Shown piece after piece: positions 1-64,000 of a DNA stretch of 64,000 nucleotides (position 1 is the first letter of the stretch; each line of letters starts with the position of its first letter). The notes under the pieces are model-generated. The model did not search any database. It had not been told where the DNA came from and saw only the letters and a list, made by a program, of their open reading frames with translations. The DNA lies in assembly GCA_002104905.1 (NCBI GenBank), contig MCFE01000445.1:9746-73745 (forward strand). The letters are read 5' to 3'. Made by a program: the position numbers and the translations under genes. Source of the DNA: Basidiobolus meristosporus CBS 931.73. Lineage: Eukaryota > Fungi > Basidiobolomycota.

Positions 1-664
1 GCAGCATACACACTACTAATCATATGCAATACAAACCCTGACACGCTCTTGGATGTTATCTAGGTTTGCTTTGGTCCCAGAATCATCCGAAGAATGATGG
101 CTTGCAAGGCATACTCAGTATTGTCAATAACTTGCTCCATCATCTGATCCAGTATGGCTGCTACGGCTCCACATCAATCTACACAATAGACCTAGAGCTT
201 GATAGCTAACGTTAAACATGAGCTACATAAAGGCCCCATTCCCCAATGATATTCAGTGGTTTTGTTGAACTCTCGCTGGCGCTGATAGCGAGTCTCTTGG
301 GAGAAAAGCGACGCGTCAGTGTAGGGATTGTTGCTCATGAAGTCGGATAATAGCCGCAATAGCTGCTGGTTGAAATATGCTATTGTTGAATGTGCAATCG
401 GCATCATGACTGCATATTGCCTATTAAGCATGTAATGTTCATGATCAGCTTACGATCTGGTCAATGTAAATCCAACCTGTCCAGCTAATTCAAATGACTA
501 TTCCAACCTCTACAGTACCGATCGAATATATTATATGTCCCTCCTTCCCCATTGATGCAGCCTAGAATGACTCAAATTGCTATTTCGTGACGTAAATTTG
601 ATTGAGCATTGATACTTAAATGACAGTTTACCCTCAAAAAATGGCTTATCTCTGATAGTGCATT

Positions 665-1928
665 ATGGCGTTGAAGGTAAGTAAAGGGCTGTGTGCATAG
701 CATGATACCGACTAACCCCGTTTGAAGCACCTAACACAGAAAGTTGCCCAAGAGCTCGATAAAGAATTGATGACTGCTACCCAAGGAGGGTTTTCTGTCG
801 ATCAACTAATGGAGCTAGGTGAATCTCTTCTCTTTTCTTTTTTCTCCACTCAACCCACTAAAAATCCAGTGTAAACATACTGTACTCTACGACAGCTGGC
901 TTGAGTGTGGCACAAGCGATTACCAAAGTCTACCAAAATTCAACTCACCCGCGCCTGTTGATCTGTTGCGGGCCCGGAAATAACGGAGGGGATGGTGTGT
1001 GGTTGTTTCCCATTTATGTGGAGGCTTTCATAGAAGCAGCACACTAACTGTTGAGGGCTACCAGGTCTCGTTGCAGCTCGTCATTTGACTCACTTTGGCT
1101 ATAATCCTGCAATATATTGTCCAAAGCCAAGCAAGAAGGACCTGTTCAATGTATGTAAGCAAGACGCTCTAATTGGAATCATATGTAACTCTTTCGTTTC
1201 TGTAGAACCTGATTACCCAATGCAAAAACCTCAACATCCCATTCATTGAAGATTTGGAGGCCCAAGTGCAAAACTCGGATCTCATCGTCGACGCGATTTT
1301 TGGTAAAACTCGATACTTAGTTCACCCAGAATCGGCTCGAATTAACTTTCATATGTAGGCTTCAGCTTTGCTGGAGAAGTTCGTGATCCATTTAAGCAAG
1401 TGATCCAGGTATCTAATTTCTGAAAGATAGCTCGAAGTGACTATAACAAATATACTCACGGGGCTAAATTAGATTTTCTCAAGCACCAAGCTTCCAGTTG
1501 TTGCAGGTAGCCATCATCTTTAAGCATTCAATATTTAACGCAACATAGATGATTAATATCTTACCTTTCAAACAGTTGACATTCCATCAGGGTGGCAAGT
1601 TGATGAAGGCAACTTTATTATCTAACCCTTTCCCATTAGCCATTCCACCAACAAACATAACCATATAGAAGCAACCGTGGAGTCTGAGTACCAACCGGAA
1701 ATGCTGGTTTCTCTCACCGCACCCAAGCTGGCAGCAAAACGCTTCCGTGGGAAATACCACTACTTGGGCGGGCGCTTTATTCCCAAGTAATTAACTCCTC
1801 ACATCAATTCGGATTAGGGCACTTACTGAATGTTAAATAGGGATTTTGCGGAGAAGTACGGACTCAAACTCCCACAGTACCCAGGAACTGACCAGTGTGT
1901 GGATATAACCAATCTCTCAAATCTTTAG
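665..1928 (+). CDS. NNR1: NAD(P)H-hydrate epimerase (YjeF N-terminal domain; NAXE/APOA1BP family), multi-exon
   Basis: Manually spliced exons give [39 protein letters not shown]...[20 protein letters not shown]...[12 protein letters not shown].../[11 protein letters not shown]/...MLVSLTAPK...HYLGGRFIP/...YPGTDQCV, the YjeF_N motifs. ATG at 665, TAG at 1926-1928. Confidence 0.95.
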
Positions 1929-2098
1929 CTCTTTGCCAAAATGAAAAGCCCCGAGACACTACGCTCTCAATGCTATTAAAGTTTATTTGTACTTATATCT
2001 ATTGGTATCCATTTCAAAATGTATATACGTGAGTAGTTGGTTTTATGGTAGGAAGGTCAGATGATGAAGTCAAGATATAAGCAAGCGCGTAAGTTGGA

Positions 2099-3110
2099 TT
2101 ACTTGCTGGCTGATTTTTCCCATTGAGAAACGCCGCCCATGAAGGAAGTAATCGCACTGTCAAGAAGCGTTAGTGTATGAGCGCCAAGAATCCAAAAACC
2201 CAGGACAACTTACCCTACAGTGCCTACGACACCTTCATTAAGATGGATGTAGTTCAATCCAGCAAGTGGAATAATCATGTCAAGGGAATCAATAACGAAT
2301 TGGTACAAGACACCATTCTTGATGCTAATCAGGATATACCAATTTAGACATTGCGTTCTGTTATGAATTCTTAACTATGCACTTACGTTGACAAGTTGGC
2401 CAATTGAAGCTTGTTGTTAGCGGTTGAGCCACCGGCCTCAGTTTTCACAGCCTGAACTCTCTTCAAAACGCCATACTCAAGATACAATTGTCTCAATCTG
2501 TAGAGACCGGCCAACCAGGAGAACACAATGGCGTACAGCCAGTAGCGGTTGGAATGATCATTGTACTTCTTGATGTTTTTGAACTTGTACAGTCCTACGC
2601 TGTCAATCTATTGCTTCACGTTAATAGATCTCTTAGGAGGTATCACCACTGCATACGTACCCAGCACAGCATGTCATAAATGAAGTAGAGGCCATTGGCA
2701 CCGCATTTACCAATATTACAGATTCTAAGAACGGTATCTTTGACTGAGTAGGAGTTGGCGATGCCCTGTACCATTTCGATGGGCTTACCTAAACGCAGTA
2801 CTACATACAAATTCAGATACGAAGAATTAGCGAATTGTAGATGGTGACACTCCGTCGGATGTGGCGCAACGCCAGCTGTCCCGATGCATCCCGATTGTTA
2901 ACCGTATTCCGTGTTCGTGTACTTACGTCTACGAGCAAGACCCAAGTGAGCCTTCAGCTTTTCAACTGCAAGATAGGCATCTTTCGAATTTTGACGCAAG
3001 AGGTACCAGGAATAGAAACGGGCAAAGTACTGAACAAATCGATACACTTTGTCACGGCCATTGGTAGTAGCGAGGAAATTTACGTAAGTGTTAACTGTGT
3101 TGGCAACCAT
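2099..3110 (-). CDS. PEX11: Peroxisomal biogenesis factor 11, multi-exon
   Basis: Exon 1 MVANTVNTYVNFLATTNGRDKVYRFVQYFARF...LGLARR is the Pex11 N-terminal GRDK-x-x-R signature. Later exons read LMRLGKPIEMVQG and ITSFMGGVSQWEKSASK*. Confidence 0.93.
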
Positions 3111-4106
3111 TTCTGTAGCGTATGTGGAGACGAGGACTGGAGAATTAAATAAAGAGCGAACTTGGAATCTGACTGTATGAAATATGTTCTTGGACCCCCA
3201 GGCTGCGCTGCAGTCGTTCACTGTTATATAGCAGTACTGTGGTGGCTCGGCGTATCCCGGATGAAGTTGTGACCTGGATTTCATGTATCACAACTCTGGG
3301 ATGAGATAATATATTGATAAAAATCTCATCTCTGAATTCGAAATGCTAGCGGACAGCTGCTAATTGGCCAGGGCCGATATTTGCTTGGTCATGGCTACCA
3401 AACCTTGCCTTGGCCAGAATTACTTCCCACACATCAAGATGATACATTCCACGCTCTAAATGGGAAGCTTCTAAAAGAAAATACCACTAGATGGATTCTG
3501 GTGGATCAGTGGTTTCTCACTCGAGACAAGCTTCTGTGGCTCCATATATAAATGATTTGGGTTCGGCCAGCTCCCATTGACACCCTTCGATCGGAGAGTG
3601 TATTTACTGTGGGGCCAATACTGCCCCGAACCCATGTAATGCAGCGATCATTTCATGCAGCGTTGGAGATGGAAATCTCTGGGGCAACAGCTCCATGGTG
3701 TATTATCAATCTCTATTGCAACATACGGGCAATAAAGGCTATATCGTATCCACCAGATCCCAAGCCTCAGCCTCAACACACGCCATCGCTTGGTGGATCT
3801 TTGCGGCTTTCGTTGCACAAAACACCGTCAGAGATTCCAAGATCTCAGGGTAGAGTTAGCTGGGAGTTACGCAAGATTGTTAAATGGCAGCTTAAAATAA
3901 GCGATTTAGCGTAGGCCGATGATTACACGAAATTCAAGTTCGAGAGTCAGCATCCAACAGAAGGTGGGTTATTTTAGGCGGTGATAATCAAACTATCGAA
4001 TCAGAGCTCGCCGCTCGGCAAGAAACGCGATGGAGCCAATAGCTACCAAGAATAAAGCCGTCTTATGATCATGATAACAATAAGTTTCTAGCTTTCGTGA
4101 GCGTGA

Positions 4107-5592
<1,486 letters not shown>

Positions 5593-7826
5593 CCGGCTCC
5601 TCCCCACTTGGATCCCTCGGCTTCACCTTTGACCCTCGGATGTTCACGGTTTCGGAATTTTGAGACGTTGCTGATTTTTATGTTCTCTTTTTGATTGATC
5701 AATTTATGAATGTGTAAATAACTAATCTAGTAAAATAGCATATTTCTCCATTTCAATGGTCTACCCCATTCAAGGCTGCACCCAGACCCATGGAGTTGGT
5801 TGGAAACTTACGACCTGCATCAGACTGAAGGCTCAGGTCAAGCTTTGCAACCACCCATGAATGGTACAGTCTCTGTTGGGAAGGCCTGAGGAAATATTGC
5901 CACTGGCAGTTTGCAACACCCCCATATCTTTTTTGTATTGTGTTGTATTGTATAGTAGATAGCCATGACAATTATAAGATAAGTGACTTGATGCTCACAG
6001 GTCTGGTTCCAACTAGATAGTGTGCCTTCCAAGTGCTCTCTCTACTCTAGGCTGTCATGGCCTGAAGGGGGCTTTGAAAAGGAATCTTGAGATCTGGTGA
6101 GGCTAGTAGAGGCCCAATTGTCTAGTGGCCATTTCGATTGTCAGACACGGACAAGGAATGTTGAGCAGCCAGGGATGGGTCAGTCGGAAACCATTGCGCG
6201 CTCTATGCTGCATTCGTGTGCAACCCACCCAAGCAACCTTTGCAATGCTCCAATCCGGCAAATGCTCACATTATAAATGCATAATCGTGGGGGAGGGCAC
6301 ATTCTTGTTGGACGATTTCTCCCGGACAAGAAATGGGGATCTAGACAGTGACTTATGCCACTAGAACTTGCACACAATGTCTTGGTGTGGGCCAGAATCT
6401 GGTGCAAAAAGGACCCGGTGAGGACAAATACCTTTCCAAGTTCCCTCTTTGTTTGCCCAAGTTACAGATTCTCAAGCTTCCGCCACCGTTGGTGCCACTC
6501 ACTTGAAACATGAGTACTCGGCAGACATTGTCTACGGACGGTGTAACCAAAGTGATATCAAACCTCTCTTGTTGATCATTTCATATCCAGTACAATGAAT
6601 AAATTCCTCAAGGGGATTGTTGTAGAGGGGGATTTAGGGGAATGTAACGAGGCATCCTGTTTATTCTCCTAAGCAGCGGCCGTATTCCTTCCGAAACCAT
6701 TGTCCTGATAAAGCCATATGATTAATTATGCACGTAGGTAACGATGAAGCAGATCAATGAGCAAGCCAGCAGTGGTGCCTTGTGAGATGGGTGTGGTATT
6801 AAGTGGACAACGGTTGAGAAATACTGGATTTTTCTTGAACGATGGAAATGGGTTTCCGGTTGGCAGACAAGATTTCGTGATTTTCCACATAATTAGATGC
6901 TTTCCAAGGCGGCTCGTCGTAGAGCAACCATAACAGTTGTCGCACCTTGCTGGGGGATCGGTTAGCGTTCGCCGAGTTGAAGATGGGCGGCGACTATTCG
7001 CCAGGCCCCCTGCCCCCTTCCCTCCCCCAGTGACACCGGAGGAAGATGGCACTGCATACCGCATGCATCCAGAAGAATGCAGCTCGGGATGATTTGTGAA
7101 TTACTTAATCATGGGTATTTCTAGAAGTGGCCACTGATTGATGTGGTCATTTGGGTGCCAGAATCAATTACTGGCTACGGAGTTGTTCGCATCCTACCTG
7201 ATTGTTCGGTACATTGGGAGCACGATTGGCGCAATGGGCAAAGGCAGAACGGAGATTTTTCCAGAATCGAAATACCGAACAGGCTGTGAAACATTGGGTT
7301 GCTACGCTCGGGCATCACCAGGTCGAGTCATCACCAGATGCTGCTGGTTCTGGGATGGTCCACTGCATCCCCTCATAGGGCAATGGTCAAGGTACAAACA
7401 TCATGCGGTGATGCCATGCATCCATTATGGGGAGAGGAGCCATCGCAAGATTCCCAAATCCTGAATCGCCCAGGAAATTTCGCTAACCCAAGATGTTTAC
7501 GCACCTGCAGCACCTGCACACGTCGGGGAAGATGTGGCGATGCCTGCGATTTCTACCGCCCTGCGATGAATGGGATTCCACGCACGGGAATCGATTTCCA
7601 TGGGGGCACACTGATTAGGCGAAGTGACACATCTTGGGTGCCTTGAGCCGCCAGAACGCTCCTATTGGTGAGCAGGGTTGTATTATCAATCCTTTCAATA
7701 TTTATACATAAATATGGATCACTTGGCGAACGGTATATACAAGAACTGATAAGACATGAGGATGTGATAAAGCGAGGAAAGGGACTTGGAATATGAAATA
7801 CATAGTCATAGGGCCCGCGTCCCTAT

Positions 7827-9099
7827 TCACCGATGAAACCGGTGCTCCAATACGTTGGGCATGGAGTATCTGGGTTGTGAATATACAGGTGATGTGGAAT
7901 GGTACCCTACACATTCGATCGATGGGAGCAGTAAGGACACCGGGTTGGCCACGGAGCTCTTTCGACCATGGTTGTACGGGTAGGGCGCCACCACCCTGTT
8001 ACGCTTGGTTTCCATTGCTCTATAACTGTGGAAATCAAGCTCACTGTCTCTCCGCTTTCGGGAAGAGGTGTTGGCGATGACATTGGGGACTGGCTTCATT
8101 GCAGCTAACCAATGCTCCGATATCATGTACAGGGATGGTTGGTTGGTGGGGGTTGGGACAGGGTTTCGGGCCATGGGGAGGTACTTTCCGTTGTAAGGGT
8201 GGAATGTGCTTCTAGGTGTAGCCTTCGCGGAAGGGGCAGGATGTGATAGATACTGTCTAGACTTTTTGTGGGTGAAGCTGTCGGAGTAGCGACGCTGATT
8301 GCTATACGAGGTCTTGGTAGTTGATGCGAGGCTCGGGGCAGACGACGCAGGCTTGGCGAGGAGCGATTCAAGTTGGGAGTTCAACTCTCCTGGCGTAATA
8401 CGCAAGTCGAATTTCTAGGAACAGGCTGTTTAGTTTGGGTGTTGCCGAGGGCTATCCAATGCCACTACTTACCAACAACTCGAGTAGCTGCCGTTCCATC
8501 AGATTCACCTCGGCCAGGGAGAATAATGATGTGTATCGAGCCCAGTACGTGTTCTTCGGCGATGCGTCATTGAGATATTTGCTGGCGATGATGAGGGCAG
8601 CCAAAAATATCCGATGGCAAGTACACTGCATGCCTGTTGATGAGGGTCTATGAGTGTCGAGATCGGGGATATATTCTACATCAGATGCCTACCTCGTGCA
8701 AACTCGGGCAAGCTCTGTCTTAAACGATCCAGGTATACCATGGTGCATAGGAACGATGGCGTATGAACCTTCGATCTGGCCGCTAGCTCTCTGATGAATG
8801 TGCTGAGGGGTGGGATTTGTGGCTGACGCTCCACGGGAGAGAGATAGGATCGGTAGGAGCCCACAGTGGTGGGCGTGGAAGGAGGTGATGGCAGTTGTCT
8901 ATTATCGGAGTCGCAGGTGGGTGTACACTTGATCACCGCAGCCGCTTTGGATGTCACCAAGTCTAGGAAAGCAACGACGGTTTAGAACGAGGATGTGGGG
9001 AGAGAGGGAGCCAAGGGACATACCAATCATAGCATCAGTGATTGGGGAGCTCATCAGGGCAGCCATGACGCTGTCACTAGGGCCATTGGCATCCGACAT
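7827..9099 (-). CDS. Pho85/CDK5-type cyclin (Pcl1/Pcl2 family), 4 exons
   Basis: Cyclin box IPPLSTFIRELAARSKVHTPSFLCTMVYLDRLRQSLP / GMQCTCHRIFLAALIIASKYLNDASPKNTYWARYTSLFSLAEVNLMERQLLELL / KFDLRIT, then a low-complexity tail. GT-AG introns are consistent with the frame. Confidence 0.92.
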
Positions 9100-12000
9100 G
9101 TTCGTTTGGTTTGGTGGGCCCGAGGGAGTGGAAGCGATGAACAAGAAATGTGGGAAAATGGCAAAGAATCGCAGTGATTGCTGATTTACAATACGCACAA
9201 GGGTAATCTATCTTTCAAATTGTTGACAAGTGCAATGGTGTTGATCAAGGATATTTCTGGTGGGAAGGAGCCGTGGCTTTTATACCATGAACAACGAGAG
9301 CCATCCTGATCGGAATGGCTGAGATGATTAGAGCAGCAGGCAGCTACCAATCTGATACCCGCGTTTCCTACAAGCAACAACTCAGATCATAAGATTATAG
9401 TCAGGTTTTGGAACAGGGGCAATCATATAGGATCCGTAATAGATTTTGTAACAAATCCATATGGCACTGATGCACAAGTCTCTAAATTTACAAGCACCAC
9501 TCGCCAATCACAGCCAGCCTTCACGTTACTAAATCTCAGCGTAGTCACAGGTTGACTCTGGAAAGTTCAACAGTGATTTCAACTGCGCAATAGGGATGCA
9601 TCCTTTTTGGTAGGATATGTCATATTGATCCTAATTTAAGCTAGAATATTCCTGGCCAAAAGCGAAGTACCTAATCATGATTGATTATGAAGAACTGCAC
9701 AATACAGACCTAACGTTGCCCAGTAATATGCACCGGAGCTTGCACAAGAGCTCATCCCATCAACCGAGCCATTTGGGCCAACGCTGTTGCGAGCGGTCTG
9801 CGTGATTCGTCCGTTGGTGGAATGATTCTTCCTTTGCCAACACACCCAATATTGCGCTGGCAGAGCAATCTGGGTGATTCAGACTCGGGTGCGGATTGCC
9901 AAATGATGTCAACGTGCCAGGCTGAACGTGATGATTCCATTTGCCCAGATCAATGCATACAATTTTAGAGGCCCTATATCCGTCAAGTCCAAAAGGATGC
10001 TGCTGGTGCGTAGCGTCGGTGAAATAGGAGTTTGTGTACTGCAGAGGAGCTGGTGCGCTGTTTCATCGATTACTAATTCGCGAGATAGGCTGGCACGGAG
10101 TCAACCACGATACCAAGCCTCGATCCCCTATGCCATCCTTGCCCCCTACAAGGCAGCCATTCCGATTCATGGTCCAGAAACCATTAGCCCCAACTTCCAA
10201 GCGCTAGGGATAAGTCCCACTCGGATGGATGTGTTGCTGGCACCTTGTGAGCAGCTAGATTGCAAGCGGTGTGCTCTGGTGAAAGTCTTCGCTAGCTTGA
10301 GTGGTGCCCACGGCTTTGCCGCATCAATGGCATGGCTGGCTGGATTCCCACTGCTGCTGACCAGGGTTTCCACAGCCGCTGCAAGCGACTGCGCAGGTTG
10401 AGGTTGCGGTGAGAGACTGAGTCATCACTGAAATCAATCATAGGGAACCGAGAAGTCCATCTATTTGATGTCTTATGGTGTGTGACACTAGGGTGAGATG
10501 GGTGGGGGTTTGGTTCGGTTTGTTCCATTGCTTTGTAAAACTGCTTGGTTAGGGAGCAGATGTCCAACATCGTACAAGGAATGCTATGAAAGCCCTTCAT
10601 TTTACTTTTATCCGACTGAATCGCAGCAGCGGTCCTGAGGTTGTGTGATGAGAACGCTCGGGTTGGACCAATTGAGCCACATAGTGAGGCAGACCGATAG
10701 GCCTAATTTGGAATATCATCTCCTTTGGTATCAAAGGTTCCAGTAGAAAATACCGGGCAGCATGCTGAGCAAACTGGCTGGCAGAATGCAGTAGCTCCCA
10801 AAGTCGAATGGAGCAGCGATAATCTGGCTCTGAAACACTTGTTACAGCTCAACATCACGGAGCACTGTAGGTGTTCCGACTTGGATTCTACCACCAGTAG
10901 TGGGGCTGGCGCATAACCGGTTGACCGATGGAGACATGTACCGGAATAGTCTGACATTGTTTTCATGTGCTTGCTGCTGTATCAAGCAATGGGTTCGGCT
11001 GGTTTGGAATCTAGTCGTCCCAAGTATGGGTGGAGAGTGTGAATGCCCGCTGAATCCCACTGAAGCCCCCATCGATCCCGTTCAAGCTCAAGCGGCCTTC
11101 TGGTGTCAAATGACAGGGATGCCTACCAGATCGCAATTAATATCCGCAGATCGTTCTGAATTTCCTATTCACCTGGTGCGCTGGGCTGTTTGGACATGAA
11201 ATGACCGGTTCGCTCGACTGCATAGGAAATTAGGGGTTGACACCTCTCATGGACGTTTCATCCCTTAAAGCAACCCTCCTGCAACGGAGAGTTTGGCGTA
11301 GCTGTGGGTTGCGATCCGAGTAGCCGCTGTAGGAAGAAGGATGTGTACCACCACTGGCACCAGGCCCCCGATCCTGTTGGTCTTGAGGATTTGTGGTTAC
11401 CAAGACATTGGTGGTGTTTCGATGTTCTGATAAGGTTGCCAGCCCAGCAGACTGTCTCAAGGGAATACAGAGTCATTGGCTTGGGTGAGGTTAACCATAT
11501 GTTTTAGGCACTTCTTTCCTGACTGCTTTGATTTCTTAAATGGAACCGATGAATTAGTATGAAACGCATCATCTGAATGGATGGTTGAAGAGGGGGATGC
11601 CACTTGTGCTACCATCTCCGACAACATCAGCCATGAACGTCACTCAGCCCAATCGTCCATCCAATTTTAGCAGCTTCCGCATTAGACGAAGACCGTTCTT
11701 TCTGATAAGAGTCACTGGTCCTGAGATTTTGTTGAACGCGATGGGGGATGTCTAGGGTTAGACTATACTAGTATATTAAAGGAAGCCAAAGCACCACTCT
11801 TTGCATCATTGTCTGATGTTTTAATCTAGTGAGAATTGGGCAGTGTCTGAGACCTTGAGGCCATGGATTTGGGTTCGTCGATGGAAAATACAAACTCTGG
11901 GGGTCATATGATGGCCAGCCAATTCCGCTGCCATCGATAAATGATGGTAGCCAATCCCCATTGGCACCGGCACCGTCACTGCAAAGGATCCACGATCATT

Positions 12001-15000
12001 AGCAAGCCTGTCGATATGGTCAAGGCCCCATCTTACTCGACCAGCAACATCGGAGGGAATTGATAGGATGCGCGTTCGCTCCCATTTCCCATTTACCCAA
12101 GGATGTCAACAGGCTTCCCAAATTGGCTTTCGAAAGCACACTGACGCAAGCCGTCCGGAAAATCCCCTAGCGGTGGCTGACATGCTGATCATAATGTCCT
12201 CCTCGCACCATTCCAAGGGGTCAGCCAGAGCACCGTCCATACCATTGTCGCACTTGGGCGGGGCCTTTCTTGGTTGCATTCTCGTGCATGCCATCGCCCC
12301 GCCGCCCGCATTGGAATCCTCAGCGATCCTGGCCACCAGTGAGCGCTTCCAGCGGGAAATGATTCCAGCAAACTGCATCTGGATTAGGCATTTCCCACTC
12401 GAATAAAACTGGTTTCGGAAATGTTTAACACACTTCTCGGCTCGTCAGATCCCATGAAGATTCCAAATTGGCCAGCTGCGTGTAGTCGAGACATAAACAG
12501 CATCAAACAACAGTGTTAGTAGCCTGGGCGAATCCGCCTGATTGGATGGCCCATAACAAAGCATCTTTTTATAAACCAAGGAGAACTGGGCAAAATCATG
12601 CGCATGGCCGTTGATAAAAGCTAAGGATAGAGGCTCTGATGTGATCCTGTGGCATTGTAGGGAGGACGGGTGGAGACGAAACGAAGTGACATGTCGGGAC
12701 AAATGTCAGCTTAGTGGTATCTAGTGAGCAGGGGTGATGAGTTACTTTTGGAGACCGCCCCGCTTCGCATGCTTCTGCCACAAGTTCCCAAGAGTTCCCA
12801 GAGGTGGACTATGGCTTAGCAAGCTCTAGTGGTGCTGAGGTTAATTAATGTGTTGGTTAGCGCTTGCCTCTGACAGAAAGTTCACATTGGACGTGGCTGA
12901 AGATTGGGTCGTTGAGGATGGGCTTCCTATTGGAGATCTTCATCACAGTCATTCGTAAAAATCAATGATTCAAATGGCTATTTGTGTGATGGCCATCTCC
13001 ATTTGCATTGATGTTCAGAGAATTTTCTTTGGCGTAAGAGCATCGATTCCAACATGTCTGAGCTTGGCAATCTCATCACTGTTAGCCGCGCACCAAAGGT
13101 GCTATCAATAGTGATCGAGACTGTTTAGTCCGTATTTAATATCAATATGGCTCGCTGGTTGGTGAAATCACAAATTTAGCTCGGAACGCAGGACCAACAG
13201 CTATTGCTCAATATGGGCCTTGTTGATACATCTCAATGAGAGTTCTCACACAGTAGTGCAGGTTTTAAATAGGGTTATCACCAGAACTATCTGTTCATCA
13301 GAGTCAGCTAAGACAATGGCCATTATCACTTCGATGATGATAATGAACATATGTGCAATCTGCTCGTGGTGGCCTCCAATGGTAGCTGGTGCACGTTCCT
13401 CAAATCATCTAGCAATGACTGTGTCATATAATGAAGGACTTGTTAAACTTGACTACCCCAACTTCACTTGATTCAGCAGCGGTGGGATTTATTTATCCCC
13501 AATACTACATCGCCGAGTTTTACAACTGAAGTGATGCTTACTCCTCACTAATCACCCAGAATAACTTATTCTATCCTTTTCTTGGCGGTCGCTTTGATAA
13601 CACCATACTTGGGTTGTCTGGCTTTACGCCCATCCACCCAATAGACTCTGCCATTCCCATTCTTTGTTACCGTATATGATGCTTGGTAGAAGTGCGAGCC
13701 CATCACATCAGTCTTGAGAACTGCCTCCCTGACTGAGTAAAATATTGCAAGAGTATGGTATCATAATGACGACGCCCATCTGCAGGAAGCCAGTTTAGCA
13801 AGAATTCCAGGAGGACTGGATCGATGCATGATAGTAAACACAGATCATGGTTTGTATATAGGAGTGACAGAATTAATTTATCTAGTAGTTGTGGAACTTT
13901 AGTGGAAGATGTTGAATAATTCACTCAAAGTACATCTTGCTGCCGGCATCTAGTATAGTCTAAATTAATGACGATTTTGTTGTAAATAGATAGTTTTGCA
14001 CCTATTCACACATCATTTCTCACTTAGTCTGGTTAGAATCCATTTCCATGCCATGCTTTTGATTGATACTTTAAGGTTGTGGAGGTATGAAGTTGCAGTC
14101 TGTCCTGGAATAGGGATCCATATATGGTACCTGTATTTTGACAGCATTCATAGCACAGTCCTGTGGTGGAGTTGCTGAATTACCAAATGCATGGGCACGT
14201 GGATCAGTCAAGCAACAAGTGGATTCTGTATGTGGTCAAAATAGCAGTTATCAATTCAGACAGGTTTTGTTGGATGGCTCTCCAGAACTGCAGCATGGCA
14301 ATTAGTATTTCAACTGTCTGTCCAAAGTATTGCTACTTGAATCAATACACCAATTGATAAAAAAGCGTGATTGCATGTATTCAAATTCTTATTATTTAAT
14401 GAGATTAAGAAATTAACAGACTTTGAATAACGAACTACAAGTTCTCAATATATCTTAATGCGTGTATATGCGATGGTTTTACTAGCCAAACACTACTGCA
14501 ATACCAAGCTATGTGGAAGCATTGTCTCCAAATTACACCCAACAACTGTATTTATGAGTGTAACTAGAGGCTGTGGGCACTAGGTACATCTGGGGTTATT
14601 GATTAACTCTTTGCCCTCTCATACATGTTTCAACTGTTCATCAAAACACTGCTGGATCCTGCACAGCCACTCTCTGAACAGGAGATATAATATTGCACTA
14701 TAGAAGGCTGAGTATGGAGAATTTGAATACCATTGCAATGTTGGCCCAGGCTACTATCCAATGAGATTATGCATGCTATATACAAAACTATTATTTAGGT
14801 CCTAGTGCTGCACTCTTAGAGCTCACCTAGATCAACTGTAATGTGTGTAAATCATCCTGATGTCTTATCTAGCAATCTTACTGGAATCTGGGCTTTTGGT
14901 AACCATTCTTTTGAATTAAAGGCCCGATATGTTCTAGGTAGCCTAAATCTTCCTAATCTTCAGTAAATTACTTGTATACCATACAATACATATCACTTGT

Positions 15001-18000
15001 ATGAGCTGTCAAAGGCCTAGATAGATGATTCTCATTCAGCGCATCTGATAGGTGATGGTATACTTACGTCTAGAATCACTACCAAGTCTTCCAATCCATT
15101 GCTTCCGCAACAACTATCAGTGACACTTGTGCCAACTAAATCGAAACATAAGTCACTGAGACTTCATAGATGCTACATTAATTCTGAGATAATGGAAAAT
15201 AGCTTGGGTCAGGTGCTTAAGGCATTGTTTGTGACAGGTCAAAGAATATGGTTTCCATGCTCTAGAGAGGTGACCATTCATATCCAATATCAAGTCACAT
15301 TGACAAAACGACATTGGGTCTAGAATCCCCTCACTGGTTCGAGAAGCTTTATGATCTTTTCAATTAGAAGCATTAGGTGGATCTCATCGCAAGCCTCAAA
15401 TACGCATACTTGGCTTGGCACGGTTGTGACACAAGTAACAACTTTTGTGGTGATGATATACTTAATTGATACGCATTGCCACTCATCCTTTGAACCGACT
15501 AGTATATTTATGGTGGATAGATGTTCGCTCAGACAGGGCCAGTCAGAGGTGTGTCAGGAAAAGAGGAATCAGTTGAATGCTTCTTGGCCCAGTTTTGCCT
15601 ATCTCCATCAAAATGAATGGTTTGATGTCATCAGTCGGTACCCTTCCGGAAACTTTGAAACTGAATGCATCTTACTCATTATGATTTTATGGTTTATGCA
15701 GATTATTTGCTGTGTTGGGCTTGGTTCCCGGCTACCCCAAAACATATCAAAGCCGAGGTACATGAGTCGGCCGATGAGAACACCGGCAAAGGCCGAAAAC
15801 GATTCCTCCGGTCTTGGATTTGATCTGTCCCCCAGAAAATCGGAGCAGGGAATATTCAAGTGCTTTGTCGTGATCAAGCCTGAAAAAGCATCATCACAGC
15901 AGCATATGGTAGCATATGCAGGAGTTTTATTAGTGGTACGAGTATATGTGGAATTGGTGCCCAGTCTAATAATAGGCTACAGCGTAACTGCATACATCCG
16001 CTTTTGCGTTTCAATACATCCCTATGGCCAGGCGATTAATTAGCCCAAGACTGTACTTAGAGCCAATTTAGGAGAACCGGATTTTTAGCTATCAAAATTT
16101 CCAGCGCTCAACGACAAATATTGTCTAGGATTTGCGAACTGCCCCGCGAACTGGAGGTGTATAAGTGATAAATAACTTCTCCCAGTGAGCCCATGGAGGA
16201 GGAGAGAACTGGGTAGGGTCGCCACTGGCTCAAGTGGTCTCATTTGATCACGTTTATACTACTGGGAAGGATTTAGTGGTCTATGGAATCACCCGAATAT
16301 CTCCACTTATCTCATACATCACCACCTCCATCCTGAAACACGTTTGACCATCAACCTGGAAATCCAGGAAACGATTGAGCATCGCCGGTCAGAGCTCACC
16401 AAGCTAGATCAAGTATCCAGTGAAGATCAGTTCTGAATAATCATATTACTGGTACGAGTAGGGGACCACTGGGTTGGGCTGAATTAGGCCAGGTTTCTAT
16501 GGGTTGACAAAGCTAGTCTTGAGAGGCTGGTGTTTTCAGGTTGGCGGGTAGACCGTTGGAAGCACCACTTATTTGGATGTTTGAGTTCCCTTTCCAAGGT
16601 TTTGCGGGGGAAGTCAGGGACGAGGATCCTACCTAGTAGCTCTGGGGAAGCAGGAACTAGCACGGTGAAACGACGTGTGTGGTGATGTACCATTTGATTA
16701 AAGAGGCTTGGATCCGTGGACCCAGCACTGCTAATTTGCATCTCCAGATGGTTTACAATGGCAACATATATTTATCCCAGTATGAAGTATTCAGCTGCTT
16801 GACTAGTGTATAGGAGACTTTGAAACCCTAGTATCAATGAGTGGTGGTCCCATGAATACTAAACTTCGCCAATCCATACGCTGCGCATAATATGCCCATT
16901 TAAATGAAACTTGGTATTATATTTTACATTCTTTAATACGTCACTAGGCATCCTCGATGGCTCAATCATAAACCTAAAACTTGCCGATACACCGTGTCAA
17001 TCGCCATCCCAAGTATTCAAATGGATCCTCGACAATGGCCAGTTAGTGTCACTCCGCCGGTAGTGCGGTCATTCAGGAAACCCCCAACCCCCACTTGAGA
17101 CCACTATGCCGATGCTCTACTGGCCACATTAATCGACGCTCGATGAGAGTGTGGTAGAGTGCTCGATTTGAATCAAGACCGCAAGGGAGACGCTCCTGTT
17201 TGGCCATACGTTGGCGAATCGCAGCGAAAGCAGCTGTTTACCGCTGATGGGATCTTAGTGGAGGAGGGTTTGACACCCTGAATTTCGCAACCATGGACTG
17301 ATTAATTTGACCATGCTTTGGTGCGAGCGTAAATGCGTCGAGCTCACTGGTGTTTAGCAGCACTGATTCATCGTGGATGCCTGCTTATCCCGATACATGA
17401 CTAGGAGTAGGGAACTGGTAAAACTGGCTCACCCCCGCCAGTATTTTCCGATTGGCTTCAGCCACCAAGCCCGATCCCACCTTTTACGTAAGCATCGAGT
17501 ATAGAAACCCCCATCGAAAACCACAGTTAAACCTACGGTTACCATATTGGTCAGGAACCCACATGATTCAGATTGTTGTGGGATTTACCGATCTACCAGC
17601 AAATTAACTCAATCGAATTTCAACCACCCCATTCCATATCACAGATCTGGGCTTATTGTGGCGATGGTGACACGGACCAGATCCAGATTTCACACACGTT
17701 TACCTCAGATGAATGCGTGCGAAATGGGATGTACGTAGTTGGCAGATGGCAGCATGCGCATCCACGAGATTCACTTCAGGGATAAGCAGTGAGGAAGGTT
17801 ACTCGTGTGGTGGATCGAGCATCGGCAAGATCATCACCGATAAGCTATGAGAGGTGTCCTCAAGGGCCGAGCTCCTGATCTTGCCGAGCAAACGCTTAAG
17901 CTCCGAGTGCAGTGGGAGTCATAGGCAATTTGCTCTCAATCGTTTGCAACGTGATGGCCCAGAGGGATGACGACACCAAGACGTGCTCGTTGATACCTAG

Positions 18001-18677
18001 CATCGTTTGGGGACATAGGATCTTGCTCCCTTACAAACAATCAGGCCCGGTGCTACTGCACAAGCACAACGTAGCCACCGACACATGGCTTGTACTCTGT
18101 TTTCCGCTCTATTGTATATTGGTGGATTGAACCAATGATCGCCCACAGGCCGAGCAACCTCGAAGAAATCCCCCGACGAGTGGTTTATTTAAGATGGAAG
18201 GCATTCTTTATCGCGCCAATTCAATCATTACGTATCCTGCTCGTGTGACGTTGGGTGTTATTTGCTAATGAACAGACACATGGAACTCCAAGCACTGTTT
18301 GTTTCACATGGAAGCATTGCTGTCCTCAGGTCGTTTGGTAGGTAGCCTCACAAATCCCCCTATCATCAGCCAATGAGATGCCCGCTTGTTGACTTGGGCC
18401 ACTGCCGCAATGGATACACACCCCCAGCCCGGCATCTGATCAAGTAGGCCACTGTTCAAGTCGTCAGCTGTATCCAATATGACATCACAACAGAATATGT
18501 GAAAGGAAGTTGCCAAGAAAAAGAGCTTTGATCAAGAAGTGATTTGAAAGGCACAGACCAGCTACTATTTATTTGCAGACTATAAGCAAGAATATATGAT
18601 ATATCGAAGGGTTAGGGCGTATATGAAGGTTAGATTTACAGGAAAGCGACATGTGAGCAATGTGGTTCATACATAGT

Positions 18678-19370
18678 TCAAAATTGACTGGATTCCAGTG
18701 GAGCAAGTGTACAGTACTGATCGTTGACGAGAGGATGATTTATCCTTGGAAGTAGCTGTGATGCGTAATAGTCTCGGCAGGGGATCCTGATGGGTAGGAG
18801 TGCCGGTATAGCAGCCGGGGTTGGAGCGAATCCTGTCTGGAACACTGCATCCTTGGGCGTTGAGGGTTGGGTTGCCGGCCTGGACTCTGAGGAATTGGTG
18901 CTGATGGAGGGTCGTTTTGAGTCGGTTGATTCACTTTGGTGTGTGTGGACCTGCTTGTGTCGAGTGAGGGTAGTTTTGCGAGTAAACCTTTTGGAGCAAC
19001 CAGGGAACTCGCAATTGTATGGTTTCTTCCCCGAATGGCTGCGTCTGTGCCGAGCCAGCGAAGACGAGTCACTGAAGGAGCGCCTACATGATTTGTAGTC
19101 GCATACATGAGGTCTCTCACCGGTATGTGTCCGAAGATGCACAGTTAGGGCCGAGCGTTGAATGAATGTCTTTTCACACAAAGGCCAGTTGCATCGGAAG
19201 GGTCTCTCGCCTGTGTGTATTCGTTGGTGGCGACAAAGATCCGATTTTCGAGAAAAGGATTTCGAGCAAGACTTTATGAGGCATGTGTACTTCCTAGAGT
19301 TTTTGGCTCGATTTGTGGCAAGGGGATTTACCGTGGATGATGAGGGGTTTAGTATCAAAGAGATGTCCAT
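18678..19370 (-). CDS. C2H2 zinc-finger transcription factor, four tandem fingers, intronless
   Basis: Fingers CLIKSC..H, CNWPLC..H, CDYKSC..H, CEFPGC..H with TGERP/TGERP/SGKKP linkers. Start taken at MDISLILNP (typical fungal motif); an in-frame upstream ATG exists at 19502. Confidence 0.9.
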
Positions 19371-21030
19371 AGTGCGATCGATTGATGGGTGGGATTTTTC
19401 TTGTGGTGCAATGGAGTAGATCGAGAGTCTTTTATAGCTCTGCAAGATGGGATTGAGGGGCCATCGACTACCCATGTGTTGAATGAATTGCGAACGAATC
19501 ATTGATCATAGAAAGAATAGGATTGGTACTTTCAATCGCAAGAAGTCTGCCGATCATCGTATTTGCCGATTTCATCATTGAAAGTAAGTGATGCCATTGG
19601 CATCTCAACATTACTTGGCAGTACTACGTATATAAGAATCTCAATCAGCTGGATCTCCATACGAATGGCCAATAGCCGAGTTGACGACTCCATTCTCGAG
19701 GTTACCACAATGGACCAAGCGATGGCATGCGGCGCTCAATCTTACATTTGGTCTGTTAGCATAGGTTGATTGGCAGTAAGGTGAAAATGGTTGCGAGGTC
19801 AATGGTCAAAGCAGATGCTCGGTATCGTATGAAGTAGACGCAAGAAAGCATGAGTCATTTCTAGTGTGCTCGATAGACTCGGTCTTGTGTGTCTGGCCCA
19901 ATGAGTAATTTGGTATTGAGGGAATCGAGATGACCTTTTGACAAACAGGTTGTACACTTGAATGTTTCAAATATTAGGGAATCCATGTTCTCTTCCGTCG
20001 CCTAATATAGAGGCCCAATAAGGAATACGAAATAAATACTGGAAATAAGGCACCTTGGGCCGTTTCCTCTCATTCACCAAAGCAATAAAGTGATTTCGTC
20101 ACATCTGTTGGCTATAATAAAGGTGGTTTCTGCGTCTACCGACAGTGCGAGCATCAAGTGGTGCTCATTGGCTTACCATCCACTGGCCATACGTTATTGT
20201 AGAATGTATTATTATGCAGTGAAACCAGGACTTTGACGATGGATCACTGATGGTGCTTTAGAATAGTATATTCCCATCGCTCTAAACATAAGAGCCCCAT
20301 TAGGCAGTGAATCCTAAATCTCTAACCAGTCCTTCAATTACTGATGACCATCCTCATATGCACCAGCTTGACAGTATTCTCTAGGGGAGCTCTGAGCGAG
20401 TTAGATCGTTAGGATAATTGCGCCAGGCTGGCATGATGTCATGATTGTGTTGTCTAAAACACATGTTAAACTACATTGTCTATTTCCTTTTATGGGCTAT
20501 ATTGTGCGCTTGTGCACTTGGTGCTTGTTCCTTATGATATAAAAATGATAAGTACAAAATAGTTTTAGCTGGACCACAATTCGTATTGAACGGGTGTCAT
20601 GAATATGTAAATATAGTAATCCACTGTATTTCAAAGTGATGTACCTGGGACCAATGGCTATAGCATGAACTCTGACCACACAAATATGCCTCCAACGTGA
20701 CACTGTATGCTCCAAAGACAATCCTTAGTACTGGATTCACCATGAATCCTAGTGAAGGTGTATATGCATGTATGATTGATGGATATTGGTGAACTTTGTA
20801 TATATCAATTAACTTTGCACCAAGGTGGCTGCTAAAATTTTTTATTTATTTTTGTGCAAATGGATGCTAGCATCATCCAAAGCTGAGCCTTGAGATGCAT
20901 CAATAGCCTTGCATGGTATGGATATCCTGATTTTCAAGGGTTGCAAGGGACTTTTTTAGTTGCACTACTACCTCTAGAATTTATTCAGACTTCAGTGTCT
21001 GGGATAGTTGAATCTGTTGAAATTCGTCAG

Positions 21031-22726
21031 CTACTTCTTCAGCAGTGGCTGGCGTTCTCCATCGGCGGGATTCTCTGAATCTACAATCCCTGCATTTTCA
21101 GATGTCCTCTCGATAACTGTAACTTCTTTTAGACGATTGTCACTTTTACGAATAACCTTGATCTTGTTGTGTACTAAGGTGCACATTAACGCATGGTCAT
21201 AGCCAATAAATACAACTCAAACATACCATCTATGTAGACATCGGTTTCATCAATGATTTCCTGTGAAACTATTAGAAATGGGCCCATCAGTAGCGCATCA
21301 AGCTGTTGTTACCTCGCCTATAAGTTCTTCCATGACATCTTCGAGTGTTACCACTCCCTTTGCATGCCTCGTTTGATTTTCGAACTCCACCACCAACGCC
21401 ATATGACCTGAAATATGTCAGTAGAGCATTCTACTGGGAATTTAAAGAAGTAATGTAATACATACTTTTCCCCTCCTGGAAGAAATTCAGGATATCCAGG
21501 CAAGATGTGTTTTGATTAGTTACTGGAAGGTTCCTTAACGTGAATTCCTTCACGGGAAGATTATCGTCAGGATCATATGAGATTAATTGCTTAACGAGCA
21601 GAACTCCGTAGAGGTTAGATCTGTCTCCTTCGTAGACTGGGATTCTGCTGTATCCCTTTCTTGTTATCTAAACCCTGCGTGTCAGTGAATAGCGGCAACT
21701 GAACTACCGCCTAATACTTACTTGATCCACAGTCTTTTGATCCAATATATGTTCAGAGCTCAAGATGAACACATCCTCGATGGGGGTCATGATGCGCGAG
21801 ACTGGCTTCTCTGTAAGATCTAATACTGCTTGAATGATAGTAACCTCGTCAAGTGAGAGGTTTCCCATTCTACCAGTTTGGTGCAGGGATACCAGAGTCT
21901 TAAGCTCTGTTACACTAGTCATTAGCAACTGTACCATAGAATAGCTTGTGTTATCATGATGTACCTGGTTTGCGGTAAGCCGTACCACGATCTTCGCCAA
22001 GACACCAATCTAGCAGGCGATACACAGGATATGTGATGATTCCTGTGATATACATCAGTAGCTCTACAAACCTGCAAAATATATAAGTTACAAGCTCGGG
22101 CCCCATTCAAAGGAAGATCGCTGTATTCACCATGCTAAAGAAGCACCTATCGCGAGTCCGAATCGAACACACAGTGCTAAATCCAACGTAAGTCACCAGG
22201 AGCTTCTCATCTGTACAGAATGTGTTTGCTTGTTTACCTTGAGGTATCACTCTATTATTATAGATGAGCAATTATTCAATCATACAAGATATATGGATTG
22301 TTTTGGTTACTTACTCTCCGAATATCACAATACATACAGTTGATATCAAGACGGCTTCCCATCCGCTACCAAAGACCGAGTCTATGATCACCGGAAGTGT
22401 TTCGTTAACTGCTACGTTAGATAAAAGCAAGGTGGCAAGGACCCAGTGTTTCCGTTTGTGGAGAATCTTGTACACCTTCTTGGCGTATTTCTTCTCTCTC
22501 CCTTCGCCACTTTCCATTAAGACTTCGAGATTGGTTTCGTCCAGACCCATCAAGCCAAGAGTCAGGCCTATGTGATTGCTATTCAGTGCATCTTGTATGA
22601 ACAATGAGTGAAATCTCAAGGCAGTCACCGCCTACCAGCAAATAATCCGCCCAGGGCGACGAGGACGATGCTAATTCCCACCTTCCACCAAAATTCGAAT
22701 GATCCTGGATCCACTTTTAACTCCAT
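21031..22726 (-). CDS. MAM3: CNNM/Mam3-family metal transporter (DUF21 + CBS pair), multi-exon; start uncertain
   Basis: DUF21: [30 protein letters not shown]...[22 protein letters not shown] region: [45 protein letters not shown]. Stop TAG at 21031-21033. Confidence 0.88.
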
Positions 22727-23904
22727 TCTTGAACTATTGTGTCTTGGACTTGCGAAGGTTCCTAATCGGAAGAATATCTCACTCGGCTAGCATGATCTTT
22801 AGCTTAAATAGCCATAGTCTTCGGTTACTCATGACGTCAAGCTCTGTCAGGTATTCATTCAGCCACTTTCGGACAAACTCGAACTCAGATCGATGTGACG
22901 TAAGGGTATGAGGACAGCTAATCATCCCAGTGAACGGTGGAGGGCGATAATAGAGGTCTGGTATCGAATAGATTACCTTTCTCGACATCAAGCATAGCTA
23001 CGCTGTGATGAAATGGGATTTCCATTGGCGTATACACTTTATGATGGCCAGAAGAAATCTAACTGAATGTGACAAATCAGCTCGAAATCAGATTGGCCTT
23101 GCAAGTCCAATATGAACAAAATCCTGCAGATCAGGATGATGACATTGACCCTGCTATCAGACTAACCATCCGGCAGTTAGCTTGCCCATCCCGCCATATT
23201 TATGATGATGGATGCCTGAGTTGGTTACAGAATGACCTCAAGATGTCGGATTTGCATTAGTGAATAATGATGTACTAGGTCGAATCTACACTTGTATTGA
23301 ACTTGATTTCTTCGGATCCACGTGCTGGTATATTCATTTAGTTGGCATTGGAGAGGTGAATATGTTTAGAAAGGCAAGGTGAAGGTTGAGGGAGAAATCG
23401 ACTTTTATGAAAAGTTCTTGATTTTTTGGAACAGATGTAACGTAACCTTGGCCCTTGATAAAGCGCCTATTATTTCAACATATTTGTAGAAGGCAGTCCA
23501 GTTGTAGCTGCAACGAGAAGTGAAATAAGACTTGTGAATACAGAAGATAAGTATGAATATACAACAAATCTAGCATTTACCCTAGGGCAATTAGAGCTGG
23601 GCGAATTCGTACGGGTACCCAACAGGTAATGTTGGGCAAATCTGTCATGACTATTCCTACAATGAGCAATTTATTCACGCTATAATAATTGTTGAATTCA
23701 CGAAGACTGATTGGTGCAAATGCGTAACTAATCGTAGACAAAATGCTGTTAAGCTTAAAGAAAATAAAAGAAATGGTTCAGATGAAACCAAAAAGAAAAT
23801 ATCTTCTAAGGGCATATTTATGAGAAAGAGAAGCATGTACGAAGCTTAAACAAGAAATGCCAACAAACAAATGTACGCTTCTTCCCTTGGAGTGTAGTTA
23901 CTTG

Positions 23905-24316
23905 TTATGAGATCTCCGGTATTTTTGAATTGCCTTCGCTGGTTTTCGAGCAGCTTTCCTCATCAGATACCTCGGCGTACATTTCCTCATTCAAGACGTC
24001 CTCCTCGGTAATTTTTAGTGATTTCCCGGTTCTACGTTTATGAATCTCTGAGGCTTTGTGAGCAGATTTCAAGCGTCCTTCCAGTGGACGATCCTACGAA
24101 AATAATATACGAATTAGCTGGAAATTCACTTGCTAAGCCTTCAAGGAGGCAAGTATATTCACTCCACGATGACTAGCCGCAATGTATGCCCGTTCTTGAT
24201 TTTCTAGATAGGATTGAACGACAAATGTCTTAGACAAATGGAAACAGTGTACCGAAATACGTAAACATTTCACCTTCATGCGTTCTTGAACTCTGCCGAG
24301 TAACTGAGCGAGACAT
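23905..24316 (-). CDS. 90-aa uncharacterised protein with a conserved fungal EENQERAYIAAS motif; 3 exons (24316-24274, 24203-24163, 24093-23905)
   Basis: Two GT-AG introns join in frame to MSRSVTRQSSRTHEENQERAYIAASHRGDRPLEGRLKSAHKASEIHKRRTGKSLKITEEDVLNEEMYAEVSDEESCSKTSEGNSKIPEIS*. From memory, this matches a motif in uncharacterised ascomycete proteins. Confidence 0.82.
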
Positions 24317-27300
24317 GGAATGTGACAACGTGTAATAACTATAATCCGAACCAAAAAAACTTTCCAAAGTATTTTGTTGCATTTCTGTTCTATTTTGTTG
24401 TTAGCTAGGCCCTTTGCTATTCACTCCGCGTCACTCTTATACTGATGTACGTGCCGGTAGCATTTCATCCTGAGGGCTCCTTCATTTTAAAAGAATTCAA
24501 CTGACGTGGTGGAAAGTCACAAATTTAATCAAGAGCGAACAATGTAGATAAAACCTAGATAGCCCAAAATATGAGTAAATGTATTACCCTTCATGGTAAT
24601 TCTGTTGCTTAGAATAAGGAACTTTGAATGCTTTGTTGATAATGTTCAATGTCATTGCATCTGTCTTTTTATCACTAACAATTTGATGTTGGATCTGAAA
24701 CACTCCCTCCTCATGTATGGAACCATGGTATGATTCATTGAATTTTGCGCTTTTACTCTCGGATCATAGAATCTCCCATCTTGGTAGTCGGGAACAAGGC
24801 TTTGTTGGTTGATTTCAAATGTAGCCAAGGAGCACATGGTACCTAGAGAAAAAATAGATCCTAATGAGTCAGGTCCCATTTTCTTTAAGCGACGAGCAAT
24901 AGCCATTTACCATTTGTAAGCGACGATATTCCGGAGGGTCCATTGAAATTGATGTCATGCGGTATACCCAGTGGGTCAAAGCAAATGCCTAAGACAGTTA
25001 TGCTTGCTGAACATATTCAATAATAATGATCCGTCTGCAAAGGGCTGGTGGCAGCCATAATTTGATCCCCATTGGCATCAGCACCCTGCCCAGTGAATTC
25101 TTGGCCTGCAGCTTGGATGTCACGAGCTCGTGATTCTTCATACAACCCCGAATGCACACACATACACATCACCGAGTTGATTATTCTCAACATATGCTGC
25201 GCTTGGCCAATCCTTGGGTGATCAATAATTAAATGAGGCAATCAACTTGATCATTATGTAAGGCCTGTTACAAACACACCTATCATCAATAAGTGATTCA
25301 TTCAGCGCAGCCTATGAGTGGGTTAGGGTTGGTATGATAGTGCTTGCTGATCTCACAAGTATGTGAATAATAATGATTAATTGCTAGATAGTGCTTATAT
25401 CCTGCGAATTTGATATATAAAGATGCCTTGAAATCCCGACCACCATCACCTCCTTTTATTGTTAAACTTTTGAGAGATATCAACTTGATTATGAAATTTC
25501 AATTAACCATACTACTTGGCGTTATGTTGGCCTCTGGGTAAACACCAGGATCTTTGTTCGATAGTAGAATCCTCTTACTAATGTTCTTGCAGCTGTACTT
25601 ACGCAGGTGAAATAATGGATCGTTTACGTAGTCAGCAAGAGCAATTACCTTACAAATACAGTCACGTCGGAAACTTAAAAAGACGTAGCGACGAATCGAT
25701 ACAACAGTCCAAATTTAGAGAAGCCTTGTCGGCGCAGATGGAACACACTAAGTTCAAGTACAATTTTAAGGAAGTGGAGCCTGAAAGGAAATAGGGCCCC
25801 GGCTATGCGATTTTGAGGTGGAGTTGTTTACATTCCCCGTTGTAAGTTATACGAAATGATTCTCCTTCACGAATTAGTAACTTTAAATAGTCAGTTCTGG
25901 TTACTTCAAACAATAAATATCTTTGGGCTCAGCCTGTCGAGCTTTTCGGCCACTTGTAAGTGCTAGGTAACTAGGGTTGTATCTTAACAAATTAGCGAGT
26001 TTCATGAGTTGGACCTTGGCCTTGCAGTGAATACAGATGTGATGCGGTTTGTTGTGGACAGGTTTTACGACTTACATTATATGTGATAAAATCGAATATC
26101 ACAGAACTATGCAACATAGGAAATTTAACGAGAGACCTACATCAACCTGTAGAACCTTGTTCCATCAGTTCTTTATGTTACTGAAAACAGTGACCATTAT
26201 CTGGTCATCGGAAGCAGTACCAGAGTTGGGCTAGGATATTGGTGCTTACTCTCCATGACATTTGTAAGCAGTACTGAATCACCATCGAGCTAATATGCCA
26301 TGGAAGTGTAAATAACGGCCAGTTAGGTCAAATAGCACACATTAATTAATCTTCAACTGACTGGTATTGCGTGTCTCCAACTCCATAGCTGGATCCTCAA
26401 TATAGCCAGATATGTGTGCTGCAGTACTCCCAAGTTAAACTGACGTAAGAATTCCGGCACCCATTGCATTGAACAGTCCTTGTATTGGAGTTGTCAGACA
26501 TTCCTACCAAAGCTACTCGAAATACGGATTCTTGATGGGTGAACCAAATCCCACAAGCTTAAACTATTTTGGTGACACTGGCCGCTCTGACATCGACTCA
26601 TCATTAAATGGGTTTATCATCACCAAAACTAAATTCCTTGCCGAAATTTCGATTATCTTGGACGGATTTAGACCAGATAATATAACATGACTCACCATTA
26701 GGTGGTCAGGTGTATCTTGCTTAGCTACGGCCCACCTTTAACGAAACCATTGATTAGTTGGCATCCGCCTCTAGGTAACCACTGCGTACTCAGGCGGCAA
26801 TTTTGAAATACACCTACAGCACATCAAGCCTGCAGAACCCATGATCCCAATTTAATCAAGTCACTCAGGATCACGGCCTGCGGTCCGGGCTTCTGAAGAT
26901 ATACTGATCTTGATGTTGGATCGATTCACTCCCCCAGACGCATCAACTGACTCTTATCATGAGCAAAAGCTCAGCACTGTTACTCGTGATATTGGTGGAT
27001 ACGATGAATCGTATCGATATGGTTCTTGGGAGAAATTCCCTAGATCCGTCGCCGCTAACCCCATCACTCCAGCCAACTACTCTCCCAGTTCGTCTGGCTA
27101 CATTATCATTGATCAAGGTGATTTGTTGCGTCGTTGATGATTGATGGTGTGGGACCGGTTAATTTAAATATCACCTGGGAGCCACTTGAAATCTCCAACC
27201 AATATTGCTCTGTTTGGTAAGATGCCCCAGTGATTTTACAAATATCACCTCGTGAGGTTGTAGTTGGCAACAGGTTTTCCACCGGTGGATTTATTTGGAT

Positions 27301-28592
27301 GGATTTTAGAAGCAGCCAGAGCCCAATAGATTGTGGCATGAAGCCAGACAATCACAGTACACCCCGTTTGCTCCATTCTAGTGGATGCAGCTGGGTTAGC
27401 CCCAGTGGTTGCTGAATTAAGCAAGCCCTTCTGAAGTTCGGCTTGTGTGTACATAGCCGAGGCTGGCCATCAAGACATTGCACGATTCCATAACATCCTC
27501 CTCCAAAAATAGCGCAGATCCAACTCAGAAACCTAGCTCACCATTGCTGCTCAGATCAATGAAAATATCACCCGTTGAGCCGTCAAAGGCCCCAATCACT
27601 TGGGGTATTCGGATAATCCTGGTGCTCTCGAGCTTTTCACCTCAGCCCATGCAAACTTAATCATGTTGAAGTAACAGATGATGTCTTTGAGCTATGACCC
27701 ATGAGGCGTTGGGTAGATAGTTGCTATATCCCGTCTGGGCGTGCTCCCTACTCGATGCCACTCACTTGTGAAGGCGGAGTGATGCCTATCTCCCATTCGA
27801 AAGAATCCTGTTGGGTAGGTGGGCTCGTTTATTCACACTTGGAATGTGGCTCATCATACACCCTCAGGTGGCTCAGTATCACAAAGGAGTAAGTATGACG
27901 GGCAGAAAGTTCTCTGGCACCACATACCTCCTTATGTTAGAGATTTGGCTAAGGAACCAAATGAGAACATATGCACACATACAAGATTCCCAACCGCACC
28001 AGCTTTCAAGAAAAATGACTGGAGGGCGAGCCTGTTAGAAATGGCCGTAGGCGAATTATCCGGTATTTGAAATCCACGGTACCCTAATTCTGCATCGTTT
28101 CAGAATTCTGGTCGCTGATAGGTGAATTCGAGGGAAAGGACATAGTGCGATTGTTCCATTGAGCTTCAAGAGTCATCAAAAAATCGAATTCCATTATGTC
28201 ATATTGTTGGCAATCTTTCCTCACAAGCATTGTATTAGCCATACAGTTCTAGTTATAGCGTTTTACTCTGATTTGAAACTGAGAACATATCCAAGGTATT
28301 GCTGATCCCAGCAGTGACAACCTTTATCCGCTGATCCGCAGATCCAGGTAACCTATGGCTCACACAATAGGGTGCATGCTCAGGTCCCTATATCTTTGTG
28401 ATCTAATGCTCCAGACCTGGAGGATTTGGCGGAAAATCTATGGATTTATTAGGTGCCATTCGGTTGGTACAAATACCCTTCAATGGCCACCTTATTCCTC
28501 AACCACTTCTCACTCATATTTTTTGTAAAGTCCAAGGTCGGAGACATCATTCAATTTGTAAACCTCTGAAGACAAAGTCCTCATTATTTCTA

Positions 28593-28892
28593 ATGGCCAC
28601 TGTATCAAACTACATCCCACCTGCCCGCTTCAACACTGTTTCTCCTTTCGAAGGTCCTGTCCGTTTTGTTGACCGCTTGAAACATGACCCTGTTCTCCAA
28701 ATTATGGCAGATATTGGCAAGCAAAGCCAGCCAGATACCAGAAGGGCCGTTCTAAGTGCTGAGGCAACAGCCTACCAGGAGCAGACCTTCGCGCAGCAAC
28801 CGGCTACTGGCGAGCAAGCAGCCCCTCAATTCCGACGACCCGATGTCCCCTCAAAGTCCAGCCACTCAACCTTGTGCAAGTCGCAGAAGTGA
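28593..28892 (+). CDS. Hypothetical 99-aa protein (orphan ORF)
   Basis: ATG in AATGG context, GC-balanced coding-like composition, protein-like text (MATVSNYIPPARFNTVSPFEGPVRFVDRLKHDPVLQIMADIG...). No recognised family. Confidence 0.3.
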   Translation: MATVSNYIPPARFNTVSPFEGPVRFVDRLKHDPVLQIMADIGKQSQPDTRRAVLSAEATAYQEQTFAQQPATGEQAAPQFRRPDVPSKSSHSTLCKSQK

Positions 28893-31800
28893 TTACTGTC
28901 GAATAGCACTCTGCGCAAGTATTGTCAATAGCAATTATATTTTCTCCCAACCTCTTCACACGGCCTCGCCACCCCTCCTCAGCCATATATAGAACTCTGG
29001 TTGGGCCCTGAGTCCAATCCTCGTTGTAATTATTCACCCTGGTCTAACCTAGTTGACTTGCTTCTTGGTCTGTTAGCTTTGTAGCATACTACCCTCTCTC
29101 TTTTAGTCCTTGTCACTTATCTACAACCTATCTGATTTTTTCCTGCCATGCTATATTTTATTTCCATTTGTGTCAATGGCATGTGTCTCATTGCGCTTAA
29201 TAAATTCTGATCATCTCATAATCCATCCGTGCTTCTCGCCTATACATCCGCAAGAAAACCCAGTCTTGCTACGGATGGACTCCAGTCGAAAGCAGACCAG
29301 CAATTCCAGTTGCCTAAACCAAACCATGGAGAACCTTACTCCCCACGAATTGGGATGGCCACGAGTCTCGGAATTTATTGAACTTACTAATTCTCCTACA
29401 TATGTTCTCAAGCCTTCCTCTCGCCAGCTTGAGCAGAGTCTTAACAAAATGGGAATCTAGGCATGGATTGCGACCAAGAAACTTCCAAGCATCATTAGCA
29501 AACATACCAAATTAGGGAATGACATATCGATGTATCCCTTTTTGGAACCCAATGTATTTTTATGTCTGGGACTCACATTGTATATATATATTGTGGTGGT
29601 TCTAAAAGGATGTTCAGCGTAGGGGTACTCATGCTTTTGGGGTGCTGGGATGGCCGGATTACCATACTGAAACCCCGACCCCGAAGGAACCTTCACTGGT
29701 GAAAATGACCAATTTCGTGGAATCACGATTACTGGCACCACCTGCGACCATTTGCCGTTCGACTACACATGAATCAGCATCAAATTAGTGCAGTAGCCTG
29801 TGAGGCAGGGCTAGTCAATCATACTGCAGACAAGACCAGCTCACTGATCCTGGAATGATCCAGCCATGATTTCCATGACTTGCAATGACCATCGGCAGTT
29901 TGGGCATGCGCTGAGGATGATCTGGTTCATATGAATGAGACTGGGAGTAGTTGGGTCCTGATACATGGCCTTCATTGCTCTCAGGCGTCTGATGGACCCA
30001 GTGATTAATATCCATTGCCTTAGACATTTCCGGGCCCCTCAGAGCAAATCACATCCTGTAGCATCTGGCGCTTCCGCCTTGGATTGGTGCTGAGGGGCAA
30101 ATATCACTCTCCTAAATTATGGATCCAGGGTTGATGCACACCAGCCATTGCAAAACAAAGTGTGGAATTGCTGGTGTGCATCCGGATTTGATACAAACCT
30201 CTTGTGCTGTATCGCATTTGGTGCATTTCCACCAACCTTTGGTACATGTCTGTGCCTGAAACAGCGGGTCTCCATGCTCGCTTGATGTAGCCATAGTTGA
30301 CGTCTGAAGATTTCAAGTGGCCAAGGTTAAGATGCCTGTGTTGATGCATCCCAAAAACATTCATTAGTAAGTGCCACACATGCCATGTAGCACTTATCAC
30401 CACCCATGACGGTGCCCAAAACGTAGCCTATAGCCTGGGACAACACCGGTTACAGTAGAGTTGTCGGATGGTGTAAATCACGTCTCTCGAAATGGGATGT
30501 GGGCCATCCAGGATGTTTTAGACACCAACGTCGCCAATTCAGCAGTATATACAAGGATAAAGACTCATTAGTTACTGCATACTCAAAGGTTTCCACCAGC
30601 CACCATCCGGGCTCCCCTGATCTGTCTCTCAAGATCCACTGCGCTTCGGACGTTAGTTCTTTGATAAATGTACTAGCGGCTTGGGCGGGGCAGGCGGCTA
30701 GGGATGCGAGAGGTACCGGCCATGCATCGTCCTCCCACACAACCTTTTCACATCCAGGCTCGATGGCTGATCGGATATCTCTATGGTTTGTTATTTTCCC
30801 CAGAGGCATGAGGCCAGTGGATATGCACTCCCATAGATGTTGGGCAGCCTATGGAATATCGATGGAGGGCAATTGATCTCCTTGGACGAAACCCATCTTC
30901 GAAATCAAATGGCCTATGATGTCTTGATGAAACCTGTGTCTTACCTGTACACAGCGCAAATGGTCTTACCAAATACATCCAGAAAAGTACAAGCGCACTT
31001 GTCTAAGCCATGGGCACATTGCGAACCATCCACCTACTTCTCTAGAGATTCAGGCCATATGGTCAGCTTGACCTATCCAAATGATGAAATCACCCAGGAA
31101 ACAGCATGCGTCGGTCTCCTCTGATGCATACATATATATATGTGAATCCAACCCGGATCTACACAATAACGTAGGCATATGCCCCAGACAAAGCAACATA
31201 TTACATTGGAGATGTGGTGCTTATGGGTCTCTCAGCGCTTCTCTGGATCCGAGTTAGCCTAGCCTAAGAGACGAGTGATTATCGACTTCAGTAGTGCTAT
31301 GCCCCCCTGTATATATACACGGTGATCACAGAGGGGCTGGGGACCACAAGCGGGCCACTCTCTAGAGTAGCAGTATTGAGATTCACAAATCCAGCGAATG
31401 TACTTGAATATCCACCCTAGTTTGTTGCATAAAAAGCTAGCATTTGGAAACGGGTGGTAGTACAAATATCACATTACTGACACAGGAATGGGCTTTGACT
31501 CCCTCTTTGTGATGCTTTTCTTGGCCCTATCTGTGCTTGCCATGGTCTTGGGAATTTGCCTACTAAATGCCACTCTCTGATAAGGTTGTTCCAAATGACG
31601 AGGCATCCGAGCCATTTGGCTCTCTCCGGTAGCACCTAGGGGCATTTCAAACTGAGGTAGCAATTTGTACTCAGTGCTTATCAAGGAATTGATGACGTAT
31701 AATAATGGTTGTATTAAAGCCAAGGATCAAGTTTAACAAGTCAGCACTGGATTCCCCCTTGACGAGTATCAAAGTCGACGTATTAGGAAAGTTTGTAATT

Positions 31801-32036
31801 TAGCTTGCCAGACAAGTGATGGGCATGGATGCGATCTCATTACTATCTTGGTGATGATTAGAGACTTGCGAGGATGCAAATAGGGGTTTAGAGTAGTAGC
31901 CATGGTGATTGGTTGTAGTCCTACGGAGTTGCGAGATGAAGGCAAGATCTTGGGCGGTGCATAAATAGGGAGTGGAGTGTAGGCCAAGAACTACGTCAAA
32001 TCTCCTTCACTAATTCTCTAATCACCCACTTATAGA

Positions 32037-33809
32037 ATGGTGTCTACGGTTAATTCAGGCGTTAGTCAAAAGCCTGTGTCCAATACAACTCTGTTGAGTT
32101 GGAGTCAGTACCTCCATTCAATATTCGTCAGCTTCACCACCAAAACATGGTACACGTTCAACGTGTTGATATTCGGCTTACTTTCGATCACCGTCCTTCC
32201 AGTACTTTACGTGACCAAGCCGGTGTTTGACCTACTTGTTGATCGCTTTCAGAAATCTGCCTTGTATGAGCCGATCACCGATTTCTTAACCAAGAACCGA
32301 GGGTTCTTCATCCTATGCTTCGCTCTACCCTTGAGTTTTCTGTTTGATGGGTATTTCCGTCTTCGCAACTGGTACGTCCGGAAATTCCTCTCCACTCCTT
32401 ACCTGCATGACCAGCGTGTACGGGAAGTCCAGGAGCAAGTCAGACGCTGGAATCGCAATGGCCGCAAGAAGCCGATGTGTACCGCACGTCCGACCTGGAT
32501 GACCATGTCCACTCGTAATGCCACGTTTAAGAGTGATTGCTCAAGGATCAGTGTCAACTTGCACGACATCTTGGAGGTAGATACCGAGCGCCAACTCGTC
32601 CGCTGTGAGCCCTTGGTGGACATGGGCCAGTTGTCCGCTCATTTGACTCCTATGGGCTACCAACTTGCCCTGATGATTGAGATGGAGGATCTGACGGTTG
32701 GCGGATTATTGATGGGCGTTGGCATTGAGGTCAACTCACATAAGCATGGATTCTTGACTGACACAGTTGAATCGTACGAGCTCGTACTAGGTGATGGCTC
32801 TTTAGCCCGTGCCTCCCGCACGGAGAATGCCGATCTTTTCTACGCTCTCCCTTGGAGTCATGGAACACTGGGATTTCTGGTTTCAGTAGAACTCAAGATC
32901 ATTCCATGTCAGTCCCACATGCACCTCACCTATATCCCTTGCCATTCCCAAGATGAGATGGAGGAGAAGATCACCGCACTCACCCAGTCACCAAACGGCC
33001 CCAACTTCGTTGAGATGACCATCTTCAGCAAAGACACCGCAGTAATCATGACCGGTGAGTTTGACACGGTAGATACCTCGGAGAAGAAGGCAAAGGAAAA
33101 TCATGTCAATTACTGGTGGAAGCCATGGTTCTACAAACACACCGAGACCGCCCTAACCAAGGGCACCTTTGATGAATACATCCCGCTCCGGCACTACATC
33201 CACCGTCACACGCGGAGTATTTTCTGGGAGCTTGAGGACCTGATTCCATTCAGTAACCACTGGGCCTACCGTTATTTCCTTGGTTGGTTAGGTGCACCCA
33301 AGGTATCGTTCGTTAAACTGACGTACACGGAGAAGATTCGTAAGGAGATTGCTTTCAAACATGTGGTCCAGGATGTCATGGTTCCTTTGTCTGAATTGAA
33401 GAACGCGATTGATCTATTCGATGAGATATTCGCTATCTACCCGTTGCTGTTCTATACCGTCCGCGTCTACAACAAGCCTGAAGGCTTGTCTGGATTCGTG
33501 CGCAATCCACGAAACACTCTGCCTAACACCGACCCAGGGTACGATATTTTCTTCGACTTGGGTGCCTATGGCATCCCTCCCGCAGTGAAAGCCAACAAGG
33601 CTTGGGACGCCATCGCTGCAGTTAGAAAAATGGAGAAATTCACCAGAGACGTGGGCGGTTATCAGATGATGTACGCGGACAACTTCATGAACCGCGAGGA
33701 GTTTGAAGAGATGTTCGACCACACACTCTACCGTAAAGTACGCGAGAAGTACAATGCGGTGGGAGCGTTTCCAGAATTCTGGGACAAAGTCAAAGGCGGC
33801 CAATGGTAG
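32037..33809 (+). CDS. DHCR24: Delta(24)-sterol reductase (DHCR24/DIMINUTO-DWF1 family FAD oxidoreductase), intronless, 590 aa
   Basis: Colinear with DHCR24: LPLSFLFD, P.LHDQRVREVQEQVRRW, MCTARPTW, LHDILEVDTERQLVRCEPLVDMGQ, EDLTVGGLLMGVGIEVNSH, DLFYALPWSHGTLGFLVSVELKIIP, VNYWWKPWFYKH, IPLRHYIHRHTRSIFWE, FPEFWDKV. Confidence 0.95.
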   Translation: MVSTVNSGVSQKPVSNTTLLSWSQYLHSIFVSFTTKTWYTFNVLIFGLLSITVLPVLYVTKPVFDLLVDRFQKSALYEPITDFLTKNRGFFILCFALPLSFLFDGYFRLRNWYVRKFLSTPYLHDQRVREVQEQVRRWNRNGRKKPMCTARPTWMTMSTRNATFKSDCSRISVNLHDILEVDTERQLVRCEPLVDMGQLSAHLTPMGYQLALMIEMEDLTVGGLLMGVGIEVNSHKHGFLTDTVESYELVLGDGSLARASRTENADLFYALPWSHGTLGFLVSVELKIIPCQSHMHLTYIPCHSQDEMEEKITALTQSPNGPNFVEMTIFSKDTAVIMTGEFDTVDTSEKKAKENHVNYWWKPWFYKHTETALTKGTFDEYIPLRHYIHRHTRSIFWELEDLIPFSNHWAYRYFLGWLGAPKVSFVKLTYTEKIRKEIAFKHVVQDVMVPLSELKNAIDLFDEIFAIYPLLFYTVRVYNKPEGLSGFVRNPRNTLPNTDPGYDIFFDLGAYGIPPAVKANKAWDAIAAVRKMEKFTRDVGGYQMMYADNFMNREEFEEMFDHTLYRKVREKYNAVGAFPEFWDKVKGGQW

Positions 33810-34124
33810 CGAGGACATTTAGTGTAGGCGCCCTTCAAAATTCCTATTTATCTCTTTCACCCATCTCTACAATAAAGCTATTCACATAATTTCCCAACCA
33901 ACCATTCAGCCTGAAAAGGAGATCTGCTTGGAGATACTGCTCTCCATCCTATTGACATACTTGGTAATCCTCTGGTCCCAAACCAGGGAATGTGCAACGT
34001 TTGCTACCTGCTGCAGAGTAGTAGCGATCCTTGATCGGCGCTGAAACATGCGTTTATTTGGCTCACTCAACAATGAATTAAATGGTTGGGGGAGAATGGA
34101 AAAGGATAAACGGGATTGAACAGA

Positions 34125-36522
34125 TTAGCCAGATTTGCGACTGATCAAGCCCTTCATCATGTCGAAACTGTTGCCGTCCGGTTGCAGTGTGTAAATCTGC
34201 TGTTGATCCATGTTATTTTCATCAACAGCTACAGTCTCCAAAAATCCGTAATCGTGTGTAATTCCAATAACTCTGACTCGAGCGTTATCATGCTCTTGCA
34301 GTGTGATAATCTTATGGCTATCAAAAAGGTGTAAGCAGTAGATAGAATGAGGGAGCCATTATTACTGAGCGTACCTATGCAACCACCTCTTGTAGTAAAG
34401 CTCCAAGAAGGGAACGAAGCCATTTCCGTTTTCGCAGAACCTATTGTAGAAATGATTAAATGTGGCGAAGATGGATGCAGCCAACTCTTCTTGTGAGAAT
34501 AGGGGAAGCTTTGAAAGATGGTGCTCGTTGTAGCATTCAATAAGTCGGTTGATGGAGGTGGTGGGGTAGGAGTTGTCTGCGTTAACGCCCGCGCCTAAAA
34601 CAATTGAACAGATTAGATTGACATTATCGAAAGCCTCTCGAAAAGCATAGTAAGGGAGGTTTCATTACCAGCAACAAGTTCAAACTCGTTATTGCTAAAG
34701 CTGGAGTTCACTAAGATTCCCGCAATCTTGACATATTTGGGTTCACTTGTGTACATAGTTTCCGGTGTAGCAGCATAAACATCGTTGGGCCACTTGATTC
34801 GTATGGGGATATCCTAAGATTCACCATGTGTTAGTTTGGCGCTTTGATCCGATTCGTGGGTTGTTGCGTGCCAACCTCATAGCCAGATTTTGCTCTCACT
34901 GCCTCCACAATGGCAAGAGAGAGTAGATATTGCACAAATATAGCCGAGCCAGTAGACTTCAAAGGATGGCGGAGAAGAAGTGAAAACTGGAGACAGCCAG
35001 GTGGAGACACCCAAGAATTCTGCCCGCGACCTTTGATCATATTCAATTAGTACAGAAAGAAACGCCTGCTTACAGATTCATCTTACCTTTGCCTGATAGC
35101 TGTTTGGTGCCCAAGCAAACCACGCCATTAGGTAGGTTGCTAGCAAAGACGGGGTTTCTGGAGCATGGGGTTAGCTATATACTGTGCTTGGAAGCCATTT
35201 TCAAACAATCCCTACTTTGTTATCACCGTTTGCGTTGAGGTGATTACTTCAGAATACATCAAATACGATCCGAACTGGGAAGTTATGGGACTGGCTTTCA
35301 AGCGCACCCATTCCTTCTGAAGCTTCTCGAAGTATTCGTTGATGTTGAACTCGGGCGTGAAAGAGGATTTAGGGGGATTTCTATGGCAAGTAATGATGGT
35401 CTTCTCGTTCTCTTCGACGCTTACTTTCATCCCTGCTACCTCGCTAGTGATGTCGTCTTTGAATACGAAATTGAAGGTGTCTGCAATATCCTTAAACTTA
35501 TTCTCCTTGTCAGATAAATCTTGGAAGCGCTTTGATACAGGTTCCATAGCACTTGATGGTGTGGAACAGAAGTATATCGGTGTTGGATCAGGAAGGACGA
35601 ATCCACACTGGTTCAGAGTCAAACCAACTTGAGAAAAGAGTGCACGCATCAATGCCTCTCTACCAGTCTCATGCTCACTAAGCTCATCTATCAGCTGAGG
35701 CTTTTCGTATTGCTTGGGGTTAAATCTTTCAGACGAGTACTCTGGATGGACTCCTGTGAGAATCGCTGCTCCTTTTCCGACCTGACATTTGACTATAGCT
35801 GGCTTTGGTTCGGAGTTTCCTATTTTTTCATACCACGCCAGCACCTTGGTATTCTGGTGCTGGTACGGCTTAGCGAAATAACCACCACCGTTGTAATACA
35901 CCTTCAGCTTTCGTGGTATTTCTTTGTTCCCGAAGGCAAATACGGGGTCGAGCTCTATGGAGGCAGCTTTGGCGCCTGCTTCACTGTCATAAACGAAGCC
36001 AGGATACACACATCCTCTGCAGCAGCCTGGGTAGAATTTCAACTCTCGCTCACCTAGCACTTCCAGGCTTGTCCCTTTTTCAAACTCCACTTCGGCTGAG
36101 CCGTAGTACCCGCCAGCACAAAAGCCCAGGTAGTTTCCACCTTCGTTCACAAACTTCTTGATGCGATCATTCACTACCCCATCAAGATCACGGCAATAAG
36201 GTAGATCTCTTCCACCAGGAATAACGACCAGAGCAGTCTTGTCTTCCCAGGGCTCATCGCGTAACACCTTCTTATCAACTTTCGTGACAGCGTAATGGTC
36301 GCCTAGGAGTTTCTTTAGACAGAATTCTGTTTGTTGAAGAGATGCGGGTGAGGTGCCCTCGCCCGAGTATAGTAGAATATTCATATTGGAGGTGTGTTCA
36401 GCTGGGGCGGTGATGGCCAAGGGAAACAGGTGCTGTCTGCTCACAGAGGAGGTTACGATAAATCGAGAAAATAGCGAATTCTTGAAGCCTGAATTAAGGA
36501 AATGTTGTCTTACTCGAATCAT
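34125..36522 (-). CDS. BPL1: Biotin-protein ligase / holocarboxylase synthetase (BPL_N GATase-like + BPL catalytic domain), multi-exon
   Basis: MNILLYSGEGTSP, LVVIPGGRDLPY, GGNYLGFCAGGYYG, ILTGVHPEY (BPL_N); SEVITSTQT, QLSGKG/RGQNSWVSPPGCLQFS, IKWPNDVY, KIAGILVN, LQPDGNSFDMMKGLI. ATGs at 36384 and, in frame, 36522. Confidence 0.95.
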
Positions 36523-37462
36523 TCAAAATTCATAATTTTCTAACTTGGGGCTTCGTCCCATTCATTGGCACCCATGTTTTTCGAGGAACCTTTTATATCT
36601 CTCATCCTTCTCGACGAATCTAACCCTTGAATCCTATTGCCCGCAATGACCATTTCCATGGAATTTTTTGGAATGAAATGGCCCTCGAGATCCTGAGTGG
36701 CTTAGTGTCAGGGCAATCATGGCTATGAGTGAATGGATCACCAATATTTCCCAAGCTCCCTTGACTTTCTCACAATGCCAAATGCGATTGGACCAGCTTG
36801 ACAAGCCAATTTATCCGTTCTCGCTCACGCTCCACCACTTCCCTGGTTTCCCAGTGACCCACCGATACCGGCTGCCGCGTTCACTTCGTTTCAAGCGTGG
36901 TACATATACAGCTTGAGCATCAGACGTTTACACGCTTTAAATGATGCACTTGGGAACGTACTGGGGTGGTCGAGGACTAGTGAATTCATTAGATTTACGG
37001 TGGCGTTCAATTTCTCTCTCAAACACGGCAGCCTTCCTTCTAGATTGCGTAGGTGGTGCGGATGCCGATGCACCATTTTCGGGCTAACCTTGTACTACAT
37101 ACTGGCACTTATCCCGTTATATTCACATTCATAGATGGCTTTCATATGAATACATCTGGGGCTATTGCTGAAGCAGCTGATCCCAATCGGAGAGTTGCGC
37201 AGATCTTGTTTAGAGTCATTCTTTTAATTCGAAAGACCGGTAAAATTAGGACACTCTACAAATGGGATTATTGTTCCAAAAAAAAAAGTGGATTTAGACA
37301 GTAGCATAGCCGAAGAATGACAAAGGAAAGTGCGCTAAACGAGCTACATAGGGGTGGGTAAGACTGATCGAGGGGGAGGGGGGGGGGTTCTTTACATAAA
37401 CAACGGTTGGTGATTGCTAGCAGTGGTGAGTTGTGTAGTAGTGCGGATATAATGTGTATCAT

Positions 37463-40177
37463 TTATTCCTTTCTAATGCCATGTATCCCAAAGTCCATAA
37501 CTTCAAACCATGTTTGGCCTTGTCTTTGCACCGCTGCAACACATCGTCGGTGATCAAACTGAACCTGCCAGACTCCGCTTAACCCTTGTATCAGGTCACG
37601 GATCAACCTTCCGGTACGTATATCCCACATTTTTAAGGTACCGTCAGAGCCTGAGATAACCTTATTTCCATCATGCTGGAAGCATGTGATGGCGCCCGTA
37701 TGTGCCGACAAAACGTTAAGACATGTACCGTCGTTAGGGGACCAAATGCGCAAAGTGGAGTCCGCAGCGGCTGACACCAAGTAATCGGGAGTGAGATTTA
37801 GCAGGCCCACCAGCGATGAATGACCTGAATGAACACAGCGAGTGAGTATTGGGAAAATTCAAGTGCAACGGTAAAATCAATATCACCTTCCAGTACATGC
37901 AAGCAGCTGCCGTTCTCTAGACTCCACACGCGGACTTTGAAGTCCATACTGCCACTCATGCATCTATTTCGTTCACGGTCCAAAACTACACTATATACTT
38001 TTTGAGTGTGCCCAACCAAGCGCCATATATTCTCCCCAGTCATGAGATTCCATACTCTGACCGTACAGTCATAGCTTCCACTGACAACTAAGTTTCCATG
38101 TCCAGCCAGGGCTCTCACTGAGTGTGTGTGGCCAGTGAGCGTATGTAATAGGTATGGGTTGTTTGCAGAGGAGGTGATGATGGGATAGTTCGCTGATGAA
38201 GAATGGCCCGGATTGAACTCGGGTGTGGGGAGCCTCCAAACACGAAGGGTGGAGTCCCTGGAGCCAGTCACAATGACCGGAAATGGTGGCTCCATGATAG
38301 GGTCTCCATTGGGGTCGGGATTCACGTTGGTGGGGACAACGATTTGCAAGCACCGGACAGTGCTTGTGTGGCCATGAAATACGTGTGTACATAGCCCTTT
38401 TTCGACGTCCCAGACTCGAACTGTACGATCTGTAGAGCCAGATACCAAAGTGTTCTGTACATATTGAAGAGCCCAAACTCCTCCATCGTGACCAATCAGC
38501 CGTGTTCTCAGTTGGCCAGATTTTGTGTCATAGATATTTATACATTGATCGTCAGACCCGGACACAATCTTATCGGAATCGAACTGCAAGCACGTAACAA
38601 CATGACTTCCATGTCCTGGGAAAGAGAACGTTGAAGCTCGGCCATGGAGCCAGTTTTGGTGAAGTAGGTGATGTCTTCGGTAGATATGTTTGTAGCTGTG
38701 TTGCCACGATTCCTCGCTGCAGGCTCCAATGCTACGTTGCGACAGACGGGTTCTCTGGCTGAGGCTAGGTTGTAACCGAGAGCTTCGTAAGGTCTTGCGG
38801 GTAGGGGCTCCAGAGCTCGTGGAATCGGTGGAAGATGAGGCTACAGAGTTGGATTTTTGGGGCCTTGAGCTTGACATCAGAGGAGATATCTCGAAATCAT
38901 CATAATTGGTTCGCTGGTCCGAGTCAAAGAAGTATGAAGAGAGAGAGTCGGGCTCCTCGACATTGTGTCCATGTGGCGATACCGTTTCCCCTGTGGCTTC
39001 CTGGCCAAGCTCAATTATGCTCTGCGTACTGGCCGAGTCCAATCGATCAACTGCTTTTGAAGACAGTAAACGACTATGTTGAGGATGGTCAGGAGAGCTG
39101 AGGCTATCCATGATGTCACTTTGAAAGTCGTTCTTAAATGAATTTATGCTTTCAAATCTATGGCGCTGATTGCTCTGCGATAGGGTGCCGAGGTCATCCT
39201 CGTCCATATGGTATCCGTCTCTATCCATCAGTCGTTTCCAGGTGCTTGGTTCCGAGTCAACTACATGTCGCCAACGGCGGCTTACTTGCGCCGCACGGCA
39301 CAAGCTGCGACTATCTAAGAATCCGACAATCTTGAGCGCGATTTCAAATGGTAGATCTCCCAAGATATCTCTCCGTAGTGTTGGTAGGATTAGTGAGCTG
39401 ACATATTGCAAGGTAGAGGTAGGGCATCGTTTCAGCATCTGGAATAGCAAGTAGGATTGCAGCGTATGCGGAAGATTGTCAAAAACACTCAGCACTCCGT
39501 TCACTTCCGATTCCCCAAAGAAAGAGCTGTCGTCTATTTCGTAATCATCGAAATAGCTAGGATTGCGAACAGCAGAGAATGTAGGGGAGAGACAGGGAGA
39601 AGGAAGAGCTGGCTGATTAGAGTCCGCAAGTATGCTGGCTTTGCCATCTCCGGTGTGCTTCAGTCCTTCTGGTATACGGATTGTCTTGCGCTCTAGCCGT
39701 CGTGAAGGACCACTACTAAGAGACTCGTCGACCCCAGTTGCAATCTGCTTTTCCAAGTCAGATAGCCAGGGTGTCTAGCGAAAGGAAATGAGAGTTCTAT
39801 TAGTCACTGTGCAGACAAAGAGCCAAGCAAATTGTGTTAGAGAGGCATACTTTTTTGAATGATTTATCACGAGAGCCTTTTGAGACAGATTTTAGATACT
39901 CAAGATAATGACGCTCCAGTACCGGAGGAGTAGGGGTGCCAGAGAGCGGGTATTTAGAGCTTTGAGTACGAGCAGGTAATGATAAGGTTTCGAACATTCG
40001 CAGAGATCGAGGCGAGGATCGAGGTAGAGGGGGGGCTTCTATTGCACCAAGCTCCTCCGACAATTCAATAGGGAAGCTTGTCGAGGGCGGAGTGGTTGGA
40101 AAGATTGGGCGGATGGGTGTCTGTAATAGCTCCGCAGAAGTGTGCTCATCATCTATGTGATTAGTGTGAGGTTGCAT
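37463..40177 (-). CDS. CDC4: SCF F-box/WD40 substrate receptor Cdc4/FBXW7, 3 exons
   Basis: D-domain (QSYLLFQMLKRC), F-box (DILGDLPFEIALKIVGFLD...LCRAAQVSRRW), WD repeats (GHGSHVVTCLQFDSDKIVSGSDD, GHDGGVWALQY, GHTSTVRCL, GHTQKVYSV), terminal CVAAVQRQGQTWFEVMDF. Confidence 0.95.
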
Positions 40178-41060
40178 TCGTAAGCCACAGCGTCCAAAGA
40201 AGCGTTCTCAAATGTTTAGAGTGGCAATAGATATATTAGTAGAGTAGATAAGATTATACAACGGCGTACTGGGCAGCAATAGAATATAAAGGAGGGGGGT
40301 AATCCAATGAGGGATAGATATAAAGGGATTAGGGAGTAGCTACGAATAAAGAGTCCTGTGAGGAAGGAAACGCTAAGAGGATATTTTATAGTGAGACAAG
40401 TTGATACTTAACACGCAACCAGTGGGATAAGTAAAAGCGTACGATGGAGGGATATATAAAATAAAACTGGATAACAGGGAAATTTAGGGATAGGGTGAAG
40501 TGAGAGTGAAGTGGTGAGTGGAGGGATCGGTTATACAATGTACAATCTCAAAAATGATGAAGAGGCAGATAGGGATTCCTCAATCAGCCATGGATCTTTT
40601 AAAATCAGGATGAAAGCCCCGCAGCACGTGCTTACCAACAAACCGATATGAAAGGGCAATAAAACATTCGGCTCTGTTCAAACAATGGCTCTTGCAGCCC
40701 CTTTTCCCAATGACAAGATCCATTACATACTGCTCATCGCCGGCCATTGGAGTGAAGCGCTCTTGAGAATTCCTCCGATAGAAACACCATGTGTAACACT
40801 GGTCAAGTGGTATTACGGATATGTATGCAAATATGCGCACCGAATCAATATTGACAAAGTATTGATTCCAACAATTCCATAACATGGGTGGCCATCAAGG
40901 GGTATGCCAACTTCATTTCCTACAAACTCTTGGCCTGCCTTTCCACCGCCTGCATGCTAAGCATTGTTTCTCCCTTGGACTCGATTGTTTTCATTGTCGA
41001 AAGACACAAGCCGTTGCAGCGTGTACACAGAGGTCCCTTTGTTGACGATGTCATGATTCA

Positions 41061-41126
41061 AAAACACCAACAAACCAATCTGGTTACCATAAAACACCAA
41101 CAAACCACCCTGGTTACCACAAAACA
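41061..41126. repeat. 30-bp minisatellite, ~2.2 copies
   Basis: aaaacaccaacaaaccaatctggttaccat / aaaacaccaacaaaccaccctggttaccac / aaaaca. Confidence 0.8.
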
Positions 41127-43351
41127 GCCTGGCCATCAGGTGACGGCTAGGGTGTGATATGCGTTTATTGATCATTGTTGACCATTGCGTTGATTACAAA
41201 CCGGGAATCATGCAGGCGCTCAGCAGTAATTAGCGCAGAGTTGATGTTTCCCTAAGGAGTCAAAATATCGATATCCTGAGAGGCACCGTTGACGGGTTGG
41301 TTTCCATGTTCCAGTGCCGTATGCATCAATCAAGGCGCACCCAATCCAAGGGGCATTCCAGACATGGGATCACGCAGTGTGTTGTAATAAACACCATGTA
41401 TGCATTAGTATAACCTCAGGGCTTCCAGTGGTAACAGCCATGAGTAGCAATCGCCTGTTGCATACATTTAGTGCCTACGTTAAACGTCCCCAAGAAAGGG
41501 GTCTCCTGGGCAAGGCGATGAATCAGAGCCAGAGCGTGCTCGCCTTCCGCAGAACCTCAGTAGCCGCTCTGGACGTCTGGCAGGATCACGGGCTGGTGAG
41601 GTTTGGGCCACTGATATTTCCATCGATATGGGTTTTTGGCTCTGTTCCAAACATATCTGATGTCAAGCAATCATGGTTCCTAGTGTTGCTCACCTTGGCA
41701 TGGGAAGAACCGGTGATGCACTTCTGATCCAGCAGTAGCGAGGTCACTTGGGAATGAGACATTCACGTGAGCCCCACTGATCTTGAGCTGATGATCACTG
41801 GCGAACCAGTAAGCAAGTGAATGGCGGGATAGGTATCAAGTATTAGAGCCACCCCCATCCCCATATCAGGCAAATGCATTCTGCACATTCCGCTGTTGGC
41901 ACCGACCTCTACATCGTTATCATTGCCCTCAACAGTGGAAGTGCCGTTACAGGCGATCCATCCGCTTTCTCGCACACCACATGCTTGCGTAGCAGCGCTG
42001 TGGCTGTGCCGTATTCCACTCTGCCTGATGGCCGTCTTGGTCGAAAGTGCTGGTGCATTCTATATAAACTGGTCTGGTGGAGGGGGTCTGTTCACGATTG
42101 TGGACGGCAAGTATACATCGATCCTCGTAGTATGCCAACTCTCTTACTGTAGCCAAGTAGCTTATTGCTCGGGTTCGCCAAAGGGCAATCCAATCAAGGC
42201 CAATCGCTGTGTACAGGCATCGAAGGCTTTCATGGAGTCAAGTACAGGTGTACTGCTAGTACCTGAGAATCAGCTATGACACCCTCGGTACACTGGGCAG
42301 TTTTATGCTTTAATACGACACGGATGGAACTCTACCTTTGTGCAGCTGTATCTCTTGGCCATCACCATCGAGGTTGCATTTATATGCGTCAATCTGTAGC
42401 CCGTGCTGACGCTTGCCGTTGATAACCATCTAAGAGACTGAGCAGTTCCATTTTAGAGGCACCACACTGGTTCAGTCAGCGTCACTCGAACTTGCATAAG
42501 TCTGATCCTCACGCGAGTATACTGGTGGCCTCGTTCGAAGTACCTTGAGGCATCGATTATCGATTCCGGATGTACCTTCATTCAGCCACTTTGTGAAGCA
42601 CACCCCAGTCACGTATTATGCACTACAAGTCTGCAAGCGCGAACCGTCGATCGAGACCCCATATATCTTCTTTGAATTCCTGCTTGTTTAACCAAGCCAG
42701 CCAACCATCAGTAATCCTGAACTGAATCGTACGCAATGCTGGACTCTATATATGTTCAGAACACATGCTGGAACTAATAAATCGGCAAACTGATGTATAT
42801 TCACCACATTCTTAGACATAAAACGATGGGGGGGGGAGGGTAGTGCTTACACTCAATTAAGTAAGATGACATGGATCTGTTTCTACAACTATTGGTTGGC
42901 TACACTCTATATTTCCCAATCAAGGATTTTGAGAATATTGTCGATTACAGGTAATTGGTTGATATCTAAGACTCTTGGCTTTTTGATACTGGTTTTATGT
43001 CAGTTACCCGCAACCATTACTATACACTACAGTTGCACTGTTTAAATCCACCCGATATCATGGTATGCAAGCGCATGTTCATCAAAAGTAATACCGATCT
43101 AACATGACTTGAAACACCTGTATATATCCGTATATAGATGTCACACTTACAATAAACATCTTGTTGGCTGAGTTCAAGAATATTAGTCAAATTATTTTAA
43201 ACCAATAGCATATAGCACTCATCCAGAGTGATGATTATCTTGGTCTGCATGTTCCTGCTGATAGGCTAAATATGCTTTTTTAATCTAAATTATAGCAAGT
43301 ACTTGTCCTGGATGAAGGGATTTAGAGTTACTTCAATCAATATGTTGCATC

Positions 43352-43683
43352 TGTTGTAAAAATTTGTATTTCCACCTAAATATTCACCTAACTTAGTCAC
43401 TTAGATCATTACCTTCAAATCCTAGAGAATACTGACCAAATTCCTTGTTGGGATTTACTTAGAATATTTACCCAGAACATGAAAGTTCTCAAAGTTGTCC
43501 AAACAGCCCCAAACTTTGCACACATGTTCTTGGGACCTTCCGCAGCCTATGCTACATGTTTGTAATGCCAAGATCAGGTAAAAGTATAAGTACTACTTTT
43601 ACATTCAATAAATCATTAAGTGAAAACCACATAATCTACTTGTTCTCTAAATCACTTCCAATATCTCCAAGACTCTTACAACA
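43352..43683 (+). repeat. 5' LTR (332 bp, short variant)
   Basis: TGTTGTAAAAA...CTTACAACA with terminal inverted TGTTGTAA; direct repeat of 47670-48017. Confidence 0.96.
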
Positions 43684-43695
43684 GGTTATGAGCCC
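43684..43695 (+). promoter_or_regulatory. Primer-binding site GGTTATGAGCCC, complementary to the initiator tRNA-Met anticodon stem-loop (half-tRNA priming, Ty5/copia type)
   Basis: Immediately follows the 5' LTR; matches the known Ty5/copia-type PBS rather than the TGGTATCAGAGC acceptor-stem type. Confidence 0.85.
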
Positions 43696-46600
43696 CAAGC
43701 TGTCACTCTCTGCAGTGTATACTACTGCTATTACTGGAATTTTTCCCTCTGCTGAAAAGTTGGATGGATCTAACTACCAAGTGTGGAAGGTGAAGATGAA
43801 GATGCTGCTACAAGAAAGAGGCCTTTGGGATATTGTCATGGGAGAAGAATGCCCTCCTAAAAATGTGGGAGAGGAAGCTTTAAAGTACCAGAAGAAAGAA
43901 CAAAGTGCCTTTAACTGCATTTGCCTTAATGTCAAGGACAAATTGCTAATTCAATGCTCAAGAGCAAAAACAGCAAAGAATGCCTGGAAGGCATTAGAAG
44001 ACACCTACCAGTCATGTTCAGCTGCCAAGAAAATGTATCTGAGACAAAAATTCTTTACTACAAAGATGCCGCCAGGAGAAGAAATGAAAAATCTAATTAA
44101 CAGAATTACCCTGCTGGTAGATGAGATGGAATCTTTGGGCGTACCAACTACTGATGAGGATGTGATAGTTACCATCCTGAATAGCCTGACAGACAAGTTT
44201 CAGGGCCTTGTATCAGCCCTAGAGTCCAGAACTGAAGATTTGACCTTAAATTACGTATATGGAAGGCTCCTGGATGAAGAATTAAGAAAATCAAGCACCA
44301 ATAAGAAGGAAGAAGAAAATGCTTTAATAAGCAATGATAACCAACAAAGGAGGTACCCAAGACCCTACAAAGGCAACAGCAACCTATTTTGCAACTACTG
44401 CAAAAGGAAAGGACACACATCAGACCGGTGTCATAAAAAGAGAGATTATCAGCAAAAGAAGCCTGAATATGGAAATGCTGCAACAACTGAAGATAGACTA
44501 TTCATATCTGCACTAAATATGAGCACAAACAAGGATTCTCAGACGTGGTATATTGACTCTGGAGCTTCTCAACACTTTACACACCAAAAAGAACTTTTAC
44601 CCAATATCAAGAAATTCCAATTGAGAAGGTTTTCATGGGTGATGATAGAACACTTGATGCAGTGGGAGAAGGAACTATCCAAGTAAACCTAAGAAGCAGT
44701 GAAGGAAGCCATACACTGACCTTTAAAGAAGTACTTTATGTACTAGAAATAGCCAAGAACCTACTCTCTGTAAGCAAGGCCGCAGCAGAAGGACTCAGTT
44801 TTAGCTTTGACAATTCTGGATGCAGGATCACTGATCAAAATGGTGCTCATATTGCTTTGGGCATCAGAGATCAGAATCTATACAAGTTGACTTATATTCC
44901 ATCATACTTGGAAGCCAATATAAGTAACTTAAATGAAGAAACACCAATGCTTTGGCACAGGAGATTTGGACACATCAATTTTGATTATTTGCGTAAAATG
45001 ATCAAAGATCAGCTAATTTCTGGAGTGAAAGTTGATCCCCCAGCTAGTTTGGAGCACTGTGAAGCCTGCATATATGGGAAACAAGCCAGACAACCGTTCA
45101 AGAGCTCTGGGTTAATCAAAACTAAGAAAAAATTAGATCTAATTCACTCAGATCTGTGTGGACCTATGCAAAATTTATCCTTAGGCGGGATGAAGTATTT
45201 AATCACTTTTATTGATGATTATACAAGATACACATGGGTCTACTTCATGGAGAGAAAGGAAGAAGCTCTGTCTAAGTTCAGGGAGTTTAAAGCCATGGTG
45301 GAGAGAGAAACTGGTGAAAAAATCAAGAAAATACGCTCTGATAATGGTGGAGAATATACCTCAAAACTCTTCATCCACTTCTGCAAAATTCATGGGATAA
45401 AGCAAGAGACTACTGTACCATACTCCCCACAGCAAAATGGAGTAGCAGAACAAGCTAACAGATCAATAATTGATATGGCAAGATCTATGATCCATTATCA
45501 AAAATTATCCTATGATTTTTGGGCAAAATCAGTTGCCACTGCTGTATATCTTAAAAATAGGAGTTACAACAGAATACTTTGTGATTCTACTCCATTTGAA
45601 GCATGGTATGGATACAGACCAAGTGCAGAACATCTAAGAATATTTGGGTGTACAGTATATGCCAAAAAACTGGCCGGAAATCAGTCAAAATTTGAGCCCA
45701 AAAGTGTAAGATGCATATTTTTGGGCTACTGCAATGAGAGTAAGGCATACAGACTCTACAATACTAAAGCAAAGAAGCTGATCAAGTCCAGGGATGTGTT
45801 ATTTGATGAAAATTCAAAATTTTTACAAAAAATGACATCAGATGATGACAAAAATTTGATCTCAAGTCCACCAATTGTCAGGATTGAATCAGAGCAAAAC
45901 AATGAGCATTTTTTCACTCCAGAGGACTCTACAACCGTGGTTCAGCCAGAATCAGTGCCCAGGAACATCCCAGAAGTGATCATTCCAGTATCAAATGCCC
46001 GGAGATTCAATCAGACAAGAAATAGCCCAAATTACTATATCAATGAGGGTACAAACTTAGCCTATGCCTATTCAGTCCATATTGATGAACCCCAGACTGT
46101 AAAAGAGGCCCTAAATAGCCCTCAGACAAAGTTTTGGAGATCTGCAATGACTGAGGAATATCAGGCCCTGATGGAAAATCAAACTTGGGACTTAGTCAAA
46201 TTACCAATCAACCAAAAATCAATTGGGTGCAGATGGGTCTTCAAGACAAAATACAAGGCTGATGGTACAATTGAAAGATACAAAGCAAGACTTGTAGCCA
46301 AAGGATACTCTCAAACAAAAGGACTTGACTATACTGAGACCTTTGCACTGGTAGCCAAGTTTAATTCCATCAGATTAATATTGGCTATTGCAGCCAAATA
46401 TAAGTTTTTTATTCATTAAATGGATGTAAAAGCTGCATTTTTGAATGGAGAACTTGATGAGGACGTGTATATGGACCAGCCTGATGGGTTTGTTGACCAA
46501 GATAACCCCCATTTGGTCTGCAAGCTTAAAAAGTCACTATATGGTCTCAAACTATCACCAAGAGCCTGGAATTGCAAGATAGATTCTTATTTGGAACCTT

Positions 46601-47658
46601 TGAGTTTCATAAGAAGTAATGCTGACTATGGTATATACTATAAGCCAGATAGAGCAAGTGCAGTTCTATTAGCTCTATATGTGGATGATCTTATTATAGC
46701 CACCAATAACCTAGAAACATTGGAAGAGACTAAATCCAGCCTATCTAAGGAGTTCAAGATGTCCAATCTAGAAAAACTTGGTTACTACTTAGGGATTAAG
46801 TTCTCCATAGACAGAAGTACCCAGACTATCACCCTAACTCAATCCAAGTATATTCAAGATATACTAAAGAAGTACAAAATGGAAGACTGTAAACCGGCAG
46901 CTACCCCAATGGAGACAAACCTTAACATGGTCAAAACTCAACCAAATGAAGAGAGCTTGGTGCCATCTGAAAGCCCTGACTTTCCTTATCAATCTATGGT
47001 TGGCAGTCTGATGTATATCATGCTTGGAACACGTCCAGATATCTCATATTCAGTGGGAGTTGTCAGCCAACATAATCAGAACTATAGATCTGATCATATT
47101 GCAGCAGTTAAGCGGATTTTTAGATACCTAAAAGGAACTGCTGATATTTGCTTAAGATACACTTATAAGGACTCAGAACAAGATCTTGTGGGATACTCTG
47201 ATGCAGATTGGGGACAAAATTTAGAAGACAGAAGATCCACCACAGGATACACCTTTCTTTACTGTAAAGGAGTAATTTCATGGAATTCAAGAAAGCAACC
47301 AACTGTAGCACTTTCCACCACAGAGGCAGAGTATATGGCAGCCTGTGAAGCTACAAAAGAAGCAATGTGGTTAAGAAAGCTGTTTACAGATTGAGGCCTA
47401 TGTCAAAAAACGCCTATTACTTTATTTCAAGATAATCAAGGATGTATACAATTAGGTAGAAATCCAACTTTTCATGCTAGAACCAAGCACATAGATATTA
47501 GACATCATTTCATATGTGAAGCTATAGAGAATAACTTAGTTAGCTTAGTTTACTGTCCTACAGATGAAATGATTGCAGACATATTTACCAAACCATTAGC
47601 TAGAGACAAGTTTGAATATCTTAGGTCAAAATTAGGACTAGTCAGTATGAACATTTAG
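43688..47658 (+). pseudogene. Copia gag-pol polyprotein, disrupted (frameshift ~44630; in-frame stops 46417-46419 and 47392-47394)
   Basis: EKLDGSNYQVWKVKMK (gag), CNYCKRKGHTSDRC (CCHC), WYIDSGASQH (PR), LWHRRFGH / IHSDLCGP / IRSDNGGEY (IN), YKARLVAKGYSQ / LKKSLYGLK / LYVDDL (RT), GYSDADWG / EAEYMA / ADIFTK (RH). IH*MDVKAAF shows Q replaced by a stop. Confidence 0.95.
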
Positions 47659-47660
47659 CT

Positions 47661-47669
47661 GAGTGGGGG
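47661..47669 (+). promoter_or_regulatory. Polypurine tract GAGTGGGGG
   Basis: Purine-rich run directly abutting the 3' LTR TG. Confidence 0.8.
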
Positions 47670-48017
47670 TGTTGTAAAAATTTGTAGTTCCACCTAAATA
47701 TTTACCTAACTTAGTCACTTAGATCATTACCTTCAAATCCTAGAGAATACTGACCAAATTCCTTGTTGGGATTTGCTTAGAATATTTTCACCAAAATACC
47801 AGGTACCCAGAACATGATAATTCTCAAAGTTGTCCAAACAGCCCCAAACTTTGCACACATGTTCTTGGGACCTTCCTTAGCCTATTCTACATGTTTGTAA
47901 TGCCAAGATCAGGCAAAAGTATAAATACCACTTTTACATTCAATAAATCATTAAGTGAAAACCACATGATCTACTTGTTCTCCCATCACTTCCAATATCT
48001 CCAAGACTCTTACAACA
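47670..48017 (+). repeat. 3' LTR (348 bp, long variant)
   Basis: Direct repeat of the 5' LTR with ~14 substitutions, a 17-bp insertion and a 1-bp indel (manual alignment). Confidence 0.96.
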
Positions 48018-48074
48018 GCATCTCTAATCAATTTTACTATTTGCATCTAAATAGTGCTGTGAGGAATGTGAAAT

Positions 48075-48262
48075 ATCAAAGGTGATTGCTAGATTGTTTG
48101 GCACTCACCTAATATTTCATTGGGTGTAAAAGTGGTATATTTACTTCTCCATAGTCTTGGCCATAAAAAATTAAAGAATATGCTCAAAAAGGTCCCAAAT
48201 AACATATGTGCAAAGTTTGGGACTGTTTGGACAACTTTGAGATATCTCATATACTGGGTACA
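48075..48262 (-). mobile_element. Degenerate LTR fragment of the same copia family
   Basis: Reverse complement reads tacccagtatatgagatatctcaaagttgtccaaacagtcccaaactttgcacatatgtt, matching the LTR core. Ends approximate. Confidence 0.75.
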
Positions 48263-48416
48263 CTACATGTCTAGGATGGTCTCAAGAGCATGAGTGGAAA
48301 TTTTGGAAGTGCTCATCAACTACCATGTGCTTAACTTTCAAAGCCCAATGTGCTATAGTAGACTGTTTTCTTGAGTTGTCAGAAATTGTTTATAGAATAA
48401 TGCAATATGTGCTATA

Positions 48417-48763
48417 TGTTATAAAAACTTGTAATTTCACCTAAATATTGACTCTACTTGATCACTTATATCATTACCTGCAAATCTTGGAGAATACTGA
48501 TTAAATTTCTTGCTGGGATTTACTTGGTGAAATTTCATGACCTGGGTACCTAATATTATGGTGAAAGTATTCTAAGATGTCCAAACAGCCCCAAACTTTG
48601 TACACATGTTGTTGGGACCTTTCTAAGCATATTCTACATTTTTGCTTTGCTTCAATCATGTTAATATAAAATACTACTTTTACATTCAATAATCATTAAG
48701 TGAAAACCACATAATCTACTTGTCCTCCCAGTCACTTCCAATATCTCCAAGACTCTTGCAGCA
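48417..48763 (+). mobile_element. Degenerate solo LTR of the same copia family
   Basis: tgttataaaaacttgtaatttcacctaaata...ccaagactcttgcagca aligns end to end with the LTR. Flanks ctata/ttaca could be a decayed TSD. Confidence 0.85.
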
Positions 48764-48970
48764 TTACATGGTGGTCCTTTTGTCTTCATAGCTTTGTCCT
48801 ATTCTTGAACAGAGTACAAGTAGATTGCAAGCATATATATTACACTTGATTATAAATATATTTCAGGCAGATATCAGAGGTTCTCTCTACTACAACACTA
48901 AGAAAAAAAATTAAGAAAATGCCAGCCAAATACCTTCACAAAATCAGCTGAATTCCAAGCTTCTCAAAAT

Positions 48971-49217
48971 TGACAACTCTCAATATCTCTGTTGTTAGCT
49001 GATTGGCAGGCAAGCAAATGTATTCTCCAGGAGGAGACTAGGCCAACCAGTTTCCACACCAAATTTGGTAATTAGCTGCCTGTTACTTCCATCAAAATTT
49101 TCATTTAAAACTTGAACCAAAAACACCAGCTGAATACCAGTAAAATACCATTGGTACACCAGCTGAATACTGGCTGAAAATCAGATGAATTCCAAGTTTG
49201 TGATTTTTCATAGGGCA
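48971..49217. repeat. Unclassified ~240-bp interspersed repeat, copy 1
   Basis: tgacaactctcaatat...ggagactaggccaac...cacaccaaattt...caccagctgaat...atgaattccaa...catagggca recurs at 49854-50082. Confidence 0.75.
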
Positions 49218-49499
49218 AGCCTTTGGTACTACACCAAACTAACTTAATCTTTTAGATTGTAACCAACAGGCACTTGTACTTCTGGTCTGCATTCCTTTTA
49301 AGTGACCATTTGATGTGTTTTCTAAGATGTTAGGTGCCCAGTGCCATAAGAGCTTCTGAGACATTGGAAGTGACTGGGAGAATAGGTAGATATTCTAAAT
49401 CTTGCCAAGTATGAGTCAAGTGTAAGAGTTCTATTTGTACTTCAGCATGGCCTAGGTAGCTATATTGGTTCACACCAATTCTACTAATATACCAATATC

Positions 49500-49840
49500 T
49501 ATTGTAAAGATTTATATTTCAACCTAAATATTCACCTGACTTAGACACTTAGATCATTACCTACAAGTCCTGAAGAATACTGACTAAATTCCCTGTTGGA
49601 ATTTACTTGGAAAATTTTCACCAAAACATCAGGTACATAGAACATGAAAATATTCCAAGTTGTCCAACCAGCCTCAAACTTTGCACACATGTTCTTGTGA
49701 CCTTCTTAAGCATATCCAATGTGTTTGTTTGCCAAGGCCATGGAAAAGTATAAGTACTACTTTAGTAGCAGTTGGGAGAACATGGTATTATGTAGTTTTT
49801 ACTAGATGATTGATTGAATGTAACAATGTATTAATACTTG
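49500..49840. mobile_element. Rearranged LTR copy: + strand 5' part (49500-49763) joined to its own 3' part inverted (~49765-49840)
   Basis: The + part aligns with the LTR up to gtactacttt; the following gttgggagaac...ttaatactt is the reverse complement of the expected continuation. Confidence 0.7.
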
Positions 49841-49853
49841 TACATGATCCAGC

Positions 49854-50082
49854 TGACAACTCTCAATATTTCAGGTATTAGCTTCATGGTAGATAAGCAC
49901 ACATCCTTTTCAGGGGGAGACTAGGCCAACTAGCATTCACACCAAATTTAGTAATCAGCTGCTCTTTACTTCCACCAAAAATTGCAACTGAAAATTTGAA
50001 GCAGAAACACCAGCTGAATCCACACCAACTGAATACCAGCTAAAAATCCAATGAATTCCAACTTCGAGATTTCCATAGCGTA
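49854..50082. repeat. Unclassified ~240-bp interspersed repeat, copy 2
   Basis: Colinear with 48971-49217, same orientation. Confidence 0.75.
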
Positions 50083-51154
50083 CCTTTGCTTGTATTTGTA
50101 CTGGATAAATCAGTAAATGAACCTCATACCGATTTTCTAGTAGTCCACACCGCTTCTAACACTCCTAAAAATGTTGCAGTAATATTCACTAGTTAGTAAG
50201 GCAAACATCAATAATGTACCTGTGCATTTTATGGAATTTTCGAGTACTAGCAATGCAAACGTGTTGAAAAAGATCAGTGTTGCGGGCGTATTTGGAGGAT
50301 TTTGGGAAACTTCGATATTCCCCGTTTGGGCACCCGGTACTGCAAAGCCATTATTCAGATGTCAACTGAAGCACATTATGGGACCAGGATTGAGTTCAAA
50401 AACAGAGTGAAGCCCTAATCCGTTATAAATGAATAGTTTAGTACCAATCTCATTTGTAACGGGGGCTCCCTGGGCTAACATGGTGCACCATTGACAAATT
50501 CCTACCGACCACTTCCCTGATATAGTATGTAATACTCAGGCTGTCCCCTAACTCAATCCAAGTATTATTAAGCATAATCAGAATATGGGGGTATGGTGTA
50601 GAATACATGCTTCCAGATGCACTAGCTGATACGGTTTGTAGCACTCTGGAAGCAGCTACACATAGGATGCAGTCGAGTTGCTCACTTCAAGCCTAGGAAG
50701 AAATTGATGGGCAACAAGATTGGTTGAACTGGGGGTTGAGTTAGATTCCATGCGATATCGATGTATTCTAATATTGCACAATGTGTAACAAAAACAGGTT
50801 TCTAGGATCTCTTTACAAGCAACACAGCGTCAGCGCTACGCTACAGGTGGATTACTACTTAGGAACCTACGGTAGTCGATACATGGCCATACAACTCATG
50901 CCGGGAAACACTTCAAACCGAATCGCCTTGATTCGGATTTCCTGTATTGTGAGGGAAATACGGGGTAGCAAATAGAATGGCGATTCCCAACTTAATCACA
51001 ACCTCCAAATACTGTGGCACATTGATGAAAGAGTTGGAGCAACGATGGGTCAACTGACCCTAAGATTCGATGATTACGAGAGAACATCTAACCAGGACCC
51101 CAGAGCTGATCCATCATATATATAAGGGATCATTTCACACGAGCTCACTCCATC

Positions 51155-51169
51155 GTGTGTGTGTGTGTG
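51155..51169. repeat. (GT)n microsatellite directly abutting the GNAT start codon
   Basis: gtgtgtgtgtgtgtg followed by ATG at 51170. Confidence 0.85.
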
Positions 51170-51676
51170 ATGGAGATACTCCCACTGAAGCAAGAAGATG
51201 TTCCAAGCGTCAAAGCATTTCTCTTCAAAGTAATCGAAGAGGACTTTGGCTATCAGTTCAATCCCGCTTGGCACTCAGATATAGCCAACCTAGAGAGAGT
51301 TTACTTACAAGACCCCAGAAGCTATTTCTTGGTGGGTTGGAATGGCGATGGCAGTATTGCTGGAACCATCGCCATCCGCAAATATCCCAACAGCTTCCCT
51401 GAGGTTAACCACCTATACGACGACAGAACAACGTCGATGGTTGTGCGGCATTTTGTTTCCAGGTCTCAGCGAAACAAAGGGGTTGGGTCTCAGTTGCTGA
51501 AGGATGTAGAGGCTTACGCAAGGGAATCCGGCGTCAATACCCTGTATCTACATACACAAATCACCATCCCCGGCTCCCTAGAATATTGGTTGGCCAAGGG
51601 CTACAAGGTTACTTTAGACACTAAGAATCAATTAGGAACTGTACATTTAGAAAAGCACCTGCCTCGAGTGGAATAA
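51170..51676 (+). CDS. GNAT-family N-acetyltransferase, intronless, 168 aa, prokaryote-like
   Basis: Acetyl-CoA motif A RHFVSRSQRNKGVGSQLL, then LYLHTQ..PGSLEYWLAKGY. The N-terminal DFGYQFNPAWHSDIANLERVY resembles bacterial/archaeal GNATs (from memory). Confidence 0.88.
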   Translation: MEILPLKQEDVPSVKAFLFKVIEEDFGYQFNPAWHSDIANLERVYLQDPRSYFLVGWNGDGSIAGTIAIRKYPNSFPEVNHLYDDRTTSMVVRHFVSRSQRNKGVGSQLLKDVEAYARESGVNTLYLHTQITIPGSLEYWLAKGYKVTLDTKNQLGTVHLEKHLPRVE

Positions 51677-51974
51677 AAACTGCTGGTAGCATCTGTACCC
51701 GTATTCATATATTGCTAATAGATTAAATATATCGAGCGATGTCGATTGGCCAAACCTTAGGCCCGATTTCCTAGAAACAGTGGTGGAAGCGATAAGTTGA
51801 ATAATGATAGTAATGTGAGATCTAACTGATGTGGTACACGCGGTCAGCACCATTGGATGGGAGATACGACCAATGGCATTTAACTGGGGGTGGTGTCAAA
51901 TACAAGTTGAAAGGTCTAGCAAGCACTATAAATTACCAGCCAAGCACAATACTCGGTTGCTGTTGAACATCTAG

Positions 51975-52574
51975 TAGCAATGAATGGTGGGAAACCCGAC
52001 GCCGAAGTCTCGCGGAGCCGCCATATACTCCTGACTGAACAAAGTGAATTCACATGGTATATTTCCTTTTCCGTTCCGTCCTCATTTCCCAACTAATTCT
52101 CACCACTCATCAAGGCGCTAGGCTATCATTGGCTCTTTGCTTGGCTGTGTGGTGAAGGCCAAGATAATGGCGGGCGGATTTGTGCTTTCGTTTGTTGTGG
52201 TGCTGCTTGCCTATTGGGTATATATTTTGGACAGGATACACATAATCTTTTGACTAGGTACTGCATTCGGCGGTACTCGTATGATGAATGCTGATTGAGT
52301 CTGGAAGTAACAGTCAGAGCCAAACTTTGCTTTCTTTGGTGCGGGACTAATGACCCCGCCACACACTTTGGTGTCGTTCCTTTTGGGGGCCCTTGTCGTA
52401 TATGGGATTGCTGGACCGTTAATGGTCGAGTATGGGTACTTGGTTGCTGTTTGTGGGTTTGGCAAAGCAGCAAACGGATCGGCGCAAGCCTGGTTTATCT
52501 GGGCAGCTTTTACAGTCACAGGTTTAATTCAAAATAGACCATCAGGCTTTATATACTACTCTAAGCCAGAGTAA
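51975..52574 (+). pseudogene. Possible decayed fragment of an OPT/YSL-type oligopeptide transporter
   Basis: Stretch PNFAFFGAGLMTPPHTLVSFLLGALVVYGIAGPLMVEYG...AQAWFIWAAF resembles OPT TM segments (PAFxGxGM...SFxxGxxLxWGIxGP...YWLLWPG). Upstream pieces are broken by stops. Confidence 0.35.
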
Positions 52575-53538
52575 TATTTTTGTTATTTTTCATATATCTG
52601 TGTGAGCGCAGTATGATTCGGAACACTCAAAGATCTGGGTGCTACTTACTCTAGCTAATTAAGCTCAAGCGTAGCGTTGATGTGACATGGTTTTGCTTCA
52701 AATAATATGTTTGGCACCTATATTCATATGGTTGGATATAATATTCTTTGCCCTGACATTAATATCTATGGACTTCATTGGCTTGCAACATTTCGTGGAG
52801 CTTCGCATACAGCAGCATGGGACAATCCTCAAACCGTTTTTATCATTACCTCTACAAAGTTCGTACAACACTAGGGTGACTTGGATTCCCAAGACAATAT
52901 TCGAGATTCTGGTAATTGACCAAGTGTAACTTGCGTTGTATGCATAATTGCATAATTTAGGTGCGATACCAGCCAATTGCACTAATTTGGACCATGACCA
53001 TTAAAAAATGATTATGATCATATCCTTAGAGTAAAAGTAAGCATACTGTCAATATTATACCATTGAATATATCATTTCATAAAAACAACGAAATATTTGG
53101 GCCTATGTGAGCCCCGGATCTTATGCATAAATGCACTTAACTAGCTAGAATGTCTACAGAGTAAACCAAAAATCCACTTGGGTTATGCGGTCGGAATTTT
53201 TCATACCACAGCCTAAAATATCAGGATTGGAGTGTCGAAGTATTGCCGAAAGCTCGGGCTCGCAGAAATTCAGAGTAGCAGTCGCATCAAACGTCATTGC
53301 TGGGTTAGGCTCTTTTAATTGGCCGAATTGCACAGGGCATGAGACAGCTCATCGATGGCGAAATCAAATGTGCCAGTCTCCTTCTATCTCGGCGTTGTCA
53401 AAGCTTGCCATGTTTGCTTATTTTCCACAGTAACTTGTGGTTTTTTCGACTACACTTCCGCAGTTGGCTATCCCTCGTACATATATCTCAAACCCGCTCT
53501 ACCCCACTCCTTACACTCACAGTAACTGCATTCCAATC

Positions 53539-54474
53539 ATGCCACAAAAGATCCTCGTCGTCTTTGGAGCCACCGGCCAGCAAGGTGGCTCTGTGGTTGA
53601 CTACGTACTCAACGACCCAGATCTCTCTCGCCAGTTCAAAGTCCGGGCCATTACTCGTGACGCCTCCAAGCCAGCTGCACAAGCTCTCGTTTCTAAGGGT
53701 GCTCAGGTAGTCGAAGCCGATGTGGATGATAGCGCAGCTGTCCAAAATGCACTCCAAGGTGCTCACACTGTCTTCTCCGTCACTTTGACCGTCTATGATG
53801 ATAAACTCCGTGATCGCGAACTGACTCAAGGAAAGTGGATTGGTGACGCAGCAGTTCAAGCCGGAGCTCAATACCTGATCTATAGCACTTTGCCACATGC
53901 CACAGCCTTGACTCATGGCAAGTACAAATACCTGGGCCATTTCGATGTCAAGTATGATATTGAACAGTACATTCGTACCCTGCCCATCAAATCTGCCTTC
54001 TTTGCCCCGGGATCATTCATGCAAAATTATGTCACTGCGATGGCCCCTCGCCCTGTAGGTGATGGCAGCTATGCATTGTCTAGTATAGCATCTAAGGACT
54101 CTCTGGTGCCCCTGATTGAGATAGCTTCAGATACGGGCAAGTACGTGGGAGCTATCTTAGCTGAGCCCGACAAGTACGAGGGTAAAGTGTTCTCAGCCTC
54201 CACCAAGCTGTATACATATGAGCAAATTGCTGACGCGCTTAGTCACGCAACGGGAAAGCAAGTCAACTACCAACAATTGCCTAAAGAAACATTCAAGGGC
54301 TTCTTACCACCGATTTTCAAGGACTATTTTGTAGACATGTTGTCGTACATCGAGGAGTTTGGATATTATGGACCTCAGACAGAGGAGCAGGTCAAGTGGG
54401 CTGCAGAGCATGCAAGGGGCAAGGTCCTCACTTTTGAGGAGTTCCTGGCCAAGAATCCCCTCCAACTTCAATAG
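53539..54474 (+). CDS. NmrA-like NAD(P)-binding Rossmann-fold protein, intronless, 311 aa
   Basis: KILVVFGATGQQGGSVV, VRAITRD, GAHTVFSVT, QGKWIGDAA, IYSTLP, HFDVKYDIEQYIR, DTGKYVGAIL..PDKYEGK: standard NmrA signatures. Confidence 0.93.
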   Translation: MPQKILVVFGATGQQGGSVVDYVLNDPDLSRQFKVRAITRDASKPAAQALVSKGAQVVEADVDDSAAVQNALQGAHTVFSVTLTVYDDKLRDRELTQGKWIGDAAVQAGAQYLIYSTLPHATALTHGKYKYLGHFDVKYDIEQYIRTLPIKSAFFAPGSFMQNYVTAMAPRPVGDGSYALSSIASKDSLVPLIEIASDTGKYVGAILAEPDKYEGKVFSASTKLYTYEQIADALSHATGKQVNYQQLPKETFKGFLPPIFKDYFVDMLSYIEEFGYYGPQTEEQVKWAAEHARGKVLTFEEFLAKNPLQLQ

Positions 54475-55109
54475 GTCAGCCTTCTAGGAGTAAGAATTGA
54501 GAACCGTCCTCCAGGAGAATCATGACCTCATCGATCTTAGTTCACATGTGCAAAATTTTCAACAAACGCCTTGTTACTGCTCAAAATGAATCTGGTGAAG
54601 AAATGAATGTCCTTGAATAAACATATGCCATCCTATTCATCGATAATGCTACAAAAATGGGTGTCATTTGTGGGAGAACGGTCGATGAGTTTAGGCATAG
54701 TTTGATAGCACCTGGGCGCATATCAGGGAAAATTGCATGGATGACTGGTAGGGGAAGTGTATGCGATTGAAATCTAGTGAGAAAAGTATACTGGCGTATA
54801 CATTAGTTTGGTTGATCAGATTAACATTACTATGACGATTGGAGCATTTGTTCAAGGCAAGTATTTCAACCACCAACTATATTCGCTGATGTTGAACAAT
54901 TGTTGGCTATTTAATCCACAACTGCAAGGACATTCTGTACATTGGCAGAAAGTTGTCCATAGGTTAAGCACAATATGATAAAGCACGAGTGACAGATTCA
55001 GTGGCATACCAGTTGAGAATAGGTGTTCTACTACTTGACCTACCTTGTGGAGCAAAATGCTTGTCTCCCTTTACAATACACTCTTCTGGACTGATACATT
55101 GTAGGAAAT

Positions 55110-55441
55110 TGTTGTAAGAGTCTTGGAGATATTGGAAGTGATTGGGAGAACAAGTAGATTATGTGGTTTTCACTTAATGATTTATTGAATGTAAAAGTAG
55201 TATTTATACTTTTACCTTGTCTTGGCATTACAAACACGTATAATAGGTTAAGGAAGGTCCCAAGAACATGTGTGCAAATTTTGGGGCTGTTTGGACAACT
55301 TATCAAATTTTCATGTTCTGGGTAAATATTCTAAGTAAATCCCAACAAGGAATTTGGTCAGTATTCTCTAGGATTTGAGGGTAATGATCTAAGTGACTAA
55401 GTTAGGTGAATATTTAGGTGGAATTCCGAATTTTTACAACA
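55110..55441 (-). mobile_element. Complete solo LTR (332 bp, short variant) of the same copia family; no TSD
   Basis: TGTTGTAAG...TTTTTACAACA is the reverse complement of the LTR. Flanks gaaat / attgt do not match. Confidence 0.93.
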
Positions 55442-55585
55442 ATTGTACCACTCTGTCTGAATCAAAATCTGCATTTCAATCTGACCTGCTTTAAATTGAT
55501 AAATATATCTGAATGTTGGGAATGTAAGCTAAAAACCCAAAATAGCCATTTCAAGATTAAAGATCTGTAGCCACATTAATCACAG

Positions 55586-56035
55586 TTAGGGGGGGGGGAC
55601 AACCACCAACTGGTGAAATCCTAATTATAGTTGAAACAAAGAAGCCAATGCTACTGTGGTAGCTTTGATTGAAGAGTGTGCAGCTGAGGTGAAGTGGCTG
55701 GTAAGTGAATAAGTATAAATGCTAGCTTCTTAGTGCTCAAGACACTGTTCAATGGCAAGGTGGGTAGCAAGAGGGGTGAGAATTACTTGTCAACAACATT
55801 AATAAGGGGTACATGATATAGATTGATACCCATCATGAAGGAAGTGTGCTGCTGCAAATATTGCTACCAAAGGTCTGTCAAGTATTTCAGATTGACCCAC
55901 TGGGGCTTTTCTGACTCAATGATATATTAAGCAAACCTCTTGACATCCAAAATCTCCAAGTATAGTTCTCCGGCAGGAGCCAGGTGTAGTGTGATGAGTT
56001 TTCTTCCAGGACTTGATCAGTGGGTTATTGCAGTG
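55586..56035 (-). mobile_element. 5'-truncated, diverged 3' fragment of LINE family A
   Basis: Aligns with the last ~450 bp of 58554-60136 (CNNPLIK.WK.THHTTPGSC.RTILGD). Ends in a 10-C tail at TTAGGG (55586). Confidence 0.88.
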
Positions 56036-56036
56036 G

Positions 56037-56110
56037 TTAGGGGGATAGAAAGCCACAACAGGTGAAATCTTTATTTCAGCTGAAACAAAGCCAGCACTGT
56101 TGTGCATCAA
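56037..56110 (-). mobile_element. Very short 3'-terminal fragment of LINE family A
   Basis: ttagggggatagaaagccacaacaggtgaaatctttatttcagctgaaacaaagccagcactgttgt matches the family A 3' UTR and end of ORF. Left junction is TTAGGG; right end approximate. Confidence 0.78.
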
Positions 56111-56477
56111 CATTTAGAACTTGGCCAATTTCACTCCATTAGAAAATCCAATACCCTAACGGATTTTCACTGACCCAAACATAACTAATCCCAGTTATAG
56201 TTTATTTTATCCCTTCTCAGAACCAATTTTTAGCTGTCACACCTGATTAATTTTCATGTGGTCATTACATACTCAACTGATCTACTAAGCCTTTCCAAGT
56301 GATTAGACTTGTTCCATTGGATAGTGCCACATAGTGCCAGCCTGTTTACAGTGCCAGATCAATCTGGTACCATCTGGCACTATAATTTCTACCATCATGC
56401 CAGTGGTAGGTTATAGTTACTGGTAATTTTACTCAATTTTACTTATGTTGCTCAGAGTAGTGCTTTTCTTGCTTTAT

Positions 56478-57362
56478 TTACCCTTCATAATGCTCCAGAC
56501 ACATTTCTCCCAGTGGATGTCTTCTTGTATGAGTATACTGTGCATTGATAAGTATCTTAACTATTTTACCTATTCTGCTGTTTTCTCCTATATATGACTT
56601 TCCTCTGTATTTACCTGCCAATATGCTGAATCTCTTCAGATATCCAAATGTATGCTCTACCCTCACTCTGAAATGATTAAATATTTCATTGTAGAGCTTC
56701 TGCTTCCTGCTAAGCACACCATTCCTTGGCTTCCTATAAGCTGTAATACATCCTAATCTCTGACAATCCTCTCCTATATAAGCTAAGTCTGCCATGCATT
56801 TCTCCCCTCTACTGAATTCTGGATGATTCTCTACCCAGAGTGCTTTGTCATGCCTACTTCCAGCAAATGGCCCACTAAACCAGATGATGTTTCCCTCAAT
56901 GTCAGACAGGGCTTGAAACTTCACAGAGTGTGCCTTGTACTTGCCAGAATAAAAGTGCCTCTGCCCTCTAGAAAGTCTGTTAATCCTGCCTGGGAAGGTA
57001 TCCAAAATACTCCTTATATGGAACCTGTTGCTGAACACTCTGGGATATGGAAGTCTATTGGAGCTTCTAAACCTAGTACTCCAAGCTTGCTCCAAGTCAT
57101 TCATACCCTCTGCAAGGTGGTTCTCCATTGCTGTCAGCAGAGAATGAAAGCTTCTAGGACATTTGTTGCCATGGATGGTGGGATGAAACCTTGTAGGGCA
57201 ATAGTTCTGGTAATAGCAGAGAAGCTTAACAAGGGATCTCCTTGAGTAGATTGGGGTAGATGGACCACAGTACTTGGTATAGATCTCCTCTAGTGTGTCA
57301 AAAGGAAATCCAGTGGTAGAGATGGGATTGATGAGAAAAGACCATTCAGATGAGTAAGTCAT
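56478..57362 (-). CDS. DDE transposase, DDE_Tnp_4 type (PIF/Harbinger-ISL2EU / IS5-like), intact 294-aa single-exon ORF
   Basis: Catalytic triad ILDTF (D), MADLAY (D), RVRVEHTFGYLK (E), plus FYSGKYKAHSVKFQ, SGPFAGSRHD and YRKPRNGVLS..QKLYN motifs. Element termini not resolved. Confidence 0.9.
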   Translation of the reverse strand: MTYSSEWSFLINPISTTGFPFDTLEEIYTKYCGPSTPIYSRRSLVKLLCYYQNYCPTRFHPTIHGNKCPRSFHSLLTAMENHLAEGMNDLEQAWSTRFRSSNRLPYPRVFSNRFHIRSILDTFPGRINRLSRGQRHFYSGKYKAHSVKFQALSDIEGNIIWFSGPFAGSRHDKALWVENHPEFSRGEKCMADLAYIGEDCQRLGCITAYRKPRNGVLSRKQKLYNEIFNHFRVRVEHTFGYLKRFSILAGKYRGKSYIGENSRIGKIVKILINAQYTHTRRHPLGEMCLEHYEG

Positions 57363-58160
57363 ATTAAGATTGGGAGGATTGCACTGAGTTGATTTGATTT
57401 GATTTAGTGCGATCAGCTTTATTTATCTGATTTTCCATGCATTATGATTAATTCTCCATCAATTGCCATGTATCCCATCATTATGTTGCAAAAATCATCC
57501 TCAAACATTGACTGGGAATTTTTATTGATGTTAGGGTGTAGGTGTTATAATAAGGGCTAGGAAAAGGTTAGAAGAGCAGGGGGTCTGGGGGACACAGCCC
57601 CCTAGAGAATAAAAAAGCAGGGGGTTTGGTGGATGCAATCCCCCATACTGCTCCCATACTCTTTAAATACCCGTTGGATTACTTTTCTCTCATTCTTGGT
57701 TCTGGTCCCTTAGGGTTAGAATTCCTCCTCCTAACCCTTATCACCCTAACCATAAATATTTTTACCCTACAATTGGCACATTGTCTGCTCATATAGTGGG
57801 CATGTCTGGGCCAATGTTTGTCTCCCTATACTGTCCATATGCTATGTATAAGTCTTGATGACTATTTAACTAATAAATTGTTATTTTTAATGTATATCTA
57901 AAAATTAATGGGATTCATCCCAATCTGACCACAATCCCATATTTTGATAAGCTTTGGGCACCATAAATTGCGCGGCCCTTATATGATCAAAAAATTCATG
58001 GCCAATACAAATTTTCTGTAACCCAATTGCTTTTACCAAATATAAAGTGTATCCCAAAGCTCAATATATATTATGGCTATAATAGACACTTTATTTGACA
58101 CCATCGCATCTACTACTTATGTTCTATGCGCACATGTATCCCGCGGGAATTGTAAAACTT

Positions 58161-58468
58161 AGCCACGTGGTACAAAAGTGCTTTTATTTTTCATCATGAT
58201 AGTTTTACATGAGTTCCTTACGCACTTTGAAAGTATGCAGTAGCCATACCCCAACAGGTTTTTAAGGATATCCACTAGCTACGTCTACTTGTGTCTAGTG
58301 GGAGCCATCAATCATCAGCCACGCAATACTGAAATGCTTTTATTTTTCATCATGCTAGTTTTGTATGAATCCCTAACGCACTTTCATAGTGCGCGGTAAC
58401 CATACCCCAACAGGTTTTAGGATACCCACTTGCTACATTTACTTGTGTCTAGCGGGAGTTATCAATCA
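58161..58468. repeat. 156-bp tandem duplication (58161-58314, 58317-58468)
   Basis: Both units read agccacg...tgcttttatttttcatcatg...ccataccccaacaggtttt...acttgtgtctag.gggag..atcaatca. Confidence 0.9.
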
Positions 58469-58471
58469 GGG

Positions 58472-58549
58472 TTAGGGGGGAGGAAAGTCACCAAGTGGTG
58501 AAATCTTTATTTACTTATGACAAGTATCTAAAGAAGCCAAGTTAATCGT
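58472..58549 (-). mobile_element. ~80-bp 3'-terminal fragment of a family-B-like LINE, flanked by AGGGTTAGGG direct repeats
   Basis: aggaaagtcaccaagtggtgaaatcttt...aaagaagccaa matches the 3' end at 60141-60215. AGGGTTAGGG at 58468-58477 and 58550-58559. Confidence 0.8.
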
Positions 58550-58553
58550 AGGG

Positions 58554-60136
58554 TTAGGGGGGGGGGAGACAGTCACCAACAGGTGAAATCTTTATTTCAG
58601 TTGAAACAAAGAAGCCAGAGCTACTGTTGTAGCTTTGATACAAGAGTGTGTAGCTGAGGGGAATTTGCAGGTAAGTTAATAAGAAGTGATGATAGTTCTT
58701 CAGTGCTCAAGACACTGTTGAGTGGGAAGGGGGGTAGCAAGAGAGGTAAGAATGACTTGTGAACAACATTAATGAGGGGAATGTGATAAGGATTGATATT
58801 CATCATAAAGGGAGTGTGCTGCTGCAGATATTGCTGCCAAAGGTCTGTCAAGTACCTCAGGTAGGCTAGCTTGGGTTTTTCTGACTGCAGAATGTAGTGA
58901 GCAAACTTCTTGACTTCAGGATCTCCAAGTATAGTTCTCCAGCAGGAGCCAGGTGTTGTGTGGTGTGTTCTCTTCCAGGCCTTAATCAGTGGGTTGTTGC
59001 AGTTGTGAAGTCTGAGGTATAATCTGGTTCTAAGGTAGAGAAGTCTGATCTTATAGGGCATAAACCTAAAAGCACCAAGAATAGCATGTCTGTAGGGGCA
59101 TTCAGGCAAATGAGGCACCAAGGAGGTAATGCACCATACTGCAAACTTGTCAAGCTTAGTGCAGTCTCTAGAAGTAAGAGAGAGAAGTGGTAAGCCAAAT
59201 TCCAGGACAGGGAAGACAAACTGCTTGAGTAGAAGGAGGCAGCTGGGAGCTGAAGTTGTAGGAGGAGTAACAGCCAGTAGCTTGTGGAGTGCCTGTCTTG
59301 CCAGGATAATTCTCTTCTTCAGGTGTGCTCCAGAGTCTAGTCCTGTAGGAAGGAAAGGAAAGCCAAGATATGTAGCAGAAGCCTGAGCAGGTAGAGTGGA
59401 GTTCTCCAAGTTGATGGGAGAGCCCAAAGGTACTGTCTTTGCAGTGGAAAGCTGGAGATTATTCTTCTGCAGATACTGGTGGATGGTCTGGGGGTCTTGT
59501 TGCACATTGGAGGAGGATATTCTGATGTCATCAGCAAAGAGAGTAACCAGGCAGTCAGCTGAGAGTCTTGGGAAATCATTCAGGAAGATGGCAAACAGTA
59601 TAGGACCAAGCACAGAGCCTTGTACCACTCCATTAGGAACTGAGAACACAGCTGATTGCTCACTTGGGTTCAGAATTCTTGCCTGTGGATCCAGAAACAG
59701 AGACCTGACAAGGAGGGTGAGAGAGATACTGGGGAAGCATTGCAACTTGGACCAAAGCAGATTTCTGTCAACTGAATCAAAGGCCTTGGTAATATCAAAC
59801 AGAACAGAGGGATACTTGCACTGGAGAGAGTGATCTTGGCTAAGTATGACTGCATATTCCAAGGAGAGGCCAGGAACAAAGCCAAACTGTGCAGGATGAA
59901 ACTTGAGGGAGTCAGAGTAGAGCTCCTGAGCAAGCAGAAGCTCAAACACCTTTCTGCAGGTGGGCAGCAGAGATATTGGCCTGTAGGAGCTAGGATCCAG
60001 GTGCTTTCCTTTACCCTTGTACAGTGGCAGAACATTTGCAAAGGACCATTCCTCAGGAGTAGAAAGCTGGGCTGAGCATTGTTGAAACAGTGGAAGCAGA
60101 AGTGCAGACATGGCCTTGGTACTAGTCTTCAGAAGC
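58554..60136 (-). mobile_element. Non-LTR retrotransposon family A, copy A1, 5'-truncated; open RT + C-terminal ORF (58621-~60136)
   Basis: RT motifs YRPISLLPTCRKVFE, QFGFVPG, FDITKAFDSVDR, GVVQGSVLGPILFAIFLND, LFADDI, YLGFP. 3' UTR ends at TTAGGG (58554). Confidence 0.95.
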
Positions 60137-62624
60137 TTAGGGGAGGGAAAGTCACCAAGTTGGTGAAATCTTTGTTTGAGTTAAGAACTAATCTAAGTAC
60201 AAATAAAGAAGCCAATTAAGAGGTCTAGAACCTCTCTAATAAGTAATCTAATTTATGTTTTGTTTCATCTCTAATGTTTGTTTCAATAAAGTAAAGCTCA
60301 TCAGGGGTAAATATAAAATTCAGGGGTTTTGGGGGAAGTACAAATTGTAGATGTTTCTGATCAATATAATCCAAGACTGGAACCCAGCCTGGGATTAGGT
60401 GTAGTAGGAAAGGTGTGTGGACTTGTAAGTAGCTCTGCCACATAGATCTTAGATGGTCCTGAGCCAGTAGTCTTGGTTTCTCAGCTTTTTGAAGTTTTGA
60501 AGCAAGCTCTGTTACTACAGCAGAGCCAACCAGGTTGTGCCAGCAAGAAGATTTTAGGGAGGAGTTAGTTTGAAGCCATTGTTTGATGGAGGGGTTATGT
60601 GATTTCTGAAGTTTGACTAGGAAGGAAGCACGGAGATAGATCATTCGGATTTGGTATGGGTAGAACCCAAAGGCTCCATTAGTTGCATGGATATAGGGAG
60701 ATACTGGAAGATAAGGTACCAAGGATCTGATACACTGATGGAGAAATTTATCCAGGCGGTGAAGCTCTCTGGAGGTTAGGGGTATAATGTGGAGACCAAA
60801 TTCAAGTACTGGCAGTACATGCTGCTTCAGAAGTATAGGGATCTTTTGAATTGGAGTGTCTGGAGTGACTACTACTAGAAGCTTTTTGAGAGCCTGTTGG
60901 GCAAGACGGATCCTATTGTTCAGGTGGAGCTTTGAGTCAATCCCATGTTGACAAAATGGCAGACCTAGATACATTGCAGTTTGTTGTGGCAGAATGCTAG
61001 TGTTCTGTATAGTTGTAGTGCACCCAATTGGGACTGTCTTGGAAATTGAGAGTGAGAGGTTGTTGGCAGCCAAGTACTTCTCAATGATGGCAGTGTCTGC
61101 TATGGGATTAGGGGTAGCAATCTTGATATCATCCGCATAGAGAGTTAGTAGTGGATAGGGAGAGTCTGGTGAGGGGCCTTTTGGAAATAAAGGAAAGTTG
61201 TGTAGGAATATCACAAATAGTAAGGGACCTAGTACAGATCATTGGACTACTCCATTTGGAACCTCATAAGTCTCTGATGTGCAACTTGGATGCAAAATTT
61301 TGGCTGAGTTCTCACAAAATAGAGAACGTACAAGAAGGGTCATTGGTAGTGTGGTAACTGCTAATAGCTTTCTCCAAAGCAGAGCTCTGTCCACAGAGTC
61401 AAAGGCTTTAGTAATGTCAAACAGAATGGTTGGCAATGAGAATTGAAGTGAATGATCATGGCTTAGCACTACAGCCATATCCAAGGAGAGTTTGGGCAAG
61501 AAGCCAAACTGAGAAGGATGGAATAGATATAGTTGAGATTGCAAGGATCTTGCAATTATAAGCTCAAAGATTTTCCGGCAGGTTGGCAGGAGTGAAACTG
61601 GCCGGTAAGAACCTGGGAGTGAGTGTTTCCCCTTCCCTTTGTATAAGGGTATTACATTTGCCTGTGACCAGGCCTTTGGGGTAGTCAATTGTTGGGCACA
61701 GATAGAGTAGAATGGGAGAAGTAAGTGACTCATTTTGGAGTAGCACACCCGGAGTAGATTGTAGGTAATCAAGTCATGTCCAGGTGCCGTATTTGCAGGA
61801 AGCTTCTTTAAAATTTTCTCCAGAAGCTTTGCTGAAATCAAAATTGGAGATGTTGGACTGCTGGATATGTTACCAGTATGGTAGAAAGGAGGAGTGGGAT
61901 GCACAGATGAATCAAAGAATATAGGGGCCAGTTTGTCTGGTGTGGTATACTCCTTGCTTGGGGTCTCATGGCTTTGTATACTCTTGATATGGACCTTGTG
62001 GTGGCATTCATATTTACTAGGGGCAAGGTATCCATGATATGAGCCCATAATCTAGTATGCTCAGTGATCTGTAGTGACTTGGAGTAGGAGATTGCGCTTT
62101 CCAGGAGGTTCTGTGTTTTTGGGTTAGGGAAACATAGGTAGCTGGAATTTAAGGCAGAAATGATGGATTTCCATTTAAGTTGGTTTGCAGATGGCTTTTG
62201 GTAGGACTTGGTGGGCAGGGCCAGACAGCCAGTGATTATGATGAAATGCTGGTAAAATAGCCATAATGCATTTACATCATCACAAATCCATGCAGGTAAG
62301 CTGGGAAATGCATATTCTGTAAGCAAGGATAGGTAGTTGGCAAAGTCCTGTGTCTGTGATACTGAAGCTTTGGCTGGCAGGATTGTAAATGGCTGAAGAA
62401 GGGTGCCAATTGGTAGGGTTTTTCTGGCAGAAATGATAATATGTATTGGCTTGTGATCAGATTTCTCTAGTGAACCACAGCTGATATCCTCTGGAATGCT
62501 TGTAACCTGGTGGATGTACTGTAAGGCAGCTGGAGTAGCTGTTACCCAGTCAACACAACGTTGAGCTTGCTGAGTGTTTACAGCGACCAGATGGTTTTGT
62601 CGGAGGAACTTTGTAAAGTGCTCC
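60137..62624 (-). mobile_element. Non-LTR retrotransposon family B, 5'-truncated within an APE-like endonuclease; decayed (frameshift ~61965, TGA at 61239-61241 in the QGS motif)
   Basis: Endonuclease C-terminal motifs VDWV...SDHKPI; APGHDLITY, YRPVSLLPTCRKIFE, FDITKAFDSVDR, GVVQ*SVLGP, LYADDIK. 3' end at TTAGGG (60137). Confidence 0.92.
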
Positions 62625-64000
62625 TTAGGGGGGAGACAGTCACCAACAGGTGAAATCTTTATTTCAGTTGAAACAAAGAAGCCAGTGCTACTGTTGTAGC
62701 TTTGATACAAGAATGTGTAGCTGAGGGGAATTTGTAGGTAAGTTAATAAGAAGTGATGATAGTTCTTCAGTGCTCAAGACACTGTTCAGTGGGAAGGGGG
62801 GTAGCAAGAGAGGTAAGAATGACTTGTGAACAACATTAATGAGGGGAATGTGATAAGGATTAATATTCATCATAAAGGGAGTGTGCTGCTGCAGATATTG
62901 CTGCCAAAGGTCTGTCAAGTACTTCAGGTAGGCCAGCTTGGGTTTTTCTGACTGCAGAATATAGTGAGCAAACTTCTTGACTTCAGGATCTCCAAGTATA
63001 GTTCTCCAGCAGGAGTCAGGTGTTGTGTGGTGTGTTCTCTTCCAGGCCTTAATCAGTGGGTTGTTGCAGTTGTGAAGTCTGAGGTATAATCTGGTTCTAA
63101 GGTAGAGAAGTCTGATCTTGTAGGGCATAAACCCAAAAGCACCAAGAATAGCATGTCTGTAGGGGCATTCAGGCAAATGAGGCACCAAGGAGGTAATGCA
63201 CCATACTGCAAACTTGTCAAGCTTAGTGCAGTCTCTAGAAGTAAGAGAGAGAAGTGGTAAGCCAAATTCCAGGACAGGGAAGACAAACTGCTTGAGTAGT
63301 AGGAGGCAGCTGGGAGCTGAAGTTGTAGGAGGAGTAACAGCCAGTAGCTTGTGGAGTGCCTGTCTTGCCAGGATAATTCTCTTCTTCAGGTGTGCTCCAG
63401 AGTCTAGTCCTGTAGGAAGGAAAGGAAAGCCAAGATATGTAGCAGAAACCTGAGCAGGTAGAGTGGAGTTCTCCAAGTTGATAGGAGAGCCCGAAGGTAC
63501 TGTCTTTGCAATGGAAAGCTGGAGATTATTCTTCAGCAGATACTGCTGGATGGTCTGGGAGTCTTGTTGCACATTGGAGGAGGATATTCTGATGTCATCA
63601 GCAAAGAGAGTAACCAGGCAGTCAGCTGAGAGTCTTGGGAAATCATTCAGGAAGATGGCAAACAGTATAGGACCAAGCACAGAGCCTTGAACCACTCCAT
63701 TAGGAACTGAGAACACAGCTGATTGCTCACTTGGGTGCAGAATTCTTGCTTGTGGATCCAGAAACAGAGACCTGACAAGGAGGGTGAGAGAGGTACCGGA
63801 GAAGCATTGCAACTTGGACCAAAGCAGATTTCTGTCAACTGAATCAAAGGCCTTGGTAATATCAAACAGAACAGAGGGATACTTGCACTGGAGAGAGTGA
63901 TCTTGGCTAAGTATGACTGCATATTCCAAGGAGAGGCCAGGAACAAAGCCAAACTGTGCAGGATGAAACTTGAGGGAGTCAGAGTAGAGCTCCTGAGCAA
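62625..64000 (-). mobile_element. Non-LTR retrotransposon family A, copy A2, running off the window; ORF open from the edge to 62688
   Basis: Differs from A1 only by scattered substitutions; same RT motifs and 3' UTR. 3' end at TTAGGG (62625). Confidence 0.95.

What the first reader, a model, noticed from the sequence alone, without database searches (positions are those of the whole stretch)
55586..64000. Candidate new system: LINEs whose every 3' end is joined to the telomeric hexamer TTAGGG, in head-to-tail arrays
Six of six 3' junctions, from two diverged families, read TTAGGG on the + strand directly followed by the antisense element end: 55586, 56037, 58472, 58554, 60137, 62625. All elements share one orientation and form two stacks (55586-56110; 58472 to beyond 64000), with truncated units separated by a single TTAGGG. 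The polarity (G-rich strand running rightwards, element 3' ends facing the gene-rich side) is what priming from a 3'-OH ending in TTAGGG predicts. Model 1: sequence-specific nicking by the APE-like endonuclease with serial reuse of one site, as for insect TRAS/SART. Model 2: terminal addition to chromosome ends, as for HeT-A/TART or Athena/Coprina PLEs. The fungal telomere-targeted elements I know (MoTeR, Cnl1) use RLE-type nucleases, so an APE-type one would be new to my knowledge.
Basis: partly seen in the sequence, partly recalled or inferred. Interest (0 to 1): 0.92.

Follow-up and report, generated by a model that had tools for sequence, protein, structure and literature searches.

The report
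Telomere-tailed LINE stack at a chromosome end
The right end of this Basidiobolus contig is a one-way stack of LINE-type jumping genes and their passengers, each ending in one to three units of the chromosome-cap repeat instead of poly(A); this is a cap-associated retroelement set with a cutting enzyme not reported for such elements in fungi.

Summary
Observation confirmed. All six plus-strand TTAGGG sites sit exactly at the 3' ends of minus-strand retroelements, and the window's last base is the contig end (Basidiobolus meristosporus, MCFE01000445.1).

Each unit ends in two conserved hairpins, a C-run and 1-3 telomere units, with no poly(A). In 27 non-redundant ends from 8 contig stretches, 25 carry the hexamer and about 21 abut the start of another unit. 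Flanks beyond the tract are unrelated, so the hexamer arrives with each copy and is not a leftover of a long telomere tract.

The units are two related APE+RT LINE families, a distant third family, an ORF1-only element, a short non-coding passenger and a satellite-bearing unit.

Another contig shows a real 30-unit telomere sitting directly on a 5'-truncated copy with the same polarity. Four contig ends share that polarity. Older copies lie proximal in three arrays. Interstitial tracts almost never exceed 3 units.

This favours growth at the distal, chromosome-end side over nested insertion into earlier tails. Whether the endonuclease is used remains unresolved.

Two other follow-ups in this scan reached a similar reading on other DNA of this genome. 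No published description was found. I class it as a new variant of telomere-associated retrotransposons.

The parts
55586..56034 (-). Unit F: old 3' fragment (about 445 nt) of a family-1-type LINE. The tail complement TTAGGGGGGGGG lies at 55586-55597. This is the proximal end of the array and adjoins single-copy DNA.
   Evidence: 16.9% diverged from the family-1 consensus; the flank 55457-55585 has depth about 100, and contigs span the junction with 0 differences.
56035..56110 (-). Unit G: about 70-nt 3' stump of a family-1-like LINE, with tail complement GGTTAGGGGG at 56035-56044.
56111..57524 (-). Harbinger-like DNA transposon lying between the two stacks (DDE_Tnp_4 ORF 56478-57362). Its borders were not resolved. 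It is not part of the retroelement system.
   Evidence: PF13359, E 1.5e-21; multi-copy
57525..58468 (-). Unit R: non-coding array unit. It has 155-bp tandem repeats (58161-58468) and a fixed 3' end ...ACACCTACACCCTAAC, seen as GTTAGGGTG at 57530-57538 on the + strand. It lacks the LINE hairpins.
   Evidence: In other copies the 5' start varies (window 58468, L001, L007, L008), each time right after another unit's tail. The 3' end is constant and carries roughly 1 to 3 telomere units.
58469..58548 (-). Unit C: last 80 nt of the short non-coding passenger (SINE-like), with tail complement GGGTTAGGGGGG at 58469-58480.
58549..60136 (-). Unit B: family-1 LINE, 5'-truncated. The RT/C-terminal ORF 58621-60111 is open. 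The 3' UTR hairpins lie at 58567-58640 and the tail complement TAGGGTTA+G10 at 58549-58566.
   Evidence: (RVT_1, E 1.4e-25)
60137..62624 (-). Unit D: family-2 LINE (51% aa identity to family 1), 5'-truncated inside the APE domain. It retains the VDW and SDHKP motifs. The reading frame is broken by a stop at about 61240 and a frame change near 61840-62050. Tail complement TTAGGGGAGGG lies at 60137-60147.
62625..64000 (-). Unit E: family-1 LINE running off the contig end, with tail complement TTAGGGGGG at 62625-62633.

Best explanation
Window 55586-64000 is the inner part of a subtelomeric, one-way array of non-LTR retrotransposons of Basidiobolus meristosporus.

Shown:
- Every unit lies with its sense strand pointing from the contig end inward.
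- The LINE-type units end in two conserved hairpins, a C-run and then 1-3 units of CCCTAA, with no poly(A).
- The same 3' module is shared by two autonomous APE+RT families, an ORF1-only element and a short non-coding passenger.
- A distant third LINE family and unit R carry the telomeric tail without that module.
- A genuine 30-unit telomere caps a 5'-truncated copy in the same orientation on another contig.
- Where ages differ within an array, the older copies are proximal.

Inferred mechanism:
- The RNA 3' end (C-run plus UAACCC...) is complementary to the telomeric G strand.
- A DNA 3' end at an eroded or very short chromosome end, or possibly a nick made by the element's endonuclease near such an end, pairs with it and primes reverse transcription.
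- Each addition therefore lays down a short telomeric joint plus a new unit distal to the previous one.
- 5' truncation comes from incomplete copying or later erosion, and telomerase re-caps the end.
- The plus-strand TTAGGG is the complement of this short tail, made anew at each addition. It is not a relic of a long telomere tract.
For: - Anatomy and ubiquity of the tail. Of 27 non-redundant ends, 25 carry the hexamer and about 21 abut another unit.
- Genome-wide joints from variable 5' truncation points to the tail start, with 0-2 extra telomeric units between.
- Shared 3' structure with some compensatory changes.
- APE plus RT.
- Window end equals contig end.
- Sense strand points inward at four contig ends (window, L001, L014, L016).
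- (TTAGGG)30 directly on a truncated family-1 copy.
- Divergence from the family-1 consensus, distal to proximal: 1.1/4.3/5.8% (L001), 1.1/1.45/16.9% (window), 1.0/1.0/2.0% (L007). No array shows the reverse order.
- Joints of at most 3 units, bar one irregular joint of about 5, against a 30-unit cap.
- An 11-kb block ending in a family-3 tail is joined to different proximal sequences on three contigs and is also present on a fourth. This is typical of exchange between chromosome ends.
Against: - The APE domain is conserved across families 43-63% identical. That argues the endonuclease is used, which pure end-addition does not need.
- Copy number looks very high: summed depth 1e5-5e5 against about 100 for unique flank. 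That is hard to fit at chromosome ends alone unless ends are very many or arrays are long.
- Some arrays have several kb of non-array DNA distal to them (L007/L008).
- If additions were primed by normal 30-unit telomeres, long interstitial tracts should exist, and none was seen. The model therefore needs additions to happen only at nearly bare ends.
- The age gradient rests on three informative arrays (roughly 1 in 50 by chance). One array is flat.
- No RNA 3' end, empty site or target-site duplication could be established.
Confidence: 0.5

Rival explanations
1. Endonuclease-driven, sequence-specific insertion into telomere-type repeats (TRAS/SART-like). The APE nicks TTAGGG tracts, both the real telomere and the short tails of earlier copies, so elements pile up head-to-tail wherever a tail exists.
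For: - Conserved APE with all catalytic motifs.
- Arrays with non-array DNA on both sides.
- High copy number.
- Polarity at true ends would also be fixed under this model.
Against: - The ten primer-side flanks next to non-unit DNA share no motif.
- Nesting into an earlier tail places the newcomer proximal to the founder, so founders should be distal and oldest. The observed order is the opposite.
- Random nicking in a 30-unit cap should leave joints of up to 30 units. All but one of 27 hairpin-type joints have 3 units or fewer, and the exception is an irregular tract of about 5.
Confidence: 0.2
2. Ordinary dispersed 'stringent-type' LINEs whose element-encoded microsatellite tail merely equals the telomere hexamer. 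Arrays would arise from reverse-transcriptase template jumping between RNAs, unequal crossing-over and accumulation in repeat-rich junk, with no link to chromosome ends.
For: - The hairpin plus short tandem-repeat tail shared with passengers is the classic stringent-type layout (PMC4176376 for the concept).
- The tail is present at every kind of flank.
- A tandem triplet in L007 has two units with the same truncation point, which shows recombination acts on arrays.
Against: - Four of four contig ends have inward polarity, and one is capped by a real telomere lying directly on a copy.
- Three LINE lineages as far apart as 28% RT identity, plus unit R, all use the same hexamer.
- About 78% of ends abut another unit.
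- There is an age gradient.
- Arrays of 5 or more units and over 10 kb are long for single template-jump events.
Confidence: 0.2
3. Assembly artefact: repeats were collapsed or chimerically joined at short telomere-like words.
For: Contigs break inside these repeats.
Against: - Independent read-derived contigs span the 55586 junction without differences.
- The same junction anatomy recurs in eight contig stretches of this assembly.
- It also recurs in contigs from five other sequencing runs and two other assemblies.
Confidence: 0.02

Closest known systems
HeT-A / TART / TAHRE of Drosophila (own knowledge; PMC5537684 abstract)
   Same: - Polar head-to-tail arrays at chromosome ends with 3' ends facing the centromere.
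- Variable 5' truncation.
- A Gag-only partner beside APE+RT elements.
   Different: - Drosophila lacks telomerase repeats, whereas this fungus has a 30-unit TTAGGG cap.
- Drosophila joints are oligo(A), whereas these are telomere units.
- Clade membership was not tested here.
TRAS / SART of Bombyx (own knowledge; PMC7265360 abstract)
   Same: APE-type LINEs tied to the telomere repeat, coexisting with telomerase-type repeats.
   Different: - TRAS/SART sit inside long (TTAGG)n tracts at a fixed nucleotide and carry poly(A).
- Here the joints are nearly always at most 3 units, the flanks are non-telomeric and there is no poly(A).
MoTeR / FoTeR / Cnl1 of fungi (PMC12857005)
   Same: - Fungal non-LTR elements at chromosome ends.
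- Units separated by short interstitial telomere repeats.
- Truncated copies are present.
   Different: - Those elements encode a REL endonuclease C-terminal to the RT and belong with CRE/SLACS.
- These have an N-terminal APE, an ORF1 and no REL domain found by Pfam.
Athena / Coprina endonuclease-deficient Penelope-like elements (own knowledge; abstract of 10.1101/2021.04.23.441226)
   Same: - The element's 3' end carries the complement of the telomere repeat.
- Location is terminal, with head-to-tail chains.
   Different: - Those elements lack any endonuclease and have a telomerase-like PLE RT.
- These have an APE and a LINE-type RT (best solved relative is human L1 ORF2p).
Stringent-type LINE/SINE partners such as UnaL2/UnaSINE1 and ZfL2 (PMC4176376; own knowledge)
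   Same: - Conserved 3' stem-loop followed by a short tandem-repeat tail of variable copy number.
- The module is shared by non-autonomous passengers.
   Different: - The tail repeat there is unrelated to the telomere.
- Copies are dispersed and not in polar terminal arrays.
Zepp of Chlorella and GilM/GilT of Giardia (own knowledge)
   Same: LINE-like elements stacked one way next to telomerase-made telomeres.
   Different: They have poly(A) tails, and GilM/T lack an APE. No telomeric tail has been reported for them.

Membership tests
APE-type non-LTR retrotransposon (LINE) | Reverse transcriptase of the LINE type | tested here: met
   RVT_1 with E 1e-25 to 1e-27. The best solved relative is L1 ORF2p, E 7e-14.
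APE-type non-LTR retrotransposon (LINE) | Apurinic-endonuclease-like domain N-terminal to the RT, with catalytic motifs | tested here: met
   - Pfam Exo_endo_phos scores 21-23 bits, just under the 24.5 cut-off.
- N, D (in place of E), Y, GDxN, D and SDH motifs are conserved; most sit in invariant columns among five copies 43-63% identical.
- The model has low confidence (pLDDT 55), but all top Foldseek matches are APE1 or L1-EN.
- The nearest Atlas clusters are Exo_endo_phos+RVT_1.
APE-type non-LTR retrotransposon (LINE) | Target-site duplications flanking copies | tested here: inconclusive
   No copy with both flanks in unique DNA was available. Inspection of the F-G stack and of L003 showed none.
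Stringent-type LINE with passenger SINEs | Conserved 3' stem-loop plus short tandem-repeat tail, shared by non-autonomous elements | tested here: met
   - Two stems (10 bp and 5 bp) are kept in 12 diverse ends, and 4 pairs have compensatory changes.
- The same module is present in the passenger and in the ORF1-only element.
- Recognition of the module by ORF2p cannot be tested with these tools.
TRAS/SART-type telomere-repeat-specific LINE | Insertion inside long telomere tracts, with repeats on both sides | tested here: not met
   Joints are nearly always 3 units or fewer, and the far flanks are unrelated sequence. The cap is 30 units.
TRAS/SART-type telomere-repeat-specific LINE | Poly(A) tail; R1 clade | tested here: not met
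   No poly(A) at any of the 27 ends. Clade placement was not done.
HeT-A/TART-type terminal retrotransposon array | Polar head-to-tail array at the physical chromosome end | tested here: met
   Polarity is inward at four contig ends, and one is capped by (TTAGGG)30 directly on a truncated copy.
HeT-A/TART-type terminal retrotransposon array | Arrays replace telomerase repeats | tested here: not met
   A 180-nt TTAGGG cap is present.
MoTeR/FoTeR/Cnl1 (CRE/SLACS-like) | REL endonuclease downstream of the RT | tested here: not met
   Pfam finds no domain after the RT, and an APE lies upstream. The definition is from PMC12857005.
Athena/Coprina EN-deficient Penelope-like elements | No endonuclease; PLE/telomerase-like RT | tested here: not met
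   An APE is present and the RT is nearest to L1 ORF2p.

The most novel reading that the evidence does not exclude
A telomerase-positive fungus keeps a consortium of APE LINEs, an ORF1-only partner and non-coding passengers whose RNA 3' ends mimic the telomerase template. When a chromosome end has eroded to almost nothing, its G strand primes reverse transcription of these RNAs. The elements would then act as a second, retrotransposon-based end-healing system working alongside telomerase. That would be a living intermediate between ordinary telomeres and the Drosophila solution.
Probability: 0.3. Interest if true: 0.9.

Novelty: new variant of a known kind. Interest (0 to 1): 0.75.

Why it matters
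Telomere-associated retrotransposons are known from a handful of lineages, and each informs how chromosome ends and mobile elements trade services.

This case combines features not reported together:
- an APE-type LINE with a telomere-repeat tail in place of poly(A);
- a Gag-only partner and passengers sharing one 3' recognition module;
- several divergent LINE lineages converging on the same tail;
- coexistence with a normal telomerase cap, in an early-diverging fungus.

It offers a system in which priming by chromosome ends and priming by endonuclease nicks could be separated experimentally. It also bears on how a Drosophila-like telomere could evolve from a telomerase-based one.

On the practical side, these arrays explain why this assembly breaks at many contig ends.

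Tried and rejected
- **Paralogous 'empty sites'.** I first compared tails next to 58468, L001:6185 and L008:13115 with uninterrupted copies of the neighbouring repeat, and concluded that the target lacked TTAGGG. This was withdrawn. That repeat (R) is itself an array unit with variable 5' starts, so these are unit-to-unit joints and not filled versus empty sites.
- **Empty allele of the F-G stack.** None was seen in read-derived contigs.
- **Telomere-like motifs near insertion points.** The motifs 7-9 nt away at three sites turned out to belong to the ends of a Harbinger-like transposon or of R. They lie in inconsistent orientation.
- **Target-site duplications.** None was recognisable.
- **tRNA head for the short passenger.** ARAGORN found none.
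- **RT clade placement.** Not achieved. The databases reachable here carry no clade labels, and the closest non-Basidiobolus RTs are only 31-38% identical.
- **Structure model of the APE.** Only low confidence.
- **Literature searches.** No description of these elements was found. PMC1890498 (Athena/Coprina) is not held.
- **Harbinger insertion idea.** The idea that the transposon inserted precisely at a TAA of a tail could not be confirmed, because no matching 3-bp duplication was found.
Full report
**Source and location.** Proteins encoded in the stretch match hypothetical proteins of Basidiobolus meristosporus CBS 931.73 at 64-96% identity. An NmrA-like gene in the window places it at MCFE01000445.1 bases 9746-73745, so window base 64000 is the last base of a 73,745-base contig. 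The right-hand stack therefore runs to a contig end. That end lies inside a LINE, not in telomere repeats.

**The observation.** TTAGGG is not enriched in the window as a bare word (37 found, 29.6 expected). The six cited sites are special because each is followed by a G-run and the antisense of a conserved element end. On the sense (minus) strand every unit reads: GGCTTCTTTRTTT, a loop, AAATAAAGATTTCACC, a loop, GGTGA, 6-8 pyrimidine-rich bases, a C-run, TAA, then 0-2 further CCCTAA units.

**The units.**
- Family 1 comprises units B, E, F and G.
- Family 2 is unit D. It is 51% identical to family 1 over the RT and C-terminal part.
- A near-complete family-2 copy (L001:2159-6185) and full-length relatives in contigs from other runs and assemblies (L002, L010, L012, L013) show the layout. 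ORF1 has a zinc-finger-like motif and a coiled coil. ORF2 has an APE-like domain followed by the RT.
- The 80-nt unit at 58469-58548 is the end of a short non-coding passenger.
- An ORF1-only element of about 1 kb carries the same 3' module.

**Endonuclease type.** Pfam Exo_endo_phos matches fall just under the curated cut-off (21-23 bits against 24.5). The N, D, Y, GDxN, D and SDH motifs are conserved among copies 43-63% identical. A low-confidence model (pLDDT 55) finds only APE1 and L1 endonuclease as top structural matches. The nearest Atlas clusters are all Exo_endo_phos+RVT_1. No REL domain is found. The elements are APE-type LINEs. Their clade was not determined.

**3' module.** Twelve diverse ends fold into two stems. 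One is 10 bp and contains the AAUAAAGA. The other is 5 bp, UCACC/GGUGA. Loop length between them varies, and four pairs show changes on both sides. The AATAAA is thus part of a helix, and there is no poly(A). This is the layout of stringent-type LINEs with passengers that share the 3' end (concept: PMC4176376).

**How general is the tail.** I examined 27 non-redundant ends of this type from eight contig stretches of the assembly.
- 25 carry the hexamer immediately after the C-run.
- 2 go straight from the C-run into the next unit.
- The tract after the C-run is 0-15 nt, apart from one irregular tract of about five units.
- About 21 of the 27 abut the start of another unit, usually a 5'-truncated one.

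Read-derived contigs show thousands of matching pieces. They also show many joints from variable truncation points to the exact tail starts at 58476, 58560, 60137 and 62625, with 0-2 extra telomeric units in between. Flanks of ends that do not abut a unit are diverse, with consensus agreement 0.43-0.45. Their ten primer-side ends share no motif. One contig shows a copy of the Harbinger-like transposon broken at a non-telomeric point and followed by TTAGGGGGG plus a family-1 end (table 5c). The hexamer therefore comes with each copy and is not a remnant of a long tract at the target.

**Other carriers of the tail.**
- Unit R (window 57525-58468) has 155-bp tandem repeats and a constant 3' end ...CACCCTAAC with roughly 1 to 3 units.
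- R starts at different places in the window, L001, L007 and L008, each time right after another unit's tail. In L014 its repeats run to the contig end.
- A third LINE family (L007, about 5700-11026) is only 28% identical in the RT. It ends ...CTAAAAG+CCTAACCC(TAACCC).

Recognising R as a unit voided my earlier 'empty-site' comparisons.

**Relation to real chromosome ends.**
- Contig MCFE01001166.1 ends in 30 perfect TTAGGG units (L016:14706-14885).
- These lie directly on a 5'-truncated, young (0.57% diverged) family-1 copy on the minus strand.
- This shows the fungus's telomere repeat, and it shows the same polarity as in the window.
- The sense strand points inward at all four contig ends examined: window, L001, L014 and L016.
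- An 11-kb block ending in the family-3 tail occurs on at least four contigs. On the three where its inner border could be read, it is joined to different proximal sequences through tails of different length. This is the pattern expected of exchange between subtelomeres.

**Order of events.** Divergence from the family-1 consensus rises from distal to proximal:
- L001: 1.1, 4.3 and 5.8%.
- Window: 1.1, 1.45 and 16.9%.
- L007: weakly, 1.0, 1.0 and 2.0%.
- Contig 243: flat.

Nested insertion into an earlier tail must place the newcomer proximal to the founder, so the founder would be distal and oldest. The data point the other way. Both points weaken TRAS/SART-like targeting and favour growth at the distal side on ends that have almost no repeats left.

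**Evidence against pure end-addition.**
- The APE is conserved.
- Summed depth is very high relative to the unique flank (1e5-5e5 against about 100; not a strict copy number).
- Some arrays have several kb of non-array DNA distal to them.
- A triplet in L007, two of whose units share one truncation point, shows that recombination also reshapes arrays.

**Verdict.** The hexamer, however, is a short tail added with each copy and not a captured piece of telomere. The TRAS/SART analogy fits worse than distal addition. The mechanism remains inferred.

**Prior work and earlier scan results.** Known fungal telomere non-LTR elements are REL-type, and I found no description of these elements. Two other follow-ups in this scan reached similar conclusions on other pieces of the same genome. 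I did not use them as evidence, but I found a capped end independently.

Noticed in passing
window 57525-58468: Unit R is a non-coding repeat with 155-bp tandem repeats (58161-58468). It has an inner palindromic part rich in telomere-like words (GGTTAGGGTGATAAGGGTTAGG ... CTAACCCTAAGGG). It behaves as a 5'-truncating array unit although it lacks the LINE hairpins. How it is propagated is unknown.
   Followed up: partly
window 56111-57524: Multi-copy Harbinger-like DNA transposon (DDE_Tnp_4 ORF 56478-57362). Its end regions carry CCCTAAC-type words. LINE tails are found within a few bases of these ends at other loci (L001:9041, L016).
   Followed up: partly
window 55100-55456: A different repeat with extreme summed depth in read-derived contigs (2-5 million against about 100 for the adjoining unique 55457-55585). 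Pieces of it also occur in runs of a second sample.
   Followed up: no
L007:5700-11026 (also L008, L016, L017): Third, distant APE+RT LINE family (ORF1 530 aa, ORF2 998 aa) with a telomere-unit tail but a different 3' UTR. It forms the inner end of an 11-kb block present on at least four contigs.
   Followed up: partly
L015 reverse strand 2703-7240: Full-length family-1 copy inside an array. Its 5' UTR contains an internal CCCTAACCCTAA that is absent from the homologous 5' UTR of relatives in other samples (L002, L010).
   Followed up: no
L001:10790-18266: Five tandem genes of 181-231 aa with a CHAP domain (PF05257, typical of bacteria and phages) lie just inside the array near a contig end.
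   Followed up: no
L007:11492-13296: Three consecutive family-1 units, two of them with an identical truncation point and identical joints. This indicates tandem duplication by unequal exchange rather than independent additions.
   Followed up: partly
window 58400-64000: Where these copies differ from the bulk of genomic copies, transitions dominate. Window G against bulk A is the commonest class on the + strand (22 sites). Other first-stage notes mention CpG-free ORFs here.
   Followed up: no
L002-L006, L010-L013: Closely related full-length elements, also head-to-tail with telomere-unit tails, occur in contigs from several other sequencing runs and assemblies. An ORF1 relative is annotated in Basidiobolus ranarum. 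ORF1 relatives were found nowhere else in the protein database.
   Followed up: partly
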